DNA of 64,000 nt. Source: Deltaproteobacteria bacterium. GTDB taxonomy: Bacteria > Desulfobacterota > Deferrimicrobia > Deferrimicrobiales > Deferrimicrobiaceae. Position 1 is the first letter of the stretch, and the number at the start of each line of letters is the position of its first letter. The stretch spans positions 2,189,097 to 2,253,096 of the forward strand of contig CP070783.1 of the NCBI GenBank assembly GCA_020346465.1, read 5' to 3'. The position numbers and the translations under genes were made by a program. Below the pieces are notes generated by a model, which searched no databases, was not told where the DNA came from, and worked only from the letters and a program-made list of their open reading frames with translations. Shown piece by piece: positions 1 to 64,000 of this stretch.

Positions 1-694
1 GATCGTGCTCGATGACACCGTCTACTCGGCGCCCGTGATCCAGGAACGGATCTCCGGCGGGGAGGCGCAGATCACCGGTTCCTTCACCCCGGAGGAGGCC
101 TCCGACCTCGCCATCGTCCTGCGGGCGGGATCGCTCCCCGCGCCGGTGAAGATCATCCAGAACGTGTCCGTCGGGCCCTCGCTCGGCCGCGACTCCATCC
201 AGAAGGGGATCCGGGCAGCGATGATCGGGGCGGTCCTCGTCGTCGGGTTCATGCTGTTCTACTACCGGTTCGCCGGCATGATCGCGGACGTGGCGCTGGT
301 CTTCAACATCCTGTATCTGCTTGCGGGGATGTCCATCCTGGAGGCGACGCTTACGCTTCCCGGAATCGCGGGAATCATCCTCGCCATCGGCATGGCGGTC
401 GACTCCAACGTCCTTATCTTCGAGCGGATCCGGGAGGAGCTGCGGTCGAAAAAGACGGTGAGGGCCTCGATCGACGCCGGGTACGACAAGGCCTTCTGGA
501 CCGTCGTCGACTCCCACGTGACCACGCTGATCACCGCGATGATCCTGTTCCAGTTCGGAACCGGACCGATCAAGGGGTTCGCCGTCACGCTTTCGATGGG
601 GGTGGCGATCAACCTCTTCACCGCTCTCGTCTGCACGAAGGTCGTGTTCGACTACCTCAATGCGAGGCGGCCGATGCAGGCGCTGAGCATCTGA
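1..694 (+). CDS. secD: protein translocase subunit SecD, C-terminal part (5' end lies outside the window)
   Basis: ORF enters from the window edge; the translation matches the SecD C-terminal membrane domain ([25 protein letters not shown]); secF follows directly. Confidence 0.9.
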
Positions 695-745
695 CAACCC
701 TGTCGAAGGACGGAAGAAAAAGCGCACGGGGGACACCATACGACG

Positions 746-1660
746 ATGTTTGAGATCATCAAGAACACCACCATCGATTTCATGGGGCTCAAGAAATACA
801 CGTTCTTCTTCTCCGGGGCGGTCGTCGCGTTCGGCCTGTTCGCCGTCTTCCAGATCTATTCGGGCCGCGCGAACCTGGGGATCGACCTCGCGGGAGGAAC
901 CTCCGTGCAGGTGCGATTCGAGCAGCAGGTCCAGATGGATCAGGTCCGGAAGGTCCTCACGGCGGGTGGGTTCCCCGAAGCGAGCCTCCAGTCGGTTCCC
1001 GAGGAGAACATCTATATCATCAAGGTGAGCGCGAAAGGGGAAGAGGAGAAGATGGTGGGGGAGAAGGTCGTGGGTCTCCTCCGGCAGGGGTTTCCCGCCA
1101 ACCCGCAGACCGTGGAGAGCATTGCCGAGATCGGTCCGGCCATCGGGAAGAAGCTGCGGACGGACGCCCTCTTCGCCCTGGCCGTCTCCGCCGCGGCGAT
1201 CATCCTCTACCTCGCCTGGCGCTTCGAATTCAAGTTCGGCGTGGCGGCGGCCCTGGCGACCTTCCACGACGTCATCATGCTCGTGGCGATCTTCTACCTG
1301 CTCGGGCGGGAAATGGACCTCCTCTTCATCACCGCCCTCCTCACCATCGGGGGGTATTCGCTCACCGACACCGTCGTCGTCTTCGACCGGATCCGGGAGA
1401 ACATCCGCCTCCGGAAGAGAACCACTTTCTCGGAGACGATCAATCTCAGCGTGAACGAGGTTCTGAGCCGCACCGTGATCACCTCGCTCACCACGTTCAT
1501 GGCGTGCGTGGCGCTCCTCCTGTTCGGCGGCATCGTCCTGAAGGATTTCTCCCTCGCCCTGGCCCTTGGCATCATCATCGGGACCTACTCCTCCGTCTTC
1601 GTCGCCAGTCCGATCGTGGCGATGTGGCGCGGCGAAAAGATGGTCCAGGTGAAAAGGTAA
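746..1660 (+). CDS. secF: protein translocase subunit SecF
   Basis: 304-aa ORF immediately after secD; N-terminal and TM pattern typical of SecF (GLDLAGGTSVQ, FDRIREN). Confidence 0.9.
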   Translation: MFEIIKNTTIDFMGLKKYTFFFSGAVVAFGLFAVFQIYSGRANLGIDLAGGTSVQVRFEQQVQMDQVRKVLTAGGFPEASLQSVPEENIYIIKVSAKGEEEKMVGEKVVGLLRQGFPANPQTVESIAEIGPAIGKKLRTDALFALAVSAAAIILYLAWRFEFKFGVAAALATFHDVIMLVAIFYLLGREMDLLFITALLTIGGYSLTDTVVVFDRIRENIRLRKRTTFSETINLSVNEVLSRTVITSLTTFMACVALLLFGGIVLKDFSLALALGIIIGTYSSVFVASPIVAMWRGEKMVQVKR

Positions 1661-1669
1661 CGCCGGGGG

Positions 1670-3436
1670 TTGGCGGGTCGGGCCGCAAGTCGCTGGTTGC
1701 TCCGCGCGCCGGAGGAATCGCTCGTCCGGGACATCCGGGAACGGACCGGGATGTCGGAGGTGGCTTCCCGGATTCTGGTCAACCGGGGGATCTCCGATCC
1801 CGGTGAGGCAGACCGGTTTCTCAACGGCACCCTGAACGACCTCTCCTCCCCCTTTCCGATGAAGGATCTCGAGAAGGCTTCGCGGCGGCTCGTGGACGCT
1901 GCGCGGGGGGGGGAACCGATCCTGCTGTACGCCGATTACGATGCGGACGGCGCGACGGGGGCAGCCTGCCTGTTCCTCTTCCTGAACGAGCTGTTTCCGG
2001 GGGCAGACGTCCGGATCCATCAGAACCACCGGACCGTGGACGGGTACGGTCTGAAGAGAGACCACCTGGAGGCGGCCTCCCGCGTCGGCGTGAAGCTCCT
2101 CGTGACCGTGGATGGCGGTGTGACCGACGAGGAAGCGATCCGGTGGGCCTCCGCGGCGGGGATCGACGTGATCGTGACGGACCATCACCTTCCCGGAGAG
2201 GTTCTTCCCCCCGCGTTTGCCGTCCTGAACCCGAAGCAGAAGGGTTGCCCGTACCCCGGGAAGGATCTTGCGGGGGTGGGCGTGGTCTTCCTGCTGATGT
2301 GCGGCGTCCGCCGGCTGATGCGGGAGGAAGGCGCGTTCCCCGGGGGGGACGGACCCTCCCTGCGGAAGTACCTCGACCTCGTGGCGCTCGGCACCGTGGC
2401 GGACATGGTTCCCTTGCGGGGAGACAACCGCCTGCTCGTGAAAGCCGGTCTCGAGGAGATGCGTCTTCGCGCGCGGCCCGGCATCCGGGCCCTTTTCTCG
2501 GTTTCCGGGATTGCGCAGGAAACGGTGAACGAGACCGATCTGGCCTTCCGCGTCGGCCCTCGCCTGAACGCCGCGGGCCGGGTGGGGGACGCCACGCGCG
2601 GTTCGGAACTGCTCGTGACGGACAGTTTCGGCAGGGCCCTCCGCATTGCCGAGGAGCTCCACACGGACAATGCCTGGAGGCAGCGCGAGGAGGAACGGAT
2701 CATGCGCGAGGCGCAAGCCGCCCTGGAGTCGGGGCCTCCGCTGTCCTCCCTCTCCGCGATCGTCCTTGCCGATGCCGGCTGGCATATGGGCGTCCTCGGC
2801 ATCGTCGCGTCGAAGATCGCCCAGCGGTATCACCGCCCCGCCGTTCTCCTCCAGATCAACGGGGAGGAGGCAAGGGGGTCCCTCCGAAGCGCGGACGGGT
2901 TCCCCCTGGTCGAGGCGCTTTCCGGGCTCTCGCCTCTCCTGACCCGGTACGGGGGGCACATGCAGGCGGCCGGCATCGCTCTGCCCGCCGGCAACCTCCC
3001 CGCCTTCCGGGAAGGGCTGGACCGTGCCGCGAGGACGTACGCCTCGGGCAGGGACGGCGCACCCCGCGTCGAGGTCGATGCGCAAGTGCCCCTCTCCGGG
3101 ATCTCCGGCGGATTCATGGAGGAACTCGAGCGGATGCGCCCGTTCGGGATGGGAAACGAGGAGCCGGTCCTGCTCGCCTGCAACGTGCGCGTCGGGAGGC
3201 GATCCCTCTTCGGAGGGGAGGGCCGGCACCTGAAGGCCGAGCTGTCGGGGAACGGGTGCCGCTTCGAGGCGGTCGCCTTTCACCGGTCGGAGCTGCCGTC
3301 GGGTCCGGGCGGCTCTCTCGACATCCTCTTCACCCCCCAATGGACGTTTTTTCGCGGCGAACGCTCGCTCCGGCTCCGGCTGATCGACGCGCGGCCCTCC
3401 AGGCTCCCGGGGGAACGCGCGATGCAACGGTCCTGA
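1670..3436 (+). CDS. recJ: single-stranded-DNA-specific exonuclease RecJ
   Basis: DHH-family motifs (LLYADYDADGATG, TDHH) and RecJ-like length; TTG start is uncertain. Confidence 0.85.
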   Translation: MAGRAASRWLLRAPEESLVRDIRERTGMSEVASRILVNRGISDPGEADRFLNGTLNDLSSPFPMKDLEKASRRLVDAARGGEPILLYADYDADGATGAACLFLFLNELFPGADVRIHQNHRTVDGYGLKRDHLEAASRVGVKLLVTVDGGVTDEEAIRWASAAGIDVIVTDHHLPGEVLPPAFAVLNPKQKGCPYPGKDLAGVGVVFLLMCGVRRLMREEGAFPGGDGPSLRKYLDLVALGTVADMVPLRGDNRLLVKAGLEEMRLRARPGIRALFSVSGIAQETVNETDLAFRVGPRLNAAGRVGDATRGSELLVTDSFGRALRIAEELHTDNAWRQREEERIMREAQAALESGPPLSSLSAIVLADAGWHMGVLGIVASKIAQRYHRPAVLLQINGEEARGSLRSADGFPLVEALSGLSPLLTRYGGHMQAAGIALPAGNLPAFREGLDRAARTYASGRDGAPRVEVDAQVPLSGISGGFMEELERMRPFGMGNEEPVLLACNVRVGRRSLFGGEGRHLKAELSGNGCRFEAVAFHRSELPSGPGGSLDILFTPQWTFFRGERSLRLRLIDARPSRLPGERAMQRS

Positions 3437-3455
3437 GCTCCGTCGGGGAGGTTCC

Positions 3456-3911
3456 GTGATCCGCTGGGGGAAGATCCGGGAGAAACTCCGCGAGGCGATC
3501 GCCGCGGAATCCGACGAGAAGAGCCTCGCGGCGGGATTCGCCGTGGGAGTGTTCTTCAGCTTCACCCCGCTGGTGACCCTCCACATGGTGCTGGCGCTGA
3601 TCGTGGCCGTCGTCCTCCGGTTGAACAAGGTGACCACCATGGCGGGGGTCTGGGTGAACAATCCCTACACGATGCCCTTCGTGTTCTACGGGTGTTTCCG
3701 CCTGGGGGAATGGGTACTGGGGATACGAATCGCCCCCCCGTCGTTCGAAAACTACACGCTCCAGACGGTCCTGAAGGCGGCCGTCCCCTATGCCGCCCCC
3801 CTCTTTCTGGGCACGACGATCGTGGGGATCGCCGCCGCGGGACTGGGGTATATGGTTGTCTACCGCATCGCGGTCAAGGTAAAATCGGCGCGACGGAAAG
3901 GGATGATATGA
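3456..3911 (+). CDS. DUF2062-like small membrane protein
   Basis: 151-aa ORF with a GTG start behind a GGAGG SD; hydrophobic core typical of DUF2062; function unknown. Confidence 0.6.
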   Translation: MIRWGKIREKLREAIAAESDEKSLAAGFAVGVFFSFTPLVTLHMVLALIVAVVLRLNKVTTMAGVWVNNPYTMPFVFYGCFRLGEWVLGIRIAPPSFENYTLQTVLKAAVPYAAPLFLGTTIVGIAAAGLGYMVVYRIAVKVKSARRKGMI

Positions 3912-3924
3912 AGGAGGTACCTTC

Positions 3925-4818
3925 GTGAAGCCGTATTCGGTGAGCTTCGGCGGAATTCCCGACAAGTATTCCTCGTGGAAGAGTTCGGCATTCGTCGTCC
4001 TGCCGTTCCCGATCGACCTGACCGCAACGTACGTGTCGGGGACGCGGAACGGTCCCCGGGCGATGATCGAGGCATCCGGCCACATGGAGCTGTTCGACGA
4101 GGAGAACAAGATCGAGCCGTACCGGGCGGGGATCTTCGTCTCCACGGAGATTCCGGTGCTGACCACGGGCCCGCTCGCCATGCTGAAAGAGCTCGAGAAG
4201 CGGGTGAAGGCAGTCACCCGGGCGGGAAAGTTCCCCATCGTCGTGGGGGGGGAGCACTCGGGGACGTGCGGCGCGGTTTCCGCCCTGAAGAAGAAATACG
4301 AGGATCTCACCGTCCTGCAGTTCGATGCGCATGCGGACCTGCGAGACACCTATCTCGGAACTCCCTGGAACCACGCCTGCGTGGGTCGCCGCATCGTGGA
4401 CTCCGGAGCGAAACTCGTGCAGGTCGGGGTGCGCAGCATCTCGGAGGAGGAGGACCGGTTTCTGCGCCGGGCGGAAACCGTCAAGTCCTTCTACGCGTCG
4501 GAGGTACGGGACAATCTTGCGGATGTCACGCGGGGGATCGTGAGCTCCCTCACCGGCAACGTATACATATCGATCGACCTCGACGTCTTCGACCCGGGGA
4601 TCATGCCGGCCGTGGGAACGCCGGAGCCCGGCGGTCTGGACTGGTTCGAGGTGATCGACATCCTGCGGGACGTGATGCGGGCGGACTGCAACATCGTGGG
4701 ATTCGACATCATGGAGCTTTCCCCCCTCCCCGGCATCGTCGCCCCGGATTTCCTCGCGGCGAAGCTGTGCTACCGGATGATGGGGTGGATCCTCGCCAAG
4801 CGGGAAGAGAAGAAGTAG
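3925..4818 (+). CDS. speB: agmatinase (arginase family)
   Basis: Ureohydrolase motifs ([22 protein letters not shown]); GTG start 7 nt after an AAGGAGG SD. Confidence 0.8.
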
Positions 4819-4850
4819 GGGGAGACGCCCCGCCAAAGGAGATGTCGCCG

Positions 4851-5390
4851 ATGTTCGTGCCTTCAAAGGTATTCTTCACCAAGGGAGTCGGGCGGCACCG
4901 GGAGCAGCTGACGTCGTTCGAGCTTGCCCTTCGCGATGCGGGGATCGAGAAGTACAACCTGGTCCAGGTGTCGAGCATCTTTCCGCCCAAGTGCCGTATC
5001 ATCAACAAGGAAGCGGGGATGAAGGAGCTGACCCCCGGGGAGATCGTGTTCGTGGTCATGAGCAGGTGCCAGAGCGATGAGCCCCGCCGGCTCATTGCGG
5101 CCTCCATCGGCTGCGCCCTTCCCTCGGATCGTTCCGTGTACGGCTATCTGAGCGAGCATCACGCGTTCGGGCAGTCGGAAAAGGTGGCGGGGGACTACGC
5201 CGAGGATCTGGCCGCCGCCATGCTCGCCTCCACTCTCGGCATCGAGTTCGACGAGGAGAAGAGCTGGGACGAGAAGAAGGAGGTATGGAAGATCAGCGGG
5301 AAGATCTTCCGTTCGTTCAACATCACCCAGTCGGCGATCGTGAAGGACGAATACGCCACGGTCATCGCCGCCGCCGTGTTCGTGCTGTGA
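4851..5390 (+). CDS. pdaD: pyruvoyl-dependent arginine decarboxylase
   Basis: [14 protein letters not shown]...SSIFPP signature of the PdaD/AaxB family; start chosen at the ATG 9 nt after an AAAGGAG SD. Confidence 0.8.
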
Positions 5391-5400
5391 GGGAGGGCCG

Positions 5401-6393
5401 ATGAGGGGAGCAACCATTCTCGGAACGGGACGGGCGCTGCCGCCCCGCGTCGTCACCAACGCCGAGCTGACCGCCCTGATGGACACATCGGAAGAGTGGA
5501 TCGTGCAGCGCACGGGGATCCGGGAACGCCGGTTCGTCGATCCCGGTACGGGCGCCTCGGACCTGGGCGCGGAGGCGGCGCGCGTGGCGATCGAGCGCGC
5601 GGGACTCACGCCGAAGGAGATCCAGTTCCTCGTCTTCGCCACCCTCTCGCCCGACCTGTTCTTCCCGGGCTGCGGGGTGCTCGTGCAGGAAAAGCTGGGA
5701 ATGGACACGATCGGGGCTCTCGACGTCCGCACCCAGTGCACCGGATTTCTCTACGCGCTGTCGGTGGCCGAGGCGTACGTCAAGGCCGGGTTCTACGACC
5801 ACGTCCTCGTCATCGGGGCGGAGGTGCAGAGCACGGGCCTGGAGTTGAGCACGGCGGGGAGGGACGTGTCCGTCATCTTCGGGGATGGGGGCGGCGCGGT
5901 GGTCGTCGGCCCCTCGGAGCCCGGGAAAGGGATTCTGTCCTCGCACCTTCACTCGGAGGGAAAGCATGCGCGCGAGCTCATGGTGGAGGCGCCGGCTTCC
6001 ATCGAGCATCCGCGGATCAGCAAGCAGATGATCGACGACCGGAGGCACCTGGGGTTCATGAACGGCCGATCCGTGTTCAACCACGCGGTGCGGCGATTCC
6101 CCGAGGTGATTCACGAGGCGCTTGCCGGGAACGGCTTGAGCGTGTCGGACCTGTCGGTCGTCATCCCGCACCAGGCGAATCTGCGGATCACCCAGGCGGT
6201 GGCGAAGTCCCTCGGGGTTCCCCCGGAGAAGGTGTTCTCCAACATCGAGAAGTACGGCAACACCACCGCCGCCTCCGTCCCGATCGCCCTCGACGAGTGC
6301 GTCGAGGAGGGGATCATCCGGGAGGGGGACCTCGTCTGTCTCGCCGCATTCGGGTCGGGGTTCACCTGGGCCTCGTCGCTGATCCGCTGGTGA
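5401..6393 (+). CDS. fabH: 3-oxoacyl-ACP synthase III
   Basis: Canonical FabH N-terminus (ILGTGRALPPRVVTNAEL, EWIVQRTGIRERR); ends AAFGSGFTWAS. Confidence 0.9.
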   Translation: MRGATILGTGRALPPRVVTNAELTALMDTSEEWIVQRTGIRERRFVDPGTGASDLGAEAARVAIERAGLTPKEIQFLVFATLSPDLFFPGCGVLVQEKLGMDTIGALDVRTQCTGFLYALSVAEAYVKAGFYDHVLVIGAEVQSTGLELSTAGRDVSVIFGDGGGAVVVGPSEPGKGILSSHLHSEGKHARELMVEAPASIEHPRISKQMIDDRRHLGFMNGRSVFNHAVRRFPEVIHEALAGNGLSVSDLSVVIPHQANLRITQAVAKSLGVPPEKVFSNIEKYGNTTAASVPIALDECVEEGIIREGDLVCLAAFGSGFTWASSLIRW

Positions 6394-6869
6394 CCGGGGG
6401 ATCCCTGCGCTTCCGGATCCGGGACCTGGCGCCCGGGGACCTCGATGGCGTCATGGCCATCGAGCAGGAATCCTTCCCGACCCCCTGGTCCCGCGCCCTC
6501 TTCGAGGAGGAAATCGGACGGAGGTTTTCCGATGCGATCGTGGTCGTCGGCGAGCCGGGGGGCGAGGTGGCCGGCTATGCGATCTGCTGGACGGTCGGGG
6601 AGGAGTCCCATCTGCTGAACATCGCGGTCCGGCCGGACGCCCGGAACCGGGGAGTCGGGCGGTCCCTTCTGCGGGAGTGCATCCGGCGATCCGCCCTGGC
6701 CGGGGGACGGAGAATCTACCTCGAGGTGCGTCCGAGCAACGAACCGGCGATCCGGATGTACCGTCGGGACGGATTTCGCTTCGTCGGCGTCAGGAAAGGG
6801 TACTACACGGACACGGGGGAGGACGCGATCGTTCTCTCGCGGGTGATCGGAGAAAAGAATGCCGAATGA
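6390..6869 (+). CDS. rimI: ribosomal-protein-alanine N-acetyltransferase (GNAT)
   Basis: GNAT motifs aligning with E. coli RimI (IEQESFPTPW, LLNIAVRPDARNRGVG); GTG start overlaps the fabH stop (GTGA). Confidence 0.7.
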   Translation: MTGGSLRFRIRDLAPGDLDGVMAIEQESFPTPWSRALFEEEIGRRFSDAIVVVGEPGGEVAGYAICWTVGEESHLLNIAVRPDARNRGVGRSLLRECIRRSALAGGRRIYLEVRPSNEPAIRMYRRDGFRFVGVRKGYYTDTGEDAIVLSRVIGEKNAE

Positions 6870-7680
6870 CCGCACGCGGTTCCTCACCGCCCGGATCGTG
6901 CGGAACGAGGGACGGGGGGAGATCTTCTACCGGATCGAGGCGATCATCCCCGAACCCGTCCGGTTCGTGCCCGGCCAGTTCGCCATGGTCTCGGGATGGC
7001 CGGGGAACGATCCGCTGTTGCCCCGCCCTCTCGCGGTCTTCCGGTCGGGCGGGTCGAAAGGGAAAGGGAAGATCGAATTCGTCTACAAGGTCGTGGGCAG
7101 GGGGACCGCGCTGCTGTCCGGCCTTCACCCGGGCGAAACCCTGTCCCTCACCCTTCCTCTGGGACGCGGGTTCGACCTCGAACAGGAAGGACGGTCGTAC
7201 TGGCTGGTGGGGGGCGGCGTCGGGTTTTCCTCGGTCTTCCCCGCGGCGGCCGCCCTCGGACGGCGTCGTGCCCGCTTCGAGATGTTTCTCGGGGCACGGA
7301 CCAGGGGGCACCTGCCGCCGAAGGAGTGGACCCCGGGGGGAAAGGAACCGGGCAGGATCCACCTCTGCACGGAGGACGGCACCGCCGGATACCATGGCCG
7401 GGTCACGGACGCGGTGCTGGAGCGGATGAAAGGGCTCTCGCAGGAATCGGTCGAACGGCTTGTGATCCTCGCCTGCGGACCAAGGGAGATGCTCCGGGAA
7501 ATCGCCGCCGCGGCATCCGAGCGCAGCGTCCAGGCGCAGGTGGCGCTGGAAAACCACATGGCTTGCGGATTCGGGGTCTGCTGGGGGTGCGTCGTGACCG
7601 TGTGGGACGGCGACCAGACGGCCTACCGGCGGGTCTGCCGGGAGGGGCCGGTGTTCGACGCCCGGGAGGTCGTATGGTGA
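6859..7680 (+). CDS. pyrK: dihydroorotate dehydrogenase electron-transfer subunit
   Basis: FAD/NAD-binding fold plus a C-terminal 2Fe-2S cysteine cluster (CGFGVCWGCVV); upstream of pyrD. Confidence 0.85.
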   Translation: MPNDRTRFLTARIVRNEGRGEIFYRIEAIIPEPVRFVPGQFAMVSGWPGNDPLLPRPLAVFRSGGSKGKGKIEFVYKVVGRGTALLSGLHPGETLSLTLPLGRGFDLEQEGRSYWLVGGGVGFSSVFPAAAALGRRRARFEMFLGARTRGHLPPKEWTPGGKEPGRIHLCTEDGTAGYHGRVTDAVLERMKGLSQESVERLVILACGPREMLREIAAAASERSVQAQVALENHMACGFGVCWGCVVTVWDGDQTAYRRVCREGPVFDAREVVW

Positions 7681-8603
7681 TTCCCGACCTTTCCGTATCC
7701 CTGGGGGGGCTGCGGGTGAAGAACCCCGTCCTGAGCGCGTCGGGGACGTTCGGATACGGCCTCGAGTTTTTGCCGTTCTACGATATCTCCCGGCTCGGGG
7801 CGATCGTCGTGAAAGGGCTGTCCCTGGCGCCCACGTCGGGAAACCCGCCCGGGCGCATTGTCGAGACGGCGGCGGGGATGCTCAACGCGATCGGCCTGCA
7901 GAACATCGGGGTGGAGAGGTTCATCGGCGATGTGGTGCCGCGCCTGGAGGACGCCGGCGCGACGTTCGTCGCGAACATCTACGGGAAGACCGTGGAAGAG
8001 TACGAGGCTCTTGCGCGCCGGCTTTCGGAGGTTCCTTCCCTCGGGGCGATCGAGGTGAACGCCTCCTGCCCCAACGTCAAGGAGGGGGGGATGGCGTTCG
8101 GGGCCACCCCGGAGGGGGTCGCGGACCTCACCGGGCGGGTGCGCGGATGCACCGGGAAGCCCCTCTGGGTCAAGCTCAGCCCGAACGTGACGGACATCGC
8201 GGTCATCGCGAGGGCCGCCGAAGAGGGCGGCGCGGACGCCGTCTCCCTGATCAACACGATCGTCGGCATGGCGGTCGACCACAGATCGCGGCGCCCGGAA
8301 CTGTCGAACGTGACGGGGGGGCTTTCCGGACCCGCGATCAAGCCGGTCGCCCTCCGCATGGCGTGGGAGGCGGCAAAGGCAGTCAGGGTCCCGGTGATCG
8401 GGATCGGCGGCATCCAGAGCGCTGCGGACGCGCTGGAGTTTCTCCTGGTGGGAGCTTCGGCGGTGCAGGTCGGCACCGCCAACTTCCGGAATCCCCGCGC
8501 GTGCGTCGATATCCTCGAGGGAATGGAGGCGTTCTTCCGGGAGGAGCGGATCGCGGCCCTTGCGGATTATCGGGGGGGGCTCACGCTGGAAAAAATCCCT
8601 TGA
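7674..8603 (+). CDS. pyrD: dihydroorotate dehydrogenase catalytic subunit (class 1B)
   Basis: MVIPDLSVSLGGLRVKNPVLSASGTFGYG...; ATG overlaps the pyrK stop (ATGGTGA). Confidence 0.9.
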   Translation: MVIPDLSVSLGGLRVKNPVLSASGTFGYGLEFLPFYDISRLGAIVVKGLSLAPTSGNPPGRIVETAAGMLNAIGLQNIGVERFIGDVVPRLEDAGATFVANIYGKTVEEYEALARRLSEVPSLGAIEVNASCPNVKEGGMAFGATPEGVADLTGRVRGCTGKPLWVKLSPNVTDIAVIARAAEEGGADAVSLINTIVGMAVDHRSRRPELSNVTGGLSGPAIKPVALRMAWEAAKAVRVPVIGIGGIQSAADALEFLLVGASAVQVGTANFRNPRACVDILEGMEAFFREERIAALADYRGGLTLEKIP

Positions 8604-8651
8604 GGTTTTCCCGCGCGGGGGATACACTTGTTTTGTGGTGTGGTTTTCCGG

Positions 8652-8678
8652 AAAGTGGGCTCAGCCCACTTTTTTTTT
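8652..8678 (+). terminator. intrinsic terminator between pyrD and rimP
   Basis: AAAGTGGGC-TCA-GCCCACTTT hairpin followed by a T9 run. Confidence 0.7.
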
Positions 8679-8690
8679 CGATGAACCCAG

Positions 8691-9179
8691 GTGAAAATCG
8701 ACACGGAAAAGATCGCCGCCCTTGCCGAGGGCGTGGCGCAGGACGAACTGGTCGAGCTCATCGACGTGGAGATCGCGACGGAAGGCTCCCGCTCGGTGAT
8801 CCGGGTCTTCATCGACAGGGAAGGGGGAGTCCAGCTGCGCGACTGCGTGTCCTTCAGCCGGAAGCTCGGTGCGATCCTCGACGTGGAGGACCCCGTTTCG
8901 AGCCCGTACTCCCTTGAGGTTTCCTCCCCCGGGTTGAACCGGCGGCTCAGTCGACCGAAGCACTTCGCGGCGTTCCGCGGGAGGAGGGTGAGGGTCTCCC
9001 TGTCGGCCCCCCTCGAGGGAAGCCGGAACTTCCGGGGGATCCTTTTGGGCAGCGACGAGGAGGGAATCGAACTGGACAGGGACGGCAGGATTTTCCGCCT
9101 GCCGTACCGGCTGATGCGGAAGGCGAACCTGGAAGTGCCCCAGGAAGAACTTTTCGGAAGAGGAAAGAAAAGACGATGA
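8691..9179 (+). CDS. rimP: ribosome maturation factor RimP
   Basis: Aligns with E. coli RimP (VIRVFIDREGGV, LEVSSPGLNRRL); GTG start. Confidence 0.85.
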   Translation: MKIDTEKIAALAEGVAQDELVELIDVEIATEGSRSVIRVFIDREGGVQLRDCVSFSRKLGAILDVEDPVSSPYSLEVSSPGLNRRLSRPKHFAAFRGRRVRVSLSAPLEGSRNFRGILLGSDEEGIELDRDGRIFRLPYRLMRKANLEVPQEELFGRGKKRR

Positions 9180-10480
9180 TCCTAGATATCGGACAGATTA
9201 TCAACCAGCTGGGAAAGGAAAAGGGGATCGACCGGAGCGTCATCATCGGCGCGATCAAGGACGCCCTCGAAAGCGCGGCGAAGAAGAAGTACGGGATGAA
9301 CAAGCGCCTCGAGGCCATATACGACGAAGAGACGGGAGATTTCGAGGTCCTCGAGTTCCGGACGGTCGTAAACGAGGTGAAGGACCAGGAAGTGGAGATC
9401 TCGCTCGCGGAAGCCACGGAACTGGACCCCGAGGCGCGCCTGGAAGACAGCATCGGGTTCCGGATGAGCACGAAGGATCTGGGGCGGATCGCCGCGCAGA
9501 CCGCGCGCCAGATCATCATGCAGAAGGTCAAGGATGCCGAACGGGAAGTCATCTACAACGAGTTCATCACCCGCAAGGGGGAGATCCTCAACGGCATCGT
9601 TCAGCGGTACGAGCGGGACACCATCATCGTCGATCTGGGGAGAACGGAGGCCGTGATGCCCCCTTCGGAGCAGATTCCGAGGGAGCGGTACCGGCAGGGC
9701 GACAGGATCCGGGCCTACATCAAGGACGTTACCAAGACGACTCGCGGCCCGGAGATCCTCCTGTCCCGATCCGACCCGCGGGTGATCCTGAAGCTGTTCG
9801 AGCAGGAAGTCCCCGAAGTCTACGAAGGCGTCGTTTCCATCCTGAGCGTGGCGAGGGAGCCGGGGTTCCGCACCAAGATCGCCGTGAAATCGAAGGAAAG
9901 GGATGTGGACCCCGTGGGCGCATGCGTCGGGATGAAAGGGTCCCGGGTCCAGAGCGTGGTGCAGGAGCTGCGGGGGGAACGGATCGACATCATCGCCTGG
10001 GACGAGGATCCCGCGAAATTCGTGTGCAACGCCCTGCAGCCCGCGGAGATCATCCGGGTCCTGGTGAACGAGTCCGAGAAGACGATGGAGGTCATCGTCC
10101 CCGAGGAACAGCTCCTCCTGGCAATCGGGAAGAGGGGGCAGAACGTGAAACTGGCCTCCAAGCTCGTGGGCTGGAGGATCGAGGTCCGGGCGGAAGGGCA
10201 GGTCGAGGACGCGCTCAAGAGGGCCGAGGAGCTGTTTGCACCGAAGGAATCCGGGGCGGGTGCTCCCGAGGCGGGGGCGGCGCCGGAGCAGACCCCCGGG
10301 GAGGCGGCCGGGGAGGAGACGCCTCCCGTCCCGGACCAGGAAGAGGCGACGGCGGAGACCGACGCTCCCGGGACCACCGGGGACGAGTCGGGAGGGTCTT
10401 CGCCGGCGGAGGGGTCCGCGGACGTCCCGGACGCGGAGGAGATTCCCGAGGAGAAGCCGGGGGATGGCTCCGGGGCGTAG
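9176..10480 (+). CDS. nusA: transcription termination/antitermination factor NusA
   Basis: S1 and KH domains (ILNGIVQRYERDTIIVDLG); ATGA overlap with rimP; acidic C-terminal tail. Confidence 0.9.
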   Translation: MILDIGQIINQLGKEKGIDRSVIIGAIKDALESAAKKKYGMNKRLEAIYDEETGDFEVLEFRTVVNEVKDQEVEISLAEATELDPEARLEDSIGFRMSTKDLGRIAAQTARQIIMQKVKDAEREVIYNEFITRKGEILNGIVQRYERDTIIVDLGRTEAVMPPSEQIPRERYRQGDRIRAYIKDVTKTTRGPEILLSRSDPRVILKLFEQEVPEVYEGVVSILSVAREPGFRTKIAVKSKERDVDPVGACVGMKGSRVQSVVQELRGERIDIIAWDEDPAKFVCNALQPAEIIRVLVNESEKTMEVIVPEEQLLLAIGKRGQNVKLASKLVGWRIEVRAEGQVEDALKRAEELFAPKESGAGAPEAGAAPEQTPGEAAGEETPPVPDQEEATAETDAPGTTGDESGGSSPAEGSADVPDAEEIPEEKPGDGSGA

Positions 10481-10751
10481 GGGTCACCGCCCGCAGCGGA
10501 CATGCGTGCAGTGCAGGGCGAAGGGGGACAAGGACGGGTTCCTCCGGGTCGCGGGGCGACCCGGGAAGGGCTGGGAACCGGATCCCGGGGCCGAACGGTC
10601 CGGACGGGGGTTCTATCTTTGCCGGGACACGGGATGCGTCGAGGGATTCGCGAGGAGCATCCGCACGCCGAAAGGTTCCCGGCGGTTTCGCATGGGCGCG
10701 TCCGCCGCGTCCCTTGCGGAAGCCCTGGAGGAGTGGCGGGAAAGGTCGTGA
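10464..10751 (+). CDS. ylxR: YlxR/RnpM-like DUF448 RNA-binding protein
   Basis: RTCVQCRAKGDKDGFLRV...GRGFYLC motif; in-frame ATG at 10464 with a GAGGAG SD, lying inside the last 17 nt of nusA. Confidence 0.65.
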   Translation: MAPGRRGHRPQRTCVQCRAKGDKDGFLRVAGRPGKGWEPDPGAERSGRGFYLCRDTGCVEGFARSIRTPKGSRRFRMGASAASLAEALEEWRERS

Positions 10752-10850
10752 GCGGCGGGCGCCGTCTCTCAAAGACGTCCGGTGCGGCGCCTTGTCTCCG
10801 CCGGCGATGTGACGCATGATGAAGGAGAAGCAAACCCGCAGGGGGAGTGG

Positions 10851-13319
10851 ATGGAAAAGGTTCGCGTAAGGGATCTCGTCAAGGAACTCGGGATGAAAAG
10901 CAGCAAGGAGATCCTGCTGTTCCTCGAGCGCATCGGGGAGAAGGGGAAGTCGGCGTCGAGCAACATCGAGGGCGACCTGATCGAGAAGGTGAGGGCCCAC
11001 TTCCGGAAGGGAGCGCCGCCTCCGCCGCCTCCCAGGGAAAAGCCGCTCGAGGTGACGCACGCGGACGGGACGATCGAGCGCAAGTCGCGCCGGGTGGTGC
11101 TGCGCCGGAGCGCGCCCGAACCGGAAATCCCGGCCGAACCGCCACCCCCTTCCCCGGAAGAGGTGACCGCGGCGGAGGAGACCGCGGTGCCTTCTGCCGC
11201 CGCCCCGGAAGAGGTCCCCGGAGTTCCTGCGGAACCGCAGGCCCCGGTGCCGGAGGAAGAGAGCGCGGCGGAGCCCGCGATCCGCGTGGTGGAAGCTCCG
11301 CCCCCCTCGAAGGCCGAGGAGGAGCGGAGGGAGAAGGAGAAGAAGTGGAAAAGGACAAAACCCCTTGAGAAGAAGGTCCAGAAGGGGGTGCTGAAGAAGC
11401 ACATCATCCAGGAGATCGTCGAGGAACCCGAGGGTCCGGTCGCCGTCGACGAGAAACCGGCGCCCGAGGCGGCGGTGGTGCGCCACTTCCAGCCGGTGCG
11501 CGTCCAGAAGAGGAGAGGAAGGCCCGCCAGGGAGAAGAAAGCCCCCTCCAGCCTCCCGCCCAAGGCGAGCAAGCGCGTCTTCAAGATCGAGGAAGTCATC
11601 ACCGTCGGGGATCTGGCCCACCGGATGGGAATCAAGGCGGGCGAGGTGATCAAGCGGCTGATCGAGATGGGGATGCCCACCACGGTGAACCAGCTTCTCG
11701 ACGCCGACGCGGCGGGCATCCTTGCCCAGGAGTACGGGTTCGAGGTGGAAAACGTCTCCCCCGAGATGGAGACCCTCATCGACCAGGAGGCCGACAGCGA
11801 GGAGGATCTCGCTCCCCGGCCGCCCGTGGTCACGATCATGGGGCATGTCGATCACGGGAAGACGCTGCTCCTGGACTCGATCCGGGCGAGCAACGTGATC
11901 GACCAGGAGGCGGGAGGGATCACCCAGCACATCGGAGCGTACGAAGTCGAGCACAAAGGGCGGTCCCTCGTCATGCTGGACACGCCCGGGCATGAGGCGT
12001 TCACCTCCATGCGGGCGCGCGGAGCCCAGGTCACCGACATCGTCGTGCTGGTCGTGGCGGCCGACGACGGCGTCATGCCCCAGACGGTGGAGGCGATCGA
12101 CCATGCCAAGGCGGCGAACGTCCCGATCGTCGTCGCGGTGAACAAGATCGACAAGTCCGGGGCGCAGCCGGACCGGATCCGGCAGCAGCTCTCCGAGCAC
12201 GGGCTGATCCCCGAGGAATGGGGCGGCCAGACGCTCTACGCGAACGTCTCCGCGAAGATGAAGACCGGGATCGAGTCCCTTCTCGAGCTCATCCTTCTCC
12301 AGGCGGATATCCTCGAGCTCAGGTCGAATCCCCGGAAGCATGCCCGCGGATCGGTGATCGAGTCCCGGATCGAGAAGGGGCGAGGGGCCGTCGCCACGGT
12401 CCTCGTGCAGGACGGGACTCTGAGGGTCGGGGACCCGGTGGTCACCGGGACGCATTACGGGCGGGTGCGCGCCCTGATCAACCACAAGGGAAAGCGGCTT
12501 GCGGAGGCCCTCCCGGGGACGCCGGTAGAGATCCAGGGGCTCAACGGGATTCCCGAGGCCGGTCTCAAGTTCGCCGTCCTCGAGGACGAGCGGACCGCCC
12601 GCCAGATCGCGATGCACCGTCTGGAAAAGGAGCGGGAGAAAGTCATCGCCCGGCCCCGGTTCAGCCTCGAGGAGCTCCACCGGCGGATCGAGGAAGGCGA
12701 GCTGAAGGAGCTCAACATCATCCTGAAGACGGATGTGCAGGGGTCTCTGGAAGCGCTCCAGTATTCGCTGAACAAGCTCTCCGGGGAGAAGGTCAAGGTG
12801 AACATCATCCACGCGGGAGTCGGCGGGATCTCCGAGTCCGACGTGATGCTCGCCTCGGCCTCCACGGCCGTCATCATCGGGTTCAACGTGCGGCCGGAGG
12901 CGAAGGGAACGGACCTTGCCGAACGGGAGCGTGTCGATGTCCGGCTCTATACGGTCATCTACGACGTGCTGGAAGATATCCGCAAAGCGATGGAAGGGAT
13001 GCTCGAACCCTCCTTCCGGGAGATGGCGGTGGGGCGCGCGGAGGTGCGGAACATCTTCCACATCTCCCGGCTGGGCACCGTGGCGGGGTGCTATGTCCTC
13101 TCCGGCAAGATCCTCCGGAATGCGACCGTCAGGCTGGTGCGCGACAGCGTGGTCGTCCATGAGGGAAAGCTCGCCTCGCTGAAACGGTTCAAGGACGACG
13201 TCCGCGAGGTGGCCGAGGGATACGAGTGCGGCCTCGGGCTGGAAAACTACAACGACATCAAGGTGGGCGACCAGATCGAGGCGTTCGTGATGGAGAAGGT
13301 TGCCGAGACCCTTTCGTAG
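10851..13319 (+). CDS. infB: translation initiation factor IF-2
   Basis: G domain ([23 protein letters not shown]) and a long charged N-terminal region; ATG behind a GGGGGAG SD. Confidence 0.9.
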
Positions 13320-13349
13320 ACGACTGCCGTGGGGCGGGGCGGCGGAGGC

Positions 13350-13652
13350 ATGCTGGTCGCGGTGCTGGTGGCCGACCTCGTTTTTCCCGAGTCCGAATCC
13401 CTCAAGGACAAGCGAAGGCGGCTGAGCGGGCTGACGGGACGGATCCGGGCGGGGTTCCCGGTCTCCGTGGCCGAGGTCGGACTCCAGGACCTGAGGCAGC
13501 GGGGAAGGATCGGGGTCGCCCTCGTGTCGACGGACTCCCGCCTGGCACGGTCGATCCTGGACCGGATCACCGACATGGTCGGAAGAGACGGCGAAATCGA
13601 GATGACCGGGCGCCGGATCGAGATCCTCCACATGGATGACGAGGAAGCATGA
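13350..13652 (+). CDS. DUF503 (YlxP-like) protein
   Basis: MLVAVLVADLVFPESESLKDKRR aligns with the B. subtilis YlxP N-terminus; sits between infB and rbfA as in many bacteria; start could instead be the GTG at 13329. Confidence 0.65.
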   Translation: MLVAVLVADLVFPESESLKDKRRRLSGLTGRIRAGFPVSVAEVGLQDLRQRGRIGVALVSTDSRLARSILDRITDMVGRDGEIEMTGRRIEILHMDDEEA

Positions 13653-14014
13653 AAGGACGCGGAGACCGTCCGGCACGCGTGGCGGAGAGGATCCGGGAAG
13701 AGATCTCCCTGATCCTCCTGCGCAGGGTGAAGGACCCCGGCCTGGACGGGGTCACGGTCACCGACGTCACCATGACCGGCGACCTGAAGATCGCACGGGT
13801 CCACTACTCCGTTCGGGGGGGGGAAGAGGAGCGCATCGCGGCCCGGGACGCGCTCCGCCGTTCCCGGGGGTACATCCGGAAAGAGCTTGGCGGAGCCCTC
13901 CGGATGCGGTACTCCCCCGACGTGACCTTCCACTACGATACCTCCTTCGAGAAAGGGATCCGGATCGACGCCCTTCTGCGGAGGGCTGCGGAGGAGAGAT
14001 CCGGTGAGGAATGA
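13649..14014 (+). CDS. rbfA: ribosome-binding factor A
   Basis: RVAERIREEISLIL...DPGL typical of RbfA; ATGA overlap with the upstream gene. Confidence 0.85.
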   Translation: MKGRGDRPARVAERIREEISLILLRRVKDPGLDGVTVTDVTMTGDLKIARVHYSVRGGEEERIAARDALRRSRGYIRKELGGALRMRYSPDVTFHYDTSFEKGIRIDALLRRAAEERSGEE

Positions 14015-14966
14015 CCTGGGGGCGATCTGCCGCCTCTTCCGGGAGAAGGACCGGTTCCTGATCGCGTGCCACGAGAACCCGGAGGGCGACGCCATCGGGT
14101 CGGAACTGGCGCTTGCCCTTGCCCTCCGGAAGATGGGAAAGACGGCGACGGTCGTGAACTCGGACCCCGTGCCGGGGAACCTGGCGTTCCTTCCGGCCGC
14201 CGACACGGTCGTGCCGGATGCGGAGGGATCGGCCCACGACGTGGCCGTCGTCGTCGACTGCGGGTCCCTCGAGCGGACCGGTCGGGTCCAGACCGAGCTG
14301 CGGAAGTGTCCGATCCTGGTGAACATCGATCATCATTCCACCAACGACGCGCAGGGGGAGTACTGCCTGATCGACCCCGAAGCCGCGGCGACCGGGGTCC
14401 TGGTTCACCGCATCCTCGTCGCTCTCGGGGTCGGGATCGACCGGGACATCGCGGCGAACATCTACGTGGCGATCCTGACGGACACCGGCTCCTTCCGCTA
14501 CTCGAACGCATCCCCGGAAGCGTTTTCCATCGCCGGCGAAATGGTGGGGATCGGCGTCGACCCCTGGGAGGTGGCGGAAAAGGTCTACGAGACCCAGACC
14601 GCGGGGAAGCTCGGACTGCTCGGGCGGGTCCTCGGATCCCTGGAACTCGCGGCGGGGGGCAGGGTTGCCGTGGTCACGACGAGAAAGAAGGACCTCCGCG
14701 ATTTTTCCGCGACGAAGGACCACCTCGAGGGGTTCATCAATTATCCCCGCTCCATCGCCGGCGTGGAAGTCGCCGTGGCGTTCCGGGAGGAGGGGGAAGG
14801 GGAGTTCCGCGTGAGCTTTCGCTCCAAGGGAAAGGTCGATGTGTCCGCCGTTGCCGCCTCGCTCGGCGGTGGAGGGCACCGGAACGCCGCGGGGTGTACC
14901 GTCCAGGGGTCGCTGGACGAGGTCAAGAACCGGGTCTTCGGCTTGCTGGAAGCCTCCCTTCCGTGA
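14004..14966 (+). CDS. nrnA: bifunctional oligoribonuclease / pAp phosphatase NrnA (DHH-DHHA1)
   Basis: DHH (NIDHHSTN) and DHHA1 (GGGGH) motifs in a ~320-aa protein; GTG start. Confidence 0.8.
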   Translation: MRNDLGAICRLFREKDRFLIACHENPEGDAIGSELALALALRKMGKTATVVNSDPVPGNLAFLPAADTVVPDAEGSAHDVAVVVDCGSLERTGRVQTELRKCPILVNIDHHSTNDAQGEYCLIDPEAAATGVLVHRILVALGVGIDRDIAANIYVAILTDTGSFRYSNASPEAFSIAGEMVGIGVDPWEVAEKVYETQTAGKLGLLGRVLGSLELAAGGRVAVVTTRKKDLRDFSATKDHLEGFINYPRSIAGVEVAVAFREEGEGEFRVSFRSKGKVDVSAVAASLGGGGHRNAAGCTVQGSLDEVKNRVFGLLEASLP

Positions 14967-15859
14967 ACCCGGCCGACGGCGTGATCGTCCTGGACAAGCC
15001 GGCCGGGATCACCTCCTTCCAGGCCGTGGAGCGCGTGGGGCGCCTGTTCCGGGGAAGAAAGTGCGGCCATGCGGGAACCCTCGACCCGCTCGCCACCGGC
15101 GTGCTTCCCGTCTGCGTGGGCAGGGCCACCAAGATCGCGGGATATCTCGCCGCCCAGGAGAAGGAGTACGACGTCTTCTTCCGGTTCGGGGTCGAAACGG
15201 ACACCGGCGACTCCACGGGGAGGGAAATCGGCGGCACCCCGGGGAAGGTCGCGGAGGAGGACGCCGTGAAAACCGCGGTCGCCGGCATCGTGGGAGAGTG
15301 GGAGCAGATCCCCCCTGCCTATTCGGCGATCAAGGTGGCCGGGACCCGTGCGTACACGCTCGCGCGGCAGGGGAAGAAGGTCACGCTCGCGGGAAGGAAG
15401 GTGACCGTGCACGAGGCCAGGGTCCTCTCGTGGTCGCAGGAAGGATTCCGGGCGTTCCTCCGTTGCTCGAAAGGGTTCTACGTGCGGGCCCTGTGCAGGG
15501 ACCTGGGGATCGTCCTCGGGGTTTCGATGACCGTCTCTGCTCTCCGCCGCCTGAAGAGCGGCCCCTTCCGGATCGAGGACTCGATCACGCTTGCGGACCT
15601 CGTGGCAGCCGGAAAGCGGGGGGAGGCGCGCGCCTCTCTGGTTCCGATCGGAAGCGCCCTTGCCGGGTTTCCCCGGCGGGAGATCCCGGCCGAGGCGGCG
15701 TCGGCCGTCCGCCAGGGAAGATCGCCCGCCCCCTGGCTCGAAGGGGAAGAAGAGGGGCAGGAGGAGGGTGTCGTGGTCCTCACGTCCGGGGAGGAAGGCC
15801 CTGTCGCGCTGGTGGAGCGTGTGGCCCCCGGAACCTGGAAAATCCTGCGGGGCATATGA
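14963..15859 (+). CDS. truB: tRNA pseudouridine(55) synthase
   Basis: GVIVLDKPAGITS...HAGTLDPLATGVLPVCVG catalytic motif; GTG start overlaps the nrnA stop. Confidence 0.85.
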   Translation: MNPADGVIVLDKPAGITSFQAVERVGRLFRGRKCGHAGTLDPLATGVLPVCVGRATKIAGYLAAQEKEYDVFFRFGVETDTGDSTGREIGGTPGKVAEEDAVKTAVAGIVGEWEQIPPAYSAIKVAGTRAYTLARQGKKVTLAGRKVTVHEARVLSWSQEGFRAFLRCSKGFYVRALCRDLGIVLGVSMTVSALRRLKSGPFRIEDSITLADLVAAGKRGEARASLVPIGSALAGFPRREIPAEAASAVRQGRSPAPWLEGEEEGQEEGVVVLTSGEEGPVALVERVAPGTWKILRGI

Positions 15860-15860
15860 A

Positions 15861-15889
15861 TTTACTTCCCCCGGGGGATGTGGTATAAA
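15861..15889 (+). promoter_or_regulatory. putative sigma70 promoter for rpsO (extended -10)
   Basis: TTTACT (-35), 17-nt spacer, TGGTATAAA extended -10 about 60 nt upstream of the rpsO ATG. Confidence 0.4.
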
Positions 15890-15951
15890 ATAGAAAAATC
15901 AATGCCAAATCAGGGTTCCGGGAACATGGAAAAAGAGAGGGAAGGGGAGAA

Positions 15952-16221
15952 ATGAGCGTAGTGACGGAGAAGAAAAAGGACGTCATCGGTAAATTCCGCC
16001 TGCACGGGTCGGACACCGGCTCACCCGAAGTGCAGATTGCGCTCCTCACGGAGCGGATCAACATGATCACGGACCACCTGAAGACGCACTCCAAGGATTT
16101 CAATTCGCGTCGGGGATTGCTGAAGCTGGTCGGGCAGAGGAGGCGTCTGCTCGACTACCTGAAGTCGAAGGAGTCGATCCGGTACAAAGCTGTTGTGGAA
16201 GCGCTCGGCCTGCGCAAGTAG
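15952..16221 (+). CDS. rpsO: 30S ribosomal protein S15
   Basis: 89-aa protein with an unmistakable S15 sequence ([14 protein letters not shown]...HLKTHSKD). Confidence 0.95.
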
Positions 16222-16284
16222 TCAGGGAATCCTATCCACAAGAATCCGCTCCGCGGGGAGCCCTCAGGAAGGACATAACGACAA

Positions 16285-18510
16285 GTGGGAAACGTGTACG
16301 AAACGGAACTTTCAGGTAGAACATTGTTGATTGAAACCGGCGAGTTAGCCAAGCAGGCGGGCGGGTCGGCCGTTGTTACGTACGGAGAGTCCGTGGTCCT
16401 GGTGACCGCATGCGCCTCCGAAACGCCGCGCCCCGGCATCGACTTCCTCCCGCTTGTCGTGGATTACGTGGAGAAGACGTTCGCCGTCGGGAAGATCCCC
16501 GGCGGCTTCTTCAAGAGAGAAGGGCGCCTGTCCGAGTTCGAGATCCTCACCTCCCGGATGATCGACCGTCCGATCCGGCCCCTGTTCCCGAAAGGGTTCT
16601 ACAACGAGATCCAGGTCATCGCCACGGTCCTCTCGGCCGACAAGGAAAACGACACCGCGGTGCTTGCCATGATCGGGGCCTCCGCGGCCCTTTCCCTCTC
16701 CGAGATTCCCTTCGAGGGGCCCATTGCGGGTGCCCGGGTCGGGAGGATCGACGGGGAACTCGTCCTCAACCCGCGGATTCCCGACCTGGCGCGCAGCGAC
16801 CTCAACATCTTCGTTGCCGGCAGCAGGGACGCGATCCTGATGGTGGAAGGGGAGGCCTCGGAGGTGTCCGAAGAGGAGGTTCTTGACGCGATCCTCTTCG
16901 CGCACCGATCTCTGGCGCCCGTCCTGGAGCTCCAGGAGACGATGGCCCGCGAGCGGGGAAAGCCGAAGCTGGCCTTCGAGAAGAAGGTTCTCGGCGAGGA
17001 GGATCTGCGCAGGATCGCGGAGGTGGCGGAGCGGGACCTCGCGGCGGCCTACGGGATCCTGGGCAAGCAGGAGCGGCGCAAGCGGATCGAGGAGATCGCC
17101 GAGGCGGCACGCAACGTGTTCTCCGAGGAGGAGCGCCTCGAGAAAGCGAACCTCATCGCGGGAGCCTTCCGGGACATCGAGAAGAAGATCGTCCGCGGGA
17201 AGATCCTCTCCGAGAGGCGCCGGATCGACGGGCGCGGCCTCGAGGATGTCCGGTCCATCACCAGCCAGGTCCGGGTGCTCCCGCGCACCCACGGGTCCGC
17301 CATCTTCACGCGCGGGGAGACGCAGGTTCTCGTCACCTCGACGCTGGGAACCTCCCAGGACGAGCAGCGGATCGACTCCATTCTCGGCGATTCCACGAAG
17401 GCCTTCATGCTCCACTACAACTTCCCCCCCTTCAGCGTGGGCGAGGTGAAGATGCTCCGCGCACCGGCGCGCCGCGAGGTCGGACATGGGGCGCTCGCCG
17501 AAAGGGCGGTGTCGAAGGTTCTCCCCGACGAGCTCGAATTTCCCTACACCATCCGCATCGTGTCCGAGGTGCTCGAGTCCAACGGCTCCTCGTCGATGGC
17601 GACCGTGTGCGGGGCGTCCCTTTCGCTGATGGACGCGGGGGTCCCCACGAAGGGGAGCGTCTCCGGGATCGCCATGGGACTGATCAAGGAGGGGGACCGG
17701 GTCGCCGTTCTCTCCGACATTCTCGGGGACGAGGACCACCTCGGGGACATGGACTTCAAGGTGGCCGGGACCGCAAAAGGGGTCACGGCGATCCAGATGG
17801 ACATCAAGATCGGGGGCGTGAGCCGGGAAATCATGCTGTCGGCCCTTCGCCAGGCCCGGGAAGGGCGCCTCTTCATTCTCGACAGGATGAACGCCGTCCT
17901 CGACAAACCACGCCCCGAGCTTTCCCCGTACGCGCCGCGCATCTACGTGATGAACGTCAAGCCCGACAAGATCCGGGAGATCATCGGACCGGGAGGGAAG
18001 GTGATCCGCGGCATCCAGGAGCAGACCGGGGTCAAGATCGACATCGAGGACGACGGGACCGTGAAGATCGCCGCCGTGGACGCGGAGTCCGCGAAGGCGG
18101 CCATCACCATCATCGAGGGGATCGTGCAGGTGGCCGAGGTCGGGAAGGTCTACGAGGGAAAAGTGCGGCGCATCATGGAGTTCGGCGCCTTCGTGGAGCT
18201 CTTCCCCGGCACCGACGGGCTCCTTCACATCTCCCAGATCAGCAAGAACCGGGTCCGTGCCGTGTCCGACATCTACAAAGAGGGCGACGAGGTGACGGTG
18301 CGGGTCCTCGAGATCGACCGGGACGGGAAGATCCGCCTGACGCACAAGGAGTTCGAGAAGGAAGGGGAGAACCCCGTCACGGAGGCCGCCGATGACGCCG
18401 GCCCGGCCGGCCGGGAGAGCGGCGCGAGACGCCCGGAGAAGCGGACCGGCGGAGGGGAACGCGGGGATCGCGACCGGGAGCGTGGAGGCCGGAGGCAGGG
18501 GAGGCGGTAG
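16285..18510 (+). CDS. pnp: polyribonucleotide nucleotidyltransferase (PNPase)
   Basis: Two RNase PH domains plus KH and S1; classic rpsO-pnp arrangement. Confidence 0.95.
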   Translation: MGNVYETELSGRTLLIETGELAKQAGGSAVVTYGESVVLVTACASETPRPGIDFLPLVVDYVEKTFAVGKIPGGFFKREGRLSEFEILTSRMIDRPIRPLFPKGFYNEIQVIATVLSADKENDTAVLAMIGASAALSLSEIPFEGPIAGARVGRIDGELVLNPRIPDLARSDLNIFVAGSRDAILMVEGEASEVSEEEVLDAILFAHRSLAPVLELQETMARERGKPKLAFEKKVLGEEDLRRIAEVAERDLAAAYGILGKQERRKRIEEIAEAARNVFSEEERLEKANLIAGAFRDIEKKIVRGKILSERRRIDGRGLEDVRSITSQVRVLPRTHGSAIFTRGETQVLVTSTLGTSQDEQRIDSILGDSTKAFMLHYNFPPFSVGEVKMLRAPARREVGHGALAERAVSKVLPDELEFPYTIRIVSEVLESNGSSSMATVCGASLSLMDAGVPTKGSVSGIAMGLIKEGDRVAVLSDILGDEDHLGDMDFKVAGTAKGVTAIQMDIKIGGVSREIMLSALRQAREGRLFILDRMNAVLDKPRPELSPYAPRIYVMNVKPDKIREIIGPGGKVIRGIQEQTGVKIDIEDDGTVKIAAVDAESAKAAITIIEGIVQVAEVGKVYEGKVRRIMEFGAFVELFPGTDGLLHISQISKNRVRAVSDIYKEGDEVTVRVLEIDRDGKIRLTHKEFEKEGENPVTEAADDAGPAGRESGARRPEKRTGGGERGDRDRERGGRRQGRR

Positions 18511-18530
18511 GTGCCGGCGGGCGCGATGTC

Positions 18531-19778
18531 ATGACGGTCGCGAAGACGGTCCTCGGAAACGGCGTTACCATCCTCAGCGAGAACGTCCCGCATCTCCGCT
18601 CCGCCACCGTGGGGGTCTGGATCTCCGTGGGCTCCCGGGCCGAATCCCCCCCCGACAACGGGATCGGCCATTTCATCGAGCACATGCTGTTCAAGGGGAC
18701 TGCGCGTCGCAGGGCCCTCGACATCTCCCGGGAGATCGAATCCGTCGGCGGGACCATGAACGCCTATACCGATCGGGAGTACATCTTCTTCTTCGGGAAG
18801 GTCCTGACGAAGGATTTCCCCCTGGTCGCCGACCTCCTTTCCGACATCTATCTGAATTCCCTGTTCGACGGCCAGGAGCTTGACCGGGAGAAGGGCGTCG
18901 TCCTCCAGGAGATCTTCATGGTCGAGGACAGCCCCGAGGAGCTTCTGCACGACTTCTTCCACGAGTCCTACTGGGGGGGGCACCCGCTGGGACTGCCGAT
19001 CCAGGGGACGTCCGGAAACATTGCCGCATTCACGAGGGAGCGCGTCACGGAATATTTCCGGGACCGGTTCTGGCGGCGCGGGGTGGTCATTTCCGTCGTG
19101 GGGAACGTGCCCCACGAGCGCGTCGTGGCCGAGTTCGAACGGGCGATCGGATTCCTGGATCTCGGGGAGCGCCATGTCCCCGAGCCTCCTCCGGTCCCGC
19201 AGCGCGGGGTGTTCCTCCGGAAGAGGCCGATCGAGCAGGTCCACCTGTGCCTGGGCGCCCCCGGGGTCTCCCGGGTGGACGGGCGGAAGTACGAAGCGCA
19301 CGTTCTCAACGCCGTCCTGGGCGGCAGCATGAGCAGCCGGCTCTTCCAGGAGATCCGGGAGAAGCGGGGCCTTGCCTATTCCGTCTTCTCCTCCCTCTCC
19401 GCCTACGCCGACACGGGGATCCTGAAGATCTGCGCGGGCACGACCCCCGACAAGGCCGGGGACGTGCTGGCGGTGACCGGCGAGATCCTCTCGGATCTCG
19501 CGGCGGGCCGGTTCGGCGAGGAGGAGGTTGTCCTGGCCAAGGAGCTGATCAAGGGAAGCATCCTCCTGAGCATGGAGGACGCCGCGTTCCGGATGACCAG
19601 ACTGGCGGTCGGCGAGATGTTCCTCGGCCGGTACGAGGGGGTCGAGGAGGAGATCGGGGGGGTGGACGGGGTGACCCCGGACAAAGTGAGGGAGCTCGCC
19701 GCCACCATGCTCCGACGGGAGCATTTTTCGCTTGCCGCGGTAGGCGACCTGGCGGACGCGTCCGCCCTTTCCTTCTGA
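18531..19778 (+). CDS. M16-family zinc peptidase (insulinase-like)
   Basis: HxxEH inverted zinc motif (HFIEHMLFKGT); 415 aa; the common pnp-downstream peptidase. Confidence 0.8.
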   Translation: MTVAKTVLGNGVTILSENVPHLRSATVGVWISVGSRAESPPDNGIGHFIEHMLFKGTARRRALDISREIESVGGTMNAYTDREYIFFFGKVLTKDFPLVADLLSDIYLNSLFDGQELDREKGVVLQEIFMVEDSPEELLHDFFHESYWGGHPLGLPIQGTSGNIAAFTRERVTEYFRDRFWRRGVVISVVGNVPHERVVAEFERAIGFLDLGERHVPEPPPVPQRGVFLRKRPIEQVHLCLGAPGVSRVDGRKYEAHVLNAVLGGSMSSRLFQEIREKRGLAYSVFSSLSAYADTGILKICAGTTPDKAGDVLAVTGEILSDLAAGRFGEEEVVLAKELIKGSILLSMEDAAFRMTRLAVGEMFLGRYEGVEEEIGGVDGVTPDKVRELAATMLRREHFSLAAVGDLADASALSF

Positions 19779-19781
19779 CGG

Positions 19782-20231
19782 ATGGCGGCCTCCCTGTCAA
19801 TCCCCGTCTGTTTCGTTCGAGAGAGCGGCAGGGACCTGCTGCCCGCCTATCAGACGGAGGGCGCCTCGGGGATGGATCTGCGGGCCGACATCGAGGGGGA
19901 GCTGGTCATCCCCTCCCTGGGCCGGGCGCTCGTCCCGACCGGGATTTCGGTGGCGCTTCCCCCCGGGGTGGAGGGGCAGGTGCGTCCCCGGAGCGGGCTG
20001 GCGGCCCGGCACGGCGTGACATGCCTGAACTCGCCCGGGACCATCGACTCCGATTACCGGGGCGAGATCCGCGTGATCCTGGTCAATCTGGGCGCCGAGC
20101 CGTTTTCCGTCGGACGCGGCGACCGGATCGCGCAGCTCGTCTTCACCCCCGTCGCCCGGGCGACATGGCGGGAGGTGGAGACCCTCGATCCGACTCCTCG
20201 GGGCGAGGGGGGATTCGGGCATACCGGATAG
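19782..20231 (+). CDS. dut: dUTP diphosphatase
   Basis: dUTPase motifs ([16 protein letters not shown]). Confidence 0.9.
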
Positions 20232-20243
20232 GGGAGGGGTGAC

Positions 20244-21563
20244 GTGATCGAGAGGTACACAAGGCCCGGGATGGCCCGGGTCTGGGAACCCGGGAACCGC
20301 TACCGGATCTGGCTCGAGATCGAGATTCTCGCCATGGAGGCGATGGTCCGGAAAGGGTTCATTCCCGCCGACGTCCTCGCGAGGGTCCGGAAGAAGGCGG
20401 CGTTCGATATCGCGCGGATCGACGAGATCGAGAAGGTGGTGAAGCACGACGTCATCGCGTTCCTCACCTCGGTCGCCGAGCACGTCGGGGAGGACTCCCG
20501 GTACCTCCACGTCGGGATGACCAGCTCCGACGTCCTCGACACCTCCTTCGCCGTGCAGATGCGCCAGGCCCTCACGCTTCTCCTCCGGGAGGCGAAGAAG
20601 GTCTTCGAAGTCCTCAAGACGCGCGCGTTCGAGCACAAGGACACGGTGATGATCGGGCGCACCCACGGGATCCACGCCGAGCCGGTGACGTTCGGACTCA
20701 AGATGGCCCTGTGGGCCGACGAGATGCGCCGGAACATCGCCCGTCTCCGGCGCGCCCGGGAGGTGGTGTCGGTGGGGAAACTCTCGGGGGCCGTCGGCAC
20801 GTTCGCCAGCATCGACCCTTCGGTGGAAGAGTACGTCTGCCGGAAGCTCTCCCTGCGGCCCGCCCCCGTATCGACCCAGGTCGTCCAGCGGGACCGTCAC
20901 GCCGAGGTGTTCGCCACGATCGCCATCGTCGGGTCCTCCCTCGAAAAATTCGCGACCGAAATCCGGCACCTGCAGAGGACGGAAGTCCGGGAGGTCGAGG
21001 AGTTCTTTTCGGAAGGGCAGAAAGGGTCTTCGGCGATGCCCCACAAGCGGAACCCGATCCTGTCCGAGAACCTGTGCGGCCTCGCGCGGCTCCTCCGGGG
21101 ATACGCCCTCACCGCCCTCGAAAACGTGCCGCTGTGGCACGAGCGCGATATCAGCCACTCCTCGGCCGAGAGGGTGATCGGGCCGGACGCCACCATCGTG
21201 CTCGATTTCGCCCTCGCCCGCTTCCGCGGCCTCATGGAGACCCTGGTCGTGTACCCGGACCGGATGGAGAAGAACATCGCCCGGACCCACGGCCTGCTCT
21301 TCTCCCAGCGGGTCATGCTGGCGCTCGCCGCGCGGGGCCTGTCGCGCGAACGCGCGTACGACATCGTGCAGAAGTCGGCCATGGAGGCGTGGCGGAAAGA
21401 GAAGGACCTCGCCGGCCTGTTGTGGAAGGACCGCGAAGTCCGGTCACGGCTGCGGCGGGAGGAGTTCCGGGAACTGTTCGACAGGAAGCAGTACCTGAGG
21501 GCCGTCGACGCCATCTTCGACCGCGTGTTCCGAGGAGAGCCGGCCGGACGGAAGGGGTCCTGA
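20244..21563 (+). CDS. purB: adenylosuccinate lyase
   Basis: [14 protein letters not shown]... fumarate-lyase signature ([11 protein letters not shown]); GTG start behind a GGGGAGGGG SD. Confidence 0.9.
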
Positions 21564-21637
21564 CCCGTCCGCGGGCTGGCGGCCGAAGACGGGTTCCGTA
21601 TTACAATGAAGGAATGCGACGGGGAAGCGTGAGGGAC

Positions 21638-23050
21638 ATGGTTCCGGAGATCCATGAAGAGTGCGGGATTTTCGGGGTGTACGGCCACCCGGAAGCCTCG
21701 AACCTCGTCTACCTCGGCCTGTACGCTCTCCAGCACCGGGGACAGGAGAGCGCGGGGATCGCCTCCTCGGACGGGGAGGTCATCATCTTCCACAAGGGGA
21801 TGGGGCTGGTCGCCGACATCTTTTCCGAGGAGATCCTCGCGAAGCTTCCCGGCAATCTCGCCATCGGGCATGTCCGCTACTCCACGACCGGGACCTCCGA
21901 GCTGAAGAACGCGCAGCCCTTCGTCGTCGATTTCGAAAGCGGCTCCATCGCCATCTCCCACAACGGGAACCTGGTCAACGCCCAACGGCTGAAGAGGGGC
22001 CTCGAGGTGGAGGGGTCGATCTTCCAGTCGACGATGGACACGGAAGTCATCGTCCATCTGATCGCCCGGTCGCGGCTCGAGAGGATCGAGGACCGGATCG
22101 TGGACGCCCTGTCCCGCGTGCGGGGGGCGTATTCGCTCGTCTTCCTGACCCGGGACAAGCTCATCGGGGTGAGGGACCCGCACGGGATCCGGCCTCTCGT
22201 GTTCGGGAAGATCAAGGGGGGGTACGTCCTCTGCTCCGAGACGTGCGCCCTCGACCTCATCGAAGGCGAGAATCTCCGGGAGGTGGAACCGGGCGAGATG
22301 ATCGTGATCGACGAGCGCGGCGCCCGGACGTCCCATCCCTTCTTCCCCGCCTCGCCCCGGTTCTGCATCTTCGAGCATGTCTATTTCGCGCGGCCCGATT
22401 CGGTGTTCGGCGGCGCCTCGGTCTACCAGGTCCGCAAGCGCCTCGGGCGTCAACTCGCGAAGGAGTGCCCGGCGGACGCGGACATCGTCATCCCCGTTCC
22501 CGACTCGGGCGTGCCCGCGGCCCTGGGGTATGCGGAGGCCTCGGGGATCCCCTTTGCGATGGGCCTGATCCGGAACCACTACGTGGGCCGGACCTTCATC
22601 GAGCCGCAGCAGTCGATCCGGCACTTCGGGGTGAAGATCAAGCTGAACGCGGTCCGGGACGTGGTGGGGGGCAAGCGCGTCGTCGTGGTCGACGACTCGA
22701 TCGTGCGCGGGACCACGGGACGGAAGATCATGAAGATGATCCGGGACGCCGGGGCGAAGGAGGTCCACGTGAGGGTCAGCTCGCCGCCCACGACCTCCCC
22801 GTGCTTCTACGGCATCGACACGCCCCTGCGGCGCGACCTCATCGGGGCGACCCACACGCTGGACGAGATCAACCGGTACCTCACCTCCGACAGCCTGGGG
22901 TACCTGAGCGTCGAAGGCCTCCACTCCTGTGTCCCCAACGAGGGAAAGGGGTACTGCGACGCCTGCTTCACGGGCGATTACATGGTGCCTCTCGAAGTCC
23001 AGGACACGGAGGAGCAACTCCCGCTGTTCCGCGGATCCGTCAGGATCTGA
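21638..23050 (+). CDS. purF: amidophosphoribosyltransferase
   Basis: Ntn-hydrolase CGIFGVYG after a short propeptide, plus PRPP-binding [13 protein letters not shown]; an alternative upstream ATG exists at 21614. Confidence 0.8.
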
Positions 23051-23090
23051 CGCATACGACGATTTTATCCTCGACCGGAGGGCAGAGCGA

Positions 23091-23645
23091 ATGGCCGGCG
23101 AACGGGAGCGGTTCCTCGCGATGTTGCGGGAGAAGAGCTACGAAAAGAAGAAGGTGATCCTCTCCTCGGGGCGCGAGTCCGATTTCTACATCGACTGCAA
23201 GCAGACGACGCTCGACGCCGAAGGGGCGGTCCTGACGGGGAGGCTCCTCTGCGAGATGCTGGGCAAGGAAGGGATGCCCGACGCGGTGGGGGGGATCACG
23301 CTGGGGGCGGACCCGATCGTGACCGCGGTCTCCCTGACCAGCGCGCTGCGGGGAACCCCGATCCCCGCCTTCATCATCCGGAAGGAGCCCAAGAAGCACG
23401 GCACGGCCCAGTGGATCGAGGGGACCGGGAACCTGAGGCCGGGCATGAAGGTGGCCATCGTGGAGGACGTGGTCACCACCGGGGCGTCCACCCTCCGGGC
23501 GATCGAGAGAGCCGAGGAAGCGGGCCTGGTGGTCTCCCGGGTGATCTGCCTCGTCGACCGGAACGAGGGCGGGGCGGAGTTCCTGCAGGAGAAGGGATAC
23601 CGCCTCGAGCCGTTGTTCCGCAAGGAGGACGTGGAAAATGCCTGA
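23091..23645 (+). CDS. pyrE: orotate phosphoribosyltransferase
   Basis: PRTase motif (VAIVEDVVTTGAS); ATG 8 nt after a GGAGGG SD. Confidence 0.85.
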   Translation: MAGERERFLAMLREKSYEKKKVILSSGRESDFYIDCKQTTLDAEGAVLTGRLLCEMLGKEGMPDAVGGITLGADPIVTAVSLTSALRGTPIPAFIIRKEPKKHGTAQWIEGTGNLRPGMKVAIVEDVVTTGASTLRAIERAEEAGLVVSRVICLVDRNEGGAEFLQEKGYRLEPLFRKEDVENA

Positions 23646-24273
23646 GGGCAGGGTTCGCCTGGGAGCCGGGCTTCTCGCGGCGGCGATCGTGTCCGGCGTG
23701 GTCCTGTGCGCCGGCTGCGGGACCCGCGCGATGACCCTCTACGAACAGGTCCAGCGCTCGAAGAAGTACGCGCGCACGACGGAGGCGTTCACACGCACCC
23801 GGGAGGTCCACGACGGGCTGGATACGAGGTTCATCCTCAGCTCCACGTGGCTCTCCCCCGAATGGATCCGGGCGTTCTCGGAGGAGTATGCGAACATCTA
23901 CTACCTCGACGGGGAACGCAGGGAAGAGAGGGTCGGCGTGTGGGAGAGGGAGTCCGAACGGTACGAACGGTTCTTCGTCGCCCTCTTCACCCCCGACACC
24001 CGGACGAACGACCTCGACAAAAAGAAGACCCTGTGGACTCTCCATCTCGTGCGGGCGGACGAGGTCGATTTCGAGCCGGTCTACGTGAGAAAGACATCGT
24101 TGCGCCCCGAGGAGGTGTCCAAGTTCTTCCCCTACTCGGACACCTTTTACCGGGCCTACGAAGTCGCCTTTCCGAAGGAGGCGGGGGAGAAGGTGGAACC
24201 GTCGATCGCCGCGCCCCGCTTCAAGCTGGTCCTCTCCGGGGTCCAGGGGCGCGCCGTGCTGGTCTGGGACTAG
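23638..24273 (+). CDS. hypothetical lipoprotein (signal peptide with lipobox LCAGC)
   Basis: N-terminal hydrophobic signal ending in L-C-A-G-C; no recognisable catalytic motif; ATG overlaps the pyrE 3' end. Confidence 0.55.
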
Positions 24274-25877
24274 AACCACGTCCGCCGGATGAGGGTGTCC
24301 TTCCTCCCGTGCTCCTCGTCGAGGTAGGGGTAGTCGATCGTGGAGTGCAGCCCCCGGCTCTCTTTCCGCTGGATGGCGCTGCGCACGATGAGCTCCGCGA
24401 CGGTGCAGATGTTCCTAAGCTCCAGCAGGTCTCCCGTCACCTTGAAGTTCCAGTAGTATTCCGAGATCTCCTTCTTCAGGAGTTCGATCCGGTCGAGCGC
24501 CCGTTCGAGCCGCTTGTTGGAGCGGACGATGCCGACGTAGTTCCACATGAGCCGGCGGATCTCGTCCCAGTTGTGGGTGACGACGACCGCCTCGTCCGAG
24601 TCCTGCGCGTTCCCCGGATCCCATTCGGGGACGCGGACCCTGGGGCGCGGTTTCCCCACATACGCCTGTGCGGCACGCGCGACCGCCCGGTTGGAGAAGA
24701 CCAGGGCCTCGAGGAGGGAGTTGGAGGCGAGCCGGTTGGCGCCGTGCAGCCCGGTGCAGGCGCTCTCCCCGATGGCGAACAGCCGCCGGATGTCGGTCTC
24801 CCCGTTCAGGTCGGTCCGGACCCCGCCGCACTGGTAGTGCGCCGCCGGAACGACCGGGATCGGCTCCTTCGTCATGTCGATCCCGAAGGACAGGCACGTT
24901 TTGTGGATGTGCGGGAACCGCTTCCGGATGAACGAGGCTCCCTTGTGGGTGATGTCGAGGTAGGCGCACTCCGCCCCCGTCCGCTTGAGCTCCGCATCGA
25001 TGACCCGGGCGACGATGTCCCGGGGGGCGAGTTCCCCCATCGGGTGCGCCCCCTCCATGAATGGTTTGCCCGCCCGGTTGCGCAGGGTAGCCCCCTCCCC
25101 CCGGATCGCTTCCGAGATGAGAAAGGACTTGGCATGCGGGTGGAAGAGGCAGGTGGGATGGAACTGGACGAACTCCATGTTGGCGACCGTCGCCCCGGCC
25201 CGGTACGCGATCGCGATGCCGTCCCCGGTGGAAATGTCGGGGTTGCTCGTGTACAGGTAGACCTTCCCGGACCCCCCCGTGGAGAGGATGGTGGCGTCCG
25301 CCAGGAACGTGTGGATCGTTCCCTTCCTGGTGTCGAGGACGTACGCTCCGATCGCCTCGTCCTCCCTGGGTCGCTCGAACGATTCCACTTTCCGGCGGGT
25401 GATGAGGTTGACGGCGGCGTGGTTCTCGTAGATCCGGATCCGGCGATGGGCGCGGGCGCGGGAGAGGAGAACGCGTTCCACCTCCCGGCCGGTCAGGTCC
25501 TTGGCGTGGAAGATCCTCCTCTTCGAGTGCCCCCCCTCGCGTCCGAGGTCGAACTCCTGCCCCCCCTTCAGGCGGGAGAACCGGACTCCCCACTCGATCA
25601 GTTCCCGGATCTGCGCGGGGGCGTTGCGCACGACGAGGTCGACCACGTCGGGGTGGCAGAGCCCTGCCCCCGCCCGGTGCGTGTCCTCGATGTGGGATTC
25701 GAACGAATCCTCGCCGCTCCACACGGTGGCGATGCCGCCCTGCGCGTAGTTCGTGCTGGACTCGAAGGCCTCTTTTTTCGTAATGATGGCTACCGATCCC
25801 TTGCGGGCCGCGCGAAGGGCGAAACTGAGGCCTGCAATGCCGCTTCCGATGACCAGGAATTGGGAGCGCCGTTCCAT
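24270..25877 (-). CDS. nadB: L-aspartate oxidase
   Basis: FAD-binding N-terminus ([15 protein letters not shown]...YAQGGIA); start set at the internal ATG preceded by GGGAGG (MERRSQF); the longer ORF-track start lacks an SD. Confidence 0.85.
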
Positions 25878-25906
25878 CCTTTGCCTCCCGCTGGATCCCG
25901 TGCCGA

Positions 25907-25936
25907 TTGACAAGGGAAACGCGATTCCGCTAAGAT
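25907..25936 (+). promoter_or_regulatory. putative promoter of the lytic transglycosylase gene (possibly a leaderless transcript)
   Basis: TTGACA, 18-nt spacer, TAAGAT, then 8 nt to the ATG at 25945 with no SD. Confidence 0.4.
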
Positions 25937-25944
25937 ACGGAAAT

Positions 25945-26529
25945 ATGAAGTGTTTACGGATATTTTTAACCACATCCTTCCTCCTTTGTCCAACGGTTAT
26001 TTTCGCGGATATCTACCGGACCGTGGACAAGGACGGAGTCCTCCACTTCACCAACACCCCGCGCGACTCGAAGGCGGAACTCTACCTCAGGGAGGCTCCG
26101 GAACCGCGCCCCCGGGGAAGATCCCCGGGCCCGGAGAACACCTGGGTGATGGAATACGTCGAACGGGTTTCCCGGGCGCACAACCTCCCCCCCGCGCTTG
26201 TGAAGGCGATCATCCGGGCCGAATCCAACTGGGATCGTTCCGCCGAGTCGCCCAAGGGAGCGAAGGGAATCATGCAACTGATGCCGGTCACGCAGAGGCA
26301 GATGAACGTCTCCCAACCCTTCGATCCGGTCGAGAACATCGCGGGGGGGGTCCGGTACATCAAGGAGCTGCTCGGGACCTTCGACGGGAAAACGGAACAC
26401 GCCGTCGCCGCCTACAACGCCGGTCCTGCCGCAGTGAAGAAGTACGGCGGCATTCCGCCGTACACGGAAACCCGGGTCTTCGTCGAGAGGGTGATGGATT
26501 ACTATTCGCAGTACCAAGCCGCCGAATGA
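25945..26529 (+). CDS. lytic transglycosylase domain protein with N-terminal DUF4124
   Basis: Signal peptide, a [16 protein letters not shown] (DUF4124) segment, then the SLT catalytic region ([10 protein letters not shown]...GIMQLMP...AYNAGP). Confidence 0.75.
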
Positions 26530-27095
26530 ACGAAAACAGCCGGCTCAACCTGCCCAATCTCCTCACGCTTTTCCGGATCCTCACCGTCCCGGTCGTCGTC
26601 CTGCTGCTGTACACGCCCGAGGGGCGCGACATTTCCTTCTCCCGGTCCCTGGCGGCGATGATCCTGTTTACGGTCTCGTCGTTCACCGACCTGTTCGACG
26701 GGTACATCGCGAGGCGGTACCAGATGGTCACCTCGCTGGGGAAACTCCTGGACCCTCTCGCGGACAAGCTTCTCGTCTGCGCGGCGATCGTGATGCTGAT
26801 CCCCTCCGGCAGGGTGCCGGCCTGGATGGTGGTCATCATCGTCGGGCGGGAGATCGGCGTCACGGCGCTCCGGGGGGTCGCCTCCACCGAAGGGCTCGTC
26901 ATCGCCGCCTCCTCCCTGGGGAAGGCGAAGACGGTCCTGCTGTCCATCGGGGTCGGGGCGCTCATCCTCAACTACCCGATCCTGGGGATCGACGTCCACC
27001 TCCTGGGGATGCTGTTCCTGGTCGCCGGGCTGATCCTCACGGCGTGGTCCGGAATGGACTATTTCTTCCGGTTCGTGAAGGAGATCTTCAAGTAG
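26526..27095 (+). CDS. pgsA: CDP-diacylglycerol--glycerol-3-phosphate 3-phosphatidyltransferase
   Basis: CDP-alcohol phosphatidyltransferase motif (DLFDGYIARR...GKLLDPLADK); ATGA overlap. Confidence 0.85.
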   Translation: MNENSRLNLPNLLTLFRILTVPVVVLLLYTPEGRDISFSRSLAAMILFTVSSFTDLFDGYIARRYQMVTSLGKLLDPLADKLLVCAAIVMLIPSGRVPAWMVVIIVGREIGVTALRGVASTEGLVIAASSLGKAKTVLLSIGVGALILNYPILGIDVHLLGMLFLVAGLILTAWSGMDYFFRFVKEIFK

Positions 27096-27116
27096 CGGCG
27101 CACCCGGACCGATTCC

Positions 27117-27146
27117 TTGACAATGCTTGGGCGATTCTCATAGAAT
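27117..27146 (+). promoter_or_regulatory. tRNA-Gly promoter
   Basis: Perfect TTGACA, 18-nt spacer, TAGAAT, ending 12 nt before the tRNA 5' end. Confidence 0.55.
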
Positions 27147-27158
27147 CGAGGTCCTGAC

Positions 27159-27233
<75 letters not shown>

Positions 27234-27243
27234 AATAAAACAG

Positions 27244-27278
27244 GGGGTTGCGACCTTCACCGCAACCCCTTTTTCTTT
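27244..27278. terminator. bidirectional intrinsic terminator after tRNA-Gly
   Basis: GGGGTTGCG-ACCTTCAC-CGCAACCCC followed by TTTTTCTTT on the + strand and TGTTTTATTT on the - strand. Confidence 0.7.
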
Positions 27279-27417
27279 CCGGTTGGCTGGTTTATCCTGC
27301 CACTTATCCCGCCCCGTTTCCCGTCACAGGAAGGAACAACAGGGGCCTGGCCCCGACGCCATTTCCTGGATCAGGGAGAGCTTGTACCATTTTCCCCCGG
27401 TCATCCCGTGGTAGGGA

Positions 27418-27558
27418 TCAATCCACCAACGGCAGGAGCCGGATCCAAGCAATTATCCGCGATACGTTTATGATGATGACGATCGCGGAAAACCCGATAA
27501 CGGCTGTAATGAATATCGCTAATATTTCGTCCGGGATATATCGAACCCGCGAGTTCAT
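27418..27558 (-). CDS. unannotated 46-aa single-TM hydrophobic peptide (MNSRVRYIPDEILAIFITAVIGFSAIVIIINVSRIIAWIRLLPLVD)
   Basis: Below the ORF-track size cutoff; ATG 7 nt after a perfect AAGGAGG SD; AT-rich codons (ata, tta, att) unlike the host; sits in the low-GC segment next to tRNA-Gly. Confidence 0.45.
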   Translation of the reverse strand: MNSRVRYIPDEILAIFITAVIGFSAIVIIINVSRIIAWIRLLPLVD

Positions 27559-27657
27559 TCTTCTTCCTCCTTATACCTTCCCTTGTCGTCTCGTTTCCTT
27601 TTCAACTAGTCAACGAACAGTGTCCCCCCGCCGCCTCCTTTCCGGCGGGGCAGTTTA

Positions 27658-27671
27658 CCAGGTATACCTGG
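27658..27671. promoter_or_regulatory. perfect 14-bp palindrome CCAGGTATACCTGG (candidate operator)
   Basis: Lies between the divergent small ORF and the RHH gene, about 50 nt upstream of the RHH start; a GC-rich 8-bp stem hairpin (CCCCGCCG...CGGCGGGG) lies at 27626-27650. Confidence 0.3.
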
Positions 27672-27722
27672 AAAACAATTTATACCCGGGGTTGTAGAAG
27701 TCAAATCTTTTTTGAGGGTATA

Positions 27723-27911
27723 ATGGCGGCCATGGAAAAGAAGAAAGGACCACCGCGGCATTACCCGACGACGATCTGCACCCGCGTTTCGGAAAAGACG
27801 TTCAGCCGGCTGGCGAAGTTGGCCCTGGATGAGGATCGGCCGGTTTCGTGGATCGTCAGGAGAATCCTCGTCCAACACCTGGAGGCCCAGGACAAGAAGG
27901 GGCGAAAATAG
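27723..27911 (+). CDS. ribbon-helix-helix (CopG/Arc-like) DNA-binding protein
   Basis: 62 aa; ICTRVSEKTFSRLAKLALDEDRPVSWIVRRILVQHL has an RHH beta-alpha-alpha pattern; a TATAAT overlaps the first ATG, so the second ATG (27732) may be a leaderless start. Confidence 0.55.
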   Translation: MAAMEKKKGPPRHYPTTICTRVSEKTFSRLAKLALDEDRPVSWIVRRILVQHLEAQDKKGRK

Positions 27912-27930
27912 CGCCCAGGATGTTTTTTTT
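27900..27930 (+). terminator. putative intrinsic terminator of the RHH gene
   Basis: GGGCG-AAAATAG-CGCCC stem-loop spanning the stop codon, then AGGATG and a T8 run. Confidence 0.45.
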
Positions 27931-28111
27931 CTCCCCGTCCTGAAGAGATCAACGACACCCTGCTCCCCTTGGAACTCCTCCCCCCTGTGGCAAATTGGCT
28001 CAGTTGTCGGCTTACGAACCCTCGGAGGGCTCCCCCGCTTCGGGTACAGTTCGGGGACGTTCTTAAACTTTTTAAGGCATGGGACCGGATTCCCTCCGTT
28101 GGAGGGGGAGA

Positions 28112-28849
28112 TTACCCGATTTTCTGCGCCAAATCCCCGGCGAAGACGGGATAGGAGCGCCGAAGAAGCGGGATCTGGGCGCGCATCAGCGCGAGATCGG
28201 ACGGGGAAGGGGAGGGCGTTTCCGGAACCTTTTCCGGCAGTAGGGGGAACCCCGTCTGCTTTCGCACCTCATCGCCCGATACGCCGGGATGGAGGGAGGC
28301 AAGATGCCACTCGGCGGCGTCGCCGTCGTACTCCATCGTGCAAAGGGGCGTGATGAGCTTCGTGGGGCCTCCCCGACGCCACGGGTAATGCGGGGTGCTC
28401 GCCGCGGACGTGATGAAGTCGCATTTCTCCACGAACACGCGGGGGGAGTGGGCAAGCGTCACCAGGACGACGCGCCGGGTCATGTAGTAGAGCATTGCCG
28501 AGCCCGCTCCTCCGGGAAGGCGGACGCGGGGGGCGGCGTACTCCCCGATGCAGGTCAGGTTGATGTTCCCCTTTCGGTCGATCTGGGCGCCCGACAGGAA
28601 GAAGAGGTCGAGTTTTCCCCGCTGTGCCAGGTCGAACAGCTCCCGGGAGCCGTCGGTTACGGGGGTGTCTTCCGACCCGAAGAAGAGGAACTTTCCGTGT
28701 CCGGCATGACGTGCCCTTGCGTGGAGCACCCCCAGAAGAGGAACGGGAGAGAGAGTGCCCACCGCCGTCCGCTCGAAATCGCGAACCTCGAGGGAAACCT
28801 GGAAGGCCAGGTATTCCTCCGGAAGGCATCCCTCGAGGGCGAGGGCCAT
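28112..28849 (-). CDS. family-I CoA-transferase subunit B (beta)
   Basis: LFFLSGAQIDRKGNINLTCIGEY matches the beta-subunit core of AtoA/GctB-type CoA-transferases; begins 7 nt after the subunit A stop. Confidence 0.8.
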   Translation of the reverse strand: MALALEGCLPEEYLAFQVSLEVRDFERTAVGTLSPVPLLGVLHARARHAGHGKFLFFGSEDTPVTDGSRELFDLAQRGKLDLFFLSGAQIDRKGNINLTCIGEYAAPRVRLPGGAGSAMLYYMTRRVVLVTLAHSPRVFVEKCDFITSAASTPHYPWRRGGPTKLITPLCTMEYDGDAAEWHLASLHPGVSGDEVRKQTGFPLLPEKVPETPSPSPSDLALMRAQIPLLRRSYPVFAGDLAQKIG

Positions 28850-28855
28850 GGCGCG

Positions 28856-29704
28856 TCAGACCGCCTTCCCGCAGGCAAGCCCGAGATACTCTTCCTCGGT
28901 CTTCCCGAGGACGAACCGGTCCAGGTACTCCGAAAACCCCTCCGGCGTCTTCGCCGCCGCGAGGTACTCCTCGACGTGGGCGCGGTCGATCCCGTAGACG
29001 TGGACGCATCCTGCCGGGTGGGCGCCCCGAGGCGCCACGACGACCAGGTCGATGTGGAGGGCGGAGAGGAAGATCTCCCCGGGACGGGCGACGAGTGTTT
29101 CCGGCGGGACGACTTCCTCCACGGTTACGATCGACTGCTTCGCCGCGAGGACGGCGAGCCGGTCCGATTCGAGAGCGGAACAGACGACGTTTCCCATTTC
29201 GTCGGCGCGGATCGCGTGGATGACCGCCCAGTCCGGGCGGATCGCCGGCACGACGAAGATCTCCTTTCCCGAATACGGGTCCGTGACTGTCCGGAAATCC
29301 TCCCGGACCTTTTCGTAGTCGGTCCCGGCGAACCCGAGCATGGGGTGGAACGGCAATCCGGAGGCTCCAGCCTGGAGACCGGCCAGGATGCCGGGTCAGG
29401 AGTGTTCGTGCGTGACGATCCGCCCGCTTTCGACCCCCCGCCGGAAGTTCGGCGCCATGCCGAACTCCCCCATCGATACCTGGGGGAACTCGATGGAGCG
29501 GGCACACCCGGCGCCGACGAGCAGGTCGACGTTGATCCCCCCCACGGGAACGACGACAAGGTCGAGGTCCCTCTTCTCCTGCCGGACCAACTCCCGGACG
29601 AACGCCATCGGGCTCATGATCATCGCCCCGCCGATCGCGATCTTCGCCCCCGAAGGTACGCTGCCGGCGGCCTCGGCAAGCGTCACGAACTGCGCCTGAT
29701 TCAT
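28856..29704 (-). CDS. family-I CoA-transferase subunit A (alpha): one 282-codon frame with a single in-frame TGA at 29398..29396 (candidate selenocysteine codon, or a nonsense-mutation pseudogene)
   Basis: ORF-track pieces 29396..29704 (MNQAQFVTLAEAAGS...RIVTHEHS) and 28856..29356 are in the same frame, separated only by a TGA; both halves look like alpha-subunit sequence; AGGAGA SD 7 nt before the ATG at 29704. Confidence 0.7.
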
Positions 29705-29784
29705 GGTTGGGTCTCCTATGCCCTGTGGCTCGCCGCCCGAAGCCCCGAAATCCCGGTCGAATTGCGGCGATGAAGAGCGAAGAT

Positions 29785-29872
29785 TGGTGCCCGGGGGGGG
29801 GATCGAACCCCCACGGCTTGTTCAGCCACGGGATTTTAAGTCCCGTGCGTCTGCCAGTTCCGCCACCCGGGC
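29785..29872 (-). tRNA. tRNA-Leu (anticodon UAA), type II with long variable arm
   Basis: Reverse complement is GCCCGGGTGGCGGAACTGGCAGACGCACGGGACTTAAAATCCCGTGGCTGAACAAGCCGTGGGGGTTCGATCCCCCCCCCGGGCACCA. Confidence 0.85.
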
Positions 29873-29898
29873 GCTTCCCCGTACGATACCATGAAACC

Positions 29899-30519
29899 TC
29901 AGCGAACGATCCCGAGCAAACCGAGGCCATCCCGAAACAGCAGGACCGCAAACAGGAGAAGCAGCATGGCGAGGGCGCGCATGATGCCGGAGTAGGCCCG
30001 CGGCCCCAGCAGGTGCTTCGACCGGCCGGCCAGCACCGCCAGCAGGACCTTGGAGCCGACGAGGCAGACGTAAAACCCGCCGACGAACGCCGCGGCGGCG
30101 GATGGCCCCGTTTTCCATCCCTTGAGGAGCGTGGGAGCCCCGACGGTCAGCCAGAAGAGGTAGGGGTGGGGGCTCAGCGCGTTGACCATCGCTCCTTTCC
30201 GGAGCGATTGCGGTTCGGCCACTCCGGCGGCGGGGTCCTGCATTCTCGCCCGGAACGTTTCCCGGGCCATGTGCAGCAGGAAGAACCCGCCAAGGATCGA
30301 GATCGTTCCCAGCAGGGCTCCTGCGCCCGACAGCTTCGCCAGGAGGAATGTCGAGACCAGGATGATCGGCAGGTCCGTCAGAAGGGGGGCTGCCGCGATC
30401 TTGATCCCCTCCCGGGCCCCGTGCCGGATCGTCTGGGAAAGAACCATGGCAAGGAGCGGTCCGGGGGCGAATCCCGCCGACAGTCCCAGAACAACGCCCG
30501 CACCCAGAAAAAACGCCAT
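29899..30519 (-). CDS. LysE/RhtB-family amino-acid exporter
   Basis: About 206 aa with 6 TM segments and an RhtB-like N-terminus (MAFFLGAGVVLGLSAGFAPGP); start set at the internal ATG; the longer ORF would run into tRNA-Cys. Confidence 0.8.
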   Translation of the reverse strand: MAFFLGAGVVLGLSAGFAPGPLLAMVLSQTIRHGAREGIKIAAAPLLTDLPIILVSTFLLAKLSGAGALLGTISILGGFFLLHMARETFRARMQDPAAGVAEPQSLRKGAMVNALSPHPYLFWLTVGAPTLLKGWKTGPSAAAAFVGGFYVCLVGSKVLLAVLAGRSKHLLGPRAYSGIMRALAMLLLLFAVLLFRDGLGLLGIVR

Positions 30520-30602
30520 GCCGCTTCGCTCCCCGATCGATTGTCCGGCAGGAAACGCAGAAACAGGGACCCGGCCGGAGTCGGCCGGGTCCCTGAAATC
30601 CA

Positions 30603-30677
30603 TGGAGGCGGCACCCGGATTCGAACCGGGGGATGAAGGATTTGCAGTCCTCTGCCTTACCGCTTGGCTATGCCGCC
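30603..30677 (-). tRNA. tRNA-Cys (anticodon GCA)
   Basis: Reverse complement is GGCGGCATAGCCAAGCGGTAAGGCAGAGGACTGCAAATCCTTCATCCCCCGGTTCGAATCCGGGTGCCGCCTCCA. Confidence 0.9.
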
Positions 30678-30685
30678 GTAGTCGT

Positions 30686-30715
30686 ATTCTCGGCCGAAGG
30701 CGTGCGCGCTGTCAA
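30686..30715 (-). promoter_or_regulatory. putative promoter of tRNA-Cys (minus strand)
   Basis: Perfect TTGACA on the minus strand (30715..30710), 18-nt spacer, GAGAAT; the predicted TSS falls about 2 nt before the tRNA 5' end. Confidence 0.4.
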
Positions 30716-30827
30716 GCCTCGCACAGGGACGCGGAGCGCGCCGGCGGGCCGGTCGGGTTTCTTTTTCCCGCGATAATGATATGATCAGATCCGTACGTTC
30801 CGCGCCCGTTCCATCCCGGAGGTCCCG

Positions 30828-31811
30828 TTGGCCGCCACGATCCATATCACAGGAGTCGCCGGGTTCATCGGAACCCACGTGGCGGAGGCTCTCCTTCTCC
30901 GGGGCGACCGCGTTCTCGGTCTGGACAACTTCGACCCCTTCTACGACCGGTCTCTCAAGGAACGAAACCTGGCGGCCCTGTCGGCATACCCGGGGTTCCG
31001 CTTCACCGAAGGCGACATCCGGGACGAAGCCGGGCTTCGCGGGTGGGGGGACGGCTCCCCCCCGGACGCGCTCATCCACCTGGCCGCCAAGGCGGGCGTC
31101 CGCCCGTCGGTGGCCGATCCCGTCGCGTACGCCGACGTGAACGTGTCGGGAACGACGCGGGTCCTTGCCTGGGCGAGGGACCGCGCCATCCCCCGTGTCC
31201 TGTTCGCCTCCTCCTCGTCGGTGTACGGCGGGAACACCAAGATCCCGTTTTCCGAGAGCGATCCCGTCGATCACCCCGTGAGCCCCTACGCCGCCACGAA
31301 GAAGGCGGGGGAGCTCCTGTGCCACACGTTCTGTCACCTGTACGGAATGAACATCGCGTCGCTGCGCTTCTTCACCGTGTACGGCCCGCGGCAGCGGCCG
31401 GAAATGGCGATCCACAAGTTCACCCGTCTTCTCTTCGAAGGGAAGGAGATCGGGATCTACGGGGACGGGTCGAGCAGGCGCGACTATACCTACGTCGACG
31501 ACGTCGTGGAGGGGGTTCTGGGGGCCCTCCGCGCCCCCCCCGGCTATCGGGTCTACAATCTGGGGGAGTCCGCCACGATCTCCCTGTCCGACCTCATCAC
31601 CCTGCTGGAGGGGGCCACCGGGCTTCGGGCGAACCGCCGGTTCCTGCCCGTGCAGCCGGGGGACGTCCCCGTGACCTGTGCGGACATCACACGTGCCCGC
31701 GCGGAGATCGGGTACGACCCGAAGGTGCCCGTCGCGGAGGGTGTGGAACGCTTTGTTCGATGGTATCGGCAAGATCCCAACCCATCGACCGTAGGAGGAG
31801 GTGACCGATGA
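30828..31811 (+). CDS. NAD-dependent epimerase/dehydratase (UDP-sugar 4-epimerase family)
   Basis: Rossmann GxxGxxG (ITGVAGFIGTHV) and the YxxxK-type SDR fold; TTG start 7 nt after a GGAGG SD. Confidence 0.8.
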   Translation: MAATIHITGVAGFIGTHVAEALLLRGDRVLGLDNFDPFYDRSLKERNLAALSAYPGFRFTEGDIRDEAGLRGWGDGSPPDALIHLAAKAGVRPSVADPVAYADVNVSGTTRVLAWARDRAIPRVLFASSSSVYGGNTKIPFSESDPVDHPVSPYAATKKAGELLCHTFCHLYGMNIASLRFFTVYGPRQRPEMAIHKFTRLLFEGKEIGIYGDGSSRRDYTYVDDVVEGVLGALRAPPGYRVYNLGESATISLSDLITLLEGATGLRANRRFLPVQPGDVPVTCADITRARAEIGYDPKVPVAEGVERFVRWYRQDPNPSTVGGGDR

Positions 31812-32929
31812 AGATCACTGTGTCTGTGATCAAGGCGGATATCGGCTCCATCGGAGGCCATATCCAGCCGAGCGCCCTGCTTGTCGAGACGGTGCGCAAG
31901 ACCGTCGCCGACAAGGGAAAGAAGTTCCTGATCGACTCTTACGTAGGGTACACCGGCGACGACATCGCGATTCTCATGACGCACACGGGGGGGGTCCTGA
32001 ACGAGGAGGTCCACAAGCTCGCCTGGGACACCTTCCTTGCAGGGACCGCGGTCGCAAAGGAGCAGGGGCTCTACGGCGCCGGCCAGGACCTCCTGAAGGA
32101 TTCCTTTTCCGGGAACGTGCGGGGGATGGGTCCCGCCGTCGCGGAGATGGAGTTCGAGGAGAGGCCGAGTGAGCCGTTCCTCCTCTTTGCCGCCGACAAG
32201 ACCGATCCCGGCGCGTACAACCTCCCGTGCTACCTCGCCTTCGCGGACCCCATGGTCAGCGCCGGGCTCATCCTTTCCCCCAAAGTGGGCGCGGGGTTCA
32301 CCTTCCGCATCATGGACGTCGAGCACACCGAGGGGGACCGGGTGATCGACCTGAACGCGCCGGAGGACCTCTACGACATCGCCGCGCTGCTGCGCGACCA
32401 GGAGAGGTTCGTCGTCGAGTCGATCCGCTCCCGGGCCACGGGAGAGATCGCGGCGTCGGTGAGCACCACGAGACTCCACAACATCGCGGGGAAATATACG
32501 GGGAAGGACGATCCCGTGATGCTCGTCCGGGTCCAGGGGAACTTTCCCGCCACGGGGGAGGTTTTGTCGCCGTACACCATCGGCCACTTCGTGGCGGGCT
32601 TCATGCGCGGGAGCCATCACGGGGCCCTGATGCCGGTGCCGAAAAACACCGGCACCTCGTTCTTCGACGGGCCGCCGATCGTCTCCTGCCTGGCCTTCTC
32701 CGTCCGGAACGGCAGGCTCACCGAGCCTGCGGACCCCTTCGACCACCCGTACTGGGAGTACGTGCGGGACAGGGTGTCGGCCAAGTCCGAGGACCTTCGC
32801 CGGCAGGGGTTCTTCGGACCCGCCATGCTCCCGTACAGCGAGCTCGAATACGGAGGGATCGTGGAGCGGCTGAAGAAGATGGACCAGAGGTTCCACGTCC
32901 TCGTGCCGCGGGAGGAGATCAAGGCGTAA
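31808..32929 (+). CDS. fbp: fructose-1,6-bisphosphate aldolase/phosphatase (class V FBPase, archaeal type)
   Basis: N-terminus MKITVSVIKADIGSIGGH is diagnostic of the bifunctional FBP aldolase/phosphatase family; length 373 aa. Confidence 0.85.
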   Translation: MKITVSVIKADIGSIGGHIQPSALLVETVRKTVADKGKKFLIDSYVGYTGDDIAILMTHTGGVLNEEVHKLAWDTFLAGTAVAKEQGLYGAGQDLLKDSFSGNVRGMGPAVAEMEFEERPSEPFLLFAADKTDPGAYNLPCYLAFADPMVSAGLILSPKVGAGFTFRIMDVEHTEGDRVIDLNAPEDLYDIAALLRDQERFVVESIRSRATGEIAASVSTTRLHNIAGKYTGKDDPVMLVRVQGNFPATGEVLSPYTIGHFVAGFMRGSHHGALMPVPKNTGTSFFDGPPIVSCLAFSVRNGRLTEPADPFDHPYWEYVRDRVSAKSEDLRRQGFFGPAMLPYSELEYGGIVERLKKMDQRFHVLVPREEIKA

Positions 32930-32931
32930 GG

Positions 32932-32975
32932 GAGGGACGGGCGGGCGGGGGCGGTCACGCCCGTCCGTCCCTTTC
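32932..32975 (+). terminator. possible terminator after fbp
   Basis: Long imperfect GC stem (GGGACGGGCGGGCG...CGCCCGTCCGTCCC) followed by only TTT; weak. Confidence 0.3.
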
Positions 32976-32990
32976 CGGCAAGGAGAACCC

Positions 32991-34439
32991 ATGGCTGGCG
33001 GGATCGATTTCCTTTTCGACTTTTCGCTCGTGCTCGAGGGGAACCTCCGGAACGGGGAGGGGATCACCACGCACGTGATGAACCAGGGGCTCCGGCGCGC
33101 CGAACGGGCCGCGATGACGCTTGCCTCCCGGCAGGCGGCCGGGGAGATCGGCTTCCCCGGCCTCCCGTTTCTCGAGAAGGAGGCACGCGCGCTTTCCCGG
33201 TACGCCGCGGGGATGCGCAAACGGTTCACGCACCTTCTCGTCCTGGGGATCGGGGGGTCCGCGCTGGGGACGAAGGCCGTGTACGAGGGCGTGGGGGGGG
33301 AGGGGGCCCGGAAGGGGCTGCGTCTCACGGTGGCCGACAACGTGGACCCCGACGCCTTCTTTCCTCTTCTGCGCCGGCTTCCGATGAAGACCACCGCGGT
33401 CGTGGCGATCAGCAAGTCGGGCGGAACGGCGGAGACGAACGCCCAGCTCGGCCTTGCCGTCGAAGGGCTGAGGAGGGCCGCCGGAAAGAGATGGAAGGAG
33501 CACCTGGTGCTGATCACGGATCCGGCGAAGGGCGCCTTCCGACGGTTCGCCGACTCCCAGGGGATCGATTCCTTTCCCGTACCGCCCAACGTGGGGGGGA
33601 GGTACTCGGTCCTGTCCCCCGTGGGACTTCTCCCGCTGGCCGCCGCGGGAGTGTCCGTGGAAAGGCTGCTGGCGGGCGCCCGATGGATGGAGTCGACGTT
33701 TCTGGGGCGAAAAGGGGGGGAGAACCCGGTCCTCGCGGCCGCCGCCGTCTATTCCCACTACCTGATCGAGAACGTGAAGCCCGTGCACGTCTGGTTGACG
33801 TACGGCGAGGGCCTTGCGCGCGTGGCGGAGTGGTGGCAGCAGCTCTGGGCGGAAAGCCTGGGGAAACGAAGGCCCACGGGGACGCCCGTGGGGCAGACCC
33901 CCGCCCGTGCGGTCGGAGTGACCGACCAGCATTCGCAGGTGCAGCTCTACCAGGACGGGCCCGCCGACAAGGTCTTCACCTTCGTGAAGTGGATGGCCGG
34001 CAGGGAGAGGGGAAACGTGCCGGCCTCGGGCTTCGCACCCGGGGCGGAGATCCTCGGGGGCAGGCCCCTGCGCGACCTGTTCGACGCCGAGTTCGAGGGG
34101 ACGATCGGCGCCCTCTGGAAGGCCGGCCGCCCGATCGTCCGGATCGAGGTGGGGAAGCGGGACGAGGCCCACCTGGGGGCATTCCTCCATTTCTGGGAGT
34201 GGGTGACCGCCATCGCAGGCGAATGCGCGGGAATCGACCCCTTCGACCAGCCCGGCGTGGAGGAGGGGAAGATCATCACGCGCGCCCTCATGGGGGAGAA
34301 GGGTTCCGGGAAGAGGCGGGAGGAGTTCCTCCGCGCGCGGAAGAACCGGATTCCCGCCGAGATCCGGCTCGCGGACCGGACGCCCGGCGGACCGCCCCGG
34401 CGCGGCGCCGTCCGCGGTCTCCGGCGGGGAAAGGGGTAG
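32991..34439 (+). CDS. pgi: glucose-6-phosphate isomerase
   Basis: SIS-domain motif HLLVLGIGGSALG and PGI-like length. Confidence 0.85.
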   Translation: MAGGIDFLFDFSLVLEGNLRNGEGITTHVMNQGLRRAERAAMTLASRQAAGEIGFPGLPFLEKEARALSRYAAGMRKRFTHLLVLGIGGSALGTKAVYEGVGGEGARKGLRLTVADNVDPDAFFPLLRRLPMKTTAVVAISKSGGTAETNAQLGLAVEGLRRAAGKRWKEHLVLITDPAKGAFRRFADSQGIDSFPVPPNVGGRYSVLSPVGLLPLAAAGVSVERLLAGARWMESTFLGRKGGENPVLAAAAVYSHYLIENVKPVHVWLTYGEGLARVAEWWQQLWAESLGKRRPTGTPVGQTPARAVGVTDQHSQVQLYQDGPADKVFTFVKWMAGRERGNVPASGFAPGAEILGGRPLRDLFDAEFEGTIGALWKAGRPIVRIEVGKRDEAHLGAFLHFWEWVTAIAGECAGIDPFDQPGVEEGKIITRALMGEKGSGKRREEFLRARKNRIPAEIRLADRTPGGPPRRGAVRGLRRGKG

Positions 34440-34442
34440 CCG

Positions 34443-36182
34443 ATGGAGGGAAGGATCCGCCTGCTTCCCGACGGCGTGATCGACCAGATCGCCGCCGGCG
34501 AGGTGGTCGAAAGGCCGTCCTCCCTCCTGAAGGAGCTCCTGGAGAATGCCGCCGACGCCTCCGCGAAAAGGATCGAGGCGCAGGTCTTCAACGCCTTCCC
34601 GTTCTCTCTCCGGGTCTCGGACGACGGCGTCGGCATGACGCCGGAGGAGGCCGCGGCAGCCGTCAAACGCCACACCACGAGCAAGATCGCCTCGGCCGAC
34701 GACCTTCAGAGGCTCTCCACCTACGGATTCCGGGGGGAGGCGCTCCCGTCGATCGCCTCGGTTTCCCGGCTCCGCATCCTCACCCGGCCGCCCGACCGTC
34801 CCCTCGGCACGGAGATCGTCGTGGAGGGGGGGAAGGTCCGGTCGGTGCGGGAGGCGGGTGCTCCGCAAGGGACGACCGTCGAGGTGACGAACCTGTTCGG
34901 GGCCGTCCCCGCCCGGCTCAAGTTCCTGAAAACCCCGAGGACGGAGATGACCCACCTGTGGGAGGTGTTCCACGGCGTGGGCATTCCCAGCGCCGGGATC
35001 TCCTTCCGGATGAGCGACGGGAAAACGGAGGTACTTTACGAGGAAGGGGAGTCCCGGCTCGACCGTGCGAAACAGCACGCGAGGGAGGGGGCCAAATACC
35101 TCGTGCCCCTGCGGCTTTCCTCGGCCTTCTTCCAAATCACCGGGTGGGCGGGTCTGCCGCACCTGTCCCGCTTCGGTGCCTCCGGGATCCATTTCTTCGT
35201 CAACGGCCGGCACTTCCGGGACAAGGGGGTCTTCGCCGCCGTGCGGGAGGCGTACCGGGGAATCCTCCCCCCCGACCGGCAGCCGGTACTCTACCTGTTT
35301 CTCGAGTGCGACCCTTCGGAGGTGGACGTCAACGTTCACCCCGCCAAGATGGAGGTCCGGTTCCGGTACGGAAAAGACCTGTTCGAGCTCGTGCGTCATG
35401 CGATCGGGGAGGCCCTGGGGGAGATCCCGGCGGCCTCCCCCGCCGTCTCTTTTCCCGGACGCGCGGAGGCCCGGGTGGGGGCGCCTCTCCCTGCGAAGGC
35501 GGGGGATCCAAAGCGGGAGATCCTGTTCGACTACCGCCCGGCGAGGTCCTTCCTGTTTCCAACGCCGGGGGAAGACCTTGCCTCCCCGGGGAAAGAGGGC
35601 GGGTTCGGGTCCCTTCGGCCCGTCTGCCAGATCCTGGGCACGTACATCGTCTGCGAGGGGCCGGGAGAGATGGTGATCATCGACCAGCACGCGGCGGACG
35701 AGCGGATCGTATTCTCCCGGCTGAAGGATTCCTACCTCGGGAAACACGCGCCCGTGCAGCGTTGGCTGGTGCCGCAGGTCGTCTCCCTTCCCGGGGCGGG
35801 CAGAAAGGAGCGCGCCGAGATCGAGGCGTTCCTGACGGGGGTCGGCTTCCTCTGCGAATCGTTCGGCGAGAACACCTTCAAGATCTCGGGGGGGCCCGCC
35901 ATCCTGGGCCACTTCGACCTTCAGGGCTGGTGGAAGGACCTCGGCGAGTTCTTCCTCACCCAGGAGACGTCCCCGAAGGGGATCTTCGATGCCGACCGGG
36001 AGCTGTGGCGGATCGCCTGCCACGCCTCCCTCCGGGGCGGGACGACGGTCGAAAAGGAGGGCATGCGGGCGCTCCTTTCCGATCTCGACCGCGCAGTCGC
36101 TTCCCACAGCTGCCCCCACGGGCGCCCCGTCTGGGTGAAGATCTCCGCCGGCGAATTGAAACGGATGTTCGGCCGCACGTAA
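34443..36182 (+). CDS. mutL: DNA mismatch repair protein MutL
   Basis: GHKL ATPase N-terminus (IAAGEVVERPSSLLKELLENAADA) and a C-terminal dimerisation domain. Confidence 0.9.
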   Translation: MEGRIRLLPDGVIDQIAAGEVVERPSSLLKELLENAADASAKRIEAQVFNAFPFSLRVSDDGVGMTPEEAAAAVKRHTTSKIASADDLQRLSTYGFRGEALPSIASVSRLRILTRPPDRPLGTEIVVEGGKVRSVREAGAPQGTTVEVTNLFGAVPARLKFLKTPRTEMTHLWEVFHGVGIPSAGISFRMSDGKTEVLYEEGESRLDRAKQHAREGAKYLVPLRLSSAFFQITGWAGLPHLSRFGASGIHFFVNGRHFRDKGVFAAVREAYRGILPPDRQPVLYLFLECDPSEVDVNVHPAKMEVRFRYGKDLFELVRHAIGEALGEIPAASPAVSFPGRAEARVGAPLPAKAGDPKREILFDYRPARSFLFPTPGEDLASPGKEGGFGSLRPVCQILGTYIVCEGPGEMVIIDQHAADERIVFSRLKDSYLGKHAPVQRWLVPQVVSLPGAGRKERAEIEAFLTGVGFLCESFGENTFKISGGPAILGHFDLQGWWKDLGEFFLTQETSPKGIFDADRELWRIACHASLRGGTTVEKEGMRALLSDLDRAVASHSCPHGRPVWVKISAGELKRMFGRT

Positions 36183-36189
36183 AGCCTTC

Positions 36190-37149
36190 ATGGAAGAACG
36201 CCCGATCCTCGTCCTGTCAGGTCCCACGGCGTCCGGGAAAACGGCTTTCGCGATCTCCCTCGCGCGCCTCTTCCCCCTCGAGGTCGTGAGCGCCGACTCC
36301 ATGCAGGTCTACCGCGGGATGGACGTCGGGACGGCGAAGCCCACCCCTGCGGAACGCGCGGAGGTTCCCCATCACCTGGTGGACGTGGCGGATCCGGACG
36401 AGGGATACAGCGCCGGACGGTTCGTGGCCGAAGCCGGGGAGGCGATCCGCGGCGTCCGTTCGCGCGGGAGGATTCCTCTCGTGGCAGGCGGGACCGGGAT
36501 GTACATCCGGGCGCTCCTGAAAGGCCTCGACCCCCTGCCTTCCGATCCGGCCGTCAGGGAGAGACTCTCCCGCCGGTGGGAGGAAGAGGGAGGGGAAGCC
36601 CTCCATGGGGAGCTCCGGAGGGTCGACCCTGCATCCGCGGCGAGGATCCACCCCATGGACAGGGTCCGGGTGGTGAGGGCGCTCGAGGTGGCGGAGATGA
36701 CGGGCGACCCGCCCAGCGTGCGGAAAGCGAGCTGGGCCTCGGGGGGGAGCCGGTACCGGGTCCTTTTCCTGGTCCGGGAGATCGGGAGAGAGGCGCTGTA
36801 CCGGCGCATCGACCGGCGGGTGGACGAGATGTTCCGGGCGGGGCTTGTCGAAGAGGTGGACGGGCTTCTCGCAAAGGGGTATCCCCGGACTCTTCCCAGC
36901 ATGGGAGCGCTCGGGTACCGGCACGTCCTCTCCCATCTTCTGGACGGCATCCCCCGGGAGCAGGCGGTCCGGGAGATGAAACGGGATACCCGCCGGTACG
37001 CGAAACGGCAGATCACCTGGCTGTCGAGGGAGACCGGGGCGCTCCGGGTGGGGGAGGAAACCCCCCTCCAGGCGGTTGCCGGCGAGATCGAAACGTTCCT
37101 GGCGGAGCGGGGAAGCGGGAGCGGGGGGAGGGATTGGAATGTCCGATAG
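36190..37149 (+). CDS. miaA: tRNA dimethylallyltransferase
   Basis: P-loop GPTASGKT and VVSADSMQVYRGMDVGTAKP. Confidence 0.9.
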   Translation: MEERPILVLSGPTASGKTAFAISLARLFPLEVVSADSMQVYRGMDVGTAKPTPAERAEVPHHLVDVADPDEGYSAGRFVAEAGEAIRGVRSRGRIPLVAGGTGMYIRALLKGLDPLPSDPAVRERLSRRWEEEGGEALHGELRRVDPASAARIHPMDRVRVVRALEVAEMTGDPPSVRKASWASGGSRYRVLFLVREIGREALYRRIDRRVDEMFRAGLVEEVDGLLAKGYPRTLPSMGALGYRHVLSHLLDGIPREQAVREMKRDTRRYAKRQITWLSRETGALRVGEETPLQAVAGEIETFLAERGSGSGGRDWNVR

Positions 37150-38911
37150 CAGGGGGAGAAGAATCGCGGTGGGGGTCCTGGCCGGGGTCGGGGCCCTTAC
37201 CATCCTGGCGCTGCTTGCGGCAGGCGCCTGGTACTGGAAGGATAAGGCATCCGTTCCGGAACGGCTGGTTCTCGAGGTCGACTTCGAGCGGGGTGTCGTG
37301 GAGAATGTGCCGGACGAACCGGTCGGAAGATACCTGCTGAAGCGATTCCTGGTCCTTCGGGACGTGACGGAGGCGTTGAACCGGGCGGCGGAGGATCGAC
37401 GGGTCGTGGGACTGGTCGCACGGGTGGGCGCTTCGGGGATGGGAATGGCCCAGATCCAGGAGATCCGCGATGCCGTGGCGGCGTTCCGCGGCAAGGGGAA
37501 GCCCGCGATCGCCTACGCCGAGACCCTGGGCGAGTTCGCCCCCGGGAACGGGGCCTACTACCTGGCGACCGCCTTCGACAGGATCTACCTTCAGCCGTCC
37601 GGCAGCGTCGGCCTGACCGGGCTGATCTCCAATACCTCCTTCCTCCGGGGGACCCTCGACAAGCTCGGGATCCTGCCCCGCCTGGCCCGGCGGAAAGAAT
37701 ACAAGACCCTCGTCAACCGGCTGACCGAGAAAAAGTATACCGAGCCGCACCGGGAGGCGAACCGGAGCATCCTCGCCTCCCTGTTCGGGCAGATCCTGGA
37801 GGGAATCTCCGGGGCGAGAACGCTTCCCGTGGAAGAGGTGCGGTCGCTCGCGGATCGGGGGCCGTTCCCCGGAAAGGAGGCCGTGGAGGCGAAGCTTGTC
37901 GACGGCCTTGCCTACAGGGACGAGGTGTATGAAAAGGTGAGGCAGACGGCCGGCGAGGACGCGCGTTTCCTCGATCTGGACGACTATTCCCGAAGGGTTG
38001 GGAGTCCCCCCGGGAACGGGGAAACCATCGCCCTGATCTACGGGGTGGGCGGAATCCGACGCGGGAAGAGCAGATACGATCCCGCTTCGGGAAGGTTCTT
38101 CCTGGGGCCGGACACCGTGGGGGATGCCTTCCGGTCCGCCGTCGAGGACAAGGAGGTCAGGGCCATCCTCTTCCGGGTGGACAGCCCGGGAGGGTCGCAT
38201 GTCGCCTCCGACACCATCTGGCGCGAGGTCGTGCGGGCCCGGGAGGCGGGGAAGCCCGTCATCGTCTCCATGGGGAACGTGGCGGGATCCGGGGGGTATT
38301 ACATCTCCATGGCTGCCGACCGGATCGTCGCGCAGCCGGGGACCCTGACCGGATCGATCGGGGTGTTCGCGGGAAAGATGGTGACCACCTCGTTCTGGGA
38401 GAAGGTCGGCGTGTCGTGGGATGAGGTCCATACCGGCGAGAACGCGGACATGTGGATCTGGACCAGGGATTACAGCGAGCGCCAGTGGGAAAGGGTCCAG
38501 GGAGTGCTCGACCGGATCTACGGGGAGTTCACGGAGAAGGCGGCCACGGGGAGAAGGATGCCGAAGGAGAAGGTGCTGGAGGTCGCCAAAGGGCGGGTAT
38601 GGACGGGAGAGGATGCGAAAGCCCTCGGGCTGGTGGACGAGCTGGGGGGATTTCCGGCGGCGCTCCGGCTTGCGCGGGAGGCGGCCGGGATCCCTCCGGA
38701 AACCGGCGTCCGGGTGAAGGTCTTTCCCGAGAGGAGGCCTCGCTGGAGGACGCTCCTGGAAGATTTGCTGGACCCGCGCCGGGGGGGGGCGAGCGAGTCC
38801 CTGGTCCGGTTGCTGGAGACCGTGCAACCCGTGGTGCGGATTGCCGAGGATATGGGAATCGGCCCTCCTCCGGGCGGGCTGACCATGGAGGAAGGGGAGC
38901 AGCGGTGGTGA
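37139..38911 (+). CDS. sppA: signal peptide peptidase SppA, 67K type (tandem S49 domains)
   Basis: N-terminal TM segment and two ClpP/crotonase-like S49 repeats (GSGGYYISMAADRIVAQPGTLTGSIGV); ATG overlaps the miaA end by 11 nt. Confidence 0.75.
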   Translation: MSDSRGRRIAVGVLAGVGALTILALLAAGAWYWKDKASVPERLVLEVDFERGVVENVPDEPVGRYLLKRFLVLRDVTEALNRAAEDRRVVGLVARVGASGMGMAQIQEIRDAVAAFRGKGKPAIAYAETLGEFAPGNGAYYLATAFDRIYLQPSGSVGLTGLISNTSFLRGTLDKLGILPRLARRKEYKTLVNRLTEKKYTEPHREANRSILASLFGQILEGISGARTLPVEEVRSLADRGPFPGKEAVEAKLVDGLAYRDEVYEKVRQTAGEDARFLDLDDYSRRVGSPPGNGETIALIYGVGGIRRGKSRYDPASGRFFLGPDTVGDAFRSAVEDKEVRAILFRVDSPGGSHVASDTIWREVVRAREAGKPVIVSMGNVAGSGGYYISMAADRIVAQPGTLTGSIGVFAGKMVTTSFWEKVGVSWDEVHTGENADMWIWTRDYSERQWERVQGVLDRIYGEFTEKAATGRRMPKEKVLEVAKGRVWTGEDAKALGLVDELGGFPAALRLAREAAGIPPETGVRVKVFPERRPRWRTLLEDLLDPRRGGASESLVRLLETVQPVVRIAEDMGIGPPPGGLTMEEGEQRW

Positions 38912-38984
38912 GACGGGACGCCCGCTTGCGCGGCCGGGGGACCGGGAAGGCCATGGAAATTTCGCCCCCCAGGGAATAAGTTCT

Positions 38985-38993
38985 TGTTATAAT
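38985..38993 (+). promoter_or_regulatory. extended -10 element (TGTTATAAT) upstream of accA
   Basis: TGnTATAAT about 48 nt upstream of the accA ATG in an AT-rich intergenic stretch; no clear -35. Confidence 0.35.
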
Positions 38994-39040
38994 ACATTTT
39001 TTTTCATAAATTAAGGGCTTATCCCTGTTGAGGAGCACGG

Positions 39041-40012
39041 ATGATCCTTCAATACCTCGATTTCGAGAGGCCCATCGTCGACCTGGAGAACCGGCTGGAC
39101 CAGCTGCGCCGTCTCGACGACGGAACCGACAAGAACGTCCGCGAGGAAGCGGCGAAGCTGGAGAAGAAGATCGCCAAGATCCGCAAGGAGATCTTCTCCA
39201 ACCTGACCCGGTGGCAGATCACCCAGCTCGCGCGCCACCCGAACCGGCCCTACATGCTCGACTACGTGAACCTCTGCTTCCGGAATTTCCTCGAGATCCA
39301 CGGGGACAGGACGTTTCGCGACGACCCTTCCATCGTTGCCGGCTTCGCGGAGCTCGACGCCGAAAAAGTGGTGATCATCGGCCAGCAGAAGGGGCGGAAC
39401 ACCACCGAGAAGATCAGCCGCAACTTCGGGATGGCGCACCCGGAAGGGTACCGCAAGGCGCTCCGGATCATGAAGCTCGCCGAGAAGTTCCGCATCCCCG
39501 TGATCACGATCATCGACACGCCGGGGGCCTTCCCGGGGATCGGCGCCGAGGAGCGCGGACAGTCGGAGGCGATCGCCCGGAACCTGCTCGAGATGGCGAG
39601 ACTCGAGACCCCGATCGTGGTCATCGTGATCGGCGAGGGGGGAAGCGGCGGGGCCCTGGCGATGGGGATCGGGGACGAGATCCTCATGATGACCTACGCG
39701 ATCTACTCGGTCATCTCCCCCGAGGGGTGCGCCTCCATCCTCTGGAGGGACACGGCGCAGGCGGAAACCGCCGCCGAGATGATGAAGATCACCGCGCCCG
39801 ACCTGAAGAAGTTCGGCGTCGTGGACCGGATCATCCCGGAGCCGGAGGGAGGGGCGCACAGGGACCACAAGGCCGCCGCCGACCTGGTGCGGGCGGCGCT
39901 GCTGGAGGCGCTCGCGTCGGTCCGGTCCCTGCCCATCCGGCAGCTTCTCGACCGCCGGTACGCGAAGTTCCGGGAGATCGGCCGGATCAAGCGAAAGGCG
40001 GGTGGGGGATAA
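39041..40012 (+). CDS. accA: acetyl-CoA carboxylase carboxyltransferase subunit alpha
   Basis: MILQYLDFERPI..., RNFGMAHPEGYRKALR, TPGAFPGIGAEERGQ match AccA throughout. Confidence 0.9.
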   Translation: MILQYLDFERPIVDLENRLDQLRRLDDGTDKNVREEAAKLEKKIAKIRKEIFSNLTRWQITQLARHPNRPYMLDYVNLCFRNFLEIHGDRTFRDDPSIVAGFAELDAEKVVIIGQQKGRNTTEKISRNFGMAHPEGYRKALRIMKLAEKFRIPVITIIDTPGAFPGIGAEERGQSEAIARNLLEMARLETPIVVIVIGEGGSGGALAMGIGDEILMMTYAIYSVISPEGCASILWRDTAQAETAAEMMKITAPDLKKFGVVDRIIPEPEGGAHRDHKAAADLVRAALLEALASVRSLPIRQLLDRRYAKFREIGRIKRKAGGG

Positions 40013-40027
40013 GTGGAGCGGGACCGT

Positions 40028-41086
40028 ATGAAGGAGCTTCGCGAGGAGATCGACGCGCTGGACGACCAGATCCTCGCCCTCCTCAACCGGCGTGCGCAGG
40101 CGGTGATCGAGGTGGGAAAGATCAAGACGGACCAGAACCTCCGGTTCTATGTCCCGGAGCGCGAGGTCGAGATCCTGCGCAGGATCTCCGGGAAAAACCC
40201 CGGCCCCTTCCCCAACGAGGCGCTCCGGTCGATCTACCGGGAGATCATCTCGGCCTCCCTCGCCCTCGAGAAGCCGTTGAGCGTCGCCTTCCTGGGCCCC
40301 CGGGCGACGTTCACCCACATGGCGTGCCTGAAGCACTTCGGGGAGAGCGCCGAATACGTCTCGCAGATCAACGTCTCCGATGTGTTCGACGCGGTGGAGC
40401 GCGGGAACGCGGACTTCGGCGTCGTGCCGATCGAGAATTCGAGCGAGGGGATCGTCAGCAACACGCTCGACATGTTCATCGACCACAACCTTCTCATCAG
40501 CGGGGAGATCCTCATCGAGGTGGCCCACGACCTCCTCTCGGTCACCGGCGACATCGAGCACGTGAAGAAGGTCTACTCCCACCCCCACGCCATCGCCCAG
40601 TGCCGCACGTGGCTCGAGCGGAACCTGCGCGGCGCCGCGGTCTTCGACGTCGAGAGCACCGCCCGCGCCGCGGAGCTGGCGGTCGATGACCCGTCGTCGG
40701 CGGCGATCGCAGGGGAGGCGGCCGCCAAGATCTACGGCCTGAAGAGCATCCGGAAAAGGATCCAGGACAACACGAACAACTTCACCCGCTTCATCATCGT
40801 CGGCAAGATCGCCCCGGAGCGCACGGGGAGCGACAAGACCTCCGTCCTGTTCTCCGCGCGGGACGAGGTGGGGGCGCTCTATCTGATGCTGGAGCCGTTC
40901 TCCCGCCACCGGATCAATCTCACGAAGATCGAATCCCGCCCCGTGAAGAAGAAGGCGTGGGAGTATCTCTTCTTCCTCGACATGGAGGGGCACCTCACGG
41001 ACGATCCGGTGGCGCATGCCCTGGACGAGCTCCGGATGCGGGCCCAGTTCCTCAAAATCCTCGGCTCCTACCCCCGGGCGATCTGA
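40028..41086 (+). CDS. pheA: bifunctional chorismate mutase / prephenate dehydratase (P-protein)
   Basis: Chorismate-mutase N-terminus (MKELREEIDALDDQILALLNRRA), then PDT and ACT domains; the GTG at 40013 is an alternative start. Confidence 0.85.
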   Translation: MKELREEIDALDDQILALLNRRAQAVIEVGKIKTDQNLRFYVPEREVEILRRISGKNPGPFPNEALRSIYREIISASLALEKPLSVAFLGPRATFTHMACLKHFGESAEYVSQINVSDVFDAVERGNADFGVVPIENSSEGIVSNTLDMFIDHNLLISGEILIEVAHDLLSVTGDIEHVKKVYSHPHAIAQCRTWLERNLRGAAVFDVESTARAAELAVDDPSSAAIAGEAAAKIYGLKSIRKRIQDNTNNFTRFIIVGKIAPERTGSDKTSVLFSARDEVGALYLMLEPFSRHRINLTKIESRPVKKKAWEYLFFLDMEGHLTDDPVAHALDELRMRAQFLKILGSYPRAI

Positions 41087-41148
41087 CCACGCAGGAAGGC
41101 GGAAACGGCGATCAAGCGGGCACGCGTCAGGAAAGGAAGGATCGGATC

Positions 41149-42171
41149 ATGATCATCGTGCTGAAGGCGGGCACTGCCGGCCGGGAGATCGCCCAGGTCG
41201 AGGAGAAGATCAAGTCGTACGGGCTCACGGCGCACGTCTCCCGGGGCGTGGAGCGGACGATCATCGGCGCCATCGGGGACGAGCGGAAGATGCAGCCCGA
41301 GGCGTTCGAGGGGATGGAGTGCGTCGAGAAGGTCCTCCGCATCCTCAAGCCCTACAAGATCGTCAGCCGGGACTTCCAGAAGGAGGACACCGTCGTCACG
41401 GTGCGGGGGCAGCGGATCGGCGGCGGGACGGTGGCGCTCTTCGCGGGGCCGTGCTCGGTCGAGGGGCGGGAGATGATGCTCGGGATCGGGGAGAAGGTCG
41501 CCTCGTCCGGGGCGTCGTTCCTTCGCGGGGGCGCCTTCAAGCCGCGCACCTCCCCGTACGCGTTCCAGGGGCTGGGGGAGGAGGGGCTCCGGTGCCTCGC
41601 CGAGGCGCGGGAGGCGACGGGCCTTCCGGTGGCCACCGAGCTCATGGACCCGCGCGACATCGACCTCGTGGGACGGTATGCCGACGTGATCCAGATCGGG
41701 GCGCGGAACATGCAGAACTTCCGGCTCCTCACCGAGGTCGGCCGTCTCGACAAGCCCGTCATCCTCAAGCGGGGGATGAGCGCGACCATCATGGAGTGGC
41801 TGATGTCGGCCGAGTATATCGCATCGGAGGGGAACCGGCAGATCATCCTCTGCGAGCGCGGGGTGCGAACCTTCGAGACGGCTACCCGGAACACCTTCGA
41901 CGTCTCGGCGATTCCCGTCCTGAAGAGCCTCTCCCATCTCCCGGTGATCGCCGACCCCAGCCACGCCACCGGGAAGATGAGCCTGGTCGAGCCTCTCGCC
42001 GCCGCGGCCATCGCCGCGGGTGCGGACGGCGTCATGGTGGAGGTCCACCACGACCCCGAAACGGCCCTGTCGGACGGGCCGCAGTCCCTCCGGCCCGAGG
42101 CGTTCCGGGAAATGGTGGGGCGGCTCAAGGGGATCGCGGTCGCCATGGGGAAGAAGCTGGGGAACGCGTGA
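41149..42171 (+). CDS. aroF: 3-deoxy-7-phosphoheptulonate (DAHP) synthase, type I-beta with N-terminal regulatory domain
   Basis: KDO8PS/DAHPS core (GARNMQNF, ADPSHATG) preceded by a ~70-aa ACT/ferredoxin-like extension; GAAAGGAAGG SD. Confidence 0.85.
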   Translation: MIIVLKAGTAGREIAQVEEKIKSYGLTAHVSRGVERTIIGAIGDERKMQPEAFEGMECVEKVLRILKPYKIVSRDFQKEDTVVTVRGQRIGGGTVALFAGPCSVEGREMMLGIGEKVASSGASFLRGGAFKPRTSPYAFQGLGEEGLRCLAEAREATGLPVATELMDPRDIDLVGRYADVIQIGARNMQNFRLLTEVGRLDKPVILKRGMSATIMEWLMSAEYIASEGNRQIILCERGVRTFETATRNTFDVSAIPVLKSLSHLPVIADPSHATGKMSLVEPLAAAAIAAGADGVMVEVHHDPETALSDGPQSLRPEAFREMVGRLKGIAVAMGKKLGNA

Positions 42172-43010
42172 TCGCGAAGCGTCTCGGCATCGTGGGGCTG
42201 GGCCTCATCGGGGGGTCCCTCGCCCTTTCGCTCCGGGGAAAGAGGGGCGGACCCGAGGTCTGGGGGTGCGACCGGAGCGGGGAATCCGTGCGGCTGGCGC
42301 TTGCGGCCGGTGCCATTGCCCGGGCCTGCACCGTGGCCGAGATCGCGGCGTGCGACATCGTCGTGGTCTGCGTCCCGGTGATCCGCTCGATCGGGCTCAT
42401 CCGGCGCATCGGGAAGAGGATGCGGCCGGGGTCGGTGCTGACGGACGTGGGAAGCGTCAAGACGGAGATCGTGAAAGCGGGGCAGGAGAGCATGGCCAGC
42501 GGCGCGGAGTTCGTCGGCGGCCACCCGATCGCGGGAACGGAAAACTCGGGATACGCCGCAGCCGGACCGTCCCTGTTCCGCGGGAAGACGTCGATCGTCA
42601 CCCCGGCGGGAGGGAACAGCGAGCCGGCCCTGCGCCGCGTCGAGGCGATGTGGAGGAGGACGGGCGCCCGGCCCCTGCGGATGGACCCGGAGACGCACGA
42701 CCACGTGTTCGCCTACGTCTCCCACCTCCCCCACGTCGTGGCCTACGCCCTGGTCCATTCGGTTGCGACCCTCGACTCCCGGGTCCCTCTCGGCTACTCC
42801 GCGGGCGGGTTCCGGGACTTCACGAGGATCGCCTCGAGCAACCCGGAGATGTGGAAGGAGATCGTCCTCCAGAACCGGGCCGAAGTCCTCCGGGCGACCG
42901 CGCACTACCGGAAGAACTTCGCGCAGCTCGAGCGACTCATCCGGCGGGGGGACGGACAGGGGCTTCTGGCCTACTTCCGCCGGTCGAAGCGGACGAGGGA
43001 CCGTCTGTAG
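42168..43010 (+). CDS. tyrA: prephenate dehydrogenase
   Basis: Rossmann IVGLGLIGGSLA and a HPIAG catalytic region; GTG overlaps the aroF stop. Confidence 0.8.
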   Translation: MIAKRLGIVGLGLIGGSLALSLRGKRGGPEVWGCDRSGESVRLALAAGAIARACTVAEIAACDIVVVCVPVIRSIGLIRRIGKRMRPGSVLTDVGSVKTEIVKAGQESMASGAEFVGGHPIAGTENSGYAAAGPSLFRGKTSIVTPAGGNSEPALRRVEAMWRRTGARPLRMDPETHDHVFAYVSHLPHVVAYALVHSVATLDSRVPLGYSAGGFRDFTRIASSNPEMWKEIVLQNRAEVLRATAHYRKNFAQLERLIRRGDGQGLLAYFRRSKRTRDRL

Positions 43011-43011
43011 C

Positions 43012-44289
43012 ATGGGAAGGACGACAAAGGTATCCGGAACCGTCACCGTCCCCGGAGACAAGTCGATCAGCCACCGGGCCGTCATGCTGGCCTCGATGGC
43101 CGAGGGGCAAAGCCGGATCCGCGGGTTCCTCCCCGCGGAGGACACCCTTCGGACGGTGGGGATGATGATCGCGCTGGGAGTCGACCTGCAGGAACGTTCG
43201 CCCACGGAGATCCTCGTCCGGGGAGGCGGGATGCGGGCGTTCGTGGAGCCCCAGGACGTCATCGACGCGGGAAACTCCGGGACTTCCATCCGGATCGGGG
43301 CCGGGATTCTCGCCGCCCAGCCGTTTCTCTCCATCGTGACCGGCGACCCGTATCTCCGCCGCCGGCCGATGGGGCGCATCGTGAACCCGCTCACCCGGAT
43401 GGGCGCGGTGATCACCGGCCGGAGGGAAAACACCCTCCCGCCCCTGTGCATCCGGGGGGGGGACCTGCGGGGGATCCGGTACGAGATGCCCGTGGCGTCC
43501 GCCCAGGTGAAATCGTCGATCCTCCTGGCCGGCCTCTACGCCGATTCCCCCGTGACCGTGGCCGAGCCGCTCCCTTCCAGGGACCACACCGAGAGGATGC
43601 TCCTGTCGATGGGGGCCCGGGTCGTGCGGGAGGGGAATGAGGTCACCGTCCACCCCGCGGAGCGTCTCCGCCCTCTTTCGTTGACCGTCCCGGGCGACAT
43701 CTCGTCGGCCTCGTTCTTCCTGGTCCTGGCCGCCTGTGTCCCCGGATCGACCCTCCACATCCCCTCGGTCGGGGTCAACCCGGGAAGGACCGGGCTGGTT
43801 TCCGTGCTGCGGAGAATGGGCGCGGATGTGCGCTTTGCCTCCCCCCGGGAGGAGGGGGGAGAGCCGGTGGCCGACATCGTGGTCCACGGGCGCGGACTCG
43901 GTGCGGCGGAGGTTCCCCCCGAGGAGGTTCCCTCCCTCATCGACGAGATCCCGGCTCTCTGCGTGGCCGCATCCATGGCGGAGGGGCGCACGGAGATCCG
44001 GGGGGCGACCGAGCTTCGCGTCAAGGAATCCGACCGGATCGGCGCGATGGTCAGGGAGCTTTCCGCGCTCGGCGTGTCGTGCGGCGAGTATCCCGACGGT
44101 CTGTGGGTGCACGGACCGGCCCGGATCACCCCGGGCACGGAAGTCGAAAGCTACGGGGACCACCGGATCGCCATGTCGCTGATGGTCCTCTCCGCGGCGG
44201 CGGGCGTGCCGGTGAAGGTGTCCGACACTGCGTGCATCGCCACGTCGTTCCCCGGGTTCCCCGAAGCGCTGCGCGAGGTCGCCCGGTGA
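43012..44289 (+). CDS. aroA: 3-phosphoshikimate 1-carboxyvinyltransferase (EPSP synthase)
   Basis: VPGDKSISHRAVMLASMAEG, NSGTSIR and the EPSPS fold length. Confidence 0.9.
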   Translation: MGRTTKVSGTVTVPGDKSISHRAVMLASMAEGQSRIRGFLPAEDTLRTVGMMIALGVDLQERSPTEILVRGGGMRAFVEPQDVIDAGNSGTSIRIGAGILAAQPFLSIVTGDPYLRRRPMGRIVNPLTRMGAVITGRRENTLPPLCIRGGDLRGIRYEMPVASAQVKSSILLAGLYADSPVTVAEPLPSRDHTERMLLSMGARVVREGNEVTVHPAERLRPLSLTVPGDISSASFFLVLAACVPGSTLHIPSVGVNPGRTGLVSVLRRMGADVRFASPREEGGEPVADIVVHGRGLGAAEVPPEEVPSLIDEIPALCVAASMAEGRTEIRGATELRVKESDRIGAMVRELSALGVSCGEYPDGLWVHGPARITPGTEVESYGDHRIAMSLMVLSAAAGVPVKVSDTACIATSFPGFPEALREVAR

Positions 44290-44981
44290 GGGAGAGGCCG
44301 ATCGTGGCGATCGACGGCCCCTCCGGGTCGGGGAAGACGACGGTCTCGAAACGTCTGGCGCAGAGGGCCCGCCTCACCCGGCTGGACACGGGGGCAATGT
44401 ACCGTGCCTGCGCCCTCGCGGCCCAATGGGCCGGGATCCCGTGGTCCGACGGGGAGCGGCTCGGCCGGATGTGCGCCGGGCTTGCGATCGGGTTCCGGGG
44501 GGAAGGGGAGGAGATCCGGGTCATCCTCTCCGGGAAGGACGTCAGCGACGCGATCCGGACCCCCGGGATCAGCATGGGGGCGTCGGAGGTCTCGGCCCAC
44601 CCCCCGGTGCGGGAGGCCATGGTGGCCCTCCAGCAAAAGATGGGCGAAGGAGGCGGGGTCGTTCTCGAGGGGCGCGACACGGGGACGGTGGTCTTTCCGG
44701 ACGCCGATGCGAAGTTCTTCCTCGATGCCCACGCGGCGGTCAGGGCCCTGCGTCGGTACCGCGAGTGGGGGGCGGGGGAAGGAAAGACGTATGAGGAGGT
44801 CCTCAAGGAAGTTCTCCGGCGGGACATCCAGGACAGCACGAGGGAGCATTCCCCGCTCCGGATCGCCGAAGGGGCGGTCGTCATCGACTCGACGACCCTG
44901 ACGGTGGATGAGGTGGTCGAGGAGATGCTGCGCGGCATGCCGGAAACGGTCGGAGGGACCGGCGGCGGAGGGAAACCGTGA
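44286..44981 (+). CDS. cmk: cytidylate kinase
   Basis: P-loop IDGPSGSGKTT and the LDTGAMYRA motif; GTGA overlap with aroA. Confidence 0.85.
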   Translation: MRERPIVAIDGPSGSGKTTVSKRLAQRARLTRLDTGAMYRACALAAQWAGIPWSDGERLGRMCAGLAIGFRGEGEEIRVILSGKDVSDAIRTPGISMGASEVSAHPPVREAMVALQQKMGEGGGVVLEGRDTGTVVFPDADAKFFLDAHAAVRALRRYREWGAGEGKTYEEVLKEVLRRDIQDSTREHSPLRIAEGAVVIDSTTLTVDEVVEEMLRGMPETVGGTGGGGKP

Positions 44982-45868
44982 GGCGCATCCTCATGGCCCG
45001 CAGCGCGGGGTTCTGCTTCGGCGTAAAGAGGGCGATCGCCCTCGCCAACGAAACGGCCGAAGGGGGGGGATCCCCTGCCTCCGGGGAGGCCCCGATCTTC
45101 TCCCTCGGGCCTCTGATCCACAACCCCCAGACCGTGGAGGAGCTCGGGAAGAGGGGAGTGACCGTCGTCCAGTCGGTGGACGAGGTCCCGTGCGGAAAGG
45201 TCATCGTCCGGTCCCATGGCATCACGCGGACCGACCACGAGTCCCTTGTCGCGAAGGGGGTGCGCATCGTCGACGCGACGTGCCCCTTCGTGAACAAGGC
45301 CCAGGAGCACGCGAGGTTTTTGAGCGTCGAAGGGTACGCCGTGATCGTGGTGGGCGACGCCAACCACCCGGAAGTAAAAAGCATTGTCAGCTACATCGAG
45401 CCCGGGGTTCCCATTCTGACCTCGCTGCAGGAGATCCGGCGGGCGACCGGGGTGCGGAAGGCGGGAATCGTCGCCCAGACCACCCAGTCGTTCGAGAACC
45501 TGATGCAGTTCGTCGGCGCGGCGCTCCGGAAATTTTCCGAGGTGCGCGTCTTCAACACGATCTGCAACGCCACGATTCTAAGGCAGAAGGAGTCCACGGC
45601 GGTAGCCGGGAAAGCGGACGTCATGATCGTCCTCGGGGGGTACAACAGTGCCAACACGAGGCGGCTCGCGGAGATCTGCAAGGAGATCAACCCCCTGACG
45701 TACCATATCGAGACGGCCGACGAGCTTCCCGTTGACCTGATTGCGGGGGCAGGGTGCATCGGGGTGACCGCGGGGGCATCGACGCCCCAGTGGATCATCG
45801 ACGGCCTGGTGGCGAAGATCCGGGAGACGTGGCGGGGCGAAGAGGTCGGCGTGGCGTATTACAAATGA
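44978..45868 (+). CDS. ispH: 4-hydroxy-3-methylbut-2-enyl diphosphate reductase
   Basis: GFCFGVKRAI, three conserved Cys regions, and the IspH/LytB length. Confidence 0.9.
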   Translation: MRRILMARSAGFCFGVKRAIALANETAEGGGSPASGEAPIFSLGPLIHNPQTVEELGKRGVTVVQSVDEVPCGKVIVRSHGITRTDHESLVAKGVRIVDATCPFVNKAQEHARFLSVEGYAVIVVGDANHPEVKSIVSYIEPGVPILTSLQEIRRATGVRKAGIVAQTTQSFENLMQFVGAALRKFSEVRVFNTICNATILRQKESTAVAGKADVMIVLGGYNSANTRRLAEICKEINPLTYHIETADELPVDLIAGAGCIGVTAGASTPQWIIDGLVAKIRETWRGEEVGVAYYK

Positions 45869-45950
45869 GAAAGCCCCGTTTTTCTGCTAAAGGGTTGCAT
45901 CTTTTACGGAGTATGATATAGGAGCAGAACATACCCAGAGGAGTGAATTG

Positions 45951-47711
45951 ATGGACGACAAACCCGCAAACCAGGATCTTCCGGAGGGGCAGACCGGAGA
46001 AGAGACCGGGGAAAAGGGAGAAGACGCAAGGGCCGAAGACAACTTCGAAAAGATGTTCGCCGAGAGCATCGAGAACCCCGAGGAGGGCGAGATCATCCAC
46101 GGGGAGGTGATCAAGGTCCTCAAGGAGTATGTCGCGGTCAACATCAACCGGAAGTCCGAGGGGATGCTCCCGCTCGCCGATCTGACCGAGGAAGAGAGGC
46201 AGAACCTGTCCGCCGGGGACCCGATCGACGTGATGGTCGAGCGGTACGACTCCTCCCAGGGATTCGTCCTCCTGTCGCGGGAGAAGGTCCTGCGGGTGCG
46301 GATCTGGGACGACCTGCAGAAGGCCCACGAGGAGGGGACCACCGTCCAGGGTACGATCGTGGCGAAGGTAAAGGGGGGGTTCACGGTCGACATCGGCGGG
46401 GTGAAGGCCTTCCTGCCGGGGAGCCAGGTGGACATCCGGCCGGTTCGGGACACCGATGGCGTGATCGGCCTCGAGGGCAGATTCAAGGTATTGAAGCTTT
46501 CCCGCAAGAAGACCAACGTTGTCGTCTCGCGTCGTGCCTCCCTCGAAGAGGAGAGGGAGGTCAAGAGGAAAACGCTGCTCGACAGTATCCGGGAAGGCGA
46601 CGAAGTCGTGGCGAAGGTGAAGAATATCACGGACTACGGCGTCTTCATGGACCTGGGCGGGCTCGACGGTCTGATGCACGTCACCGACATGGGCTACGGC
46701 AAGGTCACCCACCCCTCCCATCTCTGCAAGGTCGGGGACACGATGCGCGTGAAGGTCATCCGGTTCGACCGGGAGAAGGGGCGCATCTCCCTGGGCCTGA
46801 AGCAGATGCGGCAGGACCCCTGGATCGATATCGAAAAGCGGTACACGGTGGGGGCCAAACTCTCGGGGCGCGTCACGAACATCACCCGGTACGGCGCCTT
46901 CATCGAGCTCGAGGAGGGCGTGGAGGGGCTCCTCCACATCTCCGAGATGTCCTGGAGCAAGCGTCTCAAGGACCCTTCCGAGGTGATGAAGCCCGGCGAC
47001 ACCGTCGACGTCGTCGTCCTCAAGCTCGAGAAGGAGAACAAGAAGATCTCCCTCGGGTACAAGCAGCTCCTTGCCAACCCCTGGGATCAGCTCCGGGCGA
47101 CGCACCCGGAGGGCTCGGTGGTCGAGGGAGTGGTGAAGAACGTCACCGACTTCGGCGCATTCGTCGACATCGGCGACGAGATCGACGGTCTGGTTCACAT
47201 CTCCGACCTCACCTGGAACCAGCGGATCAAGCATCCCGGCGAAGTTCTCAAGAAAGGCGACCGGATCCAGGCGAAAGTCCTCAAGATCGATCCGGAGTTG
47301 CACAAGTTCTCGCTCGGGGTCAAGCACCTGTCCCCGGACCCCTGGAGCGGGGTCGAGAGCCGGTTCAAAAAGGGCGACCACGTAACCGGCCGGATCACCC
47401 GGGTGGCCGACTTCGGCGTCTTCGTGGAGGTCGCCGACGGCGTGGAGGGTCTCGTGCACATTTCCGAGCTTTCCCGCGAGAAGGTCGACTCCCCGGCCAC
47501 CCTGTTCAAGGAGGGGGGCGAGGTGGGGGCCGTCGTGCTTTCCGTCGACCGGGGCAGCAAGAAGATTTCGCTCAGCATCCGGGCGTTTCAGGACGGGGCG
47601 GAGCGCAAGGACATGGAATCGTACCTGTCTTCTCCTTCCGACCCGCCGCAGGAGACGACGACCGCTTTCGGAGAGGCTCTGCGGGCCAAGCTGAACATGA
47701 ACGGGGAATGA
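45951..47711 (+). CDS. rpsA: 30S ribosomal protein S1
   Basis: Six S1 repeats; ATG 7 nt after a GAGGAG SD (the ORF-track TTG at 45948 is probably not used). Confidence 0.9.
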   Translation: MDDKPANQDLPEGQTGEETGEKGEDARAEDNFEKMFAESIENPEEGEIIHGEVIKVLKEYVAVNINRKSEGMLPLADLTEEERQNLSAGDPIDVMVERYDSSQGFVLLSREKVLRVRIWDDLQKAHEEGTTVQGTIVAKVKGGFTVDIGGVKAFLPGSQVDIRPVRDTDGVIGLEGRFKVLKLSRKKTNVVVSRRASLEEEREVKRKTLLDSIREGDEVVAKVKNITDYGVFMDLGGLDGLMHVTDMGYGKVTHPSHLCKVGDTMRVKVIRFDREKGRISLGLKQMRQDPWIDIEKRYTVGAKLSGRVTNITRYGAFIELEEGVEGLLHISEMSWSKRLKDPSEVMKPGDTVDVVVLKLEKENKKISLGYKQLLANPWDQLRATHPEGSVVEGVVKNVTDFGAFVDIGDEIDGLVHISDLTWNQRIKHPGEVLKKGDRIQAKVLKIDPELHKFSLGVKHLSPDPWSGVESRFKKGDHVTGRITRVADFGVFVEVADGVEGLVHISELSREKVDSPATLFKEGGEVGAVVLSVDRGSKKISLSIRAFQDGAERKDMESYLSSPSDPPQETTTAFGEALRAKLNMNGE

Positions 47712-47715
47712 TCCC

Positions 47716-48630
47716 GTGGGGCCCGTGAGCGCCGAGAGGTTCTCCTACAACCCGCCGCCGCGCCGTCGCTCCCTCTTTCGCGGATGCCTGATCATGGTCC
47801 TCGTCCTGGCGGGGTTCTTCGTCCTGCTCTGGGGCGTGTCGAGGATGGACTGGTTCTCCTTCGCCCGGGGCGAGAAGGTCGCCGTGCTCCCGATCACCGG
47901 GGTGATCGCCGACTCCGAGGATCCCATCGAGCAGCTGAAGAGGTTTGCGAAAGATGACTCGGTGAAGGCGATCGTGGTGCGGCTCAACACGCCGGGCGGG
48001 GGCGTGGGGCCCTCCCAGGAGATCCACGAGGAGATCCGGAAGATCCGCGGGAAGAAGGTGATCGTGGCGTCCATGGGATCGCTGGCCGCCTCGGGGGGGT
48101 ATTACATCGCCTGCGCCGCCGACAAGATCTACGCCAACCCCGGGACGATCACCGGGTCGATCGGGGTCGTCATGCAGTTCGTGAACGTGAAGGAGCTCAT
48201 CGAGAAGATCGGGGTGAAGGGATTCGTCGTCAAAAGCGGGGATTTCAAGGACATCGGCTCCCCGGTCCGGGAGATGAACCCGCGGGAGAGGGCACTCCTC
48301 CAGAGCGTCATCGACAACGTCCACTCCCAGTTCGTCAACGCCGTGGCGGAGGGCCGCGGCCTGGAGCGGGCGGAGGTGCAGGCGATCGCGGACGGGCGCA
48401 TCTTCTCCGGCGAGCAGGCGAAGGAGCTGGGCCTTGTCGACGTGCTCGGCAACCTGGAGGACGCCGTGGCCGAGGCGGGAAAGATGGCGAAGATCGAGGG
48501 GGAGCCCCGCGTCGTAACCCCGCCGAAAAAAAAGTTTTCCATTCTCGAATTGCTAACGGATGAGGCGAAAAGTATAATCGATGAGAAGTTGTCCCACTCG
48601 CAGCTCCGGCTCGACTATCTGGCCCAATAA
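47716..48630 (+). CDS. sppA: signal peptide peptidase SppA, 36K type (single S49 domain)
   Basis: N-terminal TM segment and the S49 catalytic region (GSLAASGGYYIACAADKIYANPGTITGSIGV). Confidence 0.8.
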   Translation: MGPVSAERFSYNPPPRRRSLFRGCLIMVLVLAGFFVLLWGVSRMDWFSFARGEKVAVLPITGVIADSEDPIEQLKRFAKDDSVKAIVVRLNTPGGGVGPSQEIHEEIRKIRGKKVIVASMGSLAASGGYYIACAADKIYANPGTITGSIGVVMQFVNVKELIEKIGVKGFVVKSGDFKDIGSPVREMNPRERALLQSVIDNVHSQFVNAVAEGRGLERAEVQAIADGRIFSGEQAKELGLVDVLGNLEDAVAEAGKMAKIEGEPRVVTPPKKKFSILELLTDEAKSIIDEKLSHSQLRLDYLAQ

Positions 48631-48651
48631 CATACATGGAGGAGATCGAGA

Positions 48652-48930
48652 ATGACGAAAAGTGATCTCGTGCAAACCCTTTCGGAAAAAATCTCCACCC
48701 TGACCAAGAAAGAGTGCGAGGTCATCGTGGACACGGTCTTCCAGAACATGAGGGCCGCCCTGCACCGGGGGGAGAAGATCGAGATCCGGGGATTCGGCAG
48801 TTTCACCGTCCGGGTCCGCCGGGCGAAGGAGGGCCGCAACCCCAAGACCGGGGAGAAAGTCTCCATTCCGGAAAAGAGGATCCCCTTCTTCAAGGTCGGC
48901 AAGGAACTGCGGGAACTGGTCAACCGCTGA
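48652..48930 (+). CDS. ihfB: integration host factor subunit beta (HU/IHF family)
   Basis: 92-aa HU/IHF fold (RGFGSFTVRVRRAKEGRNPKTGEKVSIPEKRIPFFKVGK); the classic rpsA-ihfB neighbourhood. Confidence 0.8.
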   Translation: MTKSDLVQTLSEKISTLTKKECEVIVDTVFQNMRAALHRGEKIEIRGFGSFTVRVRRAKEGRNPKTGEKVSIPEKRIPFFKVGKELRELVNR

Positions 48931-48939
48931 ACCTTCCCC

Positions 48940-49434
48940 ATGGAACGGATGTTCTCTCCCTGGCGGATGGAGTATATCCGGGGGGGCGGTGCGGGCGGGG
49001 CACGGTGCATCTTCTGCATCGGGGAGGAAGACCGGGGAGACCCCGAGCGTCTGGTCCTGGGGATCTACCCGAACACGCTCGCGATCTGCAACCGCTACCC
49101 CTACAATAACGGGCACGTCCTTTTCGCCCCCCGGCGCCACGTCGCCGGCCTGGCTCTCCTGTCGGGGGAGGAGCGGGCGGAGCTTGTCTCCCTGCTCGCG
49201 CTCGGGACGAAGGTTCTGGAGGAGGAGTACTCTCCGGAGGGCTTCAACGTGGGGATGAACCTCGGGAAGGTCGCCGGGGCGGGGGTCGTCGACCACCTGC
49301 ACATCCACCTCGTTCCCCGCTGGGACGGGGACACCAACTTCATGACGTCCGTCGTGTCGACCCGGGTCCTCCCCGAGTCCCTCGCGCAGACGCACGGCCG
49401 GCTGTCGGCACGGTTCGGAACGCTTGCACCGTAA
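48940..49434 (+). CDS. HIT-family (histidine triad) nucleotide hydrolase/transferase
   Basis: HxHxHxx motif (VDHLHIHLVPR) and a CIFC zinc-ribbon-like N-terminus. Confidence 0.75.
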   Translation: MERMFSPWRMEYIRGGGAGGARCIFCIGEEDRGDPERLVLGIYPNTLAICNRYPYNNGHVLFAPRRHVAGLALLSGEERAELVSLLALGTKVLEEEYSPEGFNVGMNLGKVAGAGVVDHLHIHLVPRWDGDTNFMTSVVSTRVLPESLAQTHGRLSARFGTLAP

Positions 49435-49459
49435 CGCCACTCGGGTTTCCGGAAGGATC

Positions 49460-52072
49460 ATGTCGACCCAGCTCACCCCCGCGATGCGGCAGTACGTGGA
49501 GATCAAGTCCCGGTACCGGGACTGCATCCTCTTCTTCCGCATGGGCGATTTCTACGAGATGTTCTTCGAGGACGCCCTCCGGGCATCCCGCCTCCTCGAC
49601 ATCGCGCTGACCTCCCGCGACAAGGAGGCGAACATCCCGATGTGCGGGATTCCCTACCACGCCCGGAACGCCTATCTCTCGAAGCTGATCCAGCAGGGGT
49701 GCAAGGTGGCGATCTGCGAGCAGCGGGAGGAGCCGGGGGGACGGGGGCTGTTCCACCGGGAGGTGACCGAGGTCGTCACCCCGGGGCTGGTCTTCCAGGA
49801 GGAATGCCTCGACGCCCGGGGGAACAACTTTCTTGCGTCCGTGCGGTTCCGGCCTCCGTTCGCCTACGCCGCGCTCGACGCCACGACGGGGGAGTTCTTC
49901 TACGAGGCGTGCGGCTCGGGGGAAGCCCTGGCCGACGCCCTCTACCTTCTGTCGCCCGCCGAGTTCGTCTTCCTGGAGGGGGAGGGGCTGCCCCTTCCCG
50001 ACGAGGCCGGCGGGACGAAAGGGAGGCTCGCGCGGATCGTGGAGGGGAAGCTCGCCACGTCGCTGTCCCCCGCCGCGGTCGGCGGCTTCCCCCTCCCGGA
50101 AGGGGTGAACGGCGTGCCGGGGCGGGATCATCCGGCCCACGGCTCGGTCCGCGCCGCCCTGTACTACCTGCATCTTCACCAGCCCGCGGCGCTTGCGGAG
50201 ATTTCGCGGATCTCCGAGAGGAAGGGGCAGCAGTACCTGGCGATGGACGAGACCGCCGTCCGGACGCTCGAGGTCTTCTCGACGATGTCCGGGGAGCGAA
50301 AGGGGAGCCTCCTCTGGGCCGTGGACCGGACCCGGACGCCGATGGGGGCCAGGCTGCTCCGCGCCTGGATTTCCGCCCCGCTGGTCGACGTGACGGGAAT
50401 CGGGGAGCGGCACAAGGCGGTGGCGGAGCTCGTGGAGCGCCCCGCGGACCGCAAGGAGACGGGGGTCTCTCTCTCCGCGATGCCCGACCTCTCCCGGCTG
50501 GCGACCCGCCTCGCCCAGGACCGGTCGGGTCCCCGCGACGTCGTCGCCCTGGCCTCCGCTCTGGATCTCCTCCCCGGCGTCCGGGAGCTCCTGGCGACGG
50601 CGGATTCGCCGCTCCTTCGCGGCGCGCGGGACCGGCTGGGGGACCACGGGGAGGCCGTCGGGATGATCTCCTCGGCCCTGAACGAGCAGGCGCCCGCGGG
50701 AATGAAGGACGGAGGGGTCATCCGCCCGGGGTACGACCCCCGCGTGGACGAACTCACGCACCTGCTCACCCACGGGAAGGGGATGCTCGCCGAGATGGAG
50801 GCGCGGGAGCGGCAGCGGACCGGGATCGCGAACCTGAAGGTCCGGTACAACCGCGTGTTCGGGTATTACCTCGAGGTGTCGCGCTCGAACCTCGACCGGG
50901 TGCCGGACGACTACATCCGGAAGCAGACCCTGGTGAACGCGGAACGGTTCATCACCCCCGAGCTCAAGGAGTTCGAGGCGAAGGTGCTGCGGGCGGAGGA
51001 GGAGCTCCACGCCCGGGAGGAGGAGCTCTTCCTGGCGCTGCGGGAGGCGCTGAAAGGACATCTGCCGGGCATCACCCGGGCCGCGGAGGCGGTCGCGGAA
51101 ATCGACGTCCTCCTGTCGTTTGCCGAGCTGGCCACGGCGGGCGGCTACTGCCGGCCGATCGTGAACCCGGGGCGGGACATCGTCATCGAGAACGGCAGGC
51201 ACCCCGTGGTCGAGAGGATCCTCGGCCGCCACGCCTTCGTCCCCAATGACTGCCGGCTCGACCCCCGGGAGATCCAGATCGCCCTGATCACGGGGCCCAA
51301 CATGGCCGGGAAGTCCACCTACATCCGGCAGGTGGCGCTCATCGTCCTGCTCGCCCAGGCCGGGTCGTTCGTCCCCGCGGAGCGGGCGGAGATCGGCGCG
51401 GTCGACCGGATCTTCACCCGGATCGGGGCGTCCGACGACATCTCCCGGGGCGAGAGCACGTTCATGGTCGAGATGCGGGAGACCTCCCGGATCCTTTCGG
51501 GACTCACCCCGGCGACGCTCGTCGTGCTCGACGAGGTGGGAAGGGGAACGAGCACCTTCGACGGCCTGAGCATCGCCTGGGCGGTTGCGGAGTTTCTCCA
51601 CGAGTCCCCGTCCCGTCCGAAGGTGCTCTTCGCCACGCACTTCCACGAGCTGACCGACATCGCGAGGACCTCGCCCCGGGCGCGGAACTTCCACGTGTCC
51701 GTGCGGGAGTGGCAGGGGGAGATCATCTTCCTGCGCCGCATCGACGAGGGGAGCGCGAGCAAGTCCTACGGGATCCAGGTGGCCCGGCTGGCGGGGCTGC
51801 CCGACCCCGTGATCGCGCGGGCCCGAGATATTTTGAAAAACCTCGAATCCGCCGAGTATAATGAATACGGGCTGCCCAGCATCGCCGGGCCGGGCGCCGC
51901 GGGGAGCGCGGATACGAGCCAGATGGAGCTGTTCGGCGGGCGCCGCGTCTCCACCGACGACGACGCCGTGCTCGAGGAGATCCGGAAGGCGGACGTCGAG
52001 CGGCTGTCGCCCCTGGACGCGCTTCTGCACCTTGCGGCGTGGAAAGAGAGGTTGTCAAAGGGAAACCGGTGA
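49460..52072 (+). CDS. mutS: DNA mismatch repair protein MutS
   Basis: Mismatch-binding N-terminus (TPAMRQYVEIKSRYRD...FYEMFFEDA) and Walker A (GPNMAGKST); ATG behind a GGAAGGA SD (the ORF-track start 36 nt upstream lacks one). Confidence 0.9.
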   Translation: MSTQLTPAMRQYVEIKSRYRDCILFFRMGDFYEMFFEDALRASRLLDIALTSRDKEANIPMCGIPYHARNAYLSKLIQQGCKVAICEQREEPGGRGLFHREVTEVVTPGLVFQEECLDARGNNFLASVRFRPPFAYAALDATTGEFFYEACGSGEALADALYLLSPAEFVFLEGEGLPLPDEAGGTKGRLARIVEGKLATSLSPAAVGGFPLPEGVNGVPGRDHPAHGSVRAALYYLHLHQPAALAEISRISERKGQQYLAMDETAVRTLEVFSTMSGERKGSLLWAVDRTRTPMGARLLRAWISAPLVDVTGIGERHKAVAELVERPADRKETGVSLSAMPDLSRLATRLAQDRSGPRDVVALASALDLLPGVRELLATADSPLLRGARDRLGDHGEAVGMISSALNEQAPAGMKDGGVIRPGYDPRVDELTHLLTHGKGMLAEMEARERQRTGIANLKVRYNRVFGYYLEVSRSNLDRVPDDYIRKQTLVNAERFITPELKEFEAKVLRAEEELHAREEELFLALREALKGHLPGITRAAEAVAEIDVLLSFAELATAGGYCRPIVNPGRDIVIENGRHPVVERILGRHAFVPNDCRLDPREIQIALITGPNMAGKSTYIRQVALIVLLAQAGSFVPAERAEIGAVDRIFTRIGASDDISRGESTFMVEMRETSRILSGLTPATLVVLDEVGRGTSTFDGLSIAWAVAEFLHESPSRPKVLFATHFHELTDIARTSPRARNFHVSVREWQGEIIFLRRIDEGSASKSYGIQVARLAGLPDPVIARARDILKNLESAEYNEYGLPSIAGPGAAGSADTSQMELFGGRRVSTDDDAVLEEIRKADVERLSPLDALLHLAAWKERLSKGNR

Positions 52073-53226
52073 GTTCCCTCACCCGCCATCTTGTCGCGGC
52101 CATCGTCGCCGCGACCCTTCTGTTCCCGCCCCACGTGTCGCCGTCTCCCGCCCGTCTCGCCCTGGTGTCCGAGATCCGCCACTGGACGAGCCGGGAGTAC
52201 ACCCGCGTCGTCATCGACCTCGAGGGCGAGGCGAGGTACGAGGCGAACTTCCTGGGAGCCGACCCCGTTCGGAACCTGCCTCCCCGGATCTTCATCGACA
52301 TCCAGGGCGCGGACCTCCGGGATGAGATCGTCCGGCACCCGCGGGAGGTCCACAACGGGCTTCTCACCCGCGTCCGGGCCGGCCGGTTCCGGGCCGGCGT
52401 GGTGCGCGTCGTCATCGACCTCGAAAGGGAGAGCGGGTACCGCGTCTTCGACCTCTCCGACCCTTCCCGGATCATCGTGGACATCGACGGCGGATCGCCG
52501 GGGACCGGACAGGGCTCCCCGATCCCCGAACCTTCCGGGAAGATCGTCGTCATGCTCGACCCCGGCCACGGCGGGAAGGACCCGGGGGCGACCGGCCCCA
52601 CGGGGTTGAAGGAAAAGGACGTCGTGCTGACGATCGGGCGGATGGTCCGGGAGAAGCTGTCCCGGTTCCCCGACTTCGAGGTGGGCATGACGAGGGACAC
52701 GGACGTCTTCATTCCGCTCGAGGAGCGGACCGCGATTGCCAACAAGGCGGGTGCGGACATCTTCGTGTCCCTCCACATCAACGCGAGCAGGGACCGGAAG
52801 GCCCGGGGGATCTCCACCTACGTCCTGAGCCGCGCCAGCGACCGGGAAGCGCTGGAGCTGGCCGCCCGCGAGAACGGGGTCACGGTCCAGAAACTCTCGG
52901 AAGTCAAATTCATCATCGACGACCTGTCCACCTACGGAAGGAAAAAGGAGTCGCTCAAGCTCGCCAAGACCGTCAACGACGCCATCGTCCGGAACATCAG
53001 CAGCCGGCACGGCCCCGTGCACGACCTGGGGCTGAAGCAGGCCCCGTTCTACGTCCTTGTGGGGGCCCGGATGACGGCCGTCCTCGTGGAGACCTCCTTC
53101 ATCAGCAACCGGAGCGAAGAGAGCCGGTTGCGCAGCCAAGAATACCTGGAGACGATCGCCGACAGCGTGGTGGAGGCCATCCGGTACTATGGGGAAAACG
53201 GCGCGCTGGCCCGCGCAGGCATGTGA
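52069..53226 (+). CDS. amiC: N-acetylmuramoyl-L-alanine amidase (AmiC-like: AMIN domain plus amidase_3)
   Basis: Signal peptide, an AMIN-like beta domain, then zinc-amidase motifs (MLDPGHGGKDPGA...FVSLHINAS); GTG overlaps the mutS stop. Confidence 0.8.
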   Translation: MSSLTRHLVAAIVAATLLFPPHVSPSPARLALVSEIRHWTSREYTRVVIDLEGEARYEANFLGADPVRNLPPRIFIDIQGADLRDEIVRHPREVHNGLLTRVRAGRFRAGVVRVVIDLERESGYRVFDLSDPSRIIVDIDGGSPGTGQGSPIPEPSGKIVVMLDPGHGGKDPGATGPTGLKEKDVVLTIGRMVREKLSRFPDFEVGMTRDTDVFIPLEERTAIANKAGADIFVSLHINASRDRKARGISTYVLSRASDREALELAARENGVTVQKLSEVKFIIDDLSTYGRKKESLKLAKTVNDAIVRNISSRHGPVHDLGLKQAPFYVLVGARMTAVLVETSFISNRSEESRLRSQEYLETIADSVVEAIRYYGENGALARAGM

Positions 53227-55925
53227 GGGGCCCCGTGTCCGTCCCCCTCTTTCGCGCGGAGACCCTGCGGCCGGGACTGTCCGAGCATGACTTCCTCGAC
53301 TACCTGAAATCGTACCTGTCCGACACCCACACCGCGGTGCGCGAAGAGCTGCGTTCCGGCCCGGCCGGCGGCAACGACGCATGCCGGAAGCAGGCGGACG
53401 CGATGGACAACGTGCTGCGCGCCCTGCACGACCGCGCCAGGGAACGCTTCCTGTCCACCGCGCCCGAGCTGAAATACCGGATGGCGGTCATCTCCGTCGG
53501 CGGCTACGGGCGGCGGGAGCTTTGCCCGAAATCGGACATCGACCTGCTCTTTCTCCATGCGTACAAGGTGGACCCGTACGTGGAGGCGATGACCGAGCGG
53601 ATCCTGTACCCCCTCTGGGACCTCGGGCTGGACGTTGGACACAGCGTCCGCAACCTCAACGAGACGTTCCGGATGGCGGCGGCGGACGACTCGATCCGCA
53701 CGGCGCTCATGGATTTCCGGCTCGTCGCGGGGGACGCGCCGTTCTTCCGGGAATCGGCCGACCAGATCGAGAAGTTCCTCTTCTTCGCCGACGCCGACCG
53801 GTTCATCGAGAAGAAGCTGGCGGAGATCCGGAACCGGCACGCCAAGTACGGGGAGACGGTGTACGTGCTGGAGCCCAACGTCAAGGAGGGGAAGGGGGGC
53901 CTGCGGGACCTCCACTCCGCCGTGTGGGTTGCCCGGGTCAAGTACAAGTGCAAAACCCTGGTGGAACTGCGCAACAAGGGCGTGATCGGGGAGAATACGC
54001 TCCGGGCGGTCGAGCATGCCCAGGACTACCTCCTGCGGGTCCGCAGCGAGCTGCACATCCTCACGGGGAAGAAGACCGACGTCCTCAGCTTCGAGGTCCA
54101 GGACCCGATGGCCGCGGTCTTCGGCTACCGCGACCGGGGGAGGGACCTTGCGGTGGAACGGTTCATGCGGACCTACTACATGAACGCCTCCGTCGCCGTC
54201 CATCTGGCCGAGGAGCTCCTGGAGCAGGTCGACCGCCGCATCGCGGAGGGGTTCCGGAAGCCCCTGTACTCACTCCGGAAGAAGAAGATCGACGGGGTCG
54301 CGGTCCTCTACAAGGGGAAGCTCAGCCCCCTGGCCGGGGTCTCGTTCCAGAAGGAGCCGCTGCGGATTCTCGAGTTCTTCCGGGTGATGCAGAAAACCCG
54401 CTCCGTGCCCACGGCGCAGGCCAAGAAGAGCATCCAGCGTTCCCTGGCGGACCTGGGGCCGGAATTTCCCCGGAACCCGCGGGCGGCGGAGCTGTTCCTC
54501 GCGATCCTGTCGGACCCCCACCACCTGCACGAAACCCTGCTTTTCATGCACGAGTGCCGGTTCCTGGGGAGGTACATCCCCGAGTTCGCGCCGCTGTCCT
54601 TCCGCGTGCAGCGGGACATCTACCACGTCTACACCGTCGACATCCACCTGATCCTGGCGGCGACCATCCTCCCCGGCCTCGAGGGGAAAACGGGACGGAC
54701 GTCCGAAGAGGAGGACTTTCTCGCCATCTACCGGTCGATCCCCCGGAAGGACCTCCTTGCGCTCGCGGTCCTGTGCCACGATATCGGGAAGGGGAAGGGG
54801 CACGGCCATTCCCGCATCGGCGCGGAGATCGTCGCCCGCATCGGGGAGCGGATGGGCCTTTCCCGGGACGAGACCGCCGACCTCGTCTTCCTCGTGGAGC
54901 ACCACCTCCTGATGGCGCACGTGTCGCAGAGAAGGGACATGCACGACATCGAGATGATCATCCACTTCTGCGATACGGTGAAGACCACGGCCCGGCTCGA
55001 CATGCTCTACCTCCTCACCTACGCGGACCTGCGCGCGGTCGGGCCGGACGTGTGGAACCAGTGGAAGGCGATGCTCCTGCGCGAGCTCTACGAGAAGGGC
55101 AGGAACGTCCTCGAGACGGGAAAGCTCAAGCGCCCGTTCACGGAGCGGCCGAGGCAGCGTCGCGAGAAGGTCCGCGAGATCCTTTCCGCCGTCCCGCCCG
55201 GGGCCGTCGAGGAATACCTCTCCCGGTTCGACGACCGGTATTTCCTGGGGACGCCCGACGAGCGGTTCGCCGATCACCTGCGCATCCTGTCCTCGTACGA
55301 CGGCGCCACCCCCCGGATCGAGGTGTTCGATTCCCCCCCGATGGGCACCTCGGAACTGATCGTCGTCTGCCCGGACGAGCACGGCCTCTTCTCCAAGATC
55401 GCCGGCACCCTGTCCGCCAACGGGATCAACATCCTGAACGCCACGATCGCCACCTCCGGCGATGGCGTGGCGCTGGACACCTTCTACGTGACCTACATGG
55501 GGAAGAGCCTGCAGGGGCTTCCGAAGAAGCACCGGCTGGTGGAGGACCTGGTCGCGGTCCTGCGCAGGGAGACCGATGTCGAGACGCTGTTCGCGGAGCG
55601 GCAGGCTGCGCGGTACGTGCGGGAGAAGGTGACCAGGTTCCGCCCGACCCGCGTGGTCTTCGACAACGAGGTCTCCTCCCGGTACACCGTGGTCGACATC
55701 TTCACCTACGACCGCATCGGCCTCCTCTACGACATCACCCGCACGCTCGCCGCCATGAAGATCGAAATCGCCCTGTCGAAGATCTCCACGAAGGCGGACC
55801 AGGTGGCCGACGTATTCTATCTGATGGACGAGGACGGAAAGAAGATCGTCCGTCCGGAGCGGCTCGAGGAGATCCGCAAGGGGCTTCTCGAGGCGATCGG
55901 CAGCGGAGAGGGGCCGGCCGGATGA
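53223..55925 (+). CDS. glnD: [protein-PII] uridylyltransferase / uridylyl-removing enzyme
   Basis: Nucleotidyltransferase (GGYGRRELCPKSDIDLLFL), an HD domain and two C-terminal ACT domains; 900 aa. Confidence 0.85.
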   Translation: MRGPVSVPLFRAETLRPGLSEHDFLDYLKSYLSDTHTAVREELRSGPAGGNDACRKQADAMDNVLRALHDRARERFLSTAPELKYRMAVISVGGYGRRELCPKSDIDLLFLHAYKVDPYVEAMTERILYPLWDLGLDVGHSVRNLNETFRMAAADDSIRTALMDFRLVAGDAPFFRESADQIEKFLFFADADRFIEKKLAEIRNRHAKYGETVYVLEPNVKEGKGGLRDLHSAVWVARVKYKCKTLVELRNKGVIGENTLRAVEHAQDYLLRVRSELHILTGKKTDVLSFEVQDPMAAVFGYRDRGRDLAVERFMRTYYMNASVAVHLAEELLEQVDRRIAEGFRKPLYSLRKKKIDGVAVLYKGKLSPLAGVSFQKEPLRILEFFRVMQKTRSVPTAQAKKSIQRSLADLGPEFPRNPRAAELFLAILSDPHHLHETLLFMHECRFLGRYIPEFAPLSFRVQRDIYHVYTVDIHLILAATILPGLEGKTGRTSEEEDFLAIYRSIPRKDLLALAVLCHDIGKGKGHGHSRIGAEIVARIGERMGLSRDETADLVFLVEHHLLMAHVSQRRDMHDIEMIIHFCDTVKTTARLDMLYLLTYADLRAVGPDVWNQWKAMLLRELYEKGRNVLETGKLKRPFTERPRQRREKVREILSAVPPGAVEEYLSRFDDRYFLGTPDERFADHLRILSSYDGATPRIEVFDSPPMGTSELIVVCPDEHGLFSKIAGTLSANGINILNATIATSGDGVALDTFYVTYMGKSLQGLPKKHRLVEDLVAVLRRETDVETLFAERQAARYVREKVTRFRPTRVVFDNEVSSRYTVVDIFTYDRIGLLYDITRTLAAMKIEIALSKISTKADQVADVFYLMDEDGKKIVRPERLEEIRKGLLEAIGSGEGPAG

Positions 55926-56467
55926 AGGCGGGAATCCTGTCCGACTCGCACGACCAGAGGAACGCCGTCGAGGACGCCCTCGCCCTCTTCCGGGGGGAGG
56001 GGGTCGCGGTGGTGCTGCACCTGGGGGACGTCTGCCGTCCCGATACGATCGCCGCGTTCCGGGGGTGCGGAATCCCCCTGGTCGGCGTGTACGGGAACAA
56101 CGACTACGAGCGGGAGGAACTGCAGGCCGTCTCCGGCGGCGCGTTCCAGCGGGGGCCCTACAGGCCCGTGATCGGCGGGCGGAAGGTCCTCATGGCCCAC
56201 TCCTTCGACGAGCTCCAGGAGGAGATCGGCGAGGGGGGGAAGTTCGACCTGATCCTCTTCGGCCACACCCACCGGCCGCTCACGATGCGCATCGGGAGGG
56301 CACTGATCCTCAACCCGGGGGAGGCATGCGGATTCCTGGGCGGGAAGGCGACCTGCGCCGTGATCGATCTCGACACGATGGAGGCGAGCATCCGGGAAAT
56401 CCGTGCCGGCGGCGCCGCGGAGGCGCCCCCGCCGGGGGAGGTCGCCCTGACCCCCCGGAAACGGTAG
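55922..56467 (+). CDS. YfcE/MJ0936-like metallophosphoesterase
   Basis: Calcineurin-like motifs (ILSDSH, LHLGD, GNND, GHTH); ATGA overlap with glnD. Confidence 0.7.
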   Translation: MKAGILSDSHDQRNAVEDALALFRGEGVAVVLHLGDVCRPDTIAAFRGCGIPLVGVYGNNDYEREELQAVSGGAFQRGPYRPVIGGRKVLMAHSFDELQEEIGEGGKFDLILFGHTHRPLTMRIGRALILNPGEACGFLGGKATCAVIDLDTMEASIREIRAGGAAEAPPPGEVALTPRKR

Positions 56468-56473
56468 GCGAAC

Positions 56474-57409
56474 GTGGACATCGACGCCCTCGCGGATGCC
56501 TTCCTCCTGCACCTGCGGACCGAGCGGCGGCTCTCGCCCAACACCGTCGAGTCGTACGGGTTCGACATGCGCCGGTTCGCCTCTTTCGTGGAGGCCTCCG
56601 GCGTACGCCTCTCCGACTTCTCCCGGTCGCATTTCCTCGCGTTCCTTTCCTCGCTGCAGACCGGCAAGCGGGGCGGGCAGGGCGGGGCGCCGAAGCCGCT
56701 CGCCGCAGGGACCAGGTCCCGGATCGTCTCGACGGTCCGCTCGTTCTTCCGGTTCCTCTCCCGGGAGGGGATCCTGCCCGCAAACCCGGTCGAAGAGGTC
56801 AAAGGCCCCCGGAAGAGCCGCAACCTGCCGCAGTACCTCACGCTCACGGACGTGGACAGGCTGCTCGATGCGCCGGACCGGAACACCGCCGAGGGGATGC
56901 GGGACCGGGCCATGCTCGAACTGTTGTACGCCACGGGCCTGCGCGCCTCCGAGATCGTCTCCCTCCGGAAGGAGAACGTGGACATGAACGCCGGGTTCGT
57001 CCGGGTCCTCGGCAAGAGGGGGAAAGAGCGGATCGTCCCCGTCGCCTCGTCCTCGCTTGACATCCTCAAGGAGTATCTCGAGCTCTGGCAGCCGGCCTTC
57101 CTCCGGAACCGGGAGGGGAGGAGCGCCGCCGCCAACGTCCTGTTCCTTTCCCGGCTGGGCCGGCCGATCACCCGGCAGACGCTCTGGAACCGGATCGGCC
57201 GGTGGGCGAAGGCGGCGGGGATCCGCCAGAAGATCTCCCCGCACACGCTGCGCCACTCCTTCGCCGGCCACCTCCTCGCGGGCGGGGCGGACCTGCGGGC
57301 GGTGCAGACCATGCTCGGCCACGCCGACATCTCGACGACCCAGATCTACACGCACGTGACGACGGAACGGATCCGGGAGATCCACAGGAAACACCACCCC
57401 AGGGGGTAG
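56474..57409 (+). CDS. xerD: site-specific tyrosine recombinase XerC/XerD
   Basis: [31 protein letters not shown] catalytic C-terminus; 311 aa. Confidence 0.85.
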
Positions 57410-57418
57410 AGGAGCGGC

Positions 57419-57664
57419 ATGAAGAGGAAACTGGCGGGGGAGAATCTGCTGCTGAAAAAGTCCCCGAAGGGCCGGACGGGGAAGTACATGCTGGAAATGG
57501 CGGCGTTGACCCCGGAGGAGCGCAAGGAGCTCGAGGAGTCCATCCGGACGCACATGATGGTGCGGTTCGTGGCGGCAATCATCATCTGGATCGTGCTGCT
57601 GCTGGTGGTGGTGCTGGGGATCGCCCGGGCCTTCGAGATCGTCCGGATGTCGTCAGGGCGGTAA
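57419..57664 (+). CDS. small hypothetical membrane protein (81 aa, one C-terminal TM helix)
   Basis: ATG 5 nt after a GAGGAG SD; charged N-terminal half, then [20 protein letters not shown]; no recognisable family. Confidence 0.45.
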
Positions 57665-57686
57665 CGGCCGGCGGACGGAAGGGCGG

Positions 57687-60320
57687 ATGGACGTCATCAC
57701 CACCCACATCAACGCGGACTTCGACACCATCGCCTCCATGATGGCGGCCCGCAAGCTCTACCCCGGCGCCGTCCTGGTGCTCCCGGGGTCGAAGGAGGAG
57801 ACGGTGAAGGGGTTCCTCCTCCAGTCGGCCCTCTACGCGCTCGAAATGAAGAAAGTCCGCGAGATCGACTTCTCGAAGGTGACCCGCCTGATCCTCGTCG
57901 ATATCCGGAACTCCTCGCGGATCGGCCCGTTCCGGGATCTCCTCGGCAGGCCCGATGTGGACGTCCACGTCTACGACCACCACCCGGAGGAGGACGCCGA
58001 CATCCACGGGAGCCTGGAGGTGATTCGCAAGGTCGGGTCGACGACGACGATCCTCGTCCAGATCCTGAAAGAGCGGGGGATCCCGATCACGCAGGACGAG
58101 GCCACGGTGATGATGCTCGGGATCTACGAGGACACGGGGTCGCTCTCGTTCCCCTCGACGACGGTGGACGACTACCTGGCCGCCGCGCACCTCAAGGAGT
58201 GCGGGGCCAGCCTGGAGGCGGTGTCGGACATCCTCGCCAAGGATTTCACCGCCGAGCAGATCGCGCTCCTGTACGACCTGATCCAGGCGTCGAAGGCGTA
58301 CACCGTCCACGGCGTGGAGGTGGTCATCGCCGAGGCCCGCCGGGAGGAGTACGTGGGGGACCTGGCGATCCTCGTCCACAAGCTGCGCGACATGGAGGGG
58401 GTGAGCGTCCTGTTCGCCGTCTGCCAGATGGGGGACCGCATCGTGCTGGTCGCCAGGAGCCGCAAGCCCGAGGTGGACGCCGGGGCGCTGATGCGCGAGT
58501 TCGGCGGCGGCGGGCATCACTACGCCGCGTCGGCCACGGTCAAGGACGCCACGATCTTCCAGGTCCGGGAGAAGATCCTCGCGACCCTCGCCGGCAAGAT
58601 CATCCCCCGCCGCACCGCGGCCGACCTCATGGCCTCTCCCGTCCGGCACGCCACGGTCGGGAACACGATGACCGACGTCCATTACCTCCTGACGCGGTAC
58701 AACATCAACGCCGTTCCGGTCCTCAAGGACGGCGAGGCACTCGGGATCCTCACCCGGCAGGTGGTGGAAAAAGCCCTGTTCCACGGGCTCGGGAACGAAA
58801 GCGTCGAGGACTACATGAACACCGACTTCGAGACCGTCGGGCCGCAAGAAGGGATCGAGCGGATCCAGGAGATCATCATCGGGAAGAACCAGCGGCTTCT
58901 CCCCGTCGTCTCGGACGGCCGGGTGGCGGGCGTCATCACCCGGACCGGGTTCCTGTGGTTCCTCCACGACGTGCGGGACGTGGTCCACCCGGGCCCCGAG
59001 GAGGACATCCCCGCGGAAGGAGCGCTCGCCCGGCGGAAGCTCATCCACAACCTGATGGGGGAGCTCCTCCCGGACCGGGTGTACGGCCTGCTGGTCGGCG
59101 CGGGGGAGGTGGCCGAGCGGATCGGGATGAAGGCGTACGTCATCGGCGGGTTCGTCCGGGACCTCGTGATGCGCAACCACAACCTCGACGTCGACATCGC
59201 GATCGAGGGGGACGGGATCGCCTTCGCGGAGGCCTTCTCGCACGAGTACCCGTGCCGGGTGCGGGCCCACCACAAGTTCGGGACGGCGGTCCTCGTCTTC
59301 CCGGACGGCTACAAGGTCGACGTCGCCACGACGCGCGTCGAGTATTACCGGGAGCCGGGGGCCCTGCCCACCGTGGAGTACAGCAGCCTGAAGCTCGATC
59401 TGTACCGCCGGGATTTCACCATCAACACGCTGGCCGTGCGGCTCAATCCCGGCGTGTTCGGGGAGCTCATCGACTTCTTCGGGGCGCAACGGGACATCAA
59501 GGAGAGGGTCCTGCGCATTCTCCACTCCCTGTCGTTCGTCGAGGACCCGTCCCGGATCCTCCGCGCCATGCGGTTCGAGCGCCGGTTCGGCTTCGCCATC
59601 GGCCGGCACACCCAGAACCTCATCCGCAACGCCGTCCGGCTCGAACTGATCGCGAGGCTGCCGAAGCCGAGGCTCTTCAGCGAGCTGGAGCTCATCCTCA
59701 AGGAAGAGGAGCCCGTCGGGATCCTGAAGCGCCTCGCCTCCTTCGGCATCGGCCCCTCGCTCCACCCGAAGATCACCCTCGACAAGGCACAGATCGCCCT
59801 GCTGGAGGAGACCTCCGAGATCCTCGTCTGGTTCTCCCTCCTCTTCCTGGAGGAGAAGGTGGAGAGGTGGTCGGTCCTGTTCCTCGCGCTCCTGAATCCC
59901 CTGGACCCCGGGGAGGCGAAGAAGTTCGTCGCCGGACTGGGCGCGGGGCGGAGGCTGCGGGAATGGGTGCGCATCGCCAAAGACGAGGCACCCGAGACCA
60001 CATACCGCCTTCTGTCCGCCCGGGTCGTCTCCCGGAAGTTCATCCACGACTGCCTGAACCCGCTTCCGACAGAGGTCATCCTTTACCTGATGGCAAAAGC
60101 CAAACACAACGATATCAAAAGGTATATTTCCCTGTATTTCACCCAGCTCAAGTACGTGCGGCCGGTGATCACGGGGAAGGACCTCCTGGACCTGGGGTAT
60201 CCGCCGGGCCCCTTGTACAAGCAGGTCCTGGACGAGGTTCTGGAGAGAAAGTTCGCGGGGGAGCTGAGCACGAAGGCGGACGAGATGTCGTTCGTCCTCA
60301 CCCACTTCCCCCGGCACTGA
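57687..60320 (+). CDS. multidomain DHH-DHHA1 / CBS-pair / tRNA nucleotidyltransferase (CCA-adding or poly(A) polymerase family) fusion protein
   Basis: N-terminal DHH (VYDHHPEE) and DHHA1 (GGGGHH) motifs, two CBS domains, then a PolyA_pol head ([23 protein letters not shown]...[10 protein letters not shown]) and a C-terminal tRNA-binding tail; 877 aa. Confidence 0.8.
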
Positions 60321-60401
60321 AGGTCCCCGCATCCGGACGGCCCCCCCGTTGCGCGGTCCGATCTGGTAAAATAAACCTTTTCCGAGGAGAGGGGTTCCCT
60401 G

Positions 60402-61118
60402 TTGCCCGACATCGCGACATTCCTGCACCGGATCTCCGTCGAGGCGCTTCCCCTGGTGATCGCCATCACGTTCCACGAGGCGGCGCACGGGTACGTGGCG
60501 CTCAAGAAAGGGGACCCGACCGCGAAGATGCTCGGCCGGGTGACGCTCAACCCGCTGGCGCACATCGATCCGATCGGGACGATCCTCCTCCCCGCGTTTC
60601 TCATCCTCACCCGGAGCCCGTTCCTCTTCGGGTGGGCCAAGCCGGTTCCCGTGAACTTCCGGCTCCTGCGGGACCAGAAGCGCGACCCCGTCTACGTCGC
60701 CTCGGCCGGGGTGGTGGTGAACCTGGCGCTGGCTGCCGCATCGGGGCTTCTCTTCCGGCTCATCGGCATCGTGGACCCCTTCGCCATCCAGAAAGCGCTC
60801 TACCGGGGCCTTGCGGCGCAGCCGGAGGGGTCCTTCCAGATGGTCCTGATCCCCCTGGCCCTGATGTGCGTGGCGTCGATCAAGTGGAACGTCCTGCTGG
60901 CGATCTTCAACCTGATCCCCATCCCCCCCCTGGACGGGGGGAGGATCGCCGTGGGGCTCCTCCCGTACGGCCCTTCCCAGGCGCTCGCCTCGGTGGAGCG
61001 GTACGGGATCCTCATCGTGATCGCGCTGTTCATGTTCGACCCGTTTGGTATAATCCGGGGAATCATCTACCCCGTGATGAATCTGCTGTTCGCCATCTTC
61101 CTGGGTGGATTACCGTAA
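60402..61118 (+). CDS. site-2 protease family (M50) membrane metalloprotease
   Basis: HExxH in the first TM (FHEAAHG) and a LDGG motif (PPLDGGR); TTG start behind an AGGAGA SD. Confidence 0.75.
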   Translation: MPDIATFLHRISVEALPLVIAITFHEAAHGYVALKKGDPTAKMLGRVTLNPLAHIDPIGTILLPAFLILTRSPFLFGWAKPVPVNFRLLRDQKRDPVYVASAGVVVNLALAAASGLLFRLIGIVDPFAIQKALYRGLAAQPEGSFQMVLIPLALMCVASIKWNVLLAIFNLIPIPPLDGGRIAVGLLPYGPSQALASVERYGILIVIALFMFDPFGIIRGIIYPVMNLLFAIFLGGLP

Positions 61119-61131
61119 AGGGGGACGTTGC

Positions 61132-62112
61132 GTGCGGAAACGGGCGTTGAGCGGCATGCGGCCGAGCGGGAAACTGCACCTCGGGCACTATCTGGGCGCT
61201 CTGATGAACTGGAAGAATCTGCAGAAGGAGAACGACTGCTTCTACTTCGTGGCGGACTGGCACGCGCTGACGACCGAGTACGAGCGCACGGAGATCATCA
61301 AGGAGACGATCGACGACATGGTCATCGACTGGATGGCGTCGGGGATCGACCCGAAGCAGTCGACGATCTTCGTCCAGAGCCACGTGCCGGAGCACGCCGA
61401 GCTGCACCTGCTCCTGTCGATGATCACCCCGCTGCCGTGGCTGGAGCGCAACCCCACCTACAAGGAGCAGCTGCGGGAGCAGTCGGCGCGGGACCTGCAG
61501 ACGTACGGGTTCCTGGGGTACCCGGTCCTCCAGGCGGCGGACATCCTCATGTACGACGCCGCCCTCGTGCCCGTCGGGATCGACCAGGTCCCGCACCTGG
61601 AGCTGACCCGCGAGATCGCCCGGCGGTTCAACTTCCTCTACCGGGAGTCGTTTGCCATCCCCGAGGCGTACCTTACGGAGACGCCCAAGATCCTGGGGAC
61701 CGACAACCGGAAGATGAGCAAGACCTACGGCAACGCGATCCTGCTGTCCGACACCGCGGAGGAGGTCTGGGAGAAGGTCCGCCCGATGGTGACCGACCCG
61801 GCCCGCATGCGGCGGACCGACCCCGGCAACCCGGAAGTGTGCAACGTCTTCGCCTACCACAGGATCTTCTCCCCCCCGGAGACGATCGAGAGGGTGAACG
61901 CGGGGTGCCGCACGGCGGGGATCGGCTGCATCGAGTGCAAGCAGTGGATGACCGAACAGATGGAGAAGGTGCTGGCCCCCATCCGCGAGCGCCGGAAGGA
62001 GATCGTCGAAAGCGGCGTCTCCGTCCGGGACCTGCTCGAGGAGGGGACGGAGCGGGCGCGGGATGCGGCGGGAAAGAAGATGAAAGAGGTGCGCGACGCT
62101 GTCCGGATCTGA
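61132..62112 (+). CDS. trpS: tryptophan--tRNA ligase
   Basis: HIGH-like (PSGKLHLGHYLGAL) and KMSKS (KMSKTYGN) motifs; GTG start behind a GGGGGA SD. Confidence 0.85.
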   Translation: MRKRALSGMRPSGKLHLGHYLGALMNWKNLQKENDCFYFVADWHALTTEYERTEIIKETIDDMVIDWMASGIDPKQSTIFVQSHVPEHAELHLLLSMITPLPWLERNPTYKEQLREQSARDLQTYGFLGYPVLQAADILMYDAALVPVGIDQVPHLELTREIARRFNFLYRESFAIPEAYLTETPKILGTDNRKMSKTYGNAILLSDTAEEVWEKVRPMVTDPARMRRTDPGNPEVCNVFAYHRIFSPPETIERVNAGCRTAGIGCIECKQWMTEQMEKVLAPIRERRKEIVESGVSVRDLLEEGTERARDAAGKKMKEVRDAVRI

Positions 62113-62191
62113 CGGAAACGACGAAAAGCTTGCCGCCGCGGCGGTCGAGGCGGGGGGCGGGCCCTCTGCCGCGGACGCGGAGGCCGCGGGG

Positions 62192-62944
62192 ATCCGGTTC
62201 AGGCTCGAGGTCTTCGAGGGGCCGCTCGATCTTCTGCTCCACCTCGTCCGGGAGAACCGGCTCGACATCTACGACATCCCCATCGCGGAGATCACGGAGC
62301 AGTACCTGGCCTACATCGACGTGATGAAGGCGCTGAACCTGGACATCGCGGGCGAGTTCCTGGTGACGGCGGCGACCCTTCTGTACATCAAGTCGCGGTC
62401 GCTGCTTCCCCGGCACGACGATGAGCTGGAGCCGGAGGAGGACCCGGAGGTCATGCGGCCGGAGCTCTCCCGCCGTCTGGTGGAGTACGAGAAGATGAAG
62501 GAGGCGGCGGCGCGCCTGGCCGAGCGGCCGATGCTGGGCCGCGACGTCTTCGTCCGGGATTTCCTGGGCGAGGAGATCCCGGAAGGGGAGGTGGCGATCA
62601 CCGAGCTCTCCCTTGCCGACCTCATCTCCGCCTTCAAGGACGTCCTGGAGAAGATGCCGAAGGGGGAGGGCGTCGAGATCCTCGTGGACCGGCTCTCCAT
62701 GGCGGACGCCATCGCCTTTCTCCTCGACCGGCTGAAGGAAGAGGGGTCGATCCGGTTCGATAAACTCGTGGAGGAGTTCACGACGAGAAACGAGCTCCTC
62801 TCGTTCTTTCTTGGCATACTGGAACTGATCCGGCTGCGGACCGTGAAGGCCTACCAGGCGATCCCGATGGGGCTGATCACCATCGTGCCTGCGGTCCGGG
62901 AGGGGGAAGATGGAACAGGAACCGAAGATTCCGACGCAGGGTGA
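62192..62944 (+). CDS. scpA: segregation and condensation protein A (start codon unresolved)
   Basis: Conserved ScpA N-terminus (RFRLEVFEGPLDLLLHLV...IYDIPIAEITEQYL) lies in frame upstream of the first canonical start (GTG 62321); no ATG, GTG or TTG occurs in frame between the stop at 62081 and 62321; the span given starts at the first conserved residue. Confidence 0.6.
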   Translation: MRFRLEVFEGPLDLLLHLVRENRLDIYDIPIAEITEQYLAYIDVMKALNLDIAGEFLVTAATLLYIKSRSLLPRHDDELEPEEDPEVMRPELSRRLVEYEKMKEAAARLAERPMLGRDVFVRDFLGEEIPEGEVAITELSLADLISAFKDVLEKMPKGEGVEILVDRLSMADAIAFLLDRLKEEGSIRFDKLVEEFTTRNELLSFFLGILELIRLRTVKAYQAIPMGLITIVPAVREGEDGTGTEDSDAG

Positions 62945-63878
62945 GGAGACGCCGGGGGAACCGGCGGATTTCGTGCAGCGGGACGTCTCCAGGGAGGTCT
63001 CCATCCTGGAGTCCCTTCTGCTCGTCTCCTCGCAGCCGCTTTCGTTCGACCGGATCGGGCAGCTCCTGGGCAACCGTTCGAAGCAGGATGTGCGCGAAGT
63101 GGTCCGGGCGATCCAGGCGAAATACGCCGCGCAGGAATCGGGGATCCTCGTCGAGGAGGTGGCAAAGGGCCTCCAGCTGCGGACGAACCCCGCCAACCAG
63201 GAGTACGTCCGGAAGCTCTTCGACACGAAGCCGCCCCGCTTCACCCGCCCCTCCCTGGAGACGCTGGCGGTGGTCGCCTACAACCAGCCGGTCACCCGCC
63301 TGGAGATCGAGCAGATCCGCGGGGTCGACTGCGCCGCGTCGCTGAAAACCCTCATGGAGCGCCGGCTGGTCAAGGTGGTGGGCAAGAAGGACGTGCCGGG
63401 CCGGCCCTATCTGTTCGGCACGACCCGCGAGTTCCTCGAGGTCTTCTCGCTTTCCGGCCTCTCCGAGCTCCCCTCGATGCGCGACATCGAGGACTTCCTG
63501 GCGGCCAGGACGGGAACGCCGGTCCCCCCGCAACCGCAACCCGCGGCGCCACAGCTGTTCGCGGGATTCGGCGGCCAGACCGGGGCGGGGGAGGAGCTGG
63601 CGGCCGAACTGGAAGAGTCCGAGCACGGGGACCTTCTCCTGTCGACCAGAAGCGTTCTTCCGGAAGGGGTCTCCGACGACGTGCTGGTCGAGGGGGCGTC
63701 CCGGACCGGGTTCGACACCTCCGAGATGAAACCCCTGACGCCTTCCGGCAGGGGATCCTCCCAGTTCGCCTTCGCGGCGGATCACCTGTCCTTCGACCCC
63801 GCCGAGCCCCTGCTGCCCCCGTCCTCCGACCCGCAGGAGGTGGGAGACCACGAGGAAGAGGACCCGCCGGAAGAGTAG
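62910..63878 (+). CDS. scpB: segregation and condensation protein B with a long acidic/Pro-rich C-terminal tail
   Basis: Winged-helix ScpB core (ESLLLVSSQPLS, LAVVAYNQPVTRLEIEQIRGV); overlaps the scpA 3' end by 35 nt. Confidence 0.85.
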   Translation: MEQEPKIPTQGEETPGEPADFVQRDVSREVSILESLLLVSSQPLSFDRIGQLLGNRSKQDVREVVRAIQAKYAAQESGILVEEVAKGLQLRTNPANQEYVRKLFDTKPPRFTRPSLETLAVVAYNQPVTRLEIEQIRGVDCAASLKTLMERRLVKVVGKKDVPGRPYLFGTTREFLEVFSLSGLSELPSMRDIEDFLAARTGTPVPPQPQPAAPQLFAGFGGQTGAGEELAAELEESEHGDLLLSTRSVLPEGVSDDVLVEGASRTGFDTSEMKPLTPSGRGSSQFAFAADHLSFDPAEPLLPPSSDPQEVGDHEEEDPPEE

Positions 63879-63897
63879 CGGCAAAAAGGGAACAGGC

Positions 63898-64000
63898 ATG
63901 ACCACCGACAGGCTCAACCGGTACCTCTCCCGCGCCGCCGGCGTCTCCCGGCGCACCGCCGACGAGATGATCCGCAAGGGGAGGGTGACCGTGGGGGGGA
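63898..64000 (+). CDS. rluB: pseudouridine synthase (RluB/RsuA family), N-terminal S4 domain only (3' end outside window)
   Basis: MTTDRLNRYLSRAAGVSRRTADEMIRKGRVTV is an S4 RNA-binding domain start; truncated by the window edge. Confidence 0.65.
   Translation, partial: MTTDRLNRYLSRAAGVSRRTADEMIRKGRVTVGG

Follow-up and report, generated by a model that had tools for sequence, protein, structure and literature searches.

A minus-strand gene for a 46-residue hydrophobic peptide, located at positions 27418–27558 of the analysed stretch of 64,000 nucleotides (the window), forms together with a divergent gene for a small ribbon-helix-helix (RHH) protein a cassette which appears to be confined to the Deferrimicrobiaceae. 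The pairing of the two genes is conserved, and a palindrome located between them accompanies the RHH gene in relatives. Our preferred reading, to which we give somewhat better than even chances, is that of an RHH-repressed membrane peptide: the RHH protein bound to the palindrome would keep the level of the peptide low, with a toxin-like or stress-effector action of the peptide as the leading guess. In the following, the evidence for the two genes, for their presumed regulatory link and for the portability of the cassette is described.

The reading frame of the peptide extends from an ATG at 27558 to a TGA at 27418 and specifies the product MNSRVRYIPDEILAIFITAVIGFSAIVIIINVSRIIAWIRLLPLVD; its assignment as a coding sequence draws on the list of open reading frames, on homologues, on frame tests and on an AlphaFold2 model. 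The initial annotation had correctly read both the frame and the preceding Shine-Dalgarno sequence AAGGAGG (27566–27572, minus strand), which is separated from the ATG by a spacer of 7 nt; its GGAGG core is unchanged in all 15 aligned peptide loci. The single hydrophobic helix postulated there is also found: the hydropathy maximum comprises residues 12–30 (Kyte-Doolittle mean 3.0), and AlphaFold2, with the family alignment as input, predicted one continuous helix for residues 10–45 with a mean pLDDT of 88. With fewer than about 60 residues, a hydrophobic composition and one predicted transmembrane helix, the peptide has the size and the architecture of a type I toxin. The ORF has a GC content of 47.5%, and positions 27400–27730 have one of 48.9%, compared to 66.1% for the window; the contrast noted before is real, whereas the values of about 45% and about 67% given for it have to be corrected. 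Codon usage is atypical, as had been stated, with a GC3 value of 0.63 versus 0.95 in the neighbouring pgsA gene. The peptide had been considered unannotated. No NCBI protein accession is listed for the exact peptide; it has, however, already been called as a gene on 44 public contigs, and some homologues carry the JGI name 'LptF'.

In order to assess whether the ORF is coding, 15 distinct DNA variants were compared, whose products share 54–100% of their amino acids. The annotated frame contains neither a stop codon nor a frameshift in any variant; in the other five frames, stops occur in 1 to 15 of the 15 sequences. In the annotated frame, non-synonymous changes have an average BLOSUM62 score of +0.2, versus -0.6 to -1.8 in the other five. 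For a shuffle test, the 91 observed variant alleles were re-dealt to other columns of the same consensus base. The observed BLOSUM62 mean of non-synonymous changes was +0.31 versus -0.23 ± 0.17 for the shuffled data (P about 0.001), and not a single stop-creating change was observed, with 2.8 expected (P = 0.03). Synonymous changes were not enriched (26 observed, 23.7 expected). Only two indels occur within the ORF, both of them independent in-frame insertions of a single codon (L012, P0021); the intergenic DNA beside it shows several indels of 1 nt. When relatives were inspected for loss of conservation or disruption of the frame, as had been proposed initially, the ORF was intact in every one of them.

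The substitution rates give a different picture. Pairwise dN/dS values computed according to Nei-Gojobori are 0.4–5 for the peptide ORF, mostly at or above 1, versus 0.03–0.31 for the RHH gene, and pS values are 0.03–0.18 versus 0.09–0.32. The variable columns are distributed over codon positions 1, 2 and 3 as 24/16/15 in the peptide ORF, where an excess at the third position is absent, and as 9/10/23 in the RHH gene, whose low dN/dS and third-position variation signal strong purifying selection across many lineages. Since dN/dS is mostly at least 1, synonymous changes are not enriched and a third-position excess is lacking, the peptide is not under classical purifying selection. Taken alone, the dN/dS, pS and codon-position figures would argue against a coding function of the ORF. 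They are, together with the high nucleotide conservation of the whole cassette including its non-coding parts, what speaks for the view that the region is conserved as DNA or RNA, for example as an RHH-regulated leader with binding sites, and that the ORF is open by chance. We give this view very little credence: an ORF which stays open in all variants down to 54% amino acid identity, indels that are both in frame, a frame-specific BLOSUM62 signal and an invariant Shine-Dalgarno sequence at optimal distance all stand against it. Likewise, the hydrophobicity and the polar motifs of the peptide are preserved, although many first-position changes from isoleucine to valine have accumulated. Among the 15 protein clusters, the residues R6-Y-I-P-D10, I12-L-A14, I17-T18, N31, R34, I36, W38-I39, L42-P43 and D46 are invariant; more divergent variants (L022/L024, P0022) show conservative changes at a few of these sites, namely I8V, I12V and D46E. 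These comparisons lead us to the conclusion that the ORF is translated; what selection seems to preserve is the hydrophobic character along with a few polar positions, as would be expected for short transmembrane peptides.

The homologues of the peptide constitute 15 protein clusters with 72–100% identity, all of them 46 residues long except for one of 47 residues, and further variants exist at 54–58% identity. Some 25 related loci of Deferrimicrobiaceae, taken from metagenomes and MAGs, contain the peptide/RHH pair and represent at least four unrelated genomic contexts; one of them is titled Candidatus Deferrimicrobiaceae. To counter a bias towards intact peptide ORFs, loci were additionally sampled via the RHH protein. 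In all loci sampled in this way the peptide ORF is intact and the pairing holds as well; in one such clade, the peptide is only 54–57% identical at an RHH identity of 92%. In L024 and L026 the ORF is intact, although no gene had been called. The RHH gene lies at a distance of 165–175 bp, in divergent orientation, in every locus with enough sequence except for two: L002 retains an intact peptide gene but has lost the RHH gene by deletion, and L027 contains a divergent peptide homologue with no RHH gene nearby and no homology to the cassette.

A search of 1.84 billion representative proteins with an HMM of the family returned only two clusters, both of which are obvious family members. The first is the 47-residue form with its extra in-frame codon. 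The second is a divergent homologue called as a protein of 97 residues, of which residues 52–97 match the family; these 46 residues begin at an internal methionine, which is preceded by a GGAGG-rich site. Distant relatives from which a function could be borrowed were not among the 1.84 billion representatives. Two apparent matches proved to be spurious: the hit in Hyphomicrobium (L004) is a chance match of 14 residues, and a weak tblastn match of the peptide at 39100–39204 is antisense to an unrelated gene. A literature search for the peptide/RHH cassette and for small proteins of this lineage yielded no description of either. Judged from these searches, the peptide family is real but very narrow, and the cassette is known only from uncultured Deferrimicrobiaceae.

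The initial annotation had overlooked the divergent RHH gene, the constant partner of the peptide gene. It encodes a CopG/Arc-like DNA-binding protein of 59 residues (27732–27911, plus strand), as assigned by means of Pfam, dN/dS and Foldseek. Gene callers often extend the gene to an ATG at 27723, which gives a 62-residue form bearing the NCBI name 'ribbon-helix-helix domain-containing protein'. As this ATG is missing in L001, L003 and L011, the ATG at 27732, with which the protein begins MEKKK, is the conserved start. The start codons of the two genes are 173 bp apart, and the genes are divergent in all loci having the pair.

With respect to its sequence, the RHH protein is a borderline case: the match to Pfam RHH_1 (E = 6e-4) reaches 20.1 bits, just below the cut-off of 20.5. 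A precomputed PF01402 match exists for the homologue P0019, Arc-like PHROG matches are weak, and an NCBIfam RelB-like antitoxin match (E = 0.0011) is restricted to the RHH part of the protein. The AlphaFold2 model contains helices at residues 21–34 and 38–57, with pLDDT values above 90 for residues 21–50. A comparison of this model with the PDB by means of Foldseek gave best-ranked matches that are nearly all RHH domains, with target-normalised TM-scores of 0.75–0.85 and rmsd values of 1.1–1.8 Å; among them are CopA_SO, PutA, ParD, MazE-mt9, AmrZ, CopG and Arc. DSSP did not assign the N-terminal strand in the monomer model. In RHH proteins, this strand pairs with that of a second subunit. According to the modeled fold, the partner is an RHH protein; its 59 residues consist only of a basic tail and the RHH core, with no extra signal-sensing or toxin-binding domain.

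A TATAAT at 27719–27724 (plus strand), which was read from the sequence and is invariant in relatives, is presumably the -10 element of the RHH gene; the promoter scan detected no recognisable -35 element. The distance of only 7–8 nt between the end of TATAAT and the conserved ATG suggests a leaderless or near-leaderless mRNA. At the other end of the gene, the terminator scan identified an intrinsic terminator (27900–27930, plus strand), which is conserved in relatives and consists of the hairpin GGGCGAAAATAGCGCCC over the stop codon and a T run at 27923–27930. It is followed by a conserved non-coding tail (27931–28040), which travels with the cassette in several contexts and for which no conserved or consensus structure was found. 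With this tail, the shared unit ends on the side of the RHH gene: the homology of the window to L001 or L003 stops at 28036–28041.

Between the two genes, the promoter scan placed a sigma-70-like promoter of the peptide gene at 27677–27704 (minus strand), with the -35 element TTGACT (27704–27699), a spacer of 16 nt and the -10 element TAAATT (27682–27677). In relatives, TTGACT is invariant and the -10 element reads TAAATT, TAAAAT or TACATT. Transcription would start near 27670, which gives a predicted 5' UTR of about 110 nt. This putative start site is overlapped by a palindrome, which the repeat finder (pair I10) located at 27653–27676; it has arms of 12+12 nt with one mismatch, contains the perfect 14-bp core CCAGGTATACCTGG (27658–27671) and is found once in the 64-kb window. 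The core had been noticed initially and was ascribed to the 5' UTR of the transcript; it is better read as part of a candidate DNA operator of the RHH protein than as an RNA feature. The main evidence for this reading is the co-occurrence with the RHH gene. An exact copy is present in 25 of the 30 fetched loci. Among the other five are the truncated contig L023 and the spurious match L004; L007 carries two substitutions in the presence of the RHH gene. The remaining two are the loci devoid of an RHH gene: the copy in L002, where this gene is deleted, is symmetrically degenerate (TCATGTATACATTG), and L027 is not homologous to the cassette. Hence, nearly all RHH-bearing loci contain the exact palindrome, the exception being L007, and the two RHH-less ones have a degenerate copy or none. 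Pattern search and alignment additionally revealed a third half-site at 27681–27689 (minus strand), CCGGGTATA in the window and CCAGGTATA in most relatives, which overlaps the -10 element of the peptide promoter. The position of the palindrome on this promoter leads to the prediction that the peptide promoter is repressed; an effect on the promoter of the RHH gene itself would be equally conceivable.

Assuming repression of the peptide promoter, the following course of events can be envisaged. The RHH protein, presumably as a dimer of dimers, would bind the palindrome TTTTCCAGGTATACCTGGTAAA and in addition the third half-site on the -10 element. As the palindrome covers the predicted start site, the bound protein would hold transcription of the peptide gene low. 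Once repression is lifted, the strong Shine-Dalgarno sequence would drive synthesis of the peptide, which would then insert into the cytoplasmic membrane and act there.

The initial annotation had compared the peptide with type I toxins and phage-derived membrane peptides. This likeness did not extend to sequence: no similarity to a type I toxin, phage, plasmid or defence family was found in Pfam, NCBIfam, PHROGs, PADLOC, the PDB (profile search), INPHARED, PLSDB or IMG/VR. Specifically, Pfam and NCBIfam gave no match at E ≤ 1 to Hok, Ldr, Fst, Ibs, TisB, ShoB, Zor or other toxin models, and no toxin family was matched in PADLOC and PHROGs. A tblastn search with both cassette proteins against INPHARED and PLSDB was without matches, as were a palindrome search and profile-derived searches of IMG/VR.

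Control of a type I toxin would chiefly be exerted by a small RNA, antisense or encoded nearby, which directs attention to the predicted 5' UTR. The latter contains a GC-rich hairpin, CCCCGCC-GGAAAGGA-GGCGGCGGGG on the minus strand, at 27624–27650; this element, which was read from the sequence and does exist as described before, includes a second AAGGAGG and is half deleted in L012. The RNAalifold consensus of the 5' UTR predicts the hairpin with a positive covariation term; its pairs are essentially invariant, and compensatory covariation was not found. An inverted repeat within the ORF (27453–63 / 27482–92) was rejected as an RNA element, as it is broken in relatives without compensation. 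Control by RNA would be in agreement with the size and the single helix of the peptide, its AT-rich codons, the strong Shine-Dalgarno sequence and a long conserved 5' UTR with a hairpin; moreover, the pS values, which are lower for the peptide ORF than for the RHH gene, could reflect an overlapping RNA. Nevertheless, we consider a type I toxin-antitoxin pair highly improbable. The search for an antisense promoter, which had been recommended initially, yielded nothing resembling a promoter on the other strand from 27234 to 27700, although weak or unusual promoters could escape such a consensus scan. Rfam matched nothing significant in the cassette; apart from the tRNA gene, it gave just two chance matches below threshold. 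No structure is supported by covariation, and the fold of the whole peptide mRNA has a z-value of -1.5. Besides the lacking family matches, it is the nature of the constant partner, a protein and not an RNA, that speaks against this type of control.

Comparison of the loci indicates that the cassette is a self-contained unit of about 620 bp (about 27415–28040). The homology of the window to L001/L011, L008 and L022 is confined to it, extending from about 27415 to 27910–28040 with a nucleotide identity of 83–93%. The neighbouring genes differ: they are CoA-transferase/pgsA, TerC/MsrB (L001/L011) or UbiE/PEMT (L022). In syntenic loci, cassette and flanks are similarly identical, which argues for a largely vertical inheritance at the site with occasional relocation.

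In the window, the peptide gene is convergent with a tRNA-Gly(gcc) gene (27159–27233, plus strand), as stated in the initial annotation, which had also pointed out the vicinity of a tRNA gene. This vicinity is not a constant feature, as the cassette is also found in contexts lacking tRNA-Gly. A scan of both strands confirmed that the terminator of tRNA-Gly (27242–27271) is bidirectional; it belongs to the context and not to the portable unit. It had been proposed to be shared by the peptide gene; however, it lies 147 nt past the peptide stop codon, and in between the terminator scan found a weaker hairpin with a U-rich stretch (27342–27354, minus strand), a possible terminator of the peptide gene. 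This hairpin is kept in the loci having the tRNA-Gly context.

The tRNA-Gly gene is an integration hot spot. In L009, a duplication of 40 nt of its 3' end surrounds an insert of about 480 bp, and in L003 a truncated copy of tRNA-Gly lies beside the cassette. A fragment of the 3' end of a different tRNA, absent from the window, is found beside the cassette in L003 and L008, and an integrase is located nearby in L021. Together with the low GC3 values of both cassette genes, these observations are what one would cite for a remnant of an element once integrated at tRNA-Gly, whose immunity or regulatory module, an Arc/Mnt-like switch plus target, is now functionless for the host. Such a remnant is in our opinion very unlikely. 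The window contains no integrase, and the cassette is not flanked there by an att-like direct repeat of the tRNA-Gly 3' end; no integrase was found beside the relocated copies in L003 and L008 either. The phage, plasmid and IMG/VR collections contain no match. In addition, many lineages have kept both genes intact, with strong purifying selection on the RHH gene, which is unexpected for a decaying remnant.

If the cassette serves its host, the role of the peptide has to be considered. The only similarities to known families were sub-threshold matches of hydrophobic character, namely to LptF_LptG, FliL and XrtK. In 8 of the 15 family members, residues 6–39 weakly match positions 1–34 of the Pfam model LptF_LptG (PF03739), with a best E-value of 0.01. 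The score of 13.4 bits is far below the cut-off of 27.9, results from the hydrophobic segment and covers 34 of 353 profile positions (1–34); a profile search of the PDB with the peptide gave nothing. An LptF/LptG permease can be dismissed for a protein of only 46 residues. The names assigned by JGI can be traced to this faint likeness to the first LptF/LptG helix, which is at most a lead.

The peptide may be a harmless accessory or regulatory membrane protein, comparable to AcrZ, MgrB, KdpF or CydX, and modulate a transporter or a membrane complex; for instance, it could imitate the first LptF/LptG transmembrane helix and associate with the lipopolysaccharide exporter LptB2FG. We regard such a role as possible, though not as probable. 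It would be compatible with the weak Pfam matches and with the conserved polar residues within the helix, T18, N31 and the nearly invariant S24, which by eye lie on one helix face, an arrangement favourable to packing against another helix; the remaining helix positions show conservative changes. In particular, the peptide persists in the RHH-less loci L002 and L027, which speaks against lethality of the de-repressed peptide and keeps a benign accessory role alive. On the other hand, neither the low LptF_LptG score nor the empty PDB search favours a subunit of a known complex, no membrane-complex genes are conserved in the neighbourhood, where contexts differ, and a dedicated repressor combined with portability would be unusual among subunit-like small proteins.

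The repressed membrane peptide with a dose-sensitive, toxin-like or stress-effector action is retained as the leading guess. It is based on the seemingly tight and dedicated control, the portability, the atypical codons, the fast but conservative evolution of the peptide and the analogy to TisB and DinQ. A more far-reaching version can be formulated, which we consider rather doubtful: a hitherto undescribed type of portable toxin-control module, in which a membrane-active peptide would be restrained purely at the level of transcription by a dedicated, probably unstable minimal RHH protein, without an RNA antitoxin or neutralisation by protein-protein contacts. In this version, a conflict, e.g. 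phage exclusion or addiction, would explain why the peptide changes rapidly but conservatively (dN/dS at or above 1) next to a repressor that hardly changes at all.

The analogy to TisB and DinQ, which belong to SOS-controlled type I systems of E. coli, comprises a small hydrophobic single-helix peptide, a candidate repressor operator at its promoter and a long, here predicted, 5' UTR. According to the published account of DinQ, it is only the processed +44 transcript that is translated into the toxic inner-membrane peptide (PMC3567139). The systems differ in the regulator, which would be a dedicated adjacent RHH protein here and is the global LexA there, and in the antisense RNA partner, which was not detected here by promoter scan, Rfam and covariation. 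Moreover, the peptides share no sequence similarity, and the toxin-like action of our peptide is putative. In view of the lacking RNA partner and the lacking family match, a type I system was not demonstrable for the cassette.

The immI region of phage P22 encodes the RHH repressors Arc and Mnt, proteins of about 50–80 residues with no extra domain, and has divergent promoters; a palindromic operator of about 21–22 bp is positioned on one of two back-to-back promoters. The cassette has a similar layout: its RHH protein also lacks an extra domain, and a palindrome of about 22–24 bp lies on one of two putative divergent promoters. In contrast to immI, the gene presumed to be controlled encodes a 46-residue membrane peptide and not an antirepressor, a phage context is missing and the phage collections are without a match; P22 Arc is only among the weak structural matches of the RHH model.

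With type II toxin-antitoxin systems possessing RHH antitoxins (ParD, RelB, CopA_SO, MazE-mt9), the cassette shares the portable two-gene format and an RHH DNA-binding protein, the model of which has its best structural matches among antitoxin RHH domains. Here, however, the genes are divergent and do not form a co-transcribed operon, the RHH protein has no C-terminal toxin-binding extension, and the partner is a predicted membrane peptide rather than a cytoplasmic enzyme toxin. A type II system was rejected due to the divergent genes and the missing toxin-binding extension. Finally, the resemblance to LptF/LptG is limited to the weak similarity of residues 6–39 (RYIxxEIL, then a hydrophobic helix) to the first transmembrane helix; these permeases have about 350–400 residues and six helices. 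Thus, the layout of the cassette most resembles RHH switches of the P22 immI type, and its presumed logic resembles that of repressor-gated membrane peptides.

Small membrane proteins are systematically under-annotated, and for most of them neither a partner nor a regulator has been assigned. The cassette is a lineage-restricted, previously uncharacterised unit of a small protein and a regulator. As deduced from sequence, it is complete and testable, comprising a predicted promoter, a candidate operator, a dedicated putative repressor and the peptide, and it occurs in uncultured Deferrimicrobiaceae only. Its anatomy is clean and directly testable; mechanistically, there is nothing surprising yet. 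If the peptide is toxic and controlled by the RHH protein only, the cassette would extend the known ways of silencing toxic membrane peptides; if the peptide modulates a membrane machine, it would be a further regulator specific to a lineage. The public label 'LptF' on the homologues is wrong either way, an over-annotation which should not spread.

The cassette formed by the peptide gene, which encodes a 46-aa single-helix membrane peptide (window 27558..27418, minus strand), and the divergent ribbon-helix-helix (RHH) gene (27732..27911, plus strand) is followed, 3' of the RHH terminator, by a non-coding, C-rich tail some 110 nt long (27931-28040). This tail is kept along with the cassette across unrelated contexts (the window and the related loci L001, L003, and L015); within it, L016 carries a 56-nt insertion, and in L007-L009 only its first ~35 nt are left. 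The tail contains no ORF, gives no Rfam match, and has no consensus structure. In L002 (4701-4830, aligned to window 27781-28104), a deletion of about 320 bp spares only the first ~16 codons of the RHH gene; the remnant is now directly abutted by the CoA-transferase gene, and the peptide gene is intact.

Convergent with the peptide gene lies tRNA-Gly(gcc) (27159-27233), directly upstream of which a near-consensus sigma-70 promoter is located (27117-27146; TTGACA, 18-nt spacer, TAGAAT). The opening codons of the peptide gene (AAGAATGAACTCGCGGGTTC...GATATATCCCGG; 27543-27562, minus strand) resemble, in inverted orientation, the variable loop and T-arm of this tRNA (27194-27213): 17 of 20 positions match, followed by ATCCCG. 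Since the likeness is fainter in relatives of other contexts (L001 reads TGGAAGGTTC), it is probably due to chance.

tRNA fragments are found near the cassette in L003 (4325-4382 and 4455-4485) and L008 (3195-3235). In L003, a mutated and truncated tRNA-Gly copy, consisting of the 3' two-thirds, adjoins the cassette; L003 and L008 have in common a 3' end fragment of another tRNA (TTCGAATCCTYCAGGGCGCGCC), which is absent from the window. These fragments may be att-site scars. In L009 (~3330-3930, aligned to window 27159-27233), the 3' end of tRNA-Gly itself is directly duplicated over 40 nt, and the two copies flank an insert of about 480 bp. The insert, which possesses a terminator of its own and codes for a small protein that carries MGQQP repeats and looks secreted, has the appearance of an integrated element in miniature or of the remnant of one. 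In L021, a phage-type integrase gene (1522-2865, 447 aa) adjoins the LysE gene, close to the position occupied by tRNA-Leu and tRNA-Cys in the window; this integrase likewise points to the tRNA cluster as a region of integration.

Follow-up and report, generated by a model that had tools for sequence, protein, structure and literature searches.

The closest described relatives of the proteins reported here share the CoA-transferase fold and differ in chemistry. Family I CoA-transferases carry out a ping-pong transfer of CoA that proceeds via an enzyme-CoA thioester. Their representatives GctAB (PDB 1poi), AtoDA and SCOT have a two-subunit fold with a glycine-rich loop and a catalytic glutamate in beta (GctB Glu54, SCOT Glu305), and a CoA-lining glutamine in alpha. 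Two further heterodimers of this fold are not transferases: AibAB of M. xanthus (5mzw-5n03), a 3-methylglutaconyl-CoA decarboxylase in which the canonical beta Glu is replaced, and IpdAB of M. tuberculosis (Rv3551/Rv3552; 6co6, 6co9, 6coj), a cholesterol ring-cleaving retro-Claisen hydrolase that works on acyl-CoA without CoA transfer and whose beta subunit lacks the catalytic Glu. Genes with a SECIS element inside the reading frame, such as E. coli fdhF, carry an in-frame UGA that aligns with Cys in homologues and is followed by a small stem-loop. Known selenoproteins are for the most part redox enzymes that carry UxxC or CxxU motifs.

The locus described here resembles both groups. Judging from sequence comparison, the in-frame TGA of its alpha subunit gene, which encodes a CoA-transferase-like protein, is almost certainly a conserved selenocysteine (Sec) codon that is read via a conserved RNA hairpin. 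In the 64-kb stretch of DNA analysed (the window), the minus strand from 29704 to 28856 is a single reading frame whose only internal stop is a TGA at codon 103, so that the two ORF pieces recognised originally are indeed in the same frame and split by this codon alone (Table 1). The translation agrees with the predicted read-through protein of 282 residues, and the junction reads THEHS before the TGA and PGILAGLQAGASGLPFHPMLGFAG after it. Pfam recognised the A subunit as one CoA_trans domain (PF01144, E 4.7e-20) at residues 8-203, spanning the TGA. The B subunit ORF, which also matches PF01144, starts 7 nt past the A stop, where it had been placed before, and the two genes adjoin in all loci examined with long enough sequence. 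The best-matching genomes are metagenome-assembled genomes labelled Candidatus Deferrimicrobiaceae or 'Deltaproteobacteria bacterium'.

Table 1. Positions, within the window, of the features discussed in the text.
Feature	Position	Strand	Description
A (alpha) subunit read-through gene	28856..29704	minus	282 aa plus stop, CoA_trans fold, predicted Sec at residue 103
UGA codon 103, predicted Sec	29396..29398	minus	TGA/Cys codon conservation
Extended lower stems	29351..29393	minus	In the window's MFE fold, missing from the consensus structure, not conserved
Conserved apical hairpin, candidate SECIS	29362..29380	minus	7-8 bp stem, RNAalifold consensus
Cys233 codon, GAHPxxC motif	29006..29008	minus	Second conserved Cys, accompanies the Sec form
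B (beta) subunit gene	28112..28849	minus	245 aa, CoA_trans fold (PF01144, E 4.5e-18)
B-subunit Phe57 codon	28679..28681	minus	Position of GctB Glu54 / AibB Cys56

TGA likewise occupies codon 103 at 39 other loci, with protein identities of 43-99%, that represent at least seven lineages (Deferrimicrobiaceae, Syntrophales, Syntrophomonadaceae, Rokubacteria, Leptospirales, Chloroflexota/Thermomicrobiaceae and Acidobacteriota). They comprise 36 of the best 80 GTDB species loci among 335 relatives, plus the loci L001, L003 and L004. In the same comparison, codon 103 encodes Cys (TGT/TGC) in 15 species loci and is CAC or CAT in 31. Whenever a stop occupies this codon in homologous loci it is TGA, never TAA or TAG. 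These results answer the question raised with the original prediction, namely whether the site corresponds to a conserved Cys or to a TGA in orthologues. Database proteins gave a consistent picture: Cys occupies the position in 60 of 69 full-length homologues, whereas the close homologues, about 50 clusters, are C-terminal fragments throughout, and full-length matches reach at most 46% identity. When the best 150 representatives of 50%-identity clusters were considered, about 35 were C-terminal-only ORFs of the expected kind. Across subfamilies the residue 103 column varies between predicted Sec, Cys, His, Glu, Gln and Gly. A second cysteine, Cys233, is present in 34 of 36 TGA-type loci, in 49 of 51 C-terminal fragments and in about 60% of Cys-type proteins, and is replaced by Ala in the His type. 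We considered a redox pairing between Sec103 and Cys233 and did not retain it; their co-occurrence is strong, yet not absolute. Unlike most known selenoproteins, the A subunit has no UxxC or CxxU redox motif.

The RNA downstream of the TGA was predicted to form a SECIS-like hairpin with a bulged U similar to that of fdhF. The hairpin itself was found; counted from the first base of the UGA, it spans 19-37 nt. In the minimum free energy (MFE) fold of the window, G19-G20 pair with C35-C36, U21 is bulged, CUCCA pairs with UGGAG, and the loop is GGC. This loop (29370-29372, 22-23 nt past the UGA) is invariant. The bulged U, in contrast, occurs only in the window and the sequences closest to it, and most orthologues have a G there that pairs with C35; in this respect the element differs from that of E. 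coli fdhF. The folding energy was no better than expected by chance in GC-rich sequence (z = -0.22; 81 of 200 shuffles folded at least equally well), and thus the significance of the hairpin derives from comparative data only. At codons +6 to +11, third-position entropy falls to 0.42 bits in 22 TGA-type genes, the lowest six-codon window of a gene whose mean is 1.30 bits, whereas the same codons show 1.51 bits in nine Cys-type genes; the minimum of synonymous variation at the hairpin is therefore confined to the TGA type. In the alignment, 92.9% of hairpin cells are paired and compensatory changes occur at five of eight pairs, with far lower values in slid controls. On four of five measures none of 500 shuffles matched the observed covariation; on the remaining one, further pair types, 47 of 500 did. 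A covariance model gave held-out TGA loci scores of at least 61.6 bits, whereas no Cys-type locus scored above 40.2 bits.

We also compared the hairpin with the published bacterial SECIS (bSECIS) consensus (the Zhang and Gladyshev model as summarised in PMC13188914). Its GGC (or A-GGC-U) loop, opened by G-G as in known bacterial elements, its upper stem of 7-8 bp and its spacing of 22-23 nt all conform to that consensus. Orthologue hairpins had MFE values of -10.9 to -12.2. That of the window, at -6.9 kcal/mol for the bare stem-loop, falls just short of the published criterion of -7.5, and reaches -10.7 with four more pairs. No family in Rfam matched the hairpin, and its SECIS covariance models gave no hit at gathering or permissive thresholds. 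Taken together, the 39 TGA loci, the Cys homologues, the covariation and the fit to the bSECIS consensus support the original reading of the TGA as Sec and of the hairpin as a bacterial SECIS.

Other explanations of the interrupted frame have to be weighed against this one. The TGA could be a true stop in a conserved split gene, with two polypeptides of about 102 and 160-180 aa that assemble and a hairpin serving translational coupling or mRNA stability. Two ORFs are annotated in every assembly, and selA, selB, selD and tRNA-Sec were not found within the 64-kb window, as such an arrangement would allow. However, a split gene does not account for a stop that is only ever TGA and falls exactly at the Cys codon of homologues, nor for a hairpin whose spacing and loop follow the rules for bacterial SECIS elements. 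Moreover, there is no conserved in-frame start past the TGA: the window has a TTG at codon +14 and an ATG at codon +19, positions that elsewhere hold CTG, GTG, ATT, ATC and other non-starts. We consider a split gene improbable. Somewhat less probable still is programmed read-through stimulated by the hairpin, in which the UGA is recoded as Trp, Cys or Gly. A hairpin could in principle have this effect, but Cys and UGA alternate at a position in the active site, as is classical for Sec/Cys pairs, the geometry matches the SelB-binding consensus, and the genetic code is standard, because other genes in the window terminate at TGA.

A recent nonsense mutation, leaving a pseudogene with a coincidental GC-rich hairpin, would agree with the unexceptional folding energy in the window. 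This reading is refuted by the comparative data, and so is that of a sequencing or assembly error. The TGA is common to the 39 other loci, which come from several phyla and whose proteins can be as little as 43-45% identical; both halves of the gene are intact, with extra stops in none of 39 aligned genes and no frameshifts, and they diverge at equal rates among orthologues; and compensatory changes maintain the hairpin. A pseudogene is thus highly implausible. An error at the codon has nothing in its favour beyond its prior possibility; dozens of assemblies, made independently in different projects, carry the same codon, which makes an error the most far-fetched reading of all. The doubts that accompanied the original prediction on both points can be laid aside. 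In the Sec reading, which we prefer, a SelB carrying Sec-tRNA(Sec) would be recruited by the hairpin, UGA103 would be decoded as Sec, and the resulting 282-aa alpha subunit would pair with the co-transcribed beta subunit.

The assignment of the product to the CoA-transferase A subunits held for the fold, as PF01144 extends across the TGA, and probably not for the chemistry. The closest solved structures to the B subunit are AibB, GctB and IpdB. In a profile alignment to 1poi_B and 5mzw_D, the column of GctB Glu54 and AibB Cys56 is occupied by L, F, Y, V or I in all 22 B subunits, and none of them has a Glu in the eight columns around Phe57. A low-confidence hhalign comparison with E. coli AtoA placed the Glu of the SENG motif on the His51 column of the B subunit, where there is likewise no Glu. 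The glycine motif PGGAGS, on the other hand, is invariant in B subunits. Because the B subunit is without the canonical catalytic glutamate, the enzyme is, as far as its sequence indicates, probably not a classical CoA-transferase.

The alpha subunit departs from canonical transferases at the very residue encoded by the TGA, since the position of their CoA-lining Gln is that of the predicted Sec103. BLASTP set Sec103 opposite Gln100 of AtoD, which corresponds to Gln99 of pig SCOT through equal-length alignment ranges offset by one; Gln99 surrounds bound CoA, beside its thioester. A by-eye alignment anchored on a conserved Glu had put Sec103 opposite the Pro of the 'PQG' motif of SCOT and AtoD, and was rejected as BLASTP and HMMER both give Gln. 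Sec103 further aligns with Gln in GctA (YSQD) and with Gly in AibA. In IpdA, its column is the sole Glu/Ala difference between 6co6_A and 6coj_A, and the Glu found there, Glu105, presumably serves IpdAB as the catalytic base in ring hydrolysis. The likeness to IpdAB thus includes a functional alpha residue at exactly the Sec103 column. The pair differs from IpdAB in having Sec or Cys for Glu105, and the similarity is distant (E about 1e-30 to 1e-31). AibA and AibB are the best-scoring solved relatives (E 2e-36 and 2e-35), and differ from the pair described here at both sites, with Cys56 for Phe57 and Gly for Sec103.

With the beta Glu lost and Sec located at the CoA-lining and IpdA-Glu position, Sec103 most likely acts on acyl-CoA. 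Occupying the place of the alpha Gln, Sec, or Cys in relatives, would serve as a nucleophile or as an acid/base directly on the acyl-CoA substrate, and the reaction would resemble those of IpdAB (retro-Claisen hydrolase) or AibAB (decarboxylase) rather than ping-pong CoA transfer. We regard it as likely that the gene is a genuine selenoprotein in which UGA103 is read as Sec via the hairpin and this Sec acts on acyl-CoA. A more specific proposal can be made only tentatively: Sec103 or its Cys counterpart may be a covalent nucleophile on the acyl-CoA thioester or the beta-carbon. If so, enzymes of this kind would form a new mechanistic class, their catalytic residue having shifted from the beta Glu to the alpha Gln99 position, and at least seven lineages would possess a rare selenoenzyme of non-redox acyl chemistry. 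Alternatively, the enzyme may still be a CoA- or acyl-transferase in which Sec/Cys103 is the nucleophile and forms an acyl-selenoester or thioester, and not a lyase or hydrolase similar to IpdAB or AibAB. The location of Sec103 beside the thioester of bound CoA, the invariant PGGAGS motif and the loss of the canonical nucleophile could all be read in this way. However, a Cys or Sec acyl-enzyme should be unable to form the enzyme-CoA thioester needed for ping-pong transfer, a separate CoA-transferase would be redundant beside the AMP-forming acyl-CoA ligases of several homologous operons, and two non-transferases are among the solved structures nearest to both subunits. We therefore judge a transferase unlikely.

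Gene neighbourhoods are heterogeneous. Two Cys-type loci (P0027 and P0072) and one Sec-type locus (L022) have an acyl-CoA ligase gene immediately upstream; other loci have acyl-CoA dehydrogenases, a second CoA_trans pair, an MttB-family gene or nothing metabolic nearby, and no metabolic neighbours are conserved in Deferrimicrobiaceae. In the window, the A/B pair is surrounded by tRNA genes, a LysE-family gene and housekeeping genes, with no steroid-catabolic genes and no aib-like neighbours. Pfam scans of about 49 window ORFs revealed housekeeping functions only (SecDF, RecJ, NusA, IF2, PNPase, MutL, MutS, GlnD and others). Neither the window nor the flanks of 30 related loci contained selA, selB, selD or a tRNA-Sec; in the window ARAGORN detected only tRNA-Gly, tRNA-Leu and tRNA-Cys, and it detected no tRNA-Sec in the 30 loci.

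No selenoprotein among family I CoA-transferases had been known when the locus was first noticed, and our searches are in line with this. PF01144 and the CoA-transferase fold are missing from the 119 families and subfamilies of prokaryotic selenoproteins catalogued in 2026, NCBIfam has no dedicated model for this protein family, and we found no paper tying CoA-transferases to selenocysteine, nor any such entry in the deep-Sep supplements. The genome paper on Candidatus Deferrimicrobium does not mention selenium. On the sequence evidence, the selenium of this locus would sit in the active site, and enzymes of this type are not known to use it.

The finding would extend the prokaryotic selenoproteome by a family that is widespread and so far uncatalogued. 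As the gene is annotated as two fragments in every source sampled, its alpha subunits appear to be systematically mis-called. The predicted Sec would lie at the acyl-CoA site of a fold stripped of its usual nucleophile, in contrast to redox selenoproteins, and the variation in the residue 103 column suggests a family of enzymes that transform acyl-CoA with a chemistry set by this one residue. Within this family, the natural Sec/Cys pairs would offer a direct test of the benefit of selenium in non-redox catalysis.

Retranslation of the A (alpha) subunit gene gave one frame of 282 codons split only by the TGA and reading THEHS-*-PGILAGLQAGASGLPF around it, as originally predicted. With the stop replaced by Cys, Pfam returned a single PF01144 (CoA_trans) match over residues 8-203, spanning the TGA and bearing out the claim that the two flanking pieces are parts of one CoA-transferase A subunit. 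The ORF proposed as the B (beta) subunit gene was likewise recognised as CoA_trans at the expected distance. Against NCBIfam, the A subunit matched models for the A subunits of acetate and 3-oxoacid CoA-transferases only weakly and below threshold, and this search returned no dedicated model for it.

Features of the A/B operon and its surroundings (window positions)
Feature	Coordinates	Strand	Basis or remark
A subunit gene, 282 codons + stop	29704..28856	-	Single reading frame, sole interruption TGA
In-frame TGA, codon 103 (predicted selenocysteine, Sec103)	29396-29398 (plus coordinates)	-	Translation of A gene
Cys233 codon, GAHPxxC motif, A subunit	29006-29008	-	Sequence alignment
B subunit gene, second CoA_trans protein	28849..28112	-	Pfam PF01144; start 7 nt past A stop
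tRNA-Gly(GCC)	27159-27233	+	Flanks A/B operon
tRNA-Leu(TAA)	29785-29872	-	Flanks A/B operon; ends ~80 nt upstream of A start codon
tRNA-Cys(GCA)	30603-30677	-	Flanks A/B operon
62-aa ORF, unknown family	27723-27911	+	Only ORF in low-G+C segment

Since the TGA leads gene callers to split the A gene, searching 5.8 billion protein clusters yielded about 50 clusters at 67-91% identity that were all C-terminal fragments (155-173 aa), plus two further fragments at ~51-52%; the best full-length homologue reached only 46%. DNA fetched for three metagenomic or genomic contigs contained called ORFs of 102 aa and 158-166 aa in the same frame with a TGA between them, and the gene is stored as fragments in NCBI, JGI, ENA and Logan. 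When 1.84 billion cluster representatives were searched exhaustively, the top 150 included ~35 C-terminal-only ORFs whose first residue is at most a few positions from the site. We also scanned GTDB, using one genome per species. Among the best 80 loci of 335 relatives, the Sec103 column held TGA in 36, TGT/TGC (Cys) in 15 and CAC/CAT (His) in 31, so that orthologues showed both the TGA and the Cys codon sought at this site. TGA forms occur in the window's own group (Candidatus Deferrimicrobiaceae/Deferrimicrobia), where the closest match has 96% identity over the C-terminal part and 99% over the N-terminal 95 codons, and also in Syntrophales, Rokubacteria, Leptospirales, Chloroflexota/Thermomicrobiaceae, one Syntrophomonadaceae MAG and one Sulfotelmatobacter (Acidobacteriota) MAG. 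The 69 full-length proteins among the best 120 database matches carried Cys (60), Glu (6), Gly (2) or Ala (1) at this column.

The original prediction had named a sequencing error and a recent nonsense-mutation pseudogene as alternatives, and these comparative data rule out both. An error is excluded since the TGA recurs at the same codon across independent loci and lineages. Recent pseudogenisation is excluded because the TGA is conserved, none of 39 aligned A genes has an additional stop, and the two sides of the TGA have diverged equally (53%/53% identity in locus L019, 44%/45% in L021).

The window hairpin was no more stable than shuffled sequence (z = -0.22), and therefore the window sequence by itself could not settle the question. 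Aligning 28 TGA-type sequences revealed a stem of columns 19-26 (numbered from the U of UGA) with columns 30-37, around an invariant G27-G28-C29 loop. Standard pairs fill 92.9% of stem cells, and two-sided changes are seen at five of eight pairs (C-G to A-U, C-G to G-C, A-U to G-C, G-C to A-U and G-C to C-G). On four of the five measures, the observed values were not reached in any of 500 column shuffles (for further pair types, 47 shuffles did so), and pairing fell to 30-55% when the 3' partner was shifted 1-3 columns. Three pairs distinguish the Thermomicrobiaceae and Acidobacteriota hairpin, GGGAUGCG-GGC-CGCAUCC, from that of the window type, GGGCUCCA-GGC-UGGAGCC, and each of these changes is compensated. 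Third-position entropy, a test independent of any RNA structure, was lowest of any 6-codon window of the A gene at codons +6 to +11 past the TGA in TGA-type genes (0.42 bits, gene mean 1.30; 22 non-redundant genes); the same codons in nine Cys-type genes gave 1.51 bits (mean 1.28). Low entropy at these codons was seen both in 47-48% and in 66-71% G+C genomes. In the A gene of the window (GC3 0.82-0.85), this constraint fixes GCT and GGA, codons ending in T and A whose third bases pair within the stem. On these alignments, selection acts on the hairpin in UGA-type genes only.

The loop (GGC or A-GGC-U), stem (7-8 bp) and spacing (22-23 nt) agree with the published bacterial SECIS consensus (Zhang and Gladyshev, summarised in PMC13188914). 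Hairpin energies were -10.9 to -12.2 kcal/mol in orthologues, and in the window -6.9 kcal/mol bare with the bulged U or -10.7 with four more pairs. A covariance model built from the TGA-type alignment scored held-out TGA-type loci at 61.6-81.3 bits and the homologous place in Cys-type loci at no more than 40.2 bits, a modest control as held-out loci are close kin of the training sequences; it had no other match inside the 64-kb window. The SECIS-like hairpin of the original prediction was thus found to be present, conserved and covarying, but its bulged U is confined to the window and its nearest relatives, with a paired G elsewhere, and the lower stems of the window fold are not conserved in the orthologues' consensus structure.

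The solved structures closest to the A subunit were AibA (5mzw, E 2e-36), IpdA (6coj, 6co6 and 6con; E 5e-31, 2e-30 and 5e-27) and GctA (1poi, E 5e-25). Sec103 aligned, gap-free and with high posterior probability, opposite the sole residue differing between 6co6_A (Glu) and 6coj_A (Ala), which we take to be IpdA Glu105, reportedly the catalytic base of this cholesterol ring-opening hydrolase. IpdAB performs retro-Claisen hydrolysis of a CoA thioester (review). GctA has Gln at this column (YSQD) and AibA has Gly, and BLASTP placed Sec103 opposite Gln100 of E. coli AtoD. Because the aligned ranges of AtoD (residues 15-135) and pig SCOT (14-134) are equal in length, we infer that the column corresponds to SCOT Gln99, one of the conserved residues surrounding bound CoA (2026 structural paper). 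From the IpdA, GctA, AibA, AtoD and SCOT alignments, the column is predicted to be an active-site position, occupied by Gln, Glu, Cys, Sec, His or Gly by subfamily, and this alternation suggests that it sets enzyme chemistry.

The large His subfamily (motif EEHSHAAMANAYEA, at the exact Sec/Cys column) comes mostly from Alphaproteobacteria (L041, L049-L051, L053, L054, L056-L059, L061-L068, L070-L073 and L076-L084; match region near 4001) and has Ala at the Cys233 column. AibA carries a Cys233-equivalent cysteine.

A profile built from 22 B-subunit sequences placed GctB Glu54 (IIVESG), the covalent catalytic residue of glutaconate CoA-transferase, and AibB Cys56 on a column with L, F, Y, V or I only (Phe57 in the window); none of the 22 had Glu in the eight columns around this position, and the glycine-rich PGGAGS loop was invariant. 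By hhalign, at lower confidence, the SENG glutamate of E. coli AtoA falls on His51, likewise non-Glu. AibB Cys56 stands in for the Gct catalytic glutamate (PMC7756340). The A/B pair is thus predicted to have the family-I CoA-transferase fold without its nucleophile. It shares the fold of canonical family-I enzymes but lacks their catalytic beta-subunit Glu, and in this resembles IpdAB (a hydrolase) and AibAB (a decarboxylase).

The conserved UGA with Cys counterparts, the selection on the hairpin in UGA-type genes only, the active-site location and the absent beta-subunit Glu argue for SelB-dependent selenocysteine insertion at UGA103, which would give an alpha subunit of roughly 30 kDa. Sec103 would then act as nucleophile or acid/base on bound acyl-CoA, in a reaction akin to those of IpdAB and AibAB (C-C cleavage, decarboxylation or isomerisation). 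Ping-pong CoA transfer would not be expected, because a Cys or Sec acyl-enzyme cannot give the required enzyme-CoA thioester. Sec103 might be redox-paired with Cys233, whose role could be that of a resolving cysteine in a selenenyl-sulfide or simply of an active-site residue. Among TGA-type loci 34 of 36 have Cys233, as do 49 of 51 fragments, compared with only ~60% of Cys-type proteins.

In most Deferrimicrobiaceae loci (L003, L005-L009, L013 and L014), as in the window, tRNA-Cys and tRNA-Leu genes precede the operon and a tRNA-Gly gene follows it, and no conserved metabolic partner gene was found nearby within this family. Elsewhere, an AMP-forming acyl-CoA ligase lies immediately upstream (Cys-type P0027 and P0072, Sec-type L022), acyl-CoA dehydrogenases and succinyl-CoA ligase flank Cys-type P0051, and some Syntrophales have a second CoA_trans pair or gene beside the Sec-type pair (L032 781-2647, L029 6782-7843). 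These neighbours fit an enzyme transforming acyl-CoA supplied by the ligase. In L032 the second pair is joined by two further genes, one Amidohydro_2 and one resembling ADP-forming acyl-CoA synthetases. In the Syntrophomonadaceae MAG, the Sec-type A gene is immediately preceded by a gene (L028 2162-3595) of the trimethylamine methyltransferase (MttB) family, which includes pyrrolysine-using members.

The segment from tRNA-Gly to the B-gene end (27000-28100) has a G+C of 0.547 against ~0.66 for the window, and looks like a variable islet beside the tRNA gene, because at the corresponding place L003 has a gene for a PemK toxin following a 78-aa ORF. Outside the operon, the window has the gene content of an ordinary stretch of chromosome (secDF, recJ, nusA, infB, pnp, purB, a nadB- or sdhA-like flavoprotein, pgi, mutL, miaA, accA, pheA, aroF-like, ispH, rpsA, HU, mutS, amiC-like, glnD, xerC/D-like, cca-like, trpS/tyrS-class, scpA and scpB); selA, selB, selD and tRNA-Sec were not found within its 64 kb. 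Several other same-frame ORF pairs with a TGA between them are separate genes, including the rejected read-through candidates 2-694/695-1660 (SecD/SecF) and 48631-48930/48931-49434 (HU/HIT).

Neither PF01144 nor any CoA-transferase is among the 119 prokaryotic selenoprotein families and subfamilies listed with domain identifiers in a 2026 review, no CoA-transferase appears in the deep-Sep paper and supplements or the BSepDB main text, and a full-text literature search returned nothing relevant linking CoA-transferases to selenocysteine. With the NCBIfam result, this is in keeping with the original prediction, whose author knew of no selenoprotein family-I CoA-transferase. For these reasons we rate the A subunit as a probable new family among bacterial selenoproteins with an in-ORF SECIS, which may figure in other prediction lists; further novelty in the enzyme mechanism is possible.
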